From Asterias rubens (Eukaryota), in NCBI RefSeq assembly GCF_902459465.1, contig NC_047076.1, positions 3,844,001 through 3,908,000 of the forward strand: DNA of 64,000 bases, written 5' to 3'. The position numbers and the translations under genes were made by a program. Position 1 is the first letter of the stretch; every line of letters starts with the position of its first letter. Positions 1 through 64,000 of this stretch are shown here, piece after piece. The notes under the pieces were generated by a model that worked only from the letters and a program-made list of their open reading frames with translations, was not told the DNA's origin and did not search any database.

Positions 1-294
1 GAGCAATGGAAATCTGTAAAACAAAATAGTTAATCAAACATAAGATACAACATTATAAGGAAAGGCTCCCTCTGAATTAACGGTTTTTTTTATTAAAGAA
101 GTAGTTGCTCACTCAAACATTATTCAAAGACTTTAGGGTAGAAGCCTTTTTTATAGGCATCTGAAAGCGCACACATTTGCGCAAGAATGGTGTTTTTTAA
201 TTTTTCACAGATTTGCAAATTTATGCGTATGTTTGGATACACCAAAGAATATTGTAGGTCTTTGACAATTACCAAAGGTGTTCAATGCCCTTGA
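1..294 (+). mobile_element. Family A MITE, diverged, cut by window start
   Basis: Matches the internal and right part of family A, ending ...caattaccaaaggtgttcaatgcccttga. Strand for family A is an arbitrary orientation: + means the left end reads ctattggtaattactcaaaataa. Confidence 0.75.
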
Positions 295-504
295 CAGCTG
301 TAATGCTTTTCGTGATGAAGTTTTTTATGCGCATTACTTTATTTGGAGTATTTACCAAGCTGTGACCCCAATACCTTTAATTAAGTATTACAGGAAAGAG
401 CACGGCCTTGGGTTGCAAGTATCCAATTACCCGACAGCTGGTTCGAATTTAAACACGTAAATATGATAAAATAAGTAATTGCATTTCATAGTAAAAAATA
501 CACT

Positions 505-960
505 AGGCCTATATGACTCGTTGACATACATGCAGACTCGCACTTGGTACCTGTGCTCGAGTACTAGTTGAGTATCATGTTGATCTAGCACTGTACTCGC
601 TCTCGACTTGCGTATATTATGCTCGGCACCAAAACACAACTCTGTAGGCCTTTACTCAAAATTATGTAGTCGATACTAATAAACTAAATAACAACTCTGT
701 ACTCGGAGTCGTGTACTTGAAACTCAACTAAAAAGTAGACCCTACATCACTCGTATGTTGTACCCGTAACTCTGTACTATACTTGAGTACCATTTTGATG
801 GTACTCCCACTAGTACTTGGACTCGGCTTGAGGATGCTCGTACTCGAGTCGATTATTCGATACTTGCCTACACAAAATTATATAGGCATAATACTCAAAG
901 TCTGTAATTGATACTCAATTGAACAGAATTCTGTACTCTGCGTTAATACTCAATACTTGT
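505..960. repeat. Degenerate array of TACTCG/CGAGTA motifs, probable DNA-transposon relic
   Basis: Many tactcg, ctcgagta and actctgtact motifs in both orientations; no clear termini. Confidence 0.45.
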
Positions 961-1972
961 CTGTTTTTTTTTTTGTTTTTTTGACACAATTTAAATTCTC
1001 ACGTTGATAAAGGTCTCATTGAATGTATTGACTGAACAGAATGAAGACATATACATTCAGGTTTTCGTTCTGATATCTGTTAATACAATGGTTCCCAATA
1101 AAAGGGCAAATCTTATCACCGTTTTGCATGTTGGTATCCACTCACTTTATTTGTTTTTATTTGTATACATTCTTGCCAGATTGATAGTGTTCTTACATGA
1201 GAGAACTTTCTTGATTTTATACCACCGCGGAGTCGATATCGGAAAAGCAGGACAGTTCTTTTCAGAGTTGAGAAGTCTCCCGAATTCCGAAAATCTACTC
1301 CGCAGTATTAGAATATATAGCAAGTCAAGAGCTCCAAATGATATCATCTACTTGGCAAGTAGACACACATTGGTGTTACCGCAAACCAAATATACATACC
1401 TCACCATGCAATTCTGCAAATCTCAAAATAATACTATTAATACTACTTTTTATTTAGCAAAACCACCATCTGGTGGCCAGAAATAGCGGTTGCTCATTCA
1501 GTAAATTTCCATCCCTTCATCTTGGAGGTTTTAGCTAAAGAAGCAAAGACAGCCAGATTATATTCCACAAGCCTCAGTAATGCCGTGCGGCTCCTTTGTG
1601 GTCCCCACCATCTCAAGAGGCTCCCCCAGTGGGTTGGAGGAAATAAAGTCTGACCATTACGCTCTGATAATATTCAAAGACCTCGCGGTGGACTTGATTG
1701 TCACGTCATGGGAGGTCCAGGGAGGGAAGTTTATGCAAATCAGACAGGGCTGACTTGAAGCGTAGTCCTCTTCGTCGTAATGAATTTAACCGTGTTACTT
1801 TCATAATACAGTTTGCATAATTTAATGGCATGAATTTAGACCGAATCCGCCCAAATTTCATTCACAAATCCATGTTTCCGGGACAGCCCGGTCAGGTCTC
1901 TTAAAGGACCGGGTTCCAGGGTAAATTCCGACCCGAGCGAGTGTTGGTTCGGGGCTTCATTTAGGTGCCCTG

Positions 1973-2139
1973 GGGTCGATTTCACAAATAGTTAGGACTC
2001 GTCTTATCTCGAGTTAGGACGAGTAACTCGTCTTAACTTAGGATTAATCTTAAGGTCTGCATGCTACAGTGCAGGGTTGGGACTCGTCCTAAGTCCTAAG
2101 ATTAGTCTTAAGTTAGGAAGAGTTTTGTGAAATCGACGG
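1973..2139. mobile_element. Family C MITE (PIF/Harbinger-like, CTG TSD)
   Basis: TIRs gggtcgatttcacaaa / ttttgtgaaatcgacgg; CTG on both sides (1970-1972, 2140-2142); internal ttaggac/gtcctaa repeats. Confidence 0.85.
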
Positions 2140-2164
2140 CTGACGCATTTAGCTTACAACCACT

Positions 2165-2526
2165 TAAATTACTATTGGTAATTAACTCAAAATAATTGTT
2201 AGCATACAAACTTACTTGGTAACGAGCAATGGAGCTCGTTCATAGAACAAAACACTGTGAGAAACGACTCCTTCTGAAGTAACGTAGTTTTTGAGAAAGA
2301 GATACAAGTTCTCTCTCAAATATGCAAAGACTTCGCACCTGAAGCCTTTCATAAGGGCATCTAAAAATGCTCACAAATTTGTGCAAGACGGGTGTTTTTT
2401 CATTATTTTCTTGCAACTTCTATGACCAATTTAGTCATAATGTTCACACATTTGTTATTGCATGTTATGATACACCAAGTAAAAACCCCAGTCTTTTACA
2501 ATTACCGAAGGTATCCAACACCTTTA
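2165..2526 (+). mobile_element. Family A MITE (subfamily without internal palindrome)
   Basis: ctattggtaattaactcaaaataa ... caattaccgaaggtatccaacaccttta. Confidence 0.8.
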
Positions 2527-3098
2527 TTACACTTGTCTTTAGGTGAAGAAAACAAAATCAAGAATGATTAGGTCACCAACTTTTGGGAAGAAGGCCATTA
2601 TCTCTAGCCTGCATGAATATCTGTTTCAAATCTGGTGAGGGTTCGACATTTAATTGAATTCACTTTAACGCCTCCAGACGAGAGACGCGTGTTTCCTTAT
2701 CCGTATCGGTCGATTTTCTTCATGAATTATACAAAATATTTATACCGAGCTCTAAAAACACAGTTTACAACCCATCTGGTTTTGTTGATCGAAAAAGATG
2801 ATGTGATTTTTTAAGACTTGTTAATCTTGTTTTTTTTTCAAATATTTATTTCTGGTACTGAAGACAAGGAATTTGAATAATTGCCTCCCACTGGAGAGAG
2901 TGCCCTGTGCGAGAGAAGCTGTAAGGGGAAAGTGTGTCAAGCTTTAGAGCTGATATTTTTCGGCAAAGTGCCATTCCACGTCTCTTTAACCTTATTTTTG
3001 CATATTACTGCCCCCCCCCCCTATTCCACTCCATTTGCGCCTGTATATCTCTACTCTTGTGGATTGATTTGAGGGGTTACACTTTGATTGACCTTTAA

Positions 3099-3272
3099 TA
3101 GACCTTATGCACATGACGTCATTTCAGTAGGGCGCCCTCACCTAGAGGTCAAAAGGAGGTTGTTCATTGGTCAATTTTGTGCGCCGGGCGTACAGATCGG
3201 TGCGTCTCGATTGTTTCGTCACCGTTTTTCCTCTAAGATGGCGGCTGGATGACGTCAATGCATAAGGTCTTA
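3099..3272. mobile_element. MITE with TAGACC termini (Academ-like, tentative)
   Basis: TIRs tagaccttatgcacatgacgtca / tgacgtcaatgcataaggtctta. TAG..CTA termini are described for Academ elements. Confidence 0.65.
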
Positions 3273-4910
3273 TCAGCTGTTTTGTTCGTTTTTTAACGTA
3301 AAAAGTTATCATGATTACAAAAAGAACACTAGACCCAAGCTCTGGTGTTTTTTTATCATTGGGTGTTTAGGTGTTTTTTGTGTGTGTGTGTGTGTGAAGG
3401 GGTTTGAGTTAAGAAAGCGATTTCGACGCTTTGAACTAGTACACGCTGGACCTCACAAAACTTTATCATGAAAATGGTAGACTACTTGCTTCTTTCATGG
3501 AGAAAAATGTGTACAGATAAATCCTAAGGGATGTAAGAATTTAGGGCACCGCTCTATATTCTACATCCAATTCGTGCTGTGATTAAAATGAATGAACTCG
3601 TTTTGTTATCATGAATTAATCGCCAATTGTTCAGTCAATATTCCGAAATGTTTTCAACCTAAATCTTTTAAAAAGTTCCCTGGAAGGTTCTCTGGGAATT
3701 AGACACTAATGGCTCTTATAAAAACGCATCTTCCGGGAGAAGTCTTTGTGGCTTTGTCTTTAATTATGTTTCCCTGCAGCTTTATTAGGACCCTGTAAAT
3801 GCCCCCGATAAAGCTCTTGAAGACGTAATTTGAGACGTTGACTGAAGTTGATGGGATTTCATCGAGAGCTCGTTTTGGAGGACAGTTGAGATGTCACGAT
3901 TCAGAAAATCATATCTGGGTTTCTTATTGTTTTCGTCATGTTCGTCCCTGTCAATGGTCCCTGCGTGGCGTGAGTCGGCTTGGTTCATATTGTATTGTAC
4001 GTGGGTTACATTGCATGCCTGTGTGGAACCATACAATGGATCAAATTAAAGGGGACATCCAAGAGAACTTCATTATCAAGAATGGCAGAAAATGAAATTT
4101 TGGCACAGGCGAACATGCTATAAAATGACATGAGTGAATTCCGTTGCCTTGTGCTATAGTGGTTCAGCCATGTTGTATGTTATACATGATGGCGCTGTTT
4201 TAGCTTGTGACGTCATACAAGTGATTAGTAAACCTAAACGACCACTATGAAGAACCGAACAAGTCTTTTTGGTCACCTCTGAAGGTCTTTACTTGTTTTC
4301 TTAAAAGAAAAGTGGTCTTCGTCTATATGTGCGTGGATTTTGATTCTTTCCATGTAGTAACTCTCATCGGCATTTTAAATGCACATCTTCCCCGAGAGAA
4401 AACAAAAGTGTCTAGCCAGTAAAGCGCCTATGAGCTTCCGGTGTTATTTGTTACAACACATGTTTTATAATGGTTGTCATTAGAAAAAAAGACATTTTGG
4501 GTTAACCAAACACCGTTTACAACTTGTCACAGCCCAGCAATTGTACATTATAACCTAATGCACAGGGAGTGTGCATGCTGCTTCGTCGCGGACCAGAAGC
4601 CGTTAGATGGATTCATCTGATGACATTTGCACTGTCTGTTTGTTGAAGTAATTAAGACGCTAGCACCGCGTCAATTTCGATACTCATCGGGGCTCGGGCT
4701 CGGCTCGTCCAGGGGCCCAGGTGAAGAATTCTCTCTCCAAACACCGCCGATTATCAAGGAGGAATATTTATGCCTTGTTACTTCACACTGTGATAGGGAT
4801 ATAAAGGTGCGTCAATATCAGGGGGCGTACTATCGGTTAAATAGAGGCCAGTGATTCGAGACGCAGCGGGGATATCAATCTATGGATAGTCACTAAGGGT
4901 CTCCTTTTAC

Positions 4911-4948
4911 GGGGGGGGGGGGGGGATGGGGGAGGGATGGGGGGGGGG
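4911..4948 (+). repeat. G-run cluster, potential G-quadruplex
   Basis: G15-at-G5-a-G3-at-G10. Confidence 0.7.
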
Positions 4949-5362
4949 CTGAGGAGGGAGAGTTGTGACTAGAGGTTGTGTTGACATGGTACTGCTAGAG
5001 TCGACGAGATGCCTGTAGCTCTGTGTACTCTTAGGCAATTGGCAATTTCCATGTCGGCTGCAGTTTCAAACTAAAGACGCACTGAGTTTAGGCAAGGCAT
5101 AACATGGTTAGGCTTGTTTTAAAGTCAGATGTGGATATAACATGCACGGCTGTGATATCTTGGCATGATATTTCAACATGGGACTTTGCCGAGTAGAAGT
5201 AGAAGTGTGTGGCACATGAATGTGTCTCGCCTTCATTGTTGACAATGCTCCTGTTAAAACGGACTTAACATTTAACCACCAAAGCTATAGATGAATCTGG
5301 GCTGGACATTATTGGCTAACGTTTTGGCTAACGGCTTACTTTGATGTCGTACGCACTCCGTC

Positions 5363-5445
5363 TTAAAGGCAGTGGAAACTATTGGTAATTACTCAAAACA
5401 ATTGTTAGCATAAAAACTTACTTAGTAACGAGCGACGGGGAGCTC
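5363..5445 (+). mobile_element. Family A left-end fragment
   Basis: ttaaaggcagtggaaactattggtaattactcaaaac... Confidence 0.8.
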
Positions 5446-5580
5446 ATGTTGGTAGGACAGGACATTGCGTGTTAAGCATTGGTCTGAGAGTTTCTTGAAA
5501 TTGAAAAACCCAAGGTGAGGTCAGTTGAGGCTTGTCTGTCTTCTTTTTCCTTTATTTTTCCAGAAATATCGGCTGTTGGT

Positions 5581-5611
5581 GATGTTGTTGTTGTTGTTGT
5601 TGTTGTTGTTT
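5581..5611. repeat. (GTT)n microsatellite
   Basis: About 9 gtt units. Confidence 0.9.
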
Positions 5612-6902
5612 TAGAGCTTATGTTGTTGCCAATGGTCTATTAGCCTGATTGACAAACACAAATTGACAAACAAATATATAAATATAATTATGGAACTAAT
5701 ATTCACAACTTCGAATCCTTATTAACGGATTTTGAATCCGTAAAAAATACCCGATACGTATTACCCTTATTAAATACCAATTACATTTCGAATCAGTAAA
5801 CACGAATTTCGACTCCATAATAACGAAATATTAATACGTGCGAACGGATTGCGAATCAGTAACAACGGATTATGTTCTTTCGTGTACAGCCAATCAACTC
5901 CTCAACATTATTTTCACTCTCCGATTCACACTTATCTCGCATGCCATTATTACTCGTCTAGAACCAAATGCGGACATGTCTCCATGAAACAATTCGACAT
6001 GACCGAAGAGCCTGAGTACATGATTGCCGGATATCCCTCAATGATAGATGAAGTTACATTATCTCTCTCTATCCGGCTATTACCAACCAGAACGAACATA
6101 ATCTTTTGAACTCTTACGACTTCTTAGAAATATCAGGGTCCAAATTTGTGGCTCTGCTTACCGCAGAATTCGGCGCTTTACAACATCATTCTCTGCTCCC
6201 AGGCAAGTGACGAATTTCTGTCAGACAAGCCAAACATCCCCGTCAAACCGTGAATACGCTTGACGTTAGCACATAAGTCTCTGCTTCCGCAAGCGCCGAT
6301 GCTGTGCTTAGCAGAGCCATGAAATTTAACTGGGAGCTTGTGTTTGGCCTCGGGAAAGATGCACAGCAGCGCATGTTGGGGGAAAAACGTTAAGTACGTG
6401 CCGTCGCCATTACAAACTGCCCAGGTATCCTAGTTGTAAGTTATCCGGGCAGAACGCTTCGTCTAACCCCATCACAACGGCACTAAAAACACCGGTCCCC
6501 TACGCGGATTCCGCACTTCAAAAGCTACCCCTACGGATAGTGGCGGTGGAAAACGGATACCTAATTACCACTTTAAAAAACAAAACGCCAAACCAAAGGA
6601 GGGGTTTCTAAACAATCAAGCCGGCTGCTAAGGCAATGTTTGAAGAAAAAACCTAAAATGCCCTCTCATTAAAAAGCACTTGATGTCGTGGTCGCCACCA
6701 TCAGTTTTCATCCGGGGAGAGCGCTTGTAGTTGTGTGTTGGGAATTCGAGACCCGGCCCGGCTCGATTCGCTAATGAAGTATAGATTTGAACCGGCCATG
6801 TCTCCTTCAAACTACCCGCAGTCATAACCTGCGCGTATAAGTTTACACCGCGGTGTTGTGATTCCTGTTCGATTTTACTCAATTAAAACAAATGCTAGGC
6901 AT

Positions 6903-7255
6903 GGACACAGTGCGTTGCAGGTCACACTTTTTACTTAAAGGCACAACCGTCGATTTCACCAAACGCTATGATTAATCTTATCTCGAGTTAGGACGGTTGT
7001 CCTTAACTTAGGATGGATTCAATGCGTCATTATGTCTATGAATGCATAACTTAACTCGTCTTAAGTCCTAAAGTGGCACAGTACTGCGTTGCAGGTCACA
7101 CTTTACTTAAAGGCACATCCGTCGATTTCACCAAACTCTTTACCTAATAATATTTAGGATTAATTCTTAGGACAATGGACGAGTTCGGTTTCGTATCCAT
7201 TGACGTTTACTAAGACACATTTAACCCATTCTAAGTTAGGACGGTTTACTCGTCT
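6903..7255. mobile_element. Two family C copies in opposite orientation, each preceded by the same ~45-bp flank
   Basis: tgcgttgcaggtcacacttt(tt)acttaaaggcac-NN-ccgtcgatttcaccaaac occurs at ~6911 and ~7086. The first continues into the C left arm, the second into the reverse complement of the C right arm. Confidence 0.75.
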
Positions 7256-8257
7256 CTGTGCCAAGCAACTATCGTATAATTTACAGATAGGCATATACTT
7301 TCGTAAAGTCTATAAACGTATTCGTCCGTCTAAGCCGCAGTAACAGTTTTGGGGCTGTTTACAGTGAATTCACCAAATTCTGTAATCCTCTTTTGAATGA
7401 GTGTTGGCTCTGAAAAGAGCCGGTTTGGTCTCGACGTTTCGAACAGTATGGAGAAAGACAAGTGCAGTATCTCGACTGCCAGAAAGTCCCTGCATGGAAC
7501 AAACAAGTACTATCTTTGTATACACAAAGGTCACGTAGTCTCTAGTAGACTGACTTAAGCCTGATTTCTATGCTTTACAACCACTGGAAGTATCCTTACC
7601 CAAATACAAGTATACAGGGTCCCAGACCCAGGTACGCAAGCATGCCCTGAGTGTCACAGTTCAAAAAAAATAATGTCGGTTGATCAAAGACAGGCTAACT
7701 TTCCTTAAAACCTACCTACACCTGTTGTCTTGGTGGATAATCTTTCTTCAAATGGAAACCAACTCGCAGGTAATAACTTTTGTAAAGCATTGAACTTTTC
7801 CCACACGGGAAAAAAAAAAAACGCGTGCAGAATCTTTAATATTGAATTTGCATTGAGTGACGCTAGCCGCTGGAGAGCCCCTTGGTTGACCGGCCAGCTC
7901 AAACCCCTCATTAATACACATGAAGTGGGTTATCCTAGCTCGTAGTTTTTTATCAAAGGGATGGGAGAGGGGCGACATAAACACTTAACGGGAAGTCAGA
8001 GGGTAGTGGATAAAGGGACAGGTTGGATGGGGACGACTTGGCGGATCTGTAGGGATATTTTGTCCGCTGGGGCGACTCGACCCATTTTGTTGGTGAATAA
8101 ACCACATCAACTTTTCTCATTGGTTCGCAGCGTTGGCAGTTTTCGGGATGCCATCAAATTTGGAGACTTTCTCTTGAGGTGTTGCTGTGTTTGATCTAGT
8201 TCTAGTTTGCATTCTGATACAATGTATACTGAAATTCAATTGTCTAAAGGTCACTCC

Positions 8258-8629
8258 TTAAAAGCACTTGACACTATTGGTAAAACAATTGTTAGCAAAC
8301 AAACTTTTGGGTAGCGAGCAACAGAGAGCTTTTGATCTTAAACATTTTGGTATAAAACATTGTGAGAAACGACTCCCTCTAAAGTGAAGTAGTTTTGAGA
8401 AAGAGGGATTTTCTTACTCAAATATTGAAAGAATACAGGCCTGAAGCCTTTTTTAGGATTTTTGAAGCACACAAATTTGTGCAATAAGGGTGTTTCTTTC
8501 ATTACTCTCTTGCAACTTCGATGATCAATTGAGTCCATACCTTCAAAGATGTGTTAATATGCCTAGGTTTGGGTTACAACGTGAGAATACTGATCTTTGA
8601 CAGTTACCAAATGTGTCCAGTGCCTTCAA
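8258..8629 (+). mobile_element. Family A MITE
   Basis: ttaaaagcacttgacactattgg ... ttaccaaatgtgtccagtgccttcaa. Confidence 0.85.
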
Positions 8630-9584
8630 CATGCATGTTTCACAAGATTGAACAGATTGCGTGTTTTAAGCAGCTCTACGAAACTGTGCTCAGCTTCTAG
8701 GGAAAAAAATAAGTTTAAAGAAATTGGACTCGTGGCCAATTTATCTCTTTGATCTATACATTTCCTTAATGTTATTCATTAATTTAAAGCGTGTTTTTAG
8801 TGATGTGTTAGCGATACCTATGTTTTTGAGTGACTCACATGTATATGTATCTATTCATAGGAATCCGTTGATCGGAATTCTTGTAAACGATTATGTCTAT
8901 TTTAATAGTGCCATCTTCTTTTAAATACAAATTGGATGTTTTTTACAACAGACATTGTCAGACGTTTATACCTTTCGAGTGCGTCTAAATTTCAAATTTT
9001 GCCGCAGGCATCGGTCGCTAGATTAGTCTTAATCCCCACCAATGAATGACTATTTAATATTTTTTTAGTGTGGGTGTGTTTGTTCCTGTTTTATTTTGGG
9101 GTGTTTGTTATTTGGTTGACGTGTCTGTTGGGGTGTTTGTTTGTTTGTTTGTGTATAGTTTGTGTTATGTTTTTGTCTGTGTTTTTCTTTTTTAGGGGAG
9201 CGCATTATAGCTTAACATTTTAGTTTCCGCTTGTTCAATCGTTTCCCTAGTTAGTTATTTTTGTATTTATTTATTCAACTATTTCTAATCTAGCAAAAAC
9301 AGCGCGATCGGATCTTGTTTGTGCACTGCGTGTAATTTCGGATGTGTGTTTGCAAAATACTTCGGGGCTAAAATGACCCGTCTTTTTACTGACAGCAACA
9401 AAGTGAAAACACGGATAAACCATTGAATAGAAACGAGTGCATTTTTTTACTGTTTTTTTTAAAGCTTACTCTAAAACAAAATCAATGGTTTAATAAAAGT
9501 CACATGTGAATGCTTCAGCTTAGAAAACAGCAACAGAAATTGTCACAATATTTTCACAACAACGTCAATTCCATCCACACTTAC

Positions 9585-9654
9585 CGATGTGACAGCGGGT
9601 ACCATCACCATCTCTGTTTTTAGCATTTGTGAACGGACAACAACCTCCACAAAT
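9585..9654 (-). other. Candidate 70-nt exon, product unknown
   Basis: Minus strand: acceptor aatttgttcttag and donor CG|GTAAGT; two frames open. Confidence 0.35.
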
Positions 9655-9961
9655 CTAAGAACAAATTATTGCATGGGTCGTTTCTGAGATTCAGAAACGA
9701 ATATAATTATTATATTATATTGATTTCTAATCAACGGAGAGCATTTCAGTTAAAATAATTTCGCAGGATGCTTATGCCGCTATCAAACAAGTAAGCTTTC
9801 GGGTAGAAATTAACCCCTTTTTCGGGGTCATTATAAGAGAGTGTCATTTTAAGCAAACTTGAACAATAATTATGTTGTATTCAGTAGGCATATTGCGGTT
9901 GGTTACCCGTGTGTGCGGCACCTAATTGTAGCCCGCACTTGTATACACTTAAATATGTTGT

Positions 9962-10539
9962 TTAAAGTCACCTGGAAATAGATTTGTTTTTCTTTCAAAC
10001 GTACGAGTATATGCTTACGAGAAATAAAACAATTTTTTTAGTAATTGTTTGTCACGATTTATATGTTTAAAAAGTATATAAAGTTGTTTGGGGGGCTAAC
10101 TCCGCCTACCCCTTTTGTGACGACAATCGAGGCAGACTTTGCCTGCAATGCGTATAGTAAACACACGTGCAAAGTACATGTACGTCCAAGTCGTGAGTTG
10201 GTACATTTAAAAAAGTGTTTTTCTGCATTCAGCAGCAATACACCTGGTCGGCATTGCCGGAAAAAAACAAAATTTCTTTTTTTTTAAACGTACAAACTCA
10301 CGACTTGGTCCGTACATGTACTTTGCAATTGTGTTTACTGTATTAGGGCAAAGTCTGCCTCGATTGACGTCACGAACAGCGCCCTCTCGGGTCGGGGTCT
10401 ACTCTAAAATTTGTAAGAAACATAAGAACTGATTTTTTAAAACCTTAGTTAACTGTTAATTCACATTCCACTCATCAAAACACATATATTAGTGACAAAA
10501 GCTTTAGTTTGAAAAAATACCACTTCCAGGTGACTTTAA
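9962..10539. mobile_element. Family F TTAA-flanked element (Kolobok-like)
   Basis: TIRs ttaaagtcacctggaa / ttccaggtgactttaa; ~90-bp internal inverted arms (gtcaatcgaggcagactttgcc ... ggcaaagtctgcctcgattgac). Confidence 0.9.
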
Positions 10540-10862
10540 TTGCAATTGTGTTTTTAAATAGTTTTATACGTCTTTATACAAAATCTCAATCCTTCGACGA
10601 ATGCAAACAATATAGAACAAATATTATTATTTTCTTAAGTATTTTATTCTTTGTCACTGAAAGCCTTCACCCATCAATCTTTTACAAAATAACAACTAAA
10701 TGCACACATTTATCACAGCAAGTCTTTATAAGGGATTTACATTTTGATTAGTCATCTGATAATGCAATTGAAGTGGCTTAAACTTGTTGGCTGTGCCAAC
10801 ATCGTAGCATTCCTATCGTAGATTTGTACTGATCTTTACTTATCAGACGTTGTGGTTTTAAT

Positions 10863-11724
10863 TTAAAGGGTTTGGATACTTTGTGTACCACACAACACAC
10901 AATGTTCATAGATTTACATTAAAGTCACCTGGAAATATTTTTTTTTTTTCTTTTAAACATAAGAGTATATGCTTACGAACAATAAAACAATTTTTTTAGT
11001 AATTGTTTGTCACGATTTATATGTTTAAAAAATATATAAAGTTGTTTGGGGGCTGACTCCGCCTACCCCTTTTGTGACGTCAATCGAGGCAGACTTTGCC
11101 TGCCATGCGTATAGTAACACACGTACATGTACGTCCAAGTCGTGAGTTGGTACATTTCAAAAAGTGTTGTTCTTCATTCAGCAGCAATACACCTGGTTTT
11201 TTTTTTTTTTAAACGTATAAACTCACGACTTGGTCCGTACATGTACTTTGCAATTGTGTTTACTCTACGCATTACAGGCAAAGTCTGCCTCGATTGACGT
11301 CACGAACAGCGCCCTCTCGGGTCGAGAGGACTGATTTGTTTAAACCTTAGTTAACTGTTTATTCACATTCCACTCATCAAAACACATATATTAGTAACAA
11401 AAGCTTTATTTTGAAAAAAATACCACTTCCAGGTGACTTTAAAACTACCTTGTTTAAAGATAATGATTTATAGTGGAAAGCTTCCCTTAAAATATTACTG
11501 AGGTGCTGCATTGAGGTGCTGCAATTTTCGTCTCCAGAGACGAATATTTTTTGAGCATGTAAAACGTATATTTACGCGACACTCCTGAAAACGTAATTTC
11601 CCTTTTTTACTTCTGAAAACCTTGACGACTATAAAATTGAACATGCAAATTATATTACATACATCTTCATTCACAGAGAGTACGTTTTCTTAACTCGATC
11701 TGCAAAAGGTCTAAAAACCTTTAA
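10863..11724. mobile_element. Family G TTAA-flanked element interrupted by a family F copy
   Basis: ttaaagggtttggatact ... ggtctaaaaacctttaa; removing F restores a sequence matching the G copy at 41742. Confidence 0.75.
10919..11442. mobile_element. Family F element nested at a TTAA inside G
   Basis: Same TIRs and body as 9962-10539; TTAA duplicated on both sides. Confidence 0.9.
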
Positions 11725-11956
11725 GGAATACCTTTTTTTGTACAGCTAGTTGAGCAGCAAGTGCACTTCCGAAGCGGCTAATGCACAATTGAAGAACATT
11801 TTACATCTAAATGCTAAAGCACTCTCTAATGATAAACTGTCAATAAATAAATACATTATATTTTGCCCACATCCGTCTGGAATATTGACATTTTTAATTG
11901 CTTATTTTAGTTTGCTCTTTCGCCCTTTCGGGCGTGATAATGTTTTTGGGTGGATG

Positions 11957-12130
11957 TAAAAGGCACTGTACAAGTTTTGTAATTTGTCAAAGACCAGTAT
12001 CCCCATAATACGCATAAAATAACGAATCTATGAAACAAATTGACTCAGTTGGTCATCGAAGTTGTTGGAGAAAAATGAAGGAAAAAACACCACTGATGCA
12101 CAAATTTATACGTTTTCAAAAGCCTTAAGG
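11957..12130 (-). mobile_element. Family A fragment, diverged
   Basis: aaaggcactgtacaagttttgtaatttgtcaaagaccagtat... Confidence 0.65.
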
Positions 12131-12244
12131 GCCAATATACTGATGAAACCTAGTGCACTGGCACCGGCTGTTTACTCCCAATGGAGTTGAGATGGTCTAA
12201 GGAGTGAAATAAAAAAGCCTAGTGACCAGGGGTTGTATGATGTT

Positions 12245-12570
12245 CGCAGCGAAATATTTGGTATTGCGCCATATAAGAGTCAACATTTGTATAATAACAC
12301 GGGTATTCCATTTAGCATTCAATCTCAACATACCAACACGTTGTTGAGATTTAGGGGATACCAGCATTGCGTTACCAAAAAGAGTTTTCATTATGTTTCA
12401 TACTGTTTCATTAACTGTTCTATTCATGAATATTAACATTTTAAGCGCAGATATATTATTGGTACTGCACTATATAAGAGTCGATACTCGTATAATACGG
12501 GACATTATTCCCTTTAGCAATCAATCCCAACATACCAATACTTTGGCGAGATTTTCCCAAGGGGTGATTC
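12245..12570. repeat. Diverged ~200-bp direct duplication
   Basis: tattggta..atataagagtc..ataata..tttagca.tcaatc.caacataccaa occurs twice. Confidence 0.7.
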
Positions 12571-13129
12571 ATTAAGTTAACTGTGACTGTTAATTTGCAT
12601 TCATGAATAAATATGCTGAGCAAGAACTGTTTTCCCAGCTTAGCATCTCCCGTGAAATAAGATCCGATGTTCCGGATTATGTTAAGCTCACTTTCATCAC
12701 AGCGAGCGATAAAGTCTCCTGTAGCTAGCGATCAAATCTCCTGGAGCTTTTTGGGGGAGATCAGACGAAACGTGTGTCTGAGCCTCCCTGATTGATCCGG
12801 GGGAAAATACTGGCGAGAAAAAAAATAGCCAACACATTATTTGCCGTGGCTTAGCGCACTGCTGGCTACACCAAGTACGGTAAATTCAGTCAACATGTAC
12901 AAAGGTACTGTGGCACGAACTTCATTCCTGGTCGATGTGTTCTTAGGACTTGTTCTAAACAGCACAAGGAATGGATGCCTTTTTTGCAGCGCAGCCTGAA
13001 AAAGAAAAAAAACCTATAAATGTTATCAAAACAGGGGGAAGGTCTTTGCCTATCGTTTTTCAGCTCCCATCTCTCAGTATCTATATAGTTTGCTTCCAAG
13101 TCGGTGTTTAGCAAGATGTAAGTGCTGGT

Positions 13130-13500
13130 TTCAAGACGAGGCCGTCAAGGCCGAAGTTCCTGGTTTTGTTTGAATACACTTATTTCCTAAGGCGAAATAC
13201 CCGGTGCGAATTATTTTCCAAGCTAGGAGTTGAACTTGGAACTGGAACATTGAAAGCTTCAACTCTGCATTTCTTTCAGCAAAAAAATAAATTAATGTAG
13301 TTGCTGGTTTCAAGATGATCTCTCCAATGCTATATTGCCTTGTTCGTTATTGGATACATTCCTTACCCGTGGCCAAATACCTGAGATATAACCCATTGTA
13401 TACGCATAGTTTGATTCTCAGTTGGTGTTCAGCAAAATGTAGTTGTTGGCCATGGTTCCTTGTTCGTTATTGAATACAGTCATTTCCCGCGGTGGAGAAC
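13130..13500. repeat. Diverged tandem repeat, ~3 units
   Basis: ccttgttcgttattg(g/a)ataca and ttcagcaaaa recur. Confidence 0.55.
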
Positions 13501-13942
13501 ACAATACAACTCGTTTAAAAGCTAAAAAAAATAACGAACAGGGAACGCGGGAGGTTGGACAAAGGTAGCTCGCATTTCTTGTATTCTGTTGTCTTCATTT
13601 ATTTGGGTTGAACAAAGAACAAAATACTAGAGCGAACTCCAGATAAACGTACCTGGCTCTATCACCCTCTAAGTTGGAGGTCTCCCTATTTTGTCCATGT
13701 TTTGCTTAAACCAAACATAAAAGTACATTGCTGTTTTTTTACACAGTTAATTTAACTAAATTAAATTCATTCAAACAGTTATTTCCACATGTGCACACGG
13801 AGGCATCATCCTAAAAGCCGAGGCTTGTGATTGATGTGCGTGTTACAACAATGCACAACAAAACAGGATAAACAGCCCAATAAAATTGCAGAATAAAGAA
13901 ATAAGAACTGTAGGCCTGTATACGGTAAAACAATCTACAATT

Positions 13943-14331
13943 TTAAAGGAAGTGAACACTATTGGTAATTACTCAACCTAATTATTATGTTAAAACCTTA
14001 CTTAATAACGAGTAATGGGGAGAGGTTGATAGTATAAAGCATTGTGAGAAAGGGCTCCCTCTGAAGTGCCATAGTTTTCGAGTAAGAAGTAGTTTTCCAC
14101 GAACTTGATTTCGAGACCTCAGATTTAGAATTTGAAGTCTCGAAATCAACCATCTATAAAGCACACAACCTCGCGTGACAATGGTGTTTTTTTCTTTCAT
14201 TATTATCTCGCAACCTGTACGACTAACTGAGCTCAAATCTTCACAGGTTTGTTATTTTATGCATATATGTTGAGATACACCAACTGTGAAGGCTAGTCTT
14301 TGAACATTGCCAATAGTGTCAGTGTCTTTAA
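13943..14331 (+). mobile_element. Family A MITE, full length, palindrome subfamily
   Basis: TTAA at both ends, ~27-bp TIRs, internal ttgatttcgagacctca..gaagtctcgaaatcaa. Confidence 0.9.
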
Positions 14332-15717
14332 AGTAAAACAAAGTAGACAGGGAGACAGGCAGCTCCAAGTTTAGAGTTAAGAAATGATGACATCTTAATC
14401 TGTAATTGTGTGACGTCAGGGAAACTTGAAATGGGATTGCAATGACATTTTGTCGATGCTTTGCAAGACAAGATTATCATTTCCCCGAGACCTAGTTCAT
14501 AGTCAGAGAGATGGAAAATTATGAAAGACGTGTGTGATGTGTCGGCGGCTAACGACTTTTACGCGCATTTTGCGCTGTATTTAGAAACATTAAGGACAAT
14601 TTTCAGGCGAAAAATGCTTCGATCGATTTATAATGTGAAGTACGCTCGGCATATTGTCCTCCCTTCTGGGGGTAGGAAATGTGACACGTTGTATGCTATG
14701 GTGCGTCAGAGCTCACCTTGGCGTTATAATCAGAGTTGGCCACGATGTATGACCCCCCCCCCCCCCATCCCCCTTCAGTATCCCCACCTCCTTACCACAA
14801 CCACATCCAACAAAATCTTTGTAAACTGTATTAGATAAAATGTTTTCAGCTGTGTTTTGTTGCACATCATGTTATATTTTGAATGGAAAAATTCAATAAT
14901 TTCAAGTTGAGCTGCAAATATTAGTGTAGATCTACAGTTAAGTGAGAATTTATACAGAATCTACAGTTAAGAGTAGGTTCGTGACGAACTTTGGCCAAGA
15001 ACACGAACTTTGGCCAAGAGCACACCGCCCGAACTCAACTCACAATTAATAAGTTACACACGAGAAGGTCACCAGAGGTTCCGGCCACTAGGTCACGACA
15101 CATTGAATAATGCATTATAATTATTTACCATCCACGGTGACAATCGGTCCCGGCACATTTGTGTCTTCCTCATTGGTATTCCAAAGTGAAGTCCTTTACC
15201 ATTCTGCACTAAGGTCATGCTCAATCTTATTATTATTTGAAGGGGTAACCGTGACCAGACGTGTTTATTTCACGCATGAAGAGAGAAGTGTATTTCTTGT
15301 TTCCCCTTTTATTTTGATCTCTCTCTCTCTCTCTCTCTCTTTTTATGGGGTTGGGGGGGGGCGTTGGTAGTGGCAGGTGATGTTAATAGCAATTAATTGA
15401 CCAATTAATATTCAATGATTAATTAAGAAGCAGAGCCAGATAGGTGTAACAAAGTGGTACGCCCCCACCCCACCCCCGCCCCTTCAAATGTGTCTGTCCC
15501 ACACAAGCACTATTTGAAATCAGGACTTGTGAGATTAAATTGTATTTGTAATTAACAGTCATGTATTGCATCCGAGGGCGCAATTGGTGCCAATGATAGG
15601 TTCAATATGGAACTAGACAAAAAGCTCAGTTTTAAATGCTGGGGAGGGCAACCAATCATATTGAAACAGACCACCCCCCCCCCCCCCCCACAAAAACAAA
15701 TTAAAACAATTAAAAAA

Positions 15718-16109
15718 TAATGCATGGGTTCTCGATGCAACAACTGCTTCATCAGATCAAAAGTTGTCAAAATAATTATCACAGGTCGCTTGGATGGTCC
15801 TGTCTTTACCACAACTATAGAGTATTGGAATGAATAAACTTGTTCCCCACCACAAAATGATGATGTTCTTTTCAGCAAGGGCATTGTAGATAGATCTTTT
15901 TCGCCAGTGAGTCCATAATTCACGTATGCAGTCAAGCTTGGGGACTTATATTAAGAACATCTCCATTTCGTAGAGAGTGTGGCGTACAAGGTGTTGAAAA
16001 TTTTCATTCACATAATGTAACTTCACAGTAGGGAAATATCATCATGAGTGGAGATGAACTTGGTAATGTTTAAGAGAACCTCATTCGGTAAATAATTGAT
16101 AAATGCCAT
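15718..16109 (-). pseudogene. F-box-domain pseudogene
   Basis: ttgtctcag|ATG start; MAFINYLPNEVLLNITKFISTHDDI, then one frameshift to PTVKLHYVNENFQHLVRHTLY...; two in-frame stops in the following ~100 codons. LPxEVLxxIxxFI...VxxxFxxLV fits the F-box pattern. Confidence 0.55.
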
Positions 16110-17124
16110 CTGAGACAATCGTTTTCTCAAGATTATGGAGTAACTGGTTATGTTTGCAATCATGGTTAAATTTAATTTTATTTTTTTTACAGTAAAGAAG
16201 AGCAAGAAGAACCAGTTTCTTCTCAGCGGGTAGGATAAACAAATCGGAAAAGTATCAAAAACGTTAATATAAATATATTATAGACAAAGTGAAAAAAATA
16301 ATACAAAAATAATAAAGAGATTTAAAAATATATATATATAAAACTCTAGTAATAATAATAAAATAATATTAAACAAATATAATAATTATAGTAATAAATT
16401 ATTGTAATTGGTTCAAAATGTTCAAACTTGTCGAAACATCCTTTTTGTTTAAATCCTAGATGTAGCCCTATTTCACAAAACAATTACTCGAAGAGCATTT
16501 TCTTGCGTTTTTTTTTTCTTCTTTTATTTTCACAATCGATAGTCAATGTTCATACACCGACACGAAGTTATATTATATACTACCTCAAAAATATGACTTG
16601 TACTTGTCTTGGGCCTAGATGTAACTTATTTTTCTAAGGTATAAAGCCTAATTATGACAAGTATTATAAGTGACTTGTAGTATAATCTTTCTTACGTTTG
16701 TTGTTTTTTACTTAGAGATCCTTTCACACTTTTGTATACAAAAACTAACCGCCTAATTGAAAATAATTGTTGTGAATGCTGTAACGTGCGATTAATTGAA
16801 ACTAAGAAAAATCTGCTCGTCGAAAAACTTCGCACCAAACCAAATTTGACAATCAATTTCAAACCATTCCCTTTCAGTTATTGAATTAACGAAGGGTTTT
16901 CCACTTATACAAAACGCCGACTTAGATCCCAATCATTTCGCTTCTCCACTGCATAGTCACGGGTGTATTTTCCTCTTTCCCAGGTGTTACTGCCTCCATA
17001 AGCATAATTTTGAATTGAGATTTGTTAGGGACCGCTAGCGAAAAGAAGGTACAATTATACGCTAACCCCATGGAGATGGTATTACATTATATTTCCGCAG
17101 CGTGTGCCGGAGTGTAACGGTATG

Positions 17125-17623
17125 TTAAAGTCACTAGACACTATTGGTAATAACTCATAATAATTGTTAGCATAAAAACTTACTTGTTTGCTATCAATGG
17201 AGAGCTGCTGATGTTATCAAACATTGTGAGAAACGGCTCCCTCTGAAGTGACGTAGAAAGAGGTAATTTCTTACTAAAAAAAATCAAAGACTTAACTGAA
17301 GCCTTCTATATTGCACCAGAAGGTTTGTGGGTTTTGTTGTCCCTTCATTATTCTCTTGCAAACTCGATGACCAATTGAGCCAAACTTTTCACAGGCTTGT
17401 TATTTCTACCTAGATGTAGCCCGGACCTAAATGTAGCCCCAACAGGTACATGTTTGGGGCTACATTTAGGTCCGGGCTACATTTAGGTACATGTTTGGGG
17501 CTATATTTTGGTCATGCTACATTTAGGGCTCGGGCTACATTCAGGTGCCGCACACACGTGTGTTCGGATACACCAAGTGATAACTGGTCTTTGACAATCA
17601 CCAAACGTGTCCAATGCCTTTAA
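17125..17623 (+). mobile_element. Family A MITE containing a partial family J insertion
   Basis: TTAA ends; A sequence is interrupted at 17409-17558 by tagatgtagccc / gggctacattt repeats. Confidence 0.85.
17409..17558. mobile_element. Family J element, left end missing
   Basis: Ends ...gggctacattcaggtgccgcacacacg, matching the right end of 44775-44889. Confidence 0.75.
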
Positions 17624-18270
17624 GAAGGCAGCACAAGCCGTAGCTGTGTCTGTCAGATTCTCGTAAGGCCCCCGAGGCAAATCAAGCACTCTCGGGGGAT
17701 CACGGCAGCACCCCCCCCCCCCCCCGACCCTTGCCGTGCGTGCTTTGAATCCAACCAGTGGCACACTACCCTGGGGGTGTTATATGGCAAGGGAAGACAT
17801 ATAGAAACAGAGATGAGAAGGGGAAAAAATCAGTAAAGAGAGGATGTGAAGGAAAAAACATCTTGTGACACGCGGGGATTATAAACCGAGCATGGAGATC
17901 GATTTACGGGAGCGATGCTCGGTTGAAGTTCAATGGCGCGATGCTTAGTGCACTGAGACTGTATTTGTGAGTGTAGTGTCAACATTTTGTACATATGGTG
18001 CTATATAAAAACGGGTATTTTGTGCAATCGTTCCCCCCCCCCCCGTCCTTTCCACTTTAATACACACCGTGGTGTGTATTTTGGACACGCAATGCTACGA
18101 GTTGATTCCATTTAAATCGACAGGTGGAGGTGTCAGCTTCATCCAATGCGAAAATAGATGTCTCTTGTGATGTTACCCACTCCACACCTACCCACCTACG
18201 CATCGTGTTGTGTGTTTTAGGAAATGCAGAGTTTGAAGTTGATTCAATATTAATCGACGATGAGATGGCG

Positions 18271-18395
18271 TTAAAGGCACTGCACTGGACACGTTTGGTA
18301 ATTACCAAAGACCAGTAATCTCACTAGCTGTAACTCAACATATGCATAAAATAACAAATCTGTTGAACTTAATGTTCATCGAAATCGCAAGAGTG
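18271..18395 (-). mobile_element. Family A fragment
   Basis: ttaaaggcactgcactggacacgtttggtaattacc... Confidence 0.7.
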
Positions 18396-18407
18396 TATTT
18401 CATGAAG

Positions 18408-18570
18408 GGAATCAATGTGTGGTGAAGAGGATTTCAACTAGTGGTCCAAACCCGCGCCGAGGCCTGGTTCTTGATAATTTTACCAAGACGAAGTCGAGGT
18501 AGAGTATCAAGAACCAGGCCTCGGCGGGTTTATACCACTAGTTGAAAACCGATTCAACACACTTTGATCC
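18408..18570. repeat. ~160-bp near-perfect palindrome (foldback head of an unclassified element)
   Basis: Arms ttcaactagtggt..ccgaggcctggttcttgata / tatcaagaaccaggcctcgg..accactagttgaa; centre gac-gaa-gtc. Confidence 0.85.
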
Positions 18571-19139
18571 TAGTTTTATACCTTTTCGGTCAAAAAACAT
18601 AAAAACTTTTTCGTCAAAAAGTAAAATAAATGCAAAAAATTGTTCAGTGATTTCTTTCAACACAACACCCCTCCAGCTATGAAATGGTAAGGCCCTCAGG
18701 TAAACAACTCCTTATAAGGAGATTGATGTGCGCGTCACGCGTATCGCGTGATGTGGCACAACTTTTTCAGCCGTTGCTTTCGACCAATAGGAATGAACAA
18801 AACTGTCTTATAAGTAAGATGAAATTCGCGGCACGGGCTACGGTTTTGGGAGACAAACAACTGCACCTTTGCTTGTAATCTATTCCATAATGTATACATT
18901 ATCTTCTTCGTCTTCTTCTTCTCTTTCTTCTTCTGCTTCTTCTTAGGCCATCTCGCAAGTTATCATGTAATATTCATAAAGACACGCGAAAGTGGGGTAC
19001 TCGAGGTTGCACGCACCAATGTATTTAATATTTTAGTCACCAGCTTGTCAAAATTCATATCGGCCTCGGGGCCGACTGTCTGAGCTTTAACATGCCACAT
19101 GGACTTGCCGCGCCTGATTTATTTACCTTACCCGTTAAT

Positions 19140-20060
19140 CTTATTCAGAGTTGAAGTAAGAGAACCACTGTTTGAATTGAACTTTATTCACTGTCGACCA
19201 TAATTGAATAATTAGACAAAATAGAGCCACGTATGTGTTTCACACATTGTCATATAAACTTGCCACTTTCGTTTAAGCCCCATACTCACAGAGTTCATGT
19301 AAATTATAAGAGAACCACTGTTTGAATGTGAACTTTATTCACTGTCGACCATAAACGCAAAAGTATTAATGAACACATATACAGCCAAGTCTGTGTTTCA
19401 AATAACTGTCATAAACTCCACCACTCATATAACCCCCCCCCCCCCCCCCCTTAACGCCATTGGACACTTTCGGTAAACAGTATTGTCCAAAGGCCCACAC
19501 TTCGTGTATCACAACTTATATCTAAAATAACAAACCTGTGAAAATTTAGGCTAAATCGGTCATCGGAGTCGGGAGAAAATAACGGGAAAACCCACCCTTG
19601 TTTCCGCACGTTTCGCCGTTTAATGACATGTGTTCAAAATAAATCCAAAATTCTCGACAACGAAAATTGATAATAATTGTTAACTGTTTTCTCAAAAAGT
19701 AAATCATTTCATGGAATAATATTTCAAGAGAAGTCTTTTACCATTACCTTCTGCAAACCCTGTAAGTTATTTGTAAATCTGTGAATTTTTTTTTCTGTTC
19801 CGAAAGTGTATAATGGCTTTAAGTAATCTCATCCTTAACTAGTATTTTCGAATTCGTGTTTGAGACTTAACTTGGTTCGCTGTCGACCGTAGGTTTAAAA
19901 GCACAAATGAGACAAAATGCAGCAATGTCTGTGTTTCACATTACTCACATATAAACAACTTTTGTATAAGCTTTCTATTCATAAATCTTATTAGAGTTTA
20001 TGTATAAGAAAATCACTGTTTGACTTTAACTTTTTCGCTGTCGACCGTAAACACAAAAGT
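19140..20060. repeat. ~150-bp diverged tandem array (4-5 units) split by a family B MITE
   Basis: The core c(a/g)ctgtcgacc(a/g)ta occurs in all four clear units; ccactgtttgaa..aacttt precedes it, diverged in units 3-4. Confidence 0.75.
19451..19822. mobile_element. Family B TTAA-flanked MITE (Kolobok-like, related to A)
   Basis: ttaacgccattggacactttcgg ... ccgaaagtgtataatggctttaa; shares ataacaaacctgtgaaaattt with family A. Confidence 0.85.
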
Positions 20061-21671
20061 AGTATTGATTAGAAAAGAATAGGTTTATTTATTGTCCACG
20101 TAAAACAAAAACATAGAAACTAGACATCCACTGGCCAAATACAAGCATCTCTTTTAATACAAACTACAGCTGTTTTGCTGGGAACTGTAGTCAACTTGCA
20201 CTTGTCTTGAAATACTTTTAGTCTTAATTTTGTAAACACGATTCTTAACATCTCTTGAAAAGGACTGTCGCAATTAGAACCGCCAATTTCCGTACACCCA
20301 CCCACGGCACCGTAAAGTTCACGCACATTCTCTCAAGCTGATCAAAGTGAAACCCATAATCAGTAATAACTCATCAATAACAAAGTTAGATATTCAGTGC
20401 CCACAGATGTCGCTGAGTGAGAAGTACAGTTGCATCTTATAATTGTAAAATGTTGGTATCAACAAAAATTGCATTTATTTTGGGTTGATAGTACTTCTTT
20501 TATTAACCACTATGTAATAACATTGGATCATTGACTCTAGAGTTCGATTGAGGGTGAAGAACACGACAGTCTGCGATTGGATTGTATGAGAAGAGAGAAT
20601 ATACACTTTCCAAGCAATAAAACAAAGAAGTACTTTGTCTGTTATCAATTTGAGTTATTCATCGTCTTCGAACATCCCCTTCAATTAACATGCAAGCCAT
20701 TTGGAGAGTGCCAATTACGTTTCCCTCTTCTTGTTTCTCAACAGTTTCCTTTCAGCTTGATTACATTGGTTTTATAAACAGTCGCTTATGAGCGAGCAAA
20801 AGAAGAAAAAAAGATAGTGACATTTTCACAAGTACGAAGACAATTCACTGTTGATTACCCTCCGAGTTGTTTCCCGTACCATTGTTGGAGTCTCTGCCAA
20901 ATCCGTATCATGTTGATGATTTCCTGTCTGCTAAACGCCAATCCCCACAGCCTATGAGCAGATACAGGAGGGACACGGGGCATAATTCGCTTTATCTGGC
21001 CTTGCAGGTGTGAAATTAGGCACGCTCATCTCGTTTATTATATGTCACCCACCTGGGCTCGAGGTTGACAAACAAACTCAATCCTCCTGCGGTATTTCCT
21101 GCCCAGTGACGTCACACCAATCTAATAATTACTGATTTTTATTGTATACGTACATTCTGGTGTTTGATGAGAAAGGGGCGTGTTCCATTTGCCTTATTCC
21201 ACGTACTGTACAGTACATCGTCTTGATCTGCTGTGTTGACGTCATCACCCGAAATGGGTTTATCGCTCAAGTAAGGTTTCACTGTCTTCCCCGCTAGTGC
21301 TTAAAGGGTGGCTGACTTTATGGACACTTGTTTTACAGACTCGATGAATTCATTGGATACGATGATTTTATTTGATAAACTCCCGAGTGACATAAGCTTT
21401 CCATATAATATTATGTGATTTGATTGGTCCGAGGTTATGTCTGTCAACTGCACTTTCGGTCGTCTGCTGCACGCAGATAGCATTGTGTTTGTACACTCGT
21501 ATCCGTACATGCATGTGATGTTGTTTTATACACGTGTGATTTCACTGCAAATCTCCCTGTAAAAAAAATAAGAGGTCAAAGGTACATGTACGGATCCGGA
21601 AGTGCGCTCAATGCTGGTCATGTTATTTACACTGAACCTTTTCTATTGGCCTCTCAAATAATTATGTCTTA

Positions 21672-21931
21672 AGGTGCGTTGGATTAGCTTGCCTGGGTCT
21701 ACCCAGTGATCACTCAGGTGAGCCCCTGACAAGAGCTAAACGAACTATCACTCGTCGTCCTCGTCTGGCAGGTAGTGGTACGTCATGCCTCTGGGGCCAG
21801 CCCCCAAGTGACCCACTACACAAGCAAGGCACTGGGGCTGACCCGGGTGAGCCACTGGAATGGCGTCAAAGCTATTCGAACGCACCGAGGTAAGACCGGG
21901 GAAGACACAGGGAAGCTAAACGAACGCACCC
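21672..21931. mobile_element. Family E MITE (PIF/Harbinger-like, TAA TSD)
   Basis: TIRs ggtgcgtt.gattagctt / aagctaaacgaacgcaccc followed by taa; homologous to 55206-55433. Confidence 0.85.
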
Positions 21932-22543
21932 TAATAATGGTTGTTATTTCGAGGGCCTACCAAATATTAATGAGGCCGACGCTCTCTGCGTTTGCTATAC
22001 CTAGTGTGGTGCACCCCGAAACTCTAGTCTGGCAGCCTGTGTTCTAACATCAGGACGGGGAAAAATGTAATCGCAAGTTCTCGCAAATCCGTATTCTCTA
22101 TTAGAAAATCTGAGAGCTTTAAGGTCCGAAAAGATTTTAATTAACGGCTCCGTTTTAAAGCTCAATTCCAAAGAAAGTGTTATGTTACCTCAGACATTAT
22201 ATTACCTATAGCCACTTGGCAATTTTCATTCCTTAAAACTATCCAGCCTCCCTCGAGAGTTCATCTTTTCTTTTTGTCCCCTTTCCAGAAATAGCCCACA
22301 AAAAAAAACGATAATATTGTACGAAAGAATGTATCATTGAATGTTATTTGGAGAATCCTGAACAGGTTATTTGAGAAAGTCGACTTCACTTTATGAAGTG
22401 CTTTGTACTATAATGGGTACTCTTACGGTAATAAAGGGCCCTATAGTAATATGATGCCCCCTTCATCAAACCATAACCCAGTACTGGCTCAATACTAACC
22501 CGTCCCAACCATTGCAGAGGTTTTCGTATCGTCCTCTACATCC

Positions 22544-23001
22544 TTAAAGGTAATGGTTTGGATTTCATAAAGAGTTCAGACTAGTCTTATCTCGAGTTAG
22601 GACGAGTTATTCTTCTTAACTTAGGACTAGCCTTAAGTTCTTTCTGAAATCGACCCCTGGAAAATGTTGGTAATTGCCAAGGACCGGTACTCAACATAAG
22701 CATAACATGTGAACATTTTGACTCAATTGATCATCGAGGTTGCGAAAGAATAATGACAGTAACAAGACACTTTTCTCACAAATTTGTGTGCTTCCATCAG
22801 ATGCGTAAACAAGGCTTCAGCTGAAGGATGTAGTTATTTGAGTGAGAAATTACTTCTGTCTCAAAAACTACATGCTAACTCGTAGGGAGCTGTTTCTCGT
22901 AATGTTTTATACCCTCACCAGCTCTCCATGTTTGTAAACCAACTACGTTTGTAAATTATTAATTATTTTGAGTAATAACCAATAGTGTCCAGTGCCTTTA
23001 A
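22544..23001 (-). mobile_element. Family A MITE with family C inserted in its TIR
   Basis: ttaaaggtaatg [C] ctggaaaatgttggtaattgcc ... aatagtgtccagtgcctttaa. Confidence 0.8.
22556..22656. mobile_element. Family C MITE, internally deleted
   Basis: gtttggatttcataaagag ... tttctgaaatcgaccc followed by ctg. Confidence 0.8.
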
Positions 23002-23489
23002 TACCATAGACTACATCTTGGAAACTTGATACAACTTCAACTGCAATTTTTTTTAAGGAAATTCATTTGTAAAGAGCTCCACTCGTTACCTACCTACGAG
23101 GGAACACTAGTTCTTCCGCCCATGCCAATAAACGCATGATGTAATCCTATACTTTTAACGAGTCCCCTCCGGTGCATCCTTTCTTATTCTCCAAGGGGGG
23201 TGTACACTTACTGTACAAAAGGGCAATCCAAAGACATTAAAATTCTTCTGTCTCTTTTTTACTGACTGCCCCCCAAAAAAACTCCGGAATGAATATCAAC
23301 CATGCGAAGGGGGTGTAATGTGATATGTTTTATCAACATAAAGAAAATTAGGGTGTTTTATAAAAAAATGTATCACCGACAGGGGATATGGATGAACACT
23401 GCAGCGTTTTAATTAAGTGACATTGTAAGGCTTTTGGGGCTACTTCTGTGGAGAAGCAACAAGTTGGAAATGGGTTGTACACATTGCTT

Positions 23490-23710
23490 TCAAGGCACTT
23501 AACATTATTGGTAATAACTCAAGATATACTCATTATTGGTACGAGAAATGGGGAGCTTTGGGTGTTACAAATTATTTGGAAAAACTGCCCCCTAGTAACG
23601 TATTTTTTGAGAAAGAGGTCATTTCTCACGAAAAATGTTGAAAGACATCAGGTCTTAAACCTTTTATATAGGCATTCGAAAGGTTTTTTTCTCACAAATT
23701 TTGTTTAAGT
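23490..23710 (+). mobile_element. Family A, highly diverged fragment
   Basis: aaggcacttaacattattggtaataactcaag... Confidence 0.6.
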
Positions 23711-23737
23711 TCTGTTATATTTTCCACAATAGTTATG

Positions 23738-24205
23738 AACACAGTAGTTTTTGGCCCGCCTGCATGAAATTGCCTCTGGAATACTATCTGTAAAACAAGG
23801 TAATGCATAATATCAATGGATTTTCTGATGGACATGCATTTAGGTTCTGCACTTGTTGACTACCCTGTGTTATATTTACTAGTACCTTTTACAGCGTTCC
23901 CATAGTAGTATTTGGCCCACCTGGTAAGACCCTTGAAGTGTCTGTAAAATAAGGCCTGCAAATTGCGCATTTTGACTCTTCTTATGGTCATTATGGGTTA
24001 TGCACTTGTTGACTAACCATGTGTTGCATTTACTTATTCATAAAGCGTCACTTAAACCCTGTGAACACAGTAGTATTGGTCTGCCAGGAGATGCCTCGTA
24101 AACCAGGTATCTGTAAAACATAATAAACATTGACCCTCATACATAGGTTATGCACTTGTTGCCTAACATGTGTTGCATTTTCTAGTACCTTTTATAGCGT
24201 TCTCC
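23738..24205. repeat. ~160-bp diverged tandem array, 3 units
   Basis: agtagt.tt.tgg..c / tctgtaaaa / ggtt.tgcacttgttg.cta recur three times. Confidence 0.75.
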
Positions 24206-24523
24206 TTATACACCCTACTTGATTTACGTACTTGAACGGCCACATTAACCTCGTTTCCAGCGTAACGTGGACACCCACCCCCCTACCTGTCTCGCTGAAT
24301 TTCAATCGGCCAGGTTGAAGTGCGTAAGGGGGAAGCATGTTGACACCCTAGCGAGCCACTTGGCATTTCATGCTACCCTTTACGGTTGTGTGTGCACGAA
24401 GAGGGGAAAATAGATGTATATGTGGCCAAATCAAGCTCTCGTCTAGTTAGTAACCAACATCTAGTTTCTTCATACCAAAAACTGTGACTTTTACGCAACA
24501 ATTAGTTCATCATTAGGGTTTTT

Positions 24524-24676
24524 TAAATGTGGCCTACATTCGGCAATTTACGATTCGTCTTGTTCAGATACCAACATCTGGATTCTGCAGCCCCAGAAAC
24601 TGAGATTTTTTCACATCAAAAAGTTCAGCATGGGGGGGGGGTAAATGTTGCCTACATTCGGCAATTTACGATTCGA
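24524..24676. repeat. Short direct duplication
   Basis: taaatgt(g/t)gcctacattcggcaatttacgattcg occurs twice, ~118 bp apart. Confidence 0.8.
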
Positions 24677-24763
24677 CCTTTCAATGACCTTTCCCTTGAT
24701 ATTAGACAGAGGGCGCTGCGGCTATATTCAAAATCCCTTTCATGTGTAATAAATAAGCTCTAG

Positions 24764-25152
24764 TTAAAGGCAGTGGACACTATTGGTAATTGTCAAAGAC
24801 TAGCCTCCACAGTTGGTGTATCTCAACATAATATGCGTAAAATAACAAACCTGTGAAAATGTGTGCTCAATCGGTCATTGAACTTGCAAGATAATAATGA
24901 AAGAAAAAACACCCCTGTCACACGAAGTTGTGTGCGTTTAGATGGTTGATTTCGAGACCTCGAGTTCTAAATCTGAGGTCTCGAAATCAAATTCGTGGAA
25001 AATTACTTCTTTCTCGAAAACTATGGCACTTCAGAGGGAGCCGTTTCTCACAATGTTTTATACCATCAACCTCTCCCCATTACTCGTCACCAAGAAAGGT
25101 TTTATGCTAGTAATTATTTTGAGTAATTACCAATAGTGTCCACTGCCTTTAA
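24764..25152 (-). mobile_element. Family A MITE, full length, palindrome subfamily
   Basis: Perfect TIRs ttaaaggcagtggacactattggtaatt / aattaccaatagtgtccactgcctttaa. Confidence 0.95.
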
Positions 25153-27200
25153 GTCGCTCAAGGGCCTATATTAAAGAAATGTATTGCTCAACGTGGATAA
25201 GCATGAACATGCTAATCTAGTCATGGCGCAATGTGTATGTTACGTGACCGGCTGTCTAGTAGTTTATTTCTCCCTATAACTCTTTTCCTCTCTTTGCAAA
25301 TAAAACTTGCTATGTAATAATAATTGAGATTTATTTTGGTAAAACGTTCGTGTGCCTGGCGCTCACCTACAAATGGAAATTACCCCTGTGGTGGGTTTTA
25401 AGCATGTTGCAAATTGCCTTCGAGAGTGATTCGTGAGTCACCCGTATGGATACGCATCATATATGCCCTAAATCTATACACACCGTGCATCCGTCCCTCT
25501 CGCTTTATTTTGCATTGATTTTTCGCTTGAACTTGGTCAATATTTGATTTAGGGATTAGACTACTTGATAAAGATTAAAAAACTATGTTGAGTTATGTTA
25601 AAGTTTGCTGTGGCTGTACTTCTTCTTATTTCCGGGCAGTCTTCTTAAAAAAAAAAGGGAATTATGTTTGTGGTAATGAACTCAAATCGTACAGTGTTTA
25701 ACGGTCCAACTGATCACGTGAATTGATTACCATATTGGGCGATTCAGAGACAGTGAAACCAAGCGGGAAATAATATATTTTGTGGCAATCGCATATCTTT
25801 AGACGTCTTCAAACGTCATCTTCTCAATTGACAATTATTTCAGTCAGAAACACTTTTGTGGACAACTATTGTCTCCAACTTTATGATAGGCGATCGTTTT
25901 AGATCGAAACTATAATCATTTCCACGCCTTGATAATCATTATCAATGATTGATAGAAGGAAGAGTGAAATCATACATAGCCAGGGAAAGGAAACTGGTAT
26001 ATTGGGAAAGAGGTTGTAGAGGATATTAAAAGAGAAGGGGAACAAACAAAGGTTAATGACTTCACAACTCATCAAACGTCCCAACGAGACTCTGTTTGAC
26101 TCCCATGAAAAGTAATAATTGATGAAATAGCCGTAGACTATTGGTACCTTTGTGAATATTACTCTCCGATGTTTATCAAGATAAACATCAAAGAGCCATC
26201 GGTATAAATACGACGACTATGTGAGCCAGAAAGAATGTGGGCACATGATGAAAGAATCCCAGATGATGATTGCAATTTGATTGTGAGTCCTCATTTCCAC
26301 AAATTTTCGTATCAATATTAACAATCAGGTGCATTGGATGTTGTGTTAGTCACTTATGGCCGTGTTCGGTTTGGCGGCCACAGAGATCTCCGCGCCATCA
26401 TGCGTTGAGGTATAGGACGTACTTTGGATACGGCCTCAGGCACAACTTGTATCACAACACTGCAAACTATAGTGAAGATGGCCGGATAAGAATGCGGTCA
26501 CATCAGTGCTTACAATAATGCATTAATTAATCATTTATAATATTACTAAACAATCAATTGTCTTTGATTTAGTTTCAATAACAAGTGGATTCACAATGTT
26601 TGTTGCTGTTCTTTTGTTTTTGTTTTCGTTTATAGTGATTTTTTGATCGAATAAAAATTCGTAAACGGGCATCATGAACTCTTGTCAGACGTGGTGGCAC
26701 GCAGTTCCTGGCTTCCAGCCATACATTTGCGACATCGTCAAAATCTGGCACACGTACGTGGCCCTGAGAGCCCTATACCACATACAGCGACGTCTTGCTG
26801 GGAGTTTTATTCGTGGCACGGGGCCCCCTTGCGGTCTGAGGTTCATCTTAGTCTCTTGTTTATCAATGAATTACAAACTGTTGACACATTTCTTTTTTTA
26901 TTACATTCCAAACAGCGGAGGGGATTTGTGCCCAGGTGTTGATCTATGATCGATTTTTTTTTTTTACTTTTCCTTTATAAAAACATTGTGGGGCTAAGCC
27001 TGTAATACACAAACTTCAACCTCCTTTTGAAAACACGGCACAGTACTGCTTTAATAGGTTACTTCCCACCGCGGCTACGCCGCGATGAGCAATGTAAATG
27101 ATGCTGCCAAAAGGGTAATACGCCTACCTAAAGACATTATACTTTGTCCATTTTGTCCACAGAGTTTTAGGGAAATATTCCTGGCATGCTGGTAAGTTTG

Positions 27201-27586
27201 TTAAAGGCAGTGGACACTATTGGTAATTACTCAAAATAATTATTAGCATAAAACCTTACTTGGTGACGAGTAATGGGGAGAGGTTGATGGTACAAAACAT
27301 TGTGAGAAACGGCTCCCTCTGAAGTGACATAGTTTTCGAGAAAGGAGCAATTTTCAACTAGTTTGATTTCGAGACCTCGGGTTTAGAACTTGAGGTCTCG
27401 AAATCAACCATCTAAACGCACACAACTTCCTGTGACAAGGGTGTTTTTTCTTTCATTGTTATCTCGCAACTTCGACGACCAATTGAGCTCAAATTTTCAC
27501 AGGTTTGTTATTTTATTCATATGTTGAGATACACAAAGTGAGAAGACTGGTTCTTGACAATTACCAATAGTGTCCAGGGTCTTTAA
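27201..27586 (+). mobile_element. Family A MITE, full length, palindrome subfamily
   Basis: TTAA ends, TIRs and internal palindrome. Confidence 0.95.
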
Positions 27587-27805
27587 TGACGCCATGATAA
27601 CACACATGACGTGATATTTTCCTGTCTTTACATTAACCACTTCCTTCAACCTTTCAATCTCGTCCCCACAACAGCCGTCAATTTACGAGCTTTGAGAGAG
27701 AGGGAGCAGACGGGTGCACCCAAGCGCAGCAGCGAGAACACACAAACGCCACTCGCGGTAAGAACTCGGCTTTTACTGAGTCGTCTTTCCCAATCGAAAA
27801 GTATC

Positions 27806-27863
27806 ATGACAACCTCGGAGAAGGAATGCGATTTTCTGAAGTCTATGCAGACGGAGAGTGAAG
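27806..27863 (+). CDS. Candidate first coding exon (MTTSEKECDFLKSMQTESE), product unknown
   Basis: GC-richer leader at 27690-27805, gtatcATG context and a strong AG|GTAAGA donor. No recognisable domain. Confidence 0.3.
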
Positions 27864-28001
27864 GTAAGAAAATCCGATTTGAAGTTTCGCACTGTCAAAC
27901 TAAGAGAGGTTTTGCGGTAACACCATGTGAATATCTCTTTTTTTAGTAGTGTTGTTCAGTAGTGTTGGATCAGAACCAACACTACGAAACGCAACACCAC
28001 C

Positions 28002-28202
28002 GGGCCACAATTGCACAGAGCTGCTTTTAAAAATAATCAGAAAATACTTATTAACAATTTTCTGCTAGCAGAAATGAGCAGGATACCACTCACAAATGAT
28101 CCATGTTATGCTAAAATGATGCTTTGGCTGGTAATCCTATTCTGGTAATAAAAAAAAAGAATAATTTTGTTGTGCTTTAAGCACCTGTATGAAGTTGGGC
28201 CA
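28002..28202. mobile_element. Family D MITE (gggcccaatttc-type TIR), diverged
   Basis: gggccacaattgcacagagctgct ... aagcacctgtatgaagttgggcc; homologous to 43362-43562. Confidence 0.7.
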
Positions 28203-28229
28203 AGTTTAGCAGTCAGTTTTCTTTTTCTT

Positions 28230-28260
<31 letters not shown>

Positions 28261-29687
28261 CGCGGGCTTTATACAGCTGCCTTTATGACCACGAGTGGTA
28301 AATGGTCAAGTCGGAAAGGCTTGGTACAAAACGCAACCCCAGTGTGTCAGTAAAATGATTGTTAATATTGTTTGTTTTGTTTGTGCGTTTTTTTGGTATT
28401 TTTTCTTTTGAGGCCGTTTAAAGCTGCTTTATGAACACGAGAGGTAAACCGGTCAAAGCTATACCAAGGGCAGAACAGCTGGCATCGAGTCAAGTACGTT
28501 GAACCAAGCAGTATTGATTCTGAAAATGAAAACCCCAGAGTCTATTCCTTATAGTCGGTGTAGGGTCGTGATGAATGGGGGTGACGTGCAACCTACCGTG
28601 GAATGTTTTGTCCACACATCGATTGTTGTATTATAGGAACTCTAAATTAAACGTTTCGGCTTCGTTAAATGTCCCCAAAATACCATGAGACAAAACGCTC
28701 AGCATGTTTTTTTTTTTTTTGCTTTGTGTAATCAGTGAAGAAATTCAGATGGGAAGTCCATTACATTCGTTCAACTGCAAAGCGCTTATATTAGAAAAGG
28801 TAATTAGAAAAGGCGGATTATTGTGAAGGTTGTGTGAAAAATGATCAGTTGTTCATATGTGTATATGAATCCACCATGTGATATTATAATGCATTTCATC
28901 TGAAACAATCGTTGATATGGATGATATAGATATGCCAGATGAAATACCGGTATAAAAACCTTATCTTTCTTCAATGAGTATACTTTAGAAATTGTGTGTT
29001 ATTTTTTTTTTTTTTTTTTTTGTCTACGACACTCTTCGGTATGCAGAAGTGTTTAAAACCGATCACAAGACTTACATTGTGGAAAGAAAAGAGAACAAAT
29101 TTAAAATCCCTCCAATTAACGAGGGCCGATGTCAGCACATGCTGAAATAGTCGTGTTATGTAATTGTCTTTACACGTCGTACAAACTGGTCAGCTCATGT
29201 TATGATTTCCTAGGCTGGACCATCCCACACGTCACAGAGGGGGTGTCAATATACAGTGATGTGGTTAGACTTTGCTAGCATCATTTGTGTATAAGAAAAA
29301 TAGGTATAACTAGATTAATTAAAACTTAATTCATTAAGGAAACAAATTTTGACAAAACACTCAGATAAAACGAAATAATTTAGGGAAATACCAAACAACC
29401 CCTCTTAACCTAGGGGGTGGTTTCGGTACAACCACGAAGATCCCTATAGATGCAGGCTTTTAGTTCAAAATCTTTCATTATTATGTTGCCATTCATCTGT
29501 TTCATACAAAAACAAAAGGTTTGACTGAAAGTTGTAAGACAGTGTTCCCTTATAAAAACAAAACACAGTGAATATCTATAAATAGATTTGTCTGTCATCT
29601 CAACTTCAATTACATGCAGGTGTTGTAGAGTGTTGATTAATTAGATTTATACAGAACCATTGATGCGTATTTGAAAAGTATCTCATT

Positions 29688-30085
29688 TTATAGGCAGTGG
29701 ACACTATTGGTAACTTCTCAAAATAATTATCAGCATAAAACCTTACTTACTTAGTAACGAGTAATGGGGAGAGTTTGATAGTATAAAACATTGTGAGAAA
29801 AGGCTTCCTCTGAAGTAACATAGTTTTCGAGAAAGAATTAATTTTCAACGAATTTGATTTCGAGACCTCAGATTTAGAATTTAAGGTCTCGAAATCAAGC
29901 ATCTGAAAGCACACAACTTCGTGTGACACTGTATTTTTTTATATATTTTTTTTAATTATCTCGCAACTTCGATGACCAATATTGAGCTCAAATTTTCACA
30001 GGTTTGTTACAACATGTATATGTTGAGATCATATGAGTGAGAAGACTGGACTTTGACAATTACCAATAGTGTCCAGTGTCTTTAA
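29688..30085 (+). mobile_element. Family A MITE, palindrome subfamily
   Basis: ttataggcagtggacactattgg ... ccaatagtgtccagtgtctttaa. Confidence 0.9.
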
Positions 30086-30242
30086 ATAACACGCAGCACG
30101 CCCGCTAGCTACAAAAACCCAAAATAGTCAATAACCAACACTTGTGATCTATCTTAGAAGAGACAACTTGCAAAACGTACTCATTATCACAACTATAAAT
30201 AAAGCAAACTGAACGTATAATATCAGCAACAGTCATAGCATG

Positions 30243-30644
30243 TTAAGGCACTGGATACGTTTGGTAATTGTCAGAGATCAGTATTCTCACTGGATGTATC
30301 CCAACATATGCATAAAATAACAAACCAGTGCAGATTTTGACTCAATGTGTCGTCAAAGTTGCCTAGAATAATGAAAGAAAAACAACTCTTTGCACATTCA
30401 TGTGGGGTCTTTCTGATGCATATTTATAAAAGGCTTCAGGCCTGAAGTATTTTTTTTTTTTTTTTTTTTTTGGGGGGGGGGGTGAGAAATTACCTCTTTC
30501 TCAAAAACTACGTTACTTCAGAGGGAGCCAGTTTCTCACAATATGTTTTATACTATCAATAGCTCTCCATTGCTCATTACCTATTCAGTTTTAATGCTAA
30601 CAATTATTGTGAGTTATTACCAATAGTGTCCCATGCCATTTTAA
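30243..30644 (-). mobile_element. Family A MITE with an internal T/G homopolymer expansion
   Basis: TTAA ends; a long T run followed by a G run at ~30449-30483. Confidence 0.85.
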
Positions 30645-31415
30645 TAGCATGACAATAGCCGGGTACTAATTTGACATTTCATTTGCAAATTAACCTAATC
30701 GCATCATTTTTGGCCTTCGAATTCGGAAAGGACTCTGCTGTCCACACGTCAGACCATTAACTATTTTTGCAATTAAACTATGGTTCATTTTGGTTGGTAG
30801 GCAATTATATACTTTTTTTCCACATAAATAAAAAACGAGGATCAAACCGTGTACTGTCACTGTCCACTGGTTCCAGTGCTACTCAGGAAAATGATTAGTT
30901 TAATAATTTCGCTTCAAAAAAGTTTGTAATTGTTACCTCCGAATTATAAATTACTGGAAAATGGAATCGTGTGTAGTACGAAATTTTTAAATTGTACACG
31001 AGACGATCAATAATACGATCAATTGAGGACCTGATGTACGTGAATGTTTCATGTATTTATTTGCTTTTTGTTCTTTTTTATTTTCGGATTTATTTTTTAT
31101 TTTATTTTTTCTTCACATTTTGAAACCGGACGAGTTATCCGAGATCTATTCCTCACTGTCTAATACGCGAGGCAATTTACTGCAGGCGACTTCCTACATG
31201 TAATGGGTACCCGTCTGGTAAAGACGTGCTCGATCAGCCATCGTGTATATAATGTTTACCCAATCCAAGTAAGTAGCCAAAACATTATGGTATCCCAGTA
31301 TGATGTAAGGCCCATAGAGAGTTGTACCTTATTTGTGCCAATGTAAACTGTACATTTTAATATTGGACCCATATTGTAGGTTACTGGAAACCCCCAACTT
31401 AATGCAATTTCACCC

Positions 31416-31791
31416 TTAAAGGCACCGGACAACTTTGGTTATTGGTTAAGTGGTTCCAAACATCATGCGTAAACACAACAAATCTGGGGAAATTTTGACT
31501 CCAATGGTCATCGAAATTACAAGAAAATAAGTAAAGGAATAGAACCCTTGTTGCACAAATATGTGTGCTTTCAGATGCCTATTAAAAGGCTTCATCATGA
31601 AGTATTTTAAACCTTGAGTGAGAAATTACTTCCTTCTCAAAAACTACCTTACTTCAGAGGGAGCCATTTCTCACAACGTTTTGTATGTATACCATCAACA
31701 GCTCTCCTCTGCTCGTTGCCAAGTAATTTTGTATGCGAACAAATATTTTGAGTAATTACCAATAGTGTCGAGCACTATACAGTACCCTTAA
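31416..31791 (-). mobile_element. Family A MITE
   Basis: ttaaaggcaccggacaactttgg ... gagtaattaccaatagtgtc. Confidence 0.85.
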
Positions 31792-32307
31792 CTCCGATCT
31801 TAATGAACTGCAACATAGTTATCCATTTTAAAATGTAATCTGAACCATAATATACCTCCAAAACTCAACCAGTATCTTTAGCCATTCTCTTTAGTAATAT
31901 CAACCCACAATGTAACCCCATACTCGTAATGCAAACCATCCGATTCCCTGTTGACTAATGTGCAATTAAGCTCATAATGATAACGATATTCAGCCCATTT
32001 GTCGGACTCATTGGCCTATGATGTAATTCAACCCCACAATATGATACCTAACCGATGTTAAACGAAGTATGATGGCGTCACAGCATCATTGCCGATCATT
32101 GCGTTACCAGCTTTTCACACGAACCATATAAGATGTTACCCAAGCAGCTGCTCGCTGACTTGATATTTTCTAACTTTTTAAAGCGCCTGTCTCCTACGCA
32201 AGCGGCGCTCATGGCGCTGCTGTACAAACAATGCAACCAACAAGCAGTGAAAGAAGCATCACATAAATAGAAAATAGGCTTAAATGTCTAGTCATTATAG
32301 TCTGTAC

Positions 32308-32571
32308 GCCATTCTCTGTGCCATTCTGTATGCCATTCTCTATGCCATTCTGTATGCCATTCTGTATGCCATTCTCTATGCCATGATGTACACCATTCTG
32401 TACACCATTCTGTATGCCATTCTCTACGCCATTCTGTATGCCATTCTGTATGCCATTCTGTATGCCATTATGTATGCCATTCTGTATGCCATTCTCTACG
32501 CCATTCTGTATACCATTCTGTATGCCATTCTGTATGCCATTCTCTATGCCATTCTGTATGCCATTCTGTAT
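32308..32571. repeat. 12-bp minisatellite (GCCATTCTGTAT)x22
   Basis: 22 consecutive units with no indels; reads (AILY)n on + and (IQNG)n on -. Confidence 0.95.
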
Positions 32572-33139
32572 TTCATGCTGTATACAACTTTGTAATTGTT
32601 ACTCAACTGCATATAGAAGTTTATCGGTCTGCCTTTGACCTGAGAGCTCCAAATATGGCGTGATATACGATCCTGCCTGTGTCTTCTTCTTTATACATCA
32701 GACCTAGAAAAAGACATGTCCTCAAAAATCATAGACAACAATTTGTAGTGCGCGGCAAATTTCACAAATAAGAATGTTTACTTTTGTGTGTCGTGACATT
32801 GCAATTAGCAACTGCGTAATGGTGGCCCGATGGAAATATCAGGGACAGTGATGGGTGCGTATTAATTGATATTGATGTAAAACATTGATACCGCTTCAAC
32901 TTGTCATCATACCGGGGTCAGGTTGAAAAGAAAATGCCGTGCGTTTTCGGCGGGAAGCCATCAAACGGAGAAGTCTGTCGTCTGCTCGGCTTTTGTTGAT
33001 GTAATTAAGTTATAGCGAGTATGTGACGACGTATTGGATAAGGTCGAATTGGGGTAATTGTCTATATCAGTTAGATGCTGTCATAAAGGGTGGGTACTTA
33101 GACGTCCATCGAAAATAGCTCAAATTGTTGAAATGGAGC

Positions 33140-33920
33140 TCGAGATGTCTTTGTTGAGGTTGGGGCGTTGGGGCAGGATGTTTTTAGTCGATGAAAATGC
33201 TCGTCTGAAATTAGTTTCATTAGCTTCATTTTTTGTTACTATTGCGTTCGTTTTGGGTTATATTTGTGTTCGTTTTGGGTTACATTTGTATTTGAATTAT
33301 GGAATTGAAGTTTCGTGATTTTGTTTACGCTGGGGGTGGAGGCAGGATGTTGCTTGTACAAATTTGAGCTCAATCGGTCGTCGAAGTTGCGAAATAATAA
33401 TGAGAGAAAAAACACCCTTGTCACACGAAGTTGTGTGCTTTCAGATGCTTGATTTCGAGAACTCACATTCTAAATCTGAGGTCTCGAAATCAAACTCGTG
33501 GAAAATTACTTCTTTCTCGAAAACTACGTTACTTCAAAGGGAGCCGTTTTTCACAATGTTTTATGCTATCAATCTCTCCCCATTACTCGTCACCAAGTAA
33601 GGTTTTACTCTAATAATTATTTTGAGTAATTACCAATAGTGCCCACTGCCTTTAAGGTGCTATTATGTATCTTGACCAAACCCTCTATGCATGTCTTTGT
33701 TTGGGTTGGGGTGGAGGCAGCATGTTTCTTATTGATAAAATGTTTTGTTTGTAAAAAGTTTCATTAGCTTCTCTTTTTGGTTATATTTGTGGTAGTTTGG
33801 GGTTATGTTTGTGCTTGATTTGTTGAATGGAACTCTCGGTGGCTTTGTTGAGACTGACGTGGAAACAGGATGATACTCGTTAAAGAAAATGCTCCCCTGA
33901 AATTAACTTCATTGGCTTCG
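33140..33920. repeat. Diverged tandem repeat (~4 units) interrupted by family A
   Basis: ggggtggaggcag(g/c)atg and gaaaatgctc..ctgaaatt..ttcatt.gcttc recur. Confidence 0.6.
33357..33655 (-). mobile_element. Family A MITE, one end missing, palindrome subfamily
   Basis: aaatttgagctcaatcggtc ... ccaatagtgcccactgcctttaa. Confidence 0.9.
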
Positions 33921-35107
33921 TTTGGGGAGATATTATTTGTGTAACCGTTCTAACAATGCGTGCGCCCCGATTCAATGAAGGGGTACGTTTGTAATATAAT
34001 TATGGAGATGTGGGATGCCTTGAGTGTATGTTCTGTATCTTGGCTCTACGTTTGTGTGTGCCATACTACTCACCATCTTTTATTTAGAGCAGAATATGCA
34101 TTAAAACATCGCCCTATACGCAATCGTATTGCTTGCGTTATCAACCACTATTGTTCACGATAGCTTTTCCTTTTGGATCACATTTCATGACCGTGTAATT
34201 CGGAGCTCACAATACCAGGAGCACCTACATATACACTGCAATAGTTGGAGTGTTAAATTTGTTCTCTTGGAATACATATGTGACAACACCGACACGGTGT
34301 TAAATTCACCTACGATATAGTAATGGGGATAAATAACACCATGTTGGTGTTGTCACAAAAAGATACCAGGACGAAGTTAATAAACACCCCAGTTTTTGCG
34401 AAGAAATCCGCAGTACGAGGGCCGTGAAACTTGCCCAAGACTAGGACATAATTAGTTCTGTCATGAAAACCGATATAGAACAATAATAACATTCAACATA
34501 AATTATTCTCTGTAATTTCAGTATATTCCTGCGTATTTATTTTCAGAGTTGTATGTTTTACAATTTGTTTTGAACCATTCAGTTTCAATTCATCAAGCAG
34601 ATGATAGCCGTAATTAATACAAAGTGGCTTATTTGACTTGGCTGACGTGATTAGCCATGCAGTGAATAGAACAACAACAATTTATTTTTAAATTCAAGAG
34701 GTATAAAAATAGTCATTTTAAACGACACGTTTTTGCTTCGTATAAACACTCATTGACAAGCTGCTGGTTCAATTAATTTGACTTTATTTAGCTATAGACC
34801 TTTTAGTGCATGCATTTTAAGCGGAATACTCCATTTTGTGTAAAGGGTAAGAAGAAGGGACGGGGGAAATGCTTGTATGGTCACTTTAGGCGCTTATACA
34901 CACTTAAAGGCACTGGACCCTACATGTATGTTGGAAAATACATTAAATATACAGAACACTCTTCGCGCCTAATCGACTTTATGATCAGCAACCCTGTGGA
35001 TATAAAGATAGTGCTTCAAGTAAATTTACTTGACAAAGACATCAGAGCACGTGCATTCCTTCTTCTTTTTCCTCTTTTTTTTCCCCGGAGGAAATTTTCG
35101 TCAAACC

Positions 35108-35430
35108 TTAAAGACACTGGACACTTATGCTAATTGTCAAAGACTAGTCTCCTCACTTTGTGTATCTCAACATTTGCATAAAACAACAAACAAGTAAAAG
35201 TTTTAGCTCATTTGGTCGTCGAAGTTTGGAGAGAGTATGGTAGAAAAACGCATCGTAGCACAATTCAAACCCTTTAGTGAGAAAATACTTATTTCACAGA
35301 AACTACGTTACTTAAGAGGGAGCCGTTTCTCACAATGTTTTATACCAGCAACAGCTCTCCGTTGAATAATTAACAAGTATGTTTTTATGTTAACAATTAA
35401 TCTTAGTGATTGCCGATAGCGTCCCTGTAA
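35108..35430 (-). mobile_element. Family A MITE, diverged
   Basis: ttaaagacactggacactt ... gattgccgatagcgtccctg. Confidence 0.75.
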
Positions 35431-35460
35431 CGCCGGATACCCCAGTGCTGTGCAACTTCA

Positions 35461-35827
35461 TTAACGACATGCACTGGACACTATTGGTAAGTGTCGTCTT
35501 CTCACTTGGTGTATCTCAACATGTGCATAACATACATAACAAACCTGTGAAAATTTGAACCGAATTGGTCGTCGAAGTTGCGAGATAATAATGAAAGAAA
35601 AAAACTACCCTATTATAACACGAAGTTGTGTGCTTTAAGATGGTTGATTTCGAGACCTCAAATTCTAATCCTGAGGTCTCGAAATCAAATTCGTGGAAAT
35701 TACTTCTTTCTCGAAAACTATGTCACTTCAGATGTTTTATACTATCAACCTCTCCCCATACTTACCGAGTTAGGTTTTCTGCTAATAATTGTTTTGAGTA
35801 ATTACCAATAGTGTCCACTGCCTTCAA
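35461..35827 (-). mobile_element. Family A MITE, palindrome subfamily
   Basis: gcactggacactattggtaag ... ccaatagtgtccactgccttcaa. Confidence 0.85.
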
Positions 35828-36753
35828 GAGTGTTCATTTGTTCATCAGTTACCATCTGATCTACAGGGTACCAGTTTCTTTTCCGCGATTACATCGACCA
35901 CCGTTAATGGAAGTGATCTGGATACGATACCAGCATTTTATCGCTCTTGTTTATCTACCGAAACTAAAGGAAGATGTAAAACCAACCAGCCTGAACTAAG
36001 GTGGTTGTAAATTAATGGGGATCCTACGGAAATGTACATATCAAGGAGAGTGTTGAATTTTGATCATTTATTAATTTGCACAAAAAGTGCAGATGGCCCC
36101 AGTTGTGATTAAGATAAGGAATGCACTTTTATCCACCCCCTCATCAAAATTATAATAAATAAGTTAAAACAAATCGGAATAAATCTAAGTGGAATTTAGA
36201 TTTCCCTGCCTGGGACGCTTGTCTCTTTGAAAAGTGTCCGGCTATTTTTTGGGACAAACTATCGGCTCTTAAAAATGGATACCGAATTCAATTTACTCCG
36301 TCCACTAAATTAAATAAAATTACCGATCATTTCAAGACAGCGAGGGTCGTTTTTTTTAAACATATTCAAATTTTGCCGTGTGAAAAAAATGTAAATAAAT
36401 AGCTCCACTTCGTAATATTTCAAATTCTGCCTTTATTGTGTTAAAAAAAGTGCTCAAGTGATCGCAGTCGACCAATAAGGCTGTAAAGTGAACTCAGCAA
36501 CGTGTTTGTGTGTTTGGGGGTGTTTTGTTTAGGCATTATGGAAGCCAAAGACTTTGGCTATAGTTGACTTTGGCACCTTTTTTAGCAAGATCTAAACCAA
36601 ATAATTTCGTTAGCTTGTATCTCAAAAACAACTATCTATTTATAGCCTATATTATTAAATATATTCACTCCCTGTGAGGGGTTCACGTCGTGGCTGAAAA
36701 CTTCATGTCCAAAAAGTATCAAAACCCCTCTCCCCTCAGATATATAAATAGTC

Positions 36754-37147
36754 TTAAAGACACTGGACATTATTGGTAATTGTCAAAGACTAGTCTTCTC
36801 ACTTGGTGTATCTCGACATACGCATAAAATACAAACCTGTTAAAATTTTAGCTTGATTGGTCGTCGGAGTTGCGAGATATTAATGAAATAAGAAAAACAA
36901 ACTTGTCACACGAGTTGTGTGCTTTCAGATGCTTGATTTCTAGACCTCAAATTATAAACTTGAGGTCTCGAAATCAAATTCATGGAAAATCACTTTTTTC
37001 TCGAAAACTACGTTACTTCAGAGGGAGCCGTTTCTCACAATGTTTTATACTATCAACCTCTCCCCATCACTACATTACTCATTTCCAAGTGAGGTTTTAT
37101 GCTGATAACTATTTTGAGTAATTGCCAATAGTGTCCATTGCCCTTAA
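36754..37147 (-). mobile_element. Family A MITE, full length, palindrome subfamily
   Basis: TTAA ends and TIRs. Confidence 0.9.
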
Positions 37148-37772
37148 TACACAAACACTGGAGATAAACTGTCATAAAACACAAACTGTCAAACGTATAG
37201 TCGTTATCATCATCGTTTTCTTTCTAGCATCTCGCCCACAAACAAATAATTTGTATTCGCAGCCGCCAAGCTGTTAAAATCATATGTAATGCTGGATTAA
37301 CGCTCTGTCTTAAATAATGATTAGATCTATAGTTCTGTGCGGTCATCAACTTAAAGCCGCGCCGAAAAAAAAGAAAAAAAAATATTGCAGGCCGTTGATT
37401 TGGCTGATAAATCGATTTTGGCAGCACCTGCGCTTTTAAAGCATCTAAGGGTGTTTGGGACTAACGTTGCCAATGAAATTATCAAGTTGCCGTGACAACG
37501 ATACCGTTTTTTTCTGCGTGGCCGATTTTAGCCTATTTTATATTGCTGCGTTGCAGTAGATCGTTTTCGTTTTTGACACTTTTTTTTTTTTTTGTGGGGG
37601 GGGGGTGGGGCGAGAGGGAGTCTTATTCTATGATTTCAAGAAGAGATAAACACAAATTCGCTACATTTTGGATGCTTTATTTGTGTAGTGAAAGACATAT
37701 AACCATTCAAGTTAGATGACAGTAACACTCACTTCTTCAATTCAGCATCAGTCATTACCCGAAATTATTAAC

Positions 37773-38222
37773 AGGCCTAGGTCAGCAGCGTTTTGTATTT
37801 TGTATGTGAAGAGTTCTATTTTGCCGATAATAGAATAGCAATGTTAACCGCAAACGTCACAAAACATCTCAATAAAAACATGTCGATTACTTCGCAGACG
37901 AAAATAAAAAAAGAGTTAATTGCTTGGGAGCCTGATGCGGAACGTAAAGTAGTGTTTCAACCCTATCTTTCATTGCGACACACTTTTCCTTTGACCTTTG
38001 ATCCGGTAAGAGGCCTAGGTCAGCAGCGTTTTGTATTTTGTATGTGAAGAGTTCTATTCTGCCGGTAATAGAATTGCAATATTATCCGTAAATGTCACAA
38101 GACATCTTGATCAAAACATGTGATTACTTCGCAGAAGAAAATAAACGAAAATGCTTCCGAGCTAAGACGCGGACCGTGGTACTGTTTTAAACCCTCTCTC
38201 TTTCATTGCGACACAGTTTCGG
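37773..38222. repeat. 238-bp tandem duplication
   Basis: Units start at 37773 and 38011; the first 48 bp are identical and the rest is visibly diverged. Confidence 0.9.
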
Positions 38223-38579
38223 AATGACGCGGCAAATTAAACATTTTTTGTGACCTAAATACATTAATGGAATGAGGTTAGATAAGGTTACCCGTAATTA
38301 TTGGATGAGTGTGATTCCCTTTATTAGATCTACGGTCTTTGAAAGAGGAAGGGGGGTTGTCGAAGACTTGGGTCAACCAATCCCATCTTAGAGACTCTGT
38401 AATAAAACCATACGATCTCTATTTGTTTTTCTTAAGTTGCTGCACCATAAATTTGGGTTTACTGAGGGATGAAAAAGGGGGTGTCTTCATTTATAATTGA
38501 TTAAAGGTGCAGTCGCGTCGAGATTTCCTAAGAAATGATTTCATGCATGGAATATTCACTAGCTGTATAAACAATGAGC

Positions 38580-39290
38580 TCTTTAAATGGTCACGCCTGT
38601 AGTAAAAGTGTATCCACCCTAGCTATCCAATTTAACCTATGACCTGCACTTTGGCTAGCTTCATAAATAAATAGTTCTTTAAACGGTCGCGCCTGTTGTA
38701 AAAAAAATGTCTCCACCCCTAGCTATCCTACTTAACGTATAATAAACTTGTCTTTGTAAAGATTCTGGACACTATTGGTAATTGTCAAAGACTAGCCTTC
38801 ACTGTTGGTGTATCTCAACTGCATAATATAACAAACCTGTGAAAGTTTGAGCACAATCGGTCGTGGTAATTGCGAGATAATAATGACATAAAAAACACCC
38901 TTGTCACACGAAGTTGTGTGCTTTCACATGCTCGATTTCGAGACTTCAAATTCTAAATCTGAGGTCTCAAAATCAAAATCGTGGAAAATTACTTCTTTCT
39001 CGAAAACTACATTACTTCAGAGGTAGCAGTTTCTCACAATGTTTTATACTATCAACCTCTCCCCATTACTCGTTACCAAGGTTTTATGCTAAACAATATT
39101 TTGGGTATATAGTGTCCACTGCCTTTAAACGGTCGCGCCTGTTGTAAACAATTTCTCCACCCTAGCTATCCTACTAATAACCTATGAACTGTTCTTTGAC
39201 TACATCAATAAAAAAATCTCTTAAATGAACGATAACGCCTCTATACATAAATCAATATCCAGCCCAAGCTATCCAGACTTCCACGCAAGG
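38580..39290. repeat. ~100-bp tandem array (4 units) interrupted by family A
   Basis: tttaaa(c/t)ggtc(g/a)cgcctgt.gtaaa..tccaccctagctatcc recurs. Confidence 0.8.
38756..39128 (-). mobile_element. Family A MITE, palindrome subfamily
   Basis: ctggacactattggtaattgtc ... atagtgtccactgcctttaa. Confidence 0.9.
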
Positions 39291-39848
39291 CCTCCGCCCA
39301 CCCTCCCTCTCTCCTTCTTGATTGTTATTCTCCTTCATAACTTTCTCGGGGCGTTTACAAAATACTTTTCACCTCAAGTAGATCAAATTAGCAAACTTTG
39401 ATTGGCAATCAGCTCCAAATCTCAAAAAACAACCTTTTGACATTTCAGTGGATCAGGACCTGAAGTCCTCCAATCCCACTGCCTAAGCCGTTTTTGTTTG
39501 TCGACGGTAACTAATTTCCGAACCACAAAACGAATGATTAGAGAACGAGAATTTTTAGCAGCACAATCTATAGGACAGATCTACTTTTTTTTATTTTTAT
39601 TTAGATCACATTGTTTCAAGAAAGCTTTATCTATACCCACTTGAATTAATGCAGTGTCATTATTTATTGTATTTGCTCCATTAAAAATGACACCACAAAC
39701 ATCGATTTATATTTAAATTAGATTGAATTAATTAGTATTCGGAAATAATAAATAAATTCATCTCGACACCTTTACCAACACCCCTAAAGTATCATCTCAT
39801 AATACCTCAAAAGTTTAAAGTTGATTGACACTTTTGATTGAGGACTCA

Positions 39849-40185
39849 TTAAAGGCTCTGGACACTATTGGTAATTACTCAAAATAATTGTTAGTAGACA
39901 AACTTACTTGGTTATGAGCAATGGAGAGCTGTTGATAGTTAAAAACATTTTGAGAAACGTCTCCCTCAAAGCAGCGCAGTTTTTGAGAAAGAAGTAATTT
40001 CCCACTTAAATATTTGACATAAAACTTTTGCGACCTTCAAATGTGTTTTGTTTTCCATAATTCTCTCGCGAATTCGACGACCGTTTGACAAATTTTCAAA
40101 GGTTTGTTATTTTGTGCATAAGTTGGGATACACCAAGTGAGAAGAACGGTCTTTGACAGTTACCAACAAAGTCTAGTGTCTTTAA
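39849..40185 (+). mobile_element. Family A MITE
   Basis: ttaaaggctctggacactattgg ... gtctagtgtctttaa. Confidence 0.85.
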
Positions 40186-41002
40186 AACCAAAAGTGCGGT
40201 CTGAGGAACTTAAGGAATATAGGGCAAGGGCTGATTATTCATTTGTTTTGAAATTACAAATGCATTGGTTTTAAGTTTGAATAATTCAAAAGATTTACAG
40301 AGAATATATCCGCGCCTTGGTCAATCCGTTACGTTTATCCTTTGGTTATTAATGGGGTTTGTTAGGTTTATTTCTTCTTGATCCTTTTGTACTTTTCGTT
40401 AAGATGCCATTGAACCTTGGGCTGATTTAATGTACCCATTTAAAAAAAAAAGGCGCCTTTTTGTTTCCGTGTTAAGACAGTTTGTGTTTGCTGACAACTT
40501 ATTAGCATAAGTGATCAGCAGTTATTTACCTGTAATTAAATGTTCTCGTTTCGTGGTTAATTGCAATGAATTATAAACCATGCATCAGGCAAGTCAGTTC
40601 TCAAAACTTGATGTATTTAAATTATTTATGTCCTTAAAGATTTTTAGCATTGTAGATTCATTAGACTCATGCATGAGCGAGTAAAGTACAGTTAGAAACG
40701 TTAAGACCACACCGGTTCTTTTAAATCAGAATCAACACTTATGTATTCAATGAGGGTTTTTTTTTCAACAGGAGCGTCTTGCAACCAAGACAAGAGTCCC
40801 AACGTAGCCTTCAAAACTTGCAGATTTTTTTTCCCAACTAAAAACAATAATAATAGTAACACATTCTTATATAGCTTAAAAGGTATGGTAAAAAGCGCCA
40901 ACATTAATTACCATAATCTCCCAAAAGAGTTTCATACTTGGTTGAATTGTGCCTTCAAGTTTAAGAACGTGGTTTCTTTTAGGATCCACACCAAGCAAAG
41001 CT

Positions 41003-41386
41003 TTAAAGGCACTGGACACTATTGGTAATTGTCAAAGACCAGTCCTCTCACTTGGTGTATCTCAACATATGCATGAAATAACACCTGTCAAAGTTTGAGC
41101 TCAATTGGTCGTCGAAGTTGCGAGATAATAATGAAAGGAAAAACACCCTTGTCACACGAAGTTGTGTGCTTATAGATGCTTGATTTCGAGACCTCAAATT
41201 CTAAATCTGAGGTCTCGAAATCAAATTCGTGGAAAATTACTTCTTTCTCGAAAACTATTTCACTTCAGAGGGAGCCGTTTCGCACAATGTTTTATACTAT
41301 CAACGTCTCCCCGTAACTCCTCACCAGGTAAGGTTTCATGCTAATAATTATTTTGAGTAAATACCAATAGTGTCCACTGCCTTTAA
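41003..41386 (-). mobile_element. Family A MITE, full length, palindrome subfamily
   Basis: TTAA ends and near-perfect TIRs. Confidence 0.95.
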
Positions 41387-41741
41387 CATCACACATAAAG
41401 CTTGTAAAAGAAACGTTTTGTAAACGAGTTTCTCCCGAGGCGAAGAACAAGCCCAACCGAAATCCCGCCACCCTTCTGACACGCCATCAACCACTATTGT
41501 TAATGATTAATATACATCAATTGAGTAAAGACATCAATTGAGTAATTTGCTGCATTTCCTTCACGGGTATAAGCCCATGGGATGACGATTCTTCATTGTA
41601 ATCGATGTCAAATTGATCCGGGCGTTTAGTGAGGCTTGCGGGTAAAGTAGAGGGTGGAAACCAATCCCTTTGGGTGGTACAATCCTGAGCTCCTGAGGTG
41701 CTTACGTACATTCATCTTGTGTCTTCATGGATGCGTCATCC

Positions 41742-42105
41742 TTAAAGGGTGTTACTTTTTGTTGGACAAAAACACCACAATGTACACTAGACTTACACTA
41801 AACTTACACAGTTTGAAGATAATGATAGTAGAAAGCTTCCCTGAAAGTATTACGTGCTGAGGTGCTGTAGTTTTTGGGAAATGAGTAAAACAGTGTCATT
41901 GAAATAATTTTCGTCTCATGAGACGAACATTATTTTAAGCATTTTACAGACGTATTTTCATGATATTGTTTTACTCATTTCTCAAAAACTACAGCACCTC
42001 TCAGTAAGTAATATTTGAAGGGAAGCTTTCACTATCATTTTCTTCAAACCCTGTAAGTTTAATGTAAATCTATGGACATTTTGAAAAGATACCCAAATCC
42101 TTTAA
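41742..42105. mobile_element. Family G element, full length
   Basis: ttaaagggt ... acccaaatcctttaa; long imperfect inverted arms (gaaagcttccctg..gaggtgctgtagtttttg / caaaaactacagcacctc..gggaagctttc). Confidence 0.85.
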
Positions 42106-42396
42106 AGGCCATTACAGAATTGTTCCTTTTTTTCTAACAACACAGTTGATGGCAATGTAAGCACTTCATGTAATCCACCATAAACATAAGCTGACAAACC
42201 TTATTGCTGCATGACATCGATTTAAAAACAAAACACAATCAAACGCTCACTGAGCGATCAACTCAAAACAGGAAATTAGTTTTACTTATTCATCATAAAA
42301 TATGATATTTAAGACAGAAATATTTCAAGGGATGTTTTCGTCTATGTTTATCATCATCATTAGACCATGTAAATTTTATGTAAATCTGTGATCTTG
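42102..42396. mobile_element. Family K TTAA-started element, truncated, sharing its TTAA with G
   Basis: ttaaaggccattacag begins at the right TTAA of G; ends ...gtaaattttatgtaaatctgtg, like the subterminal regions of B and G. Confidence 0.5.
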
Positions 42397-42533
42397 GACG
42401 AGGTATTTCTTGTACCATATCCGTAACTGCCCGTACTGTTCTTTTAACCAACTGTACTGTGGGGCGTTCGGGAGGATCGCTCCAGTATTACACACTGCCT
42501 CGAAGGAGGTAGGCTGCGGTTCAAAAGATGCAC

Positions 42534-42897
42534 TTAAAGGCACAGGACACCTTTGGTAAAAGACCAGTATTCTCACTTGGTGTATCCCAACATAGGCATG
42601 ACATAACAAACCTGTGAAAATTTGGACTCAATTGGTCACCGAAATTGCAAGAGAACAATGACAGAAAAACACCCTTACTGCAAATTAATTTGTGTGCTTT
42701 CAGATGCCTAATAAAAGGCTTCAAGCCTGAAGTCTTTTATTATTTTAGTGAGAAGTTACCTTTTCCCCAAAAAGTTCGTTATTTCAGGGAAGCCGTTTCT
42801 CACAATGTTATGTACTCTCAACAACTCTCCATTCCTTGTTATCAAGTAATTTGTTGTACTAACAATAATTCTAGTAACTATCAACTAAGCCTTTGAG
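42534..42897 (-). mobile_element. Family A MITE
   Basis: ttaaaggcacaggacacctttgg...; far TIR degraded. Confidence 0.85.
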
Positions 42898-43208
42898 TAA
42901 ATGTATACAAAATAAGCTGCATCTCAGTTAATGCGCCAATTTTGGTCTGACTCTGCCATTATCCAGATTTGTCTAAATGAAGAGGTAATTGGAATTGTTG
43001 TCCTCTCCTTTGTGTAAATATTGTGAAAGATATTGTGGTTTGTTTTGTGTATATATATTTATATGTCAATAAATAATCCAGTCAGTCGTACATTTGTTAG
43101 GCGCCAATCCAGCGCTCGATGCCCATGGCGGCTTATAATAAGCAAATATAGTACGTTTTAAGTGAAGTTTGAAGATGGCTTCTGAGGGGAATTATTAAAC
43201 GAGTCGTG

Positions 43209-43356
43209 AGGCCGATTTCACAAAGCAATGAAATTCATTGCAAGACAATTCGCAGTATTACCACAGTGATTTGCATTGTGACATCACACTATATACTTAG
43301 CAACTACGATTGATTTGCAGTTAAGAGCTATCTAAGCTCTTTGTGAAGTCTGCCCC
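43209..43356. mobile_element. MITE with ggccgatttcacaaag TIR (C/D-related)
   Basis: ggccgatttcacaaag ... ctttgtgaagtctgccc. Confidence 0.65.
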
Positions 43357-43361
43357 ATCAG

Positions 43362-43562
43362 TGCCCAATTTCAAAGTGCTACTTATGCAAACAAACATTG
43401 AGTAACAGTTATTTTTTGCTTAGCTGAAATGAGCAGGACACCAGACACAAATTGTACACATGACATGTAACGTTGGCTGGTAACGTTATTGTGGATAGTA
43501 AGCATCATTTTGATGTGCTTGGTTACTGTCTGTGCTTGTAAGCAGCTCTGTGAAATTGAGCC
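43362..43562. mobile_element. Family D MITE, CAG TSD
   Basis: cag|tgcccaatttcaaag ... gcagctctgtgaaattgagcc|cag. Confidence 0.75.
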
Positions 43563-44433
43563 CAGACCTTAAGGTGAATTGGGATATAAAGGGCGCGGTT
43601 CCACAACTGGGTTGTCCTGGGAATGCGAAGGACGGAAGTTTCTTTACATTTTTTTGATAAAACAGTTATAGGGGTTTGAGTAGTAATGACGTCAGATATA
43701 AGACACTGATCTAAACGTCAAGGTTAAACAGTGTTTCTACATCAGAACTGTTAAGTATGTGTTAACCAAATTTACTTCTCGGATATATGTATGCACCTTT
43801 TTTCTGTGCTCCATTTTCTGTTGACAATATTGTACTCTGCGTAGCCTACGCCGCGGCGCTGTGTGAATATAATTACTTAATAGTTTGCAACAACGCGCAT
43901 CAATTCGTCCTAAATATTACGGTACTTCAAAGGTGACCTATTTTGCATCGTGACGCCATCAAATACACACAAACTAGAGCCGATAATTTTTAATTAAAGA
44001 GAATGCAGAAATAATGTCTTAATAGACGTGCAGTGATGTCAACTTGACAATAGTCAATGTTTGAGCTATACACCGAAAGCTGTAGTCCATAATCCCCCAG
44101 ATCCATGATATTAATAACAATATTTTACAAAACAAATAGTGCGTTCACTACGAATTTCCCCTCAGATGTACCCGTGAAGGCGTCAATGCGCACGGTAGCC
44201 TCATTCAATCTTGCTCCCTGGCAGGCGGACGGCTGCGTGCAAACAAACCTGTACTTTCCGCAGTTCTCCCTTTGCATCTTGCCATTTTATTCTTGCACTT
44301 TCTTCATTCATTCAAGTTAAATTGTATTTTCCCCTGGGTTCGCTTTCATAGTGTTTAAAAAGTTAAATAGAACGGTTGGGAGCTATTTTGTCTTCCATTC
44401 AAGGCGCAGTGTGGTCTTTTTAGAGGCAATAAA

Positions 44434-44693
44434 TGATATATGTTTATTGTCGCCAGTTGGAGTCTTATTGGACGCTAGGTGGCAGCAGACATTCCATTGT
44501 TTCAGTAAATGTGCGCATGCTCAGAACTACCTAGAACGCCCGTCAGTAGTTATATTGATATATGTTTATATTGATATATGTTTATTGTCTCAGTTGGAGG
44601 CTTATTGGACGCTAGGTGGCAGCAGACATTCCATTGTTTCAGTAAATGTGCGCATGCTCAGAACTACCTAGAACGCCCGTCAGTAGTTATATT
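44434..44693. repeat. Tandem duplication (~122-bp unit x2) of a family H half-element
   Basis: Two near-identical units containing gacgctaggtggcagcagac..gcgcatgctcagaactac. Confidence 0.9.
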
Positions 44694-44774
44694 GAGCGGA
44701 TATTTATTGCATTGGCATGGTTAGTTGGCTAGTCTAGAGAACAGTTAAAGCACCGTTGCCCATGTGCAATACTT

Positions 44775-44889
44775 GGACGGGTGTGCGGCACCTAAATGTA
44801 GCCCGAGCCCTAAATGAAGCCTGGATCTAAATGTAGCCCCAAACATGTACTTTAGGGCTCGGGCTACATTTAGGTGCCGCACAGACGGG
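44775..44889. mobile_element. Family J foldback MITE
   Basis: gtgtgcggcacctaaatgtagcccgagccctaaa ... tttagggctcgggctacatttaggtgccgcacagacggg; an end fragment also lies at 9906-9935. Confidence 0.85.
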
Positions 44890-45019
44890 AAACATTTGTA
44901 AGTGGCACGATTAGATGGCTAGTCTATTAGGTACGTTCCATTGTCAGTACTTGGACGTGAGACTATACCTGCATTAACGTGAGTAGGCTCACCCTTAATT
45001 CCACTCTCCCACCATCTCC

Positions 45020-45399
45020 TTAAAGACACTGGACACCTTTGGTAATTGTCAAAGACCCGTCTTCTCACTTGGTGTATCTCAAGATGACAAACTTGTTGAC
45101 ATTTTAATAATAATAATAACAGTATTAACTCAATTGGTCATCGGAGTTTCAAGTGAGTATTGAAAAAACACCCTTGTTGCACAAGTTTGTGTGCGATGCG
45201 TACAAAGAATATTAAAAGACTCAGACCTGAAGCCTTCCAATTATTTTAGTTGAAAACAATAACCTCTTCCTCAAAAACAGAACTCCAGAGAAAGTTGTTT
45301 CTCGCAATGTTTTATACTTTTAACAGCTCTCCGTTGCTCGTTACCAAGTAAAGTTTTAAAATATTTTGAGCAATTACCAATAGTGTCCAGTGCCTTTAA
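45020..45399 (-). mobile_element. Family A MITE
   Basis: TTAA ends and TIRs. Confidence 0.85.
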
Positions 45400-45770
45400 A
45401 GAAACAAGAAAAAGGTGCGAGAGACTTTCGAAAAATAAAATAATTAATAAAAATAATTTGTTCGGAAAACAACTTCACTAAGGATCTTATTAAAAGCCAA
45501 CTGATCCACTGTGTATTGGCTTCATTCTCGGCTTATGACAAAACGAGTTGGAAATAGAAAAAATAATGCTCAGCTGCAAACGAATACGTTTATGTGTTAG
45601 TTCAGCATGATTTACAGGCTCTCTTTAGATTAAACGTTCAAGTGAATGTTTGATAGAATAGTGCATGACCCACCCAGAGCAATTCGACAGAGGAAGAAAA
45701 TAACGTATTGGCTGTAAGGGGAAGCAATAAACGCCCAGACAGTGCGTGGCTTGTGAACAGAAGCGTGTAG

Positions 45771-45856
45771 TTAAAGGCACTGTGACACTATTAGTAATTA
45801 CTCAAAAAAATTATTAGCATAAAAATGTACTGGATAACGAGCAATGGAGAGCTGGT
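45771..45856 (+). mobile_element. Family A left-end fragment
   Basis: ttaaaggcactgtgacactattagtaattactc... Confidence 0.75.
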
Positions 45857-45984
45857 GTGTGGTCGTTTGTAAATAAAATTGGAGAAGAACGTAGTCGTTT
45901 AGTTTAAAGGACTAACGGAACGTTTACAAAATTTTCCCTTTTTACGATCATATGCCAAACGGTATAACAATCACTAATTGAGTA

Positions 45985-46294
45985 CCTAAAGACAATGGGC
46001 ACTATTGGTAATTTCTCCAAATAAAATAATTGTTATAGTGGAAAAGCTTTGTTCCCTACTTGATAAACGAGCAATGGAGAGCTGTTGATAGTATAAAACA
46101 TTGTATGAAACGGCTCCCTCTGAAGTCACGTAGTTGTTGAGAAAGAGGTAGTTTCTCACTCAAATAAATAAATAAAAATACTTCAGGCCTGCAAATTTCG
46201 GTGATCAATTGAGCCCAGGTTTATGATGATGTGCATACGTTGGGATAAGTGAGAATACTGGTCCTTGATTGCCGATGCTGCCCAGTGCCTTTAA
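45985..46294 (+). mobile_element. Family A MITE, internally deleted
   Basis: gggcactattggtaatt ... cccagtgcctttaa. Confidence 0.8.
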
Positions 46295-48235
46295 ACGAAG
46301 GGAGATTATTGATACAACAATGTTGACAAATTTATGTTCGCTCCATGTCGAGAATTAAAAAAAAAAATACACACAATAATAATCGTCTTAAAAATGATGT
46401 ATCCATAAGATTGTGTGCAAGACTTAAGTGACGTCACCACTGACGTAACATCTGCTATTGTGGCGATATTACTGCACTCTCGGCCCAAATTAGTTGTTGA
46501 ATAATTACAAAATTTGTCTCTTCTTTCATTAATTTGCAACTGTTTCGACTGCATTGAAAGATGTTTCGCACACGAAACAGCCGTAGTGTTTTTCACCCCC
46601 CTTTTTAGTCAATTAGCTTCGCGTGCCATTGCGTATTCAATGAGCCTGTTTTCTTAAACCACCACTTCAACTTGTCTTTCCAAGATGTTTTGTTTTCCCT
46701 TCTTAAAGTGAAGATTTGCCATTTGGAAGTTTTGCGTCTAATTTAGGCGTAATTCCGAAACCGTCGTCGTTAGAACAAGCACAAAAACAGATGACAGTGC
46801 AGTGTTTGTTTAAACACACAAGTTATTACGATTTTGAAGCTTCAATGTACAGTTCAGATGAATTCCAATAATTAAAATCAGTCAATACAATAGAATATGG
46901 TTTAAAAATTATGAAAACTTTATTTAATCTGGTCAGTGAAAAATGAATTAGATAAATTATACAATCATTCTTTTTCATTAGTAATGTTTTTCATTTTTCT
47001 AAATTTTAAGGCACATAACCATATTTAAAACTGCCGGATATTTGTATCATGTATAAATTTCTTGTGATAGAAAAAAATAATATTATTATTAAAAAAAAAA
47101 TTTTTTCAAAGCGGACAAGCGCAAATAACATGATGGACACATGTATTCAACAATATAAAACAGTAATATGTAACAAATAATTATAGGAAATAAACAAAAC
47201 ATAAAAACACGCACATGGCAAGAGGGCAGATAACACAGGCAAACAAAGCCATGCAACACACAAATAAAAGACAATGTACTAGAGTGGCAAGATGGGTGAA
47301 GAGAAGAGATGAAAAAAATGTGCTCCATATGTTGTTGAAAATAAACTATTTACAACCACACACCCAATCCAAATAATTTCTTTTTAAACATCTCAGGCTA
47401 ATAATAATACAAATAAAAAATAAATAATAATAATTTATTGCATTTCTTGTGGGCCACTCATTCGAGGATATTCGAAGGCGCAAATTACACATAAATTCCA
47501 CAAAAAATTACAGCAAAATACCAGCAGACCGATAAATTAATGCAGCAAACAAACAAAAATACACAAAAAGCATAAAACATAAATAAGATACTGTACTACT
47601 GTTGTGGTGCATTGTGTGAAGCGTTTTAAATTCCTTAAATTACTTTTTGTACTGCGCCTCACCACGTTTGCTTTGCTGACAATTTGAACGACTATTACGT
47701 AAGCAATGACTGTTCTCAACTTAAGAGATCAGCTTGCCATTATTCGGGACAGTCGGGTCTTTGGCGTGGTGCCGTCAACATCTATCGGCTATCGCGGTTT
47801 AATTTATTTCAGAAGCAATGTACCTCTGTTATTTTATAATAAAGTATTCTAGACCATATATTTATGGTGTCGCTCTCCAGTTTTTTTATGTCTGTTGAAA
47901 ATCACTAAAAATCAAAACATAATACTACTCTCTCGACCTGAATCGTTCTCTTAACCTTTTAATTGACATCGAGGTTTTTGTATGACAATCCATGCGATCA
48001 TTGTCTCAAACCTCAAACCCACCTGCCATCCTCCACCGCTTTACCCTGCATTCACACAGTAGGCCCCCCGGGGCATTCGGGTCATTAATTCACAGACCGT
48101 ATGCTCAGCCACAACCCACGCTCCGGTTCCAGAAAAACCGGCCGCTTTATTCGTCTGCAGCATCCACGGATTTCCCCGGAGCATATGTACACAGGAGATA
48201 TCGGCCGATTCCTCCGCAACAATTTAAAGAACTTG

Positions 48236-48750
48236 TTAAAGGCACTGCTGCCGATTTCAAGAAACGGTAGGATGCATCATATATCGAGTTAGGACGAGTT
48301 AAACTCGTCCTGTTTTAGACTGGGTTCATTGTGTCATAACTGCTAAGGTTATTGGAACTTAACTCGTCCTAAGTCCTAAGATTAATCCTAAATTAGAAAG
48401 AGTTTGGTTAAATAGACTAGCTGGATAGAGTTAGTAGTTGCTTAAATTAATTGATAGCAAACAAACTTACTCGTTAACGAGCAATGGAGAGCTAGCTGTT
48501 GATAATATAAAACATTGTGAGAAAATACCTACCCTTCTCACTTTCTTAAAAAATACTTTGGGACTGAAAGGCTCTTGTAGACATCTGAAAGCACAGAAAT
48601 TTGTGCGAAGAGGGTTTTGTTTCTTTGTATTATTCCTGTGCAACTTCGATGACCAATTTAGTCAAATCTTGTTATTTGGCATATGCTGGAAATACACCAA
48701 GTGAGAATACTGGTCTTTGACATTTTACCAAAGGTGTCCAGTGCCTTTAA
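48236..48750 (+). mobile_element. Family A MITE with family C inserted in its left TIR
   Basis: ttaaaggcactg [C] ctggatagagttagtagttgc ... ggtgtccagtgcctttaa. Confidence 0.85.
48248..48420. mobile_element. Family C MITE, CTG TSD
   Basis: ctgccgatttcaagaaac ... gagtttggttaaatagactag, flanked by ctg (48245-48247) and ctg (48421-48423). Confidence 0.8.
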
Positions 48751-50917
48751 CTTCTGTTCATTGCTCCTTTTGTGTGCCATTTATCAATACTGATAACTGA
48801 AGAGGGTTCACCGTGCGAGGGCAGCCCTGAGGGGGTACTATTTGATCGTGAGTTAAGAGCATCCAGACGTCCTCAATCAATTTAACCCATCATTGAAGGC
48901 AATGACCCGACTATGATATAGATATATCTGCTTACCAGCTTTATGAAATTGGGCCCTTGAAGCTTTCGATAATTTGGATTGTTATTTGCCGAGTTTGAAA
49001 GTGGAGGGACTGGAAGTTCTTTTCAAACCTTTCGCGACAGTGTTGGTTTGGACGGTTTCGTCTTTCTGTTTTCTCTATAATTATTTCAGATTTTGTTTTC
49101 AAATGTGACTTTTGTTGTACCTCTCTTGATAATTATTCTACTCTGATAAGCAAACAGTGTTACGTGCCAAAGGCACACCCGTCCAGTATTGCTATATTCT
49201 GGTCTAATAGTCAAACAGTTGTTGTGAATTAACACCTAACAATATGGAGCAATATACAGCTCGTGACATTTACCTTGTTTAAGCGGATGTGTTATTGCAT
49301 GTTATAATAACTTGACAATATTTGCTAATCATTTGGCCAAATCACATGGACAGTTCTCCCTGATTGTCTCCCAAGAATTATCAAATTATCAATTTTTTTG
49401 AGCATAGTAGTCGATACATGGTATGACACAGTTCCGCAATGATTTGCAGCTCATCAAAGGGTATTCAAAATGAAATCAAAGAAACCATTATATACAATTT
49501 CATTTACTCTCAGACAGAAGTAGCTCCAGAAAGCTCAATTTTCCAAAACGGTAGCTTATATTTCCCGGGCGCTCAACCGTAAGAATTCCCCTCATATTTT
49601 GCTTTCGTTGTCCGAGAATAAGTCCGTACTCCCCCAGGTCGCCCAAAGGCTTAATAACGAGTAATACAAAGGAGGGAATTGTGGACAAAAAGGTGTGTCC
49701 GATTCCGTAATATTACACCGAGAAGAAGATCTTTCACTTGAGGCAAATGACGTTCTGTTTGGACACAGTCCCTTCTGTTGTGTGGCGAGACAGACAAACG
49801 CTTCCGCCTTGATATTTTGATAATTCCAAGGGGATTAGTGAGGTGTTGAGCCTATTTCGGTGGCAGATGAGGAGAGATAGGTTACGGCTCTAGAGATCAT
49901 GGTTTGTAAAAGACGGGCAAATGATCGACGCTTGCATCTCCAACACAATCTCAACATTTTTTTTATTTTCTTCACTATTCACTTTTTTTTTTAACTGTTG
50001 GCCAAAAGTATAAAGTTCCCTTTCGTTTTCTATTTCTGAAGAACGGTCCGACTGTAACTCAGTAATTGCATTACCGATCACTATTCTACTACAGTATCGT
50101 GAAGAATTGTATTTCAAATGACTTTATCTTAATAAAGATGAGAGCTTATACCAACATGAAGTAAATAGTTATGTCTGCATAAAGTGGTTACGTATGGGAT
50201 TGTTTTCATTTTATTTTTATTTTATTGTCTATTTTTTATTTTTTATTTTTTTACTATGTATGTACTTGCTACTTGTGGTTTACATTTTAATCAGGATGTT
50301 CTCTCTTACAATCCCCGGTAAATATCGATTTATCCAGTAATTGATATTATAAACTATGATGTACATCACATAGCAAACATACTTCCCCCCTCAATCAAAA
50401 TTCGAAGCCCTTCACCTACGAGATTGGCCGCAATCGAAACTGTACCGAGTTTTTCCAGGCTCCGACTGGCGCGATGCAATGAGCCGTTGAGTGCCCATTA
50501 AAACCCCGACCGCTACTGATGCCTACTGCATAAGATGACGTGCCCGAGCGCCTACGGTATCCGTTAGGTATTTTTTATTTCTTTTATTTAAGAGAGCCAA
50601 TGCAAATATAAACGTTCCTCATACTGGTAGACTTTGTACTTGACTGCGAATAGACACGTTTTTAAGTATGGTGGACAGAGTGCAGTGTTCTGCAATGATC
50701 TCAAATTGACATAGTATATTTTTAAAAATAGAACAGGCATTTTGAATAAGCTCTTTGGGAATTTGGGTATCAATGTGACTTTTAAATCTTATCTGGCCCA
50801 ACGGCATTCCTCAAACTCTTAACAGAATTCCCTGAGGAGATGCAGCGCCGGATTCCGAATTTTGAGCAGTATGCTAATCAATTGAATGAATGATAACTAG
50901 TTGTGTACCATTTAAAA

Positions 50918-51042
50918 CCGGAGGGTGAGAAGCAGTTAGTGAAAAAGTATTGTCAGGGATACAAGGGACGTGGCTGGGATTCGAACCAACATTATGACGG
51001 CTCAGCCAGCAGGCGTTTTAGCAAGTGCACTAGACCGTAAAC
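50918..51042 (-). mobile_element. Degraded tRNA-derived SINE
   Basis: Minus strand has a perfect B-box GGTTCGAATCCC (50976-50987), a degenerate A-box region (cggtctagtgcac), and a downstream cttgtatccctgacaatact SINE-like body. Confidence 0.55.
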
Positions 51043-51074
51043 ATTTCCCGCACCGTTCGCATACGTACAACACT

Positions 51075-51330
51075 TATGATATTTACTCAAAATAATTGTT
51101 ACCAGTAAAACTATCTCGATAACGAGCAGTGGAGAGCTGTTGATTCATCATTGTGGGAAACGGTTCTCTCTGAACGTAGTTTTTGAGACAGAAGTAATTT
51201 CTCATTTAAATAATAATAGACTTATCTCGGGCCCGAATCCCTTTTTATGCAAATTTGTGCAACAGGGGTGGGTTTTTTATTATGTCATCATTGTCTTGCA
51301 ATTAAATTCTTTGTATTTATTTGGGGAGGT
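51075..51330 (+). mobile_element. Family A, diverged fragment
   Basis: tttactcaaaataattgttacc..acgagcagtggagagctgttg... Confidence 0.7.
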
Positions 51331-51404
51331 GTTCAAACCCATGTCGTCCGAGTGGACGCACTAGTTGTTTACTGACACCAGATGCATCACAGTATTGGGA
51401 TACA

Positions 51405-51922
51405 TTGAAGACACTGGACACTATTGGTAAAAGGAGACTTTCCAACGCTAGGTGGCAGCAGACATACCGGGTAAATTTCCATTGTTTACGTAGTTCTGAA
51501 CATGCGCATAATTCTGAGAACAATGGATTTACCCGGTAAGTCTGCTGCCCTCTATCGTCCCAGAAAGTCTCCCATTGTCAAAGACCAGTCTTCTCACTCG
51601 GTGTATCTTAACATATGCATAAAATAACAAACCTGTGAAAATTTAAGCTCAATCGGTCGCGAGATAATAATGAAAGAAAAAAAAACACCAATGTCACACG
51701 AAGCTGTGTGCTTTCAGATGCTTGATTTCGAGACCTCAAATTCTAAACTTGAGGTCTCGAAATCAAATTCGTGGAAAATTACTTCCGTCTCGAAAACTAC
51801 GTCACTTCAGAGGGAGCCGTTTCTCAAAATGTTTTCAACCTCTCCCCTTTACCCGTTACCAAGTAAGTTTTTTATGCTACAAATTATTTTGAGTAATTAC
51901 CAATAGTGTCCACTGCCTTTTA
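51405..51922 (-). mobile_element. Family A MITE (palindrome subfamily) with family H inserted in its TIR
   Basis: gacactggacactattggtaa [H] attgtcaaagacc ... ccaatagtgtccactgcctttta. Confidence 0.9.
51432..51573. mobile_element. Family H palindromic MITE
   Basis: aggagactttc..gctaggtggcagcagacataccgggtaaat ... atttacccggtaagtctgctgccctcta..gaaagtctccc. Confidence 0.85.
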
Positions 51923-52439
51923 GTTTCTTTCACCCCATCTTGCCTCCAAGGGATAGTCGGCTCCCACTTTCATCTTATGTCTTACGGTAAGCTCGGAGCA
52001 CCGCTAGGTCAAATCGTAGTCTCCAAAACACTTGCATGGTGCGCCGCGTCATAATGCCGGTGAAAATACACTTCATACAATTCTCACAGATTAAAGTTGA
52101 TCTTTATCAGAAATATTTTTAAAAGGGTTTGGAGACATTTTGTGGCTCAAATTTTTGGGCATGACATACCCCTACTGACTGTGAATGTAGTTTTTTGTAG
52201 TAAAATAAATAAATACAATGATTATATATAAACACCACCTATTGATTGAAACACAGCAGAGGTCTACATTTATCACAATAATTGATAAAGCTTAGGGGGT
52301 AACAACAAGTGCAGTGTTAAGTATGCCGGTGCCATGATATACCAACTCGCCAACAAAATACTGTGATATCCCAAACAAAAAACATCCTGTACAATCGGTA
52401 TTTTGATACCTGGAACTCCCAGAGAGTGACCTGCGGTTA

Positions 52440-52720
52440 TTGAAACCATAAACTCACCGCTCTCAGATTCTCTGGCGAGAGTCTCAAACACCTTACGTGA
52501 TTACGGGCACTCGGCAAAGAGACGACACTTGGACGCGAAAATGGCCGCGGCGCCGGGACGATCGCGGCTAAAGTGACGGCATGCTTGAGCTCAATTGCCG
52601 CTAGCTGTCGATGTCCGCCCCCAAAAAACCGCTGAAACAATTGATGGAACTGGGACGGAACCCTCCAAATGGAAAGGGTCCGGCAAATTGTCCGGTTGAA
52701 ATTGTCTTTAATTAAGCTAT
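52440..52720 (-). promoter_or_regulatory. CpG-rich promoter / first-exon-like region
   Basis: Locally GC/CpG-rich; YY1-type AAAATGGCCGC at ~52530-52541; minus-strand donors CAC|GTAAGG and GCG|GTGAGT. Confidence 0.35.
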
Positions 52721-53057
52721 TTCGGTTTCAATTAGTTAGGTTGTTTTGGGTTTGAGAACGGGAGCTGGAAATGGCCAGTAATTGTTATTGAGTATGGAAC
52801 AGGAGCTGAAATTGTCACCAATTCAGCTTGCTTGTTTTTTTTTCTCTGAAGATGAGAGTAGCTTTCATTCCTCACTAAATGGCCCTTGAGTTGGACACAA
52901 ATTCCTTCATTAAAAAAGTTAAGGGTGTAATGATATAAGACTTCGAGTATTGAGTGACAGTTCGATGTCGCTGCTTCATGTATGTTTCTCCTACTGCTAA
53001 AGTACAAGTGAGTTTCTTGTCACGGCTATTATTAAAGGGAGGTTGGGCAGTACTGGT

Positions 53058-53345
53058 TTAAAGGCACTGGATACTATTGGTAAAACCTAAATTGGTAATA
53101 TAACAAGTAACGGGGAGGGGTTGATAGTATAAAACATTGTGAGAAACGGCTCCCTCTGAAGTGCCATAGTTTTCGAGAAAGAAGTAATTTTCAAAATAAT
53201 AGTTACTTACTTGGTGAACGAGCAATGGAGAGCTGTTGATAGTATCAAACATTGTGAGAATTGTGAGAAACGGTTGCCTAAGTATAAACGTAGTTTTTGA
53301 GAACGAGGTACCTTCTCACTTAAATAATAGAAGACTTCAGACCGT
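53058..53345 (+). mobile_element. Chimeric family A (two left halves head-to-tail)
   Basis: The left ~135 bp of one subfamily is joined at gtaattttc|aaaataa to a second A left half. Confidence 0.75.
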
Positions 53346-53773
53346 GCACTGTCGTGATGGCGTGTTTGCTTTTACTAGTCGAATCGGGGCATGTTGGCTT
53401 GTGCGAGTGCGTACTCCACTGTACGTAGGCATTTTTTGCTAGTACACAGGTAGCATAGAAATTTGGCGCTTGGACGGTAAGCGGAGAATGGTGATCGGAA
53501 GTGCAAAATTCGGCGGTTAGCAGAGCCCTGAAATTGCGCATGGGTCACAAATGTTGTTCTTTTGTTTTAAATAGAATTGACATCCGAAAAAAAAGTTAAT
53601 GATTTGTTTCAAGGGATTCCCTTTTTGAATCAACTTTTTAAAAAGAAAAATCCCCATGAAAAACACTACGACAGTGGCAATGTTGGTGTACAGAAAAAAA
53701 TCGTTTCCTGCCGTGTCATTCCGTAAGGTTCAATGTCTTATTTCAAATAGCTTCTGTAACACTTCTACGTCCA

Positions 53774-54158
53774 TTAAAGGCAGTGAACACTACTGGTAAT
53801 GATTCAAAATAATTGTTGGCATAAAACCTTTCTTGGTGACGAGTAATAGGGAGAGGTTGATGGTATAAAACATTGTGAGAAACGCCTCCCTCTGAAGTGC
53901 CAGTTTCCGAGAAAGAAGTAGTTTTCCACGATTTTGATTTCGATACCTCAGATTTAGAACTTGAGGTCTTGAAATCAACCATCTAAACGCACACAGTTTT
54001 GTGTGACAATGGTTATTTTTCTTCCATTATTATCTCGTAACTTTGATGACCGAATGAGCTCAAATTTTCACAGGTTTGTTATTTTATGTATTATGTTGAG
54101 ATGCAACAACTGTGGAGGGTAGTCTTTGACACTTACCAATAGTGACCACTGCCTTTAA
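53774..54158 (+). mobile_element. Family A MITE, full length, palindrome subfamily
   Basis: TTAA ends and TIRs. Confidence 0.95.
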
Positions 54159-54489
54159 TACACTCCACTATATCATGATATTGTGTTTCAGAAGTTCACT
54201 ATCCCATTATTTAAAGTCATTGGTACTTCATAATATAAGCACCACAAGGCTTACCAGCTGTTCGGCTGCCTGGCATGATTTACACAAGCCCCACGTAGGG
54301 AACAAACATTGGAGAAAGTACTCGCAACCCGAGTATGGGGTTCAACCAAAATGCATTCCCCCTAAAAACCACAGTCCTCTGCAAGAGTGTTTGGAAATAT
54401 TTTTGATTGATTGGTATCACTCTTAAGAAGTGTAAATCAGATATATTTTTGTTTGTTAATCCGTCCGATGTCCTGTTGGATTGTGAATC

Positions 54490-54782
54490 TTAAAGGGTCT
54501 GTAGGTGATTTTTGGTAAGGAATCTGAAAATTAATGGGATTCGGATGATAATGCTTTTTCAGAAACCGTTCACTTCAAAATAGGCCCCCATGCGGTTTAA
54601 GGAAACGATTTTTACCCCAAATCTGTTTCCCTTTTTCATTCCCCAAAGTTTGAATCTGACAAGCGTTTACTGACAAAAACATTTCTCGGATTGTGCATTC
54701 CAGTTGCAGATTAATCTCCATGGGTGGACATAATCGCTCCAGATTTTCGGCAGTACATTAAACAAAAGTGTTACCGCTTTAA
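54490..54782. mobile_element. Possible TTAA-flanked element of another family
   Basis: ttaaagggtctgtag ... gttaccgctttaa; only a short terminal match. Confidence 0.35.
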
Positions 54783-55013
54783 TGAGTGTACTTGAAAGCG
54801 TACATAGTAAAGGTATACACCGATCGATATGTGTTCCACACGCGTTTCTAATTGCCTTGTACTGTCAACGCCTAAACCGGTTTTAACTATATTGTATGAG
54901 GAGAACAAATCTAATTCTACGCACGGCCGTATCAATCATTTGCACCTGAATTTTAAGCATGGTGAGTAAAGAAGAATCGAGCAGGACGACATTTGTGGTC
55001 AGACTCAAATGTT

Positions 55014-55205
55014 TTAAAGACAGTGGACACTATTTATTGTTTGTTTTACTCTGAACACTTGTTACCATAAAAACTTACTTGGTAACGAGCAATGGAGAGA
55101 TATTGATAGTGTACAACATTATGAGAAACGGCTCCCTCTGAAGTTTTTTTAGAAAGAGGTAAGTTCTCACTCAAATAATACTGAAGTCTTTTACTATGCA
55201 TCTAA
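55014..55205 (+). mobile_element. Family A left part, ending at a family E insertion
   Basis: ttaaagacagtggacactat ... actatgcatctaa|gggtgcg. Confidence 0.75.
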
Positions 55206-55433
55206 GGGTGCGTTCGAGGTCGATTAGCTTCCCCGTGAGCCCCTGACAGGCTAATCGAACGTTCACTCACCCTAACGTGGTGACGTCATGCACCTGGGGC
55301 CAGCCCCCAAGTGACCCACTCCACAAGCAGGTCACTTGGGGATGACCCGGGTTAGCCCCTGGAATGACCTCAAAGCTATTCGAAAGCACCGGGCAGACCG
55401 GGGTCGACCCAGGGAAGCTAACCGAACGCACCC
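55206..55433. mobile_element. Family E MITE, TAA TSD
   Basis: taa|gggtgcgttcga ... gctaaccgaacgcaccc|taa. Confidence 0.9.
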
Positions 55434-57074
55434 TAAAAGACTCTCATTACAGCGGATCAGTCTTTGTTGTAAAAACACCCAGCGGATCAACAACCTTGCC
55501 CTTGCCACTCTAACTTTATAACTAAAGTTTCACATGCGTATTCTCGTGGAAGTCGGGGGAAATGGGATTTGAACTTATTCCTATATGTCTTCGCATAGTA
55601 AGTAAAACATGCCTAATTTTGGTCGAGCCCGTTGCGATTGTAAAACGCACTAAAAAAAGGTTAAAATTAAGAGAAGACAGAAGGATACAAATGAAGAAAA
55701 GAACACTTGGAAAATGATAACATTCAAACATTCAATCACCACGATGATATATCAGTGATATCATAAAAGCTTCTATTGAGACAAAATGTAATTAATATGT
55801 TGAAAAACATAACCTTAAAGGTGACCTAAGGCAGTAATAAGCAATGCTCAGTCGCACAGATGTCTTTGAAGATTGCAGAAATTAATTTTGAGGCATCATT
55901 CTGTATCCTACCCCTTTTTTTCTCTCTGACGTATCTAGCGGTTGTCTAGGCAATGAGAAGTAGAACATGTGGACAATTGGGGTAACCATATGCTCAACTG
56001 GAGTGTGATCAAAACACTGCACAGTTCCCCACGCGTGACGTCATACATCCACGTTTGTTCTGCCCTCAACGTTGGATAATTCAAACTCTTGAGCTGTTAT
56101 GTCAGGACTAAGGGAATCGCCATCGGCAATGGACTCGCTCGGAGACATGTAATGTTCTGCGTCCCTCGCTCTCATTCTAATGGCCCTTGACGCGTTTTGG
56201 TTCCTGCCGCAATTACCGAGTCAATACAGGCAAACCAGACTACGGCCGCACTTACTCAACGACTTCTCTCAGATGTACCTCCTGCAACACATTATTTGCA
56301 ACCCCTTATATTTGTATTATACACATTACTGGGGCGAAGAGGGTTGCCTGGTCGATACTATATACCGAGCAAACATTACATGAAGCTACTTTGCAATATT
56401 ATTATGTCCCTACCGTGCCTCGGTGAATTCTTACCCGGGTTTTTTTGACGAGCATTGACAGGATATCTCCAAAGAGAGCGAGGGAGTGGGGAGCAGTTGC
56501 GCGTGGTGCTGTCTTTGTTCATGGGTCCATCTCGTTTGATTTCACCCTACTCGCAAAGACAAGCCATACAACTCTCGCCTTAAACTCTGCTGATGTCAAA
56601 TTTGATGCGCAAGCTCTTAAATTACGGATGTATGTCTGTGGGGGAGTGGGGGGGGAGGTCAAACGAGATACGGTCTTGACATTGCCATAGTGTATACCTT
56701 ACCGTGACTGATAACGACTCCACGTGCGGAGTTTGATCCAAATTTTATTCGACCCTGGCCTACTTTAAACACCCTCTGGGCAAAAAGAGGAGGACAATTA
56801 CTCCAGATGATTTGCCTCCCTCTATAGTATATAGAGGTACCAGTTGCTCTTTTCAAAGCCCCCGTCTATGAACAACAAATTAGGGACACGACGGCACATT
56901 CTTGGGGTGCGCTAACACGGTACACGAGTACACCCCCGGGCACCTTCACAGTTTGTTTCGCTACGCATCGAGATGCAAGGAGTCATGATGAATGGATTCC
57001 AACATTGGTGGAAATCTCAAAGTGAAAACGACCTTCGGGAAATTATTTTGTCTTTTTAGGGGCATCCATTGTTT

Positions 57075-57260
57075 TATTTTTGTAGGTAATGGGGAGATAT
57101 ATGATGGAGCACTCGTTTTATTGAATGCTTTGTTTAAGGGTGGAACAAAATGGACCGGGTTAAAAAATAAGTGTTTTTTTTTTTTTTAGAGACATCCTTC
57201 ATTTTTTTAGGTAATGGGGATTTATGACGAAGCGCTCGTTTATTGAATGCTTTGTTTTGA
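57075..57260. repeat. Short direct duplication
   Basis: taggtaatgggga..tatga.g.agc.ctcgttt.attgaatgctttgttt occurs twice. Confidence 0.75.
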
Positions 57261-57314
57261 TATAAAAATGAGTTCGGGGAAAAAAGTAAGAACAAAAACA
57301 TTACTCACAAATTA

Positions 57315-57685
57315 TTTGTAATTACTCAAAGTAATTACTAGCATAAAACTTTACTCGGTAACGAGTAATGGGGAGAGGTTGATAGTATACAACATTGTGA
57401 GAAACGGCTCCCTCTGAAGTAACTTACTTTTCGAGAAAGAAGTAATTTTCCACGAATTTGATTTCAAGACCTCAGATTTAGAGTTAATTTTATGTCTAGA
57501 AATCAAGCATCTGAAAGCAAACAACTTCGTGTGACAAGGGTGTTTTTGGTTTCATTATTATCTCGCAACTTTGACGACCAATTGAGCTCAAATGTTCAAA
57601 GGTTTGTTACTTTTTGCATATGTTGAAATACACCAAGTGAGAAGACTAGTCTTTGACAATTACCAACAGTGTCCACTGTCTTTAA
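57315..57685 (+). mobile_element. Family A MITE, palindrome subfamily
   Basis: gtaattactcaaag ... ccaacagtgtccactgtctttaa. Confidence 0.9.
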
Positions 57686-57984
57686 GATGGGCTCTTCGTT
57701 GTGAAACAAGCGTAAGGTCAACCATATTAGACTATCCCGAGTTAAAACAGGGCCTTAATTAATTAAACAGTTGTCTCTCTACTTTTATACACGCCCCCGT
57801 CCCTCGGGTTCTTGATTAAGTAATTGATCGAGAATTCAGATTCATGATGTCAGCTCATGGTTGGGTAGCGTGTTGTTAATCTAAACACAACTCCGCATAT
57901 CACACATCGTAGTAGTTCTTGGTCCTTGATTAATCCCACATAACGACACCTTTCGAGGTTCATCAACGTTAAATAAAAAATGCT

Positions 57985-58130
57985 TTAAAGGCACTGGACA
58001 CCTTTGGTGATTGTCAAAAATCAGTTTTCGCACTTGGTGTATACCCCAACACATGCATAAGTTAATAAATCTGTGAAAATTAGGACTCAATTGGTCATAG
58101 AAGTTGCGAGATAACTGACAGAAAGAAACG
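57985..58130 (-). mobile_element. Family A fragment
   Basis: ttaaaggcactggacacctttggtgattgtc... Confidence 0.75.
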
Positions 58131-58639
58131 CACTGTAACTCTCAACTGTTCATTCTCTTTCCCCGTGCCTTCAAACGTCTTAAAATTTTAAAATGTACAA
58201 GCCGATAAAGGCAACCTATTTCGAATTACATTATATTTTTTATTAAAGAGCAAGATTATGCATGATGGGGTTCAGAACCGCAGAGGCAGAAACAAACCAT
58301 TTAACTCTGAAAATATTTGTCTAAAATTAGAATTTTGAATTATAAAAGTGCAGCGCCTCTGCTTGTAATAACCAATCATATTATTTGCACAGGTGTCTCG
58401 AGTCCTCGCATTGTTTTATTTTTCAATTTTGTTTCTTTTGCCGTTTCCATTCTATGGCAAAGTGAAATATGAGATTGCCCTTTATACTGTCCCCTCCCCC
58501 CTACCCTAAGGGTATGAAGTGTCGGCTGAAATTTCGTTATAGTGCTAGTCCAATCAAATGGCGGATTGCTCTCTCTCTCTCTCTCTGTTTATTGGTGCTA
58601 GAATGGGAAACCCCTAAAATGGCAGCGCGCCGGTGCTTT

Positions 58640-58990
58640 TGGTTGATACCATGGCCCAGTTGCAAGAAGCTGACGGACAAAACTCTTTGCTTAGCAGAAA
58701 TGGACTGGAGTACCAACCACAACAAAGCAAACTTAATTTAATTTTAGCTGGTAACCTGTATCTGTTAAGCAATACTTGTCTTTGCTTAGAAAGTTTGTGT
58801 GCTTACTGCAGGCTTTATGAAATTGAGCCCCGAAATTTCTTTGCTATTAAGCAAAAGTTGAGTGGGGTGCAAATCAGTCTGGTTCCAATCACAACAGTGT
58901 AAGCTTGATATAATTTGGGCTGGTAAACCTGTATCTGTTAATAAGCAAGACTTGTTTGTGCTTACAAGCTTTTTGAAATTTAGCTCGGTG
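58640..58990. mobile_element. Two tandem family D-like copies
   Basis: gctggtaacctgtatctgttaa..gtgctta..gctt..tgaaatt.agc.c occurs twice. Confidence 0.6.
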
Positions 58991-59339
58991 TGTATTCGAG
59001 GAACTGCCCGATTTCGAAAGCTTCTCCTTAAACTTGTGGGATAATTGGGGCATGTCTGTAAAAAAAAACTAACCTGTTTTCCCTCATCTCCTTTTTTGTT
59101 AATAATGGCTGCAGTAATAACTGCTTAATGCGATCCCGCTGAGCTCTTTAATAATCGACAGCATTTGTTTGCCCCAGTGGAAATTCACGCCGGGCTTGGA
59201 GTGAAATAAAGGGTGAAGAGAAATGATCATCTCGCTTAGGAAGGTCCCTCTACGCGATCATGTATGGATAATTGGGCAGATGGTGGATGGATACAGGTCA
59301 AGCTTGGATATCAAATTATAACGTGCTACCTTTGTAAGA

Positions 59340-59900
59340 TTATGAAATACTGGCGTGAAAACCGTTGGGCTCTTGTGAAATTTTCGAATAAAAGTGTATT
59401 AACTTTTTCTTGATATTAAAGACAAAGGTAAGGTATTCTACAATGATCCACCTCATCGATAATACATTTTAATTTCCAGACCTTTTTTGAAGAAAATGAT
59501 ATACTGTCGTGATATCTCTGGGCTCTTGTGAAAGTTTAAACCAAAAAAATAATTTTTCTTGAAATCAAATACAAAGTTAAGATACTGGCATGACCCAGAC
59601 CGTAAACCTAATTGATCATAAAGTTTAATTCTCCAGACCTTTATGGAAGATGATGAAATACTGACTTGACATCTCTGGGCTCTTGTGGAAAGTTCAACAA
59701 AAAAGATACTCACTTTTTCTTGAAATTAAAGACAGCTAGTATTTTAAGTGCTTTCTTTTAGGTGCTTTATCCCCGATGCAAATTTAACATCTCTTATGCT
59801 TTCATGAAGTTCTTTCTTTTCATATATTAGACAGAAAACGAACATCCTTATTTTACTATCCAGACCGTAAACCGTATTGATTATAAAGCTTATATCTAAA
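59340..59900. repeat. ~155-bp diverged tandem array
   Basis: atga(a/t)atactg..gggctcttgtg.aa..tttttcttga.at.aaa occurs three times; ccagaccgtaaacc twice. Confidence 0.75.
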
Positions 59901-60783
59901 GAAAACAAATCTGTCGATAAAACAATTGGATAAGGTGAATTGCAACCATTCAAATAAATCAGCGCGCATTCTAAACGTGCACAAAACTGTTTTTCAAATT
60001 ACTGCCACTCAAACTAGTAACCACATTTTAGTTACAATTTTTACAGATGTGTCGTAATGTGAGTGATAATAGAAAACTATATGAAGTTACAATTTTGGAA
60101 GAAAACAAAATTTCTATTAATACAAATTGTTGCTATCTATGTTTCAAACTGGTCTGGGAGCAGTGAACCACCTAGTCTGGTATCATTTTCAATGTAAGTG
60201 TTGTGCTTGCTTGGTCTCATAACATCGTTCTAAACCGTCTACACCAGACTAAATAGTTTGTAGCCGAGAGTGTCATAATGACAAACATGGTGCAACATAA
60301 ATTTACACTATATATTTCTATTTTGATAGTTATATCTATGCAAAAAAATTGTAATTGGTCTGATGTTTCCACGCAAGCAGAGTCAATCTCGAATGCTGCA
60401 ATTCTATTATTATTTTTTGTATAAACTATTATTCCGAGCATTGCAAAAACCCAGTATCAATTATGACTATAAATAACATCATTCGAATTATTCCTCTGAA
60501 CTTATTCTAGACCTTTCAATTTGCAGAATCCCTTGAAGAATTTAATCTATATTCGACCAGACACTGCTGATAAATTACACAAAGCATCTCAACTTACATT
60601 GTGTTACACGCAAGCCATATCCGCTGATGAGTTTGTCTATTTTATTGCAATCCTTAAAACGCAATTTACTGTTTGTTTCCAGTGAAGCTACTCAATGCTT
60701 TGAAACAACACCAATATTTCGGTTATAGCTAATAGAACAACACTGGAAACCAATTTGAGGTTCTTTTGCCACACACTTACTGA

Positions 60784-61174
60784 TTAAAGCACTTGACACC
60801 TTTGGTAATTGTCAAAGACCAGTCTTCTCACTTGGTGTATCTCTTCGTTATGCATACAATAATAAAGCTGTGAAATTTTGAGCTCAATAGTTATTGGTCT
60901 TCGAAGTTGAGAGAGAATGGAAAAAAACACCCTTGCTCGTACTAGTTGTGTGGTTTCAGATGTTTGAATTCCAGACCTCAGGCTGCTGAGGTCTCGAAAT
61001 TAATTCAAATATTTTTAGTGAGAAATTACTTCTTTGTCAAAAACTACGTCACTTCAGAGGGAGTCGTTTATCACAATGTTTTATACTACCAACAGCTCCC
61101 TATTACTCGTACCAAGCAAGTTGTTATGCTAACAATTATTTTTAGTAGTTACCAATAGTGTCCAGTGCCTTTAA
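60784..61174 (-). mobile_element. Family A MITE, palindrome subfamily
   Basis: ttaaagcacttgacacctttgg ... ccaatagtgtccagtgcctttaa. Confidence 0.9.
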
Positions 61175-61177
61175 AGA

Positions 61178-62111
61178 GGTACTCGGCCCGCAGTGGTTTA
61201 CGCTGTACACTTTACCGATTTGTGATATCATCCTCAAATTTAATCTGAATTACCATGTGTACGCAGACGACACTCAGCTATACATCACGTTTAAATCTTC
61301 TCAAGAAAACGCCAATGCATCTATTGCAAGACTTGAGAAATGCATCCAAGAGATTCGACGTTGGACACAACAAAACTTCCTGAAGTTAAATGATGATAAG
61401 ACAGAGTTCCTTTTATTTGGGTCACGTCAACAGTTAACTAAGGTTACAGTGCCATACATCTCCATCGGTGATGCTCGGATAGCTCCCTCGCTGAAAGCTC
61501 GGAACTTGGGGGTTATTTTTGATTCATCGATGACACTTCAGCCACACATCAACAATATTGTTCGTTTATCATCATATCACATCAGGAATATAGGTAAGAT
61601 TCGCAAGTACTTGGACAAAAGTGCCACTGAAACGGTCATTCACGCATTTGTTACTTCTCGTCTTGACAACGGCAATGCTCTTCTCTACAGTCTTCCTAAC
61701 AACCAGATTTCCCGACTTCAACGGCTCCAAAATACTGCTGCCCGCATTGTGACACTGTCTAGAAAATCCTGTTCTATTACCCCCATTCTGAAACAACTAC
61801 ACTGGCTCCCTATCTCTCAACGAATCATCTTCAAGCTGATGCTCATTGTCCACAAAGCTCTAAATGGCAAGGCTCCCCACTATGTTTCTGAACTGCTTCA
61901 AGTTTACACTCCATCAAGGAATCTTCGATCAAGTTCCATGCTTCTCCTCATTGAACCCAAGTCTCGACACTCTTGGGGTGACAGGTCTTTTTCTTCAGCC
62001 GCGCCACGCATCTGGAACTCTCTACCACTTAATCTTCGATCTTTTGTTTGTACCGCAAAATTCAAGTCTCTTCTCAAAACTTATCTTATGTCACAGGTTT
62101 TCAATGACTAA
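61178..62111 (+). pseudogene. C-terminal half of LINE ORF2 reverse transcriptase (uninterrupted fragment)
   Basis: About 310 codons open. The ORF-track start at 61158 lies in the family A TIR and is not a real start. Confidence 0.9.
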
Positions 62112-62219
62112 TTTTGTTGTGTCTGTTTTTTTCTTTGTGTTGTGTTTTGTTTTTGTTTTGTTTTTGGTTTTACTGCGCCTTGAACACCCGGCAGGGTGGA
62201 TATGTGCGCATTACAAGTC

Positions 62220-62257
<38 letters not shown>
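61178..62257 (+). mobile_element. 5'-truncated L2/CR1-group LINE with (TAT)n tail
   Basis: RT motifs VLGP..F..Y, YADDTQLY, LKLNDDKTEFLLFG, HWLPI..RI.FK, GDRSFS.AAP..WN.LP; short 3' UTR and a (TAT)12 tail; ttaaaga on both flanks. Confidence 0.95.
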
Positions 62258-62259
<2 letters not shown>

Positions 62260-62632
62260 AGAACTCAATCAGTTGTTTCAGCACCAAAATTAACGAACAA
62301 TGTGCATATGAAAAAATGTTTTCTAGTTGTTTATGACGCGGGTATATATATGCAAATGCTCCAGGCTATAGACGTAACTCATGGTGCCCTTTTAACAAGT
62401 TCAATATAGAGACTGGAGCATCTGTTGACGACTAGACAATTTAAAGATAATTGACTAGAGGACACATTAAAACTGTGCTTCGACGTAGTAGTATTAAAAT
62501 AAACACTTTTTGGAAGAAGAAACAATCATGTGGTTATGTTGCAGACATTCAGGTGTAAGAGCCTTATCACACGAAGCGATGTACAGACAATTAGTTCCAG
62601 GCAATCACAAAGAAGAAAAGGGCATTCATATT

Positions 62633-62951
62633 TTAAAGACACTGGACACTATTGGTAATTGTCAAAGTCTAGCCTTAACAGTTGGTGTATTTCAACAACT
62701 ACATAAAATAGCAAACCTGTGAAAGTTGAGCTCAATTGGTCGCCCAAGTCACGAGAAGTTGTGTGCGTTAAGATGGTTGATTTTGAGACCTCAAGTTCTA
62801 AATCTGAGGTCATCTCGAAATCAAAATCGTAGAAAATTACTTCTTTCTCAAAAATTATGGCACTTCAGAGGGAGCCGCTTCTCACAATGTTTTATACCAT
62901 CAACCTCTCCCCATTACTCGTAACCAAGAAAGGTTTTATGCTAATAATTAT
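62633..62951 (-). mobile_element. Family A MITE, internally deleted and truncated, palindrome subfamily
   Basis: ttaaagacactggacactattgg ... ggttttatgctaataattat. Confidence 0.9.
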
Positions 62952-64000
62952 CAAATCAATACAACGACTTTGAAATTCTTGGTAGGGAATATTAGGTTTG
63001 TGGATAAATCATCCAGATGACGCATAAATTTAATTGTGTTGCAAAATAATACTTTTTTTAAATTACCGTTTTAAAAGGAAATCAAACTTTGTGATAAGGC
63101 TTTACAAAAGTTTGTTGTTCTATTAAAGTTTACTCTCCTACATGTATCTTTTCGCACGACTTCCTCATTAGTTGTTGCTTATTAATGTACTGATGTTACT
63201 CTCCTCAGGGTTCTAGGGTTTGTTCTAACATCAGAATAGAATAAAACACAATTATATGACTCTTAGACCGCTCTCTGGAGAAAGGGAACTTCAATACCTA
63301 AATACGAATAATCATCGTAACTCCATATAAGACCGCGGGATACATACCATGAAGGGATCGCGAATCTATTTGTTCCCGGCGCCAACTTTGTCCGGAAGAC
63401 ATGAACGATCCGCCGAGGCACGAAGTGTCATCTTGAGAAAATCCTCTCAATATTGGTTCAGAATTATGCCGAAAGGAAAAAGAGTTATTTGCACGCTCAA
63501 TAAAAAGACATTATGATTGAAGACAATATTTTAGGCGGTATTCGGATATTTTTGTCTGTCCAGGAGCGAATATCTTTCCGTGACGAGACACCTGGCCTGC
63601 TTTATTGACCGTGTTAAAGAAATGTGTGTCTGCATGACTGGAAGATACCGCCGGTACAAACGAAATGTGACAGGGTTTTAAAAGACGAGGAACAAGATCC
63701 GGATTACTAATCACGCTGAGCCGGATTTATCGGATCAGGAACGGATTTTGTAATCACATCCACGGCTGTTATGATCCGATGAAAATGTGTCTTTAAAGCG
63801 ATCTTTGAATTGAATCTATTCTTTGTTTGGATGTAGTATTTTAAACAAGAACCGTTACATTAATTTGTGTTTTACCCTAACACACCGATGTGTCAGCAAC
63901 TGTATAGACCATGTGAACCTTGTTTACAATAAGTGTGACCTTGTACATTCTTTTAGTATTCTGGCAGGTCACATACTACACTGGTCCTATGGGAAAGTTG

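What the first reader, a model, noticed from the sequence alone, without database searches (positions are those of the whole stretch)
48236..48440. A Harbinger-like MITE repeatedly inserts at the same CTG inside the Kolobok-like MITE terminal repeat
At 48248-48420 family C splits the A left TIR exactly at ttaaaggca-CTG|gacact, with CTG duplicated. At 22556-22656 a differently deleted C copy splits the opposite-end TIR of another A copy at the equivalent position (ttaaaggtaatg..ctggaaaatgttggtaatt). The two C copies near 6945 and 7117 also follow ttaaaggcac, and the copy at 1973 (CTG TSD) lies ~25 bp before an A copy lacking its TIR start. All 5 C copies here sit in or beside A ends. Known: some Harbinger elements have extended CWG-centred target preferences. 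Inferred: this family targets another transposon's TIR, which would immobilise the A copy and give C a safe, abundant niche.
Basis: partly seen in the sequence, partly recalled or inferred. Interest (0 to 1): 0.7.

Follow-up and report, generated by a model that had tools for sequence, protein, structure and literature searches.

The report
Transposon hot spot inside another transposon
A small transposon that inserts at CAG/CTG lands about twenty times more often than average at one three-base site in the end of a very abundant TTAA-type transposon, largely because that site resembles its usual preferred target, so it is a landing hot spot and not a dedicated parasite of the other element.

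Summary
The core observation is real. Family C is a roughly 165-bp MITE with ends SSGTCGATTTCAC and CWG flanks. It splits the terminal repeat of family A (TTAA|AGGCA-CTG-GACAC) exactly at the CTG at window 48248-48420 and 22556-22656. The other three window cases are weaker. The junctions at 6945 and 7117 are one junction present twice, and 1973 lies 32 bp from a truncated A copy.

Exact whole-genome counts support a hot spot. A-repeat halves flank 134 + 154 of about 3,660 CWG-flanked C ends, about 8%. That site class is only about 0.16% of CWG half-sites, so enrichment is about 20-fold. A sister subfamily gives the same share.

The insertions are independent. 99 of 100 listed composites have different outer flanks, C sits in both orientations, the junction types are mixed, and host A copies are 12-16% diverged while C copies are 1-2% diverged.

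About 90% of C insertions lie elsewhere. A simple weight matrix from non-A sites (ARRRAC|CWG, like zebrafish Harbinger3_DR) already predicts 8- to 13-fold enrichment. Targeting of a "TIR niche" is therefore not needed.

One unexpected result: 40% of full-length C copies have flanking triplets that differ in the middle base (CAG..CTG). This is unexplained.

The scan noted the same hot spot earlier on other pieces of this genome.

The parts
48236..48247 (+). TTAA target site, outer 5 bases of the A terminal repeat (AGGCA) and left flanking triplet CTG
   Evidence: matches the A repeat consensus TTAAAGGCACTGGACAC
48248..48420 (+). old, diverged family C copy (173 bp), left end next to the outer half of the A repeat
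   Evidence: 79-88% identity to the young copy at 1973
48421..48750 (+). right flanking triplet CTG (48421-48423) and the remainder of the host A copy, ending in GTGCCTTTAA
22544..22555 (+). TTAA, AGGTA (outer half of the A repeat, one change) and left triplet ATG
22556..22656 (+). 101-bp internally deleted copy of a sister subfamily of C (GGGTGGATTTCAC..CGACCC type)
   Evidence: same end type as L033, L034, L039
22657..23001 (+). right triplet CTG and the remainder of a second, different host A copy (the opposite, asymmetric end of A)
1973..2139 (+). young family C copy (3 differences from the 30-copy consensus), flanked by CTG at 1970-1972 and 2140-2142; near, not in, a truncated A copy that starts about 2172
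6935..7078 (+). TTAAAGGCA-CAA junction followed by a C left part that lacks its right end
7107..7270 (+). the same junction again (TTAAAGGCA-CAT, same 45-bp upstream flank), followed by a C right part in reverse orientation

Best explanation
Family C is a non-autonomous PIF/Harbinger-type (NuwaI-like) transposon. It integrates at CWG with a 3-bp duplication and has an extended, roughly palindromic target preference, ARRRAC|CWG|GTYYYT. The CTG 10-12 bases inside the terminal repeat of the TTAA-type MITE family A happens to score in the top 2% of CWG sites for that preference. Family A supplies about 36,000 copies of that site. That one site class therefore takes roughly 8-10% of C insertions (strict repeat matches; more if degenerate repeats are counted), through many independent events spread over several C subfamilies and ages. 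Shown: the enrichment, the independence of the events, and the general target motif. Inferred: that transposase-level sequence preference, and not recognition of A as such, is the cause. The partner transposase was not identified.
For: Counts, exact over the whole genome:
- 4,724 ends SSGTCGATTTCACAA, of which 3,660 carry CWG.
- 134 ends are flanked by AAAGRCA+CWG and 154 by WRGTGTC+CWG.
- AAAGRCACTG occurs 35,958 times and the intact repeat AAAGRCACTGGACAC 21,408 times.
- CWG sites number about 11.2 million, scaled from 264 kb. The resulting enrichment is about 23-fold.
- The sister subfamily with end GGGTGGATTTCAC has 136 outer-half junctions among 2,931 CWG-flanked ends, the same share.

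Independence:
- 99 of 100 listed composites have different 10-base flanks outside the TTAA, on all chromosomes.
- GG and CC ends, CAG and CTG triplets, and GGCA and GACA repeat variants occur in many combinations.
- Host A copies are about 84-88% identical while C copies are 98-99% identical.

General preference:
- 103 non-A flanks tallied by eye give C at -1 (65%), A at -2 and purines at -3 to -6.
- The matrix built from them predicts that 3.4% and 7.2% of insertions fall in the outer- and inner-defined sites, which is 7.6- and 13.4-fold enrichment.

Per-site rates (occupied ends per available half-site):
- repeat site 3.7e-3
- GAC|CWG 1.5e-3 (407 ends)
- A site 2, TCAAAGAC|CAG, 1.6e-3 (48 of 29,195)
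- average 1.6e-4

Literature:
- NuwaI elements have CWG duplications and terminal repeats that start GGG (PMC4482050).
- Harbinger3_DR integrates into AAACACCWGGTCTTT (PMC3016246); its right half is the same AAAGAC|CWG half-site.

The genome holds more than 50 loci with a DDE_Tnp_4 domain, several with open frames of 370-600 aa.
Against: - Observed enrichment (about 20-fold) exceeds the matrix prediction by about 1.5- to 3-fold, and the repeat site is about 2.3-fold hotter than generic GAC|CWG half-sites. Something beyond the simple matrix contributes. Candidates are longer or dependent positions, better survival of insertions in repeats, or DNA structure of the repeat.
- The matrix rests on hand tallies of 103 listed flanks from one chromosome.
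- The outer half of the repeat has A, not the favoured C, next to the triplet.
Confidence: 0.75

Rival explanations
1. Dedicated targeting: the C transposase system has evolved to recognise the A terminal repeat as a safe, abundant niche, disabling A copies in the process.
For: The repeat CTG is the hottest site class measured, at 3.7e-3 per half-site against 1.5-1.6e-3 for sites with the best consensus half. A 1.5- to 3-fold excess remains over the matrix prediction. Several subfamilies of different age hit it.
Against: About 90% of insertions are elsewhere. The same motif explains non-A sites. Other hot spots exist: A site 2, and the ends of other CWG MITEs. Host A copies are old and mostly already dead when the young burst hit them. 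The consensus half-site equals that of a fish Harbinger that has no link to family A (PMC3016246).
Confidence: 0.1
2. Retention bias: C inserts by its CWG motif alone, and insertions inside dead repeats survive better than those in functional DNA. This would inflate the share seen in A.
For: The residual 1.5- to 3-fold excess. About 17% of the 30 youngest copies lie in A-like DNA, against about 6% of a random 200-kb sample being A-like.
Against: It cannot produce a 20-fold excess at one triplet while the rest of A is only mildly enriched. It is at most an add-on.
Confidence: 0.1
3. Composite amplification: one ancestral A-with-C composite was copied, so the cases are not independent insertions.
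For: A few local duplicates exist. The window junctions at 6945 and 7117 are one. So is a pair on C18 with the same flank. A 1,103-bp tandem triplet sits on C8.
Against: 99 of 100 outer flanks differ. C sits in both orientations. GG and CC ends, GGCA and GACA variants and three inner-half variants are mixed freely. Host A copies are 12-16% diverged while C copies differ by 1-2%.
Confidence: 0.03
4. Chance: A is so abundant that C copies fall into it without any preference.
For: A-like DNA makes up 16% of this window and about 6% of a random sample.
Against: About 6 outer-half junctions are expected from the share of CWG half-sites, and 134 are observed.
Confidence: 0.02

Closest known systems
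Harbinger3_DR (zebrafish PIF/Harbinger element, reconstructed and active)
   Same: CWG-centred 3-bp duplication and an extended palindromic target. Its consensus AAACACCWGGTCTTT (PMC3016246) contains the same AAAGAC|CWG half-site found here.
   Different: C is a 165-bp non-autonomous element in an echinoderm-sized genome and its preference is looser. Here the preferred motif is supplied in bulk by another transposon's terminal repeat.
NuwaI group of the PHIS (PIF/Harbinger-ISL2EU-Spy) superfamily (PMC4482050)
   Same: 5'-CWG-3' duplications and terminal repeats that start GGG (GGGTCGATTTCAC, GGGTGGATTTCAC). The group is restricted to animals.
   Different: No echinoderm is listed among the hosts in that survey. 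The partner transposase and Myb-like gene were not identified here. The most abundant young subfamily has its terminal dinucleotides switched (CC..GG).
mPing / Tourist MITEs with Ping/Pong transposase
   Same: Short non-autonomous PIF/Harbinger derivatives with a 3-bp duplication whose middle base may be A or T, and burst-like amplification. Staggered cleavage across the duplication has been proposed for them (PMC4561436).
   Different: Their target is TWA, not CWG. In yeast, mPing did not pass its donor flank bases to new sites (45 of 46; PMC4561436). Here 40% of copies have unequal flanks.
Kolobok superfamily / T2-MITEs of Xenopus (for family A)
   Same: TTAA target site and terminal repeats that start AG/AGG (PMC6004289). 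Family A reads TTAA|AGGCACTGGACAC.
   Different: The T2 motif is AGGRR and A has AGGCA. No Kolobok transposase was linked to A here. piggyBac, which also uses TTAA, is not formally excluded.

Membership tests
PIF/Harbinger superfamily, NuwaI group (family C) | 3-bp target site duplication of the form CWG | tested here: met
   About 77% of ends carry CWG (3,660 of 4,724). Paralogous intact A repeats show a single CTG where occupied sites have two triplets. Caveat: the two triplets differ in the middle base in 40% of full-length copies.
PIF/Harbinger superfamily, NuwaI group (family C) | Terminal inverted repeats, usually starting GGG | tested here: met
   Ends are GGGTCGATTTCACAAA and GGGTGGATTTCAC..CCACCC. 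The commonest young subfamily reads CCGTCGA..TCGACGG.
PIF/Harbinger superfamily, NuwaI group (family C) | Mobilised by a DDE (DDE_Tnp_4) transposase plus a Myb/SANT-like protein from an autonomous element with matching ends | not testable with these tools
   The genome has 91 DDE_Tnp_4 matches, several in open frames of 370-600 aa. No link to the C ends is shown.
PIF/Harbinger superfamily, NuwaI group (family C) | Extended palindromic target around the triplet, as in Harbinger3_DR | tested here: met
   ARRRAC|CWG from 103 flanks. GAC|CWG is enriched about 9-fold.
MITE (family C) | Short, non-coding, high copy number, homogeneous, with terminal inverted repeats and a duplication | tested here: met
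   163-173 bp, thousands of ends, and the top 40 copies are 97-100% identical.
Kolobok superfamily (family A) | TTAA target site duplication | tested here: met
   Window copies are flanked by TTAA on both sides with no further duplication beyond it.
Kolobok superfamily (family A) | Terminal repeat starting with purines (AG; AGGRR in T2-MITEs) | tested here: inconclusive
   A starts AGGCA. AG/AGG is met; the fourth base is C, not a purine (PMC6004289).
Kolobok superfamily (family A) | Kolobok-type transposase in an autonomous relative with the same ends | not tested
   No search was made. It has little bearing on the finding.

The most novel reading that the evidence does not exclude
The unequal flanking triplets record the integration chemistry. 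Among full-length copies the counts are CAG..CTG 101, CTG..CAG 49 and equal 228. Where the target is known, one flank keeps the target's base and the other carries the opposite base. The proposed reading is that the excised element keeps 3-base 5' overhangs from its donor's flanks. This is the cleavage geometry proposed for mPing, and what piggyBac does with TTAA. On this reading the overhangs are ligated opposite the target's single-stranded CWG without repair synthesis. An A:A or T:T mismatch is left, and at replication one flank ends up donor-derived. That would be genomic evidence for synthesis-free, piggyBac-like integration in a PIF/Harbinger lineage. Usual annotation pipelines would miss it because they discard copies whose flanks are not identical.
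Probability: 0.3. Interest if true: 0.65.

Novelty: new member of a known kind. Interest (0 to 1): 0.42.

Why it matters
- It shows with exact counts how a sequence-specific DNA transposon and an abundant older one interact. The older element's terminal repeat becomes the main single landing site simply by carrying a good copy of the target motif about 36,000 times.
- This warns against reading nested-insertion hot spots as co-evolved targeting.
- It extends CWG-targeting Harbinger/NuwaI-type elements, and the Harbinger3_DR-like extended target, to what appears to be a starfish genome.
- The unequal flanking triplets, if they reflect carried-over donor overhangs, would bear on an open question: how PIF/Harbinger elements are cut out and pasted in.

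Tried and rejected
All later genome-wide work had to use exact pattern counts and their listings, with no further loci.
- L004 and L006 first looked like A-repeat insertions (TTAAAG.GC-CAG|CTG-G..). Their flanks are not family A, so they were dropped.
- Test for inheritance of flank triplets by lineage. The GG+ACTCTTCC haplotype seemed tied to CTG..CAG in the class lists. A direct listing gave CAG 6 and CTG 5 on the left side, all with different flanks. No support.
- Public runs laid on L011, a discordant young copy, to look for an empty allele. Repeat-derived contigs swamped the output and no bridging piece was found. Uninformative.
- Post-insertion hairpin repair as the cause of unequal triplets. 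It is disfavoured, because the youngest 30 copies are at least as discordant (15 of 25) as the whole set (40%).
- Point mutation as the cause. Rejected, because these copies have exact 16-base ends and 1-3% divergence.
- PMC2290759 (my recollection of the id for the Harbinger3_DR paper) is not held. The target consensus is cited from a review instead.

Full report
THE SETTING

The window is G000:C16:3844001-3908000 of a 417.6-Mb assembly in 150 contigs. The size fits my memory of that assembly, but I did not test the name.

THE TWO FAMILIES

Family A is a roughly 380-bp MITE.
- It is flanked by TTAA and has a terminal repeat of about 29 bases, AGGCACTGGACAC[C/T][T/A]TTGGTAATT, with two different internal ends.
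- A-like DNA is 15.9% of the window and 6.2% of a random 200-kb sample. Copies are about 84% identical to one another.
- TTAA plus an AG/AGG start fits Kolobok/T2-MITE-type elements (PMC6004289). No transposase was linked to A.

Family C is 163-173 bp.
- Its ends are SSGTCGATTTCACAAA..TTTGTGAAATCGACGG and it is flanked by CWG.
- The 40 best genomic copies are 97-100% identical to the window copy at 1973.
- The 30 fetched copies differ from their consensus by 1-5 bases.
- Sister subfamilies with ends GGGTGGATTTCAC..CCACCC also exist.

THE WINDOW CASES

- 48236-48247 reads TTAA-AGGCA-CTG. An old C copy follows at 48248-48420, then CTG and a diverged but recognisable continuation of the A repeat and body, up to 48750.
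- 22544-22555 reads TTAA-AGGTA-ATG. A 101-bp copy of a sister subfamily follows at 22556-22656, then CTG-GAAAATGTTGGTAATTGCC, which is the opposite end type of a different A copy.

The other three are weaker.
- The junctions at 6945 and 7117 share 45 bases of upstream flank plus TTAAAGGCA-CA[A/T]-CC. One is followed by a C left part and the other by a C right part. This is one rearranged junction. Its triplet is not CWG and no inner A half is visible.
- The young copy at 1973-2139 is not in an A repeat. Twenty-nine unrelated bases separate it from an A copy that lacks its first 16 bases.

GENOME-WIDE COUNTS

Pattern searches of the window's own genome return exact whole-genome counts.
- Ends SSGTCGATTTCACAA: 4,724. 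With CWG in front: 3,660.
- About one in six listed ends belong to a tandem repeat that captured a C copy.
- Ends preceded by the outer half of the A repeat (AAAGRCA+CWG): 134.
- Ends preceded by the inner half (WRGTGTC+CWG): 154.
- Each insertion in the repeat gives one end of each kind, so about 8% of CWG-flanked ends, and of events, are at this site under strict matching. My reading of 165 non-satellite listed flanks gives 11% clear cases and up to about 20% with degenerate repeats.
- AAAGRCACTG occurs 35,958 times and the intact repeat AAAGRCACTGGACAC 21,408 times.
- CWG sites number about 11.2 million, scaled from 264 kb.
- The outer half-site class is thus 0.16% of CWG half-sites but takes 3.7% of ends, a 23-fold enrichment. 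About 6 are expected and 134 are seen.
- The sister subfamily gives 136 outer-half junctions among 2,931 CWG-flanked ends, the same share.

INDEPENDENCE OF THE EVENTS

- A listing that shows 10 bases outside the TTAA gives 99 different flanks among 100 composites, on all chromosomes.
- Different outer flanks alone would not exclude a composite moved by the A machinery. The junctions, however, mix GG and CC ends of C (both orientations), CAG and CTG, GGCA and GACA repeat variants, and three inner-half variants.
- The host A copies that could be read are 12-16% diverged while the C inserts differ by 1-2%.
- A few local duplicates exist: one pair on C18, a 1,103-bp triplet on C8, and the window's 6945/7117 pair.

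WHY THIS SITE

From the listings I tallied by eye the six bases in front of the triplet. The tally covers 103 CWG-flanked ends that are not in an A repeat, not in the satellite and not at another MITE's end.
- Position -1 is C in 65%.
- Position -2 is A in 47%.
- Positions -3 to -6 are mostly purines, and C is nearly absent at -4.
- The half-site is ARRRAC|CWG.
- This equals the right half of the Harbinger3_DR target AAACACCWGGTCTTT (PMC3016246). It fits the NuwaI group: CWG duplications and repeats that start GGG (PMC4482050).

I applied a weight matrix from these counts to all 7,061 CWG sites of the 264-kb sample.
- The A-repeat CTG falls at the 98th percentile.
- The matrix predicts 3.4% (outer-defined sites) and 7.2% (inner-defined sites) of insertions. 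That is 7.6- and 13.4-fold enrichment.

Exact per-site rates agree in order of magnitude (occupied ends per available half-site):

| Site class | Rate | Basis |
|---|---|---|
| A repeat CTG | 3.7e-3 | |
| GAC\|CWG half-sites | 1.5e-3 | 407 ends, |
| Second site inside A, TCAAAGAC\|CAG | 1.6e-3 | 48 of 29,195; |
| Average CWG half-site | 1.6e-4 | |

Two further observations fit the motif explanation.
- Within A repeats the GGCA variant is hit about three times more often than GACA, relative to their abundance (64:36 occupied against 36:64 intact). This is the direction the matrix predicts.
- Ends of other CWG-type MITEs are also recurrent landing places.

Most of the enrichment therefore follows from the family's general target preference. 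A residual of about 1.5- to 3-fold remains. It could come from longer-range or dependent positions, from better survival of insertions in dead repeats, or from some real affinity for the repeat.

VERDICT ON THE INTERPRETATION

- The hot spot is real, recurrent and independent.
- About 90% of insertions are elsewhere, and the site is what the family's own motif would choose.
- The A copies hit by the recent burst were already old.
- 'Targets another transposon's repeat as a niche and immobilises it' is therefore not needed and is largely untestable here.
- This agrees with an earlier follow-up of the same phenomenon on another piece of this genome (s1-180033).

AN UNEXPECTED OBSERVATION

The two flanking triplets are often unequal in the middle base. 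Gap patterns gave these counts for full-length copies with exact 16-base ends:

| Flank pair | Copies |
|---|---|
| CAG..CTG | 101 |
| CTG..CAG | 49 |
| Same sense on both sides | 228 |

- So 40% are discordant. Point mutation cannot do this in copies 1-3% diverged.
- The 30 youngest copies are at least as discordant (15 of 25), so it is not an effect of age.
- Where the original target is known from intact paralogous sites, one flank keeps the target's base and the other has the opposite base. This holds for L026, L030, L016 and L003.
- In A-repeat insertions the outer flank reads CAG instead of CTG in 27/100, 23/100 and 14/100. The inner flank is non-target in 10/100. At A site 2 the figure is 8/48.
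- Sister subfamilies show the same: 5 of 11 and 6 of 17 pairs read.

A mechanism that fits is carry-over of the donor's flanking triplet.
- The excised element would keep 3-base 5' overhangs from the donor's flanks. This is the geometry proposed for mPing excision (PMC4561436), and what piggyBac does with TTAA (the piggyBac point is from my own knowledge).
- The overhang would be ligated opposite the target's gap. The resulting A:A or T:T mismatch would segregate at replication.
- This predicts up to 50% discordance, about 25% non-target bases per flank, and an A:A versus T:T asymmetry.
- Against it: mPing with TCA/TCA donor flanks gave 45 of 46 TTA/TAA insertions in yeast (PMC4561436, section 8). 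A lineage test here showed no clear inheritance of flank type.
- I rate this reading at about 0.3.
- Surveys that require identical duplications would not see the effect. Examples are the C. inopinata preprint 10.64898/2026.05.26.728016 and TIRfinder in PMC2213677.

LIMITS

- The matrix and several class counts rest on hand tallies of listings.
- The CWG background is scaled from 264 kb, which includes an A-rich window. In that sample the intact repeat was 18% over-represented relative to its exact genome count.
- No autonomous partner could be read.
- The public-run check was uninformative.

Noticed in passing
Where the target is known, one flank keeps the target base and the other carries the opposite one. 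This is too frequent for mutation and does not depend on age. The cause is unknown; carry-over of donor overhangs is one candidate.
   Followed up: partly
L039:5891-9561; G000:C1 around 21.05, 23.95, 24.28 and 25.05 Mb: A C copy with one fixed flank (CTTTGACCCTAACCATCCTG) is part of a tandem repeat. The period is about 1,686 bp in L039 and about 810-820 bp on contig 1. It makes up roughly one sixth of the listed C ends.
   Followed up: partly
family A copies, e.g. window 41030-41045; G000 genome-wide: There is a second landing site for C inside family A, TCAAAGAC|CAG|TCTTC, about 25 bases inside one end. It has 48 occupied ends against 29,195 intact sites (example L016).
   Followed up: yes
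listings; L034:4990-5010: C repeatedly sits right next to the ends of other CWG-flanked MITEs (flanks ..AAATTGGGCC-CWG and ..GAAATCCACCC-CTG). It appears to reuse their flanking triplet as its target.
   Followed up: no
G000: Among A repeats the GGCA variant is occupied by C about three times more often than the GACA variant relative to their abundance (64:36 occupied against 36:64 intact, first 100 of each list).
   Followed up: partly
window 41175-41225 and other A copies (24764-25152, 27201-27584): Family A carries an internal inverted repeat of about 40 bases (GATTTCGAGACCTC...GAGGTCTCGAAATC) in the middle of the element.
   Followed up: no
window 43205-43365: An unrelated short element has a similar end (GGCCGATTTCACAAAGC ... 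CTCTTTGTGAAGTCTGCCCC) but no internal similarity to C. It is probably another family of the same superfamily.
   Followed up: no
G000, e.g. C18:5448340-5448819, C3:7249700-7250203, C22:5256655-5257140: There are 91 matches to the PIF/Harbinger transposase domain DDE_Tnp_4. Several lie in uninterrupted frames of 370-600 aa, which makes them possible active partners. Their DNA could not be fetched.
   Followed up: no
L004:about 1500; L006:about 1500: Two young C copies sit in TTAAAG(T/G)GC-CAG|CTG-G(G/T)(T/C)C contexts that mimic the A repeat, but their surroundings are not family A. These are look-alike targets outside A, consistent with a sequence motif being what is recognised.
   Followed up: partly
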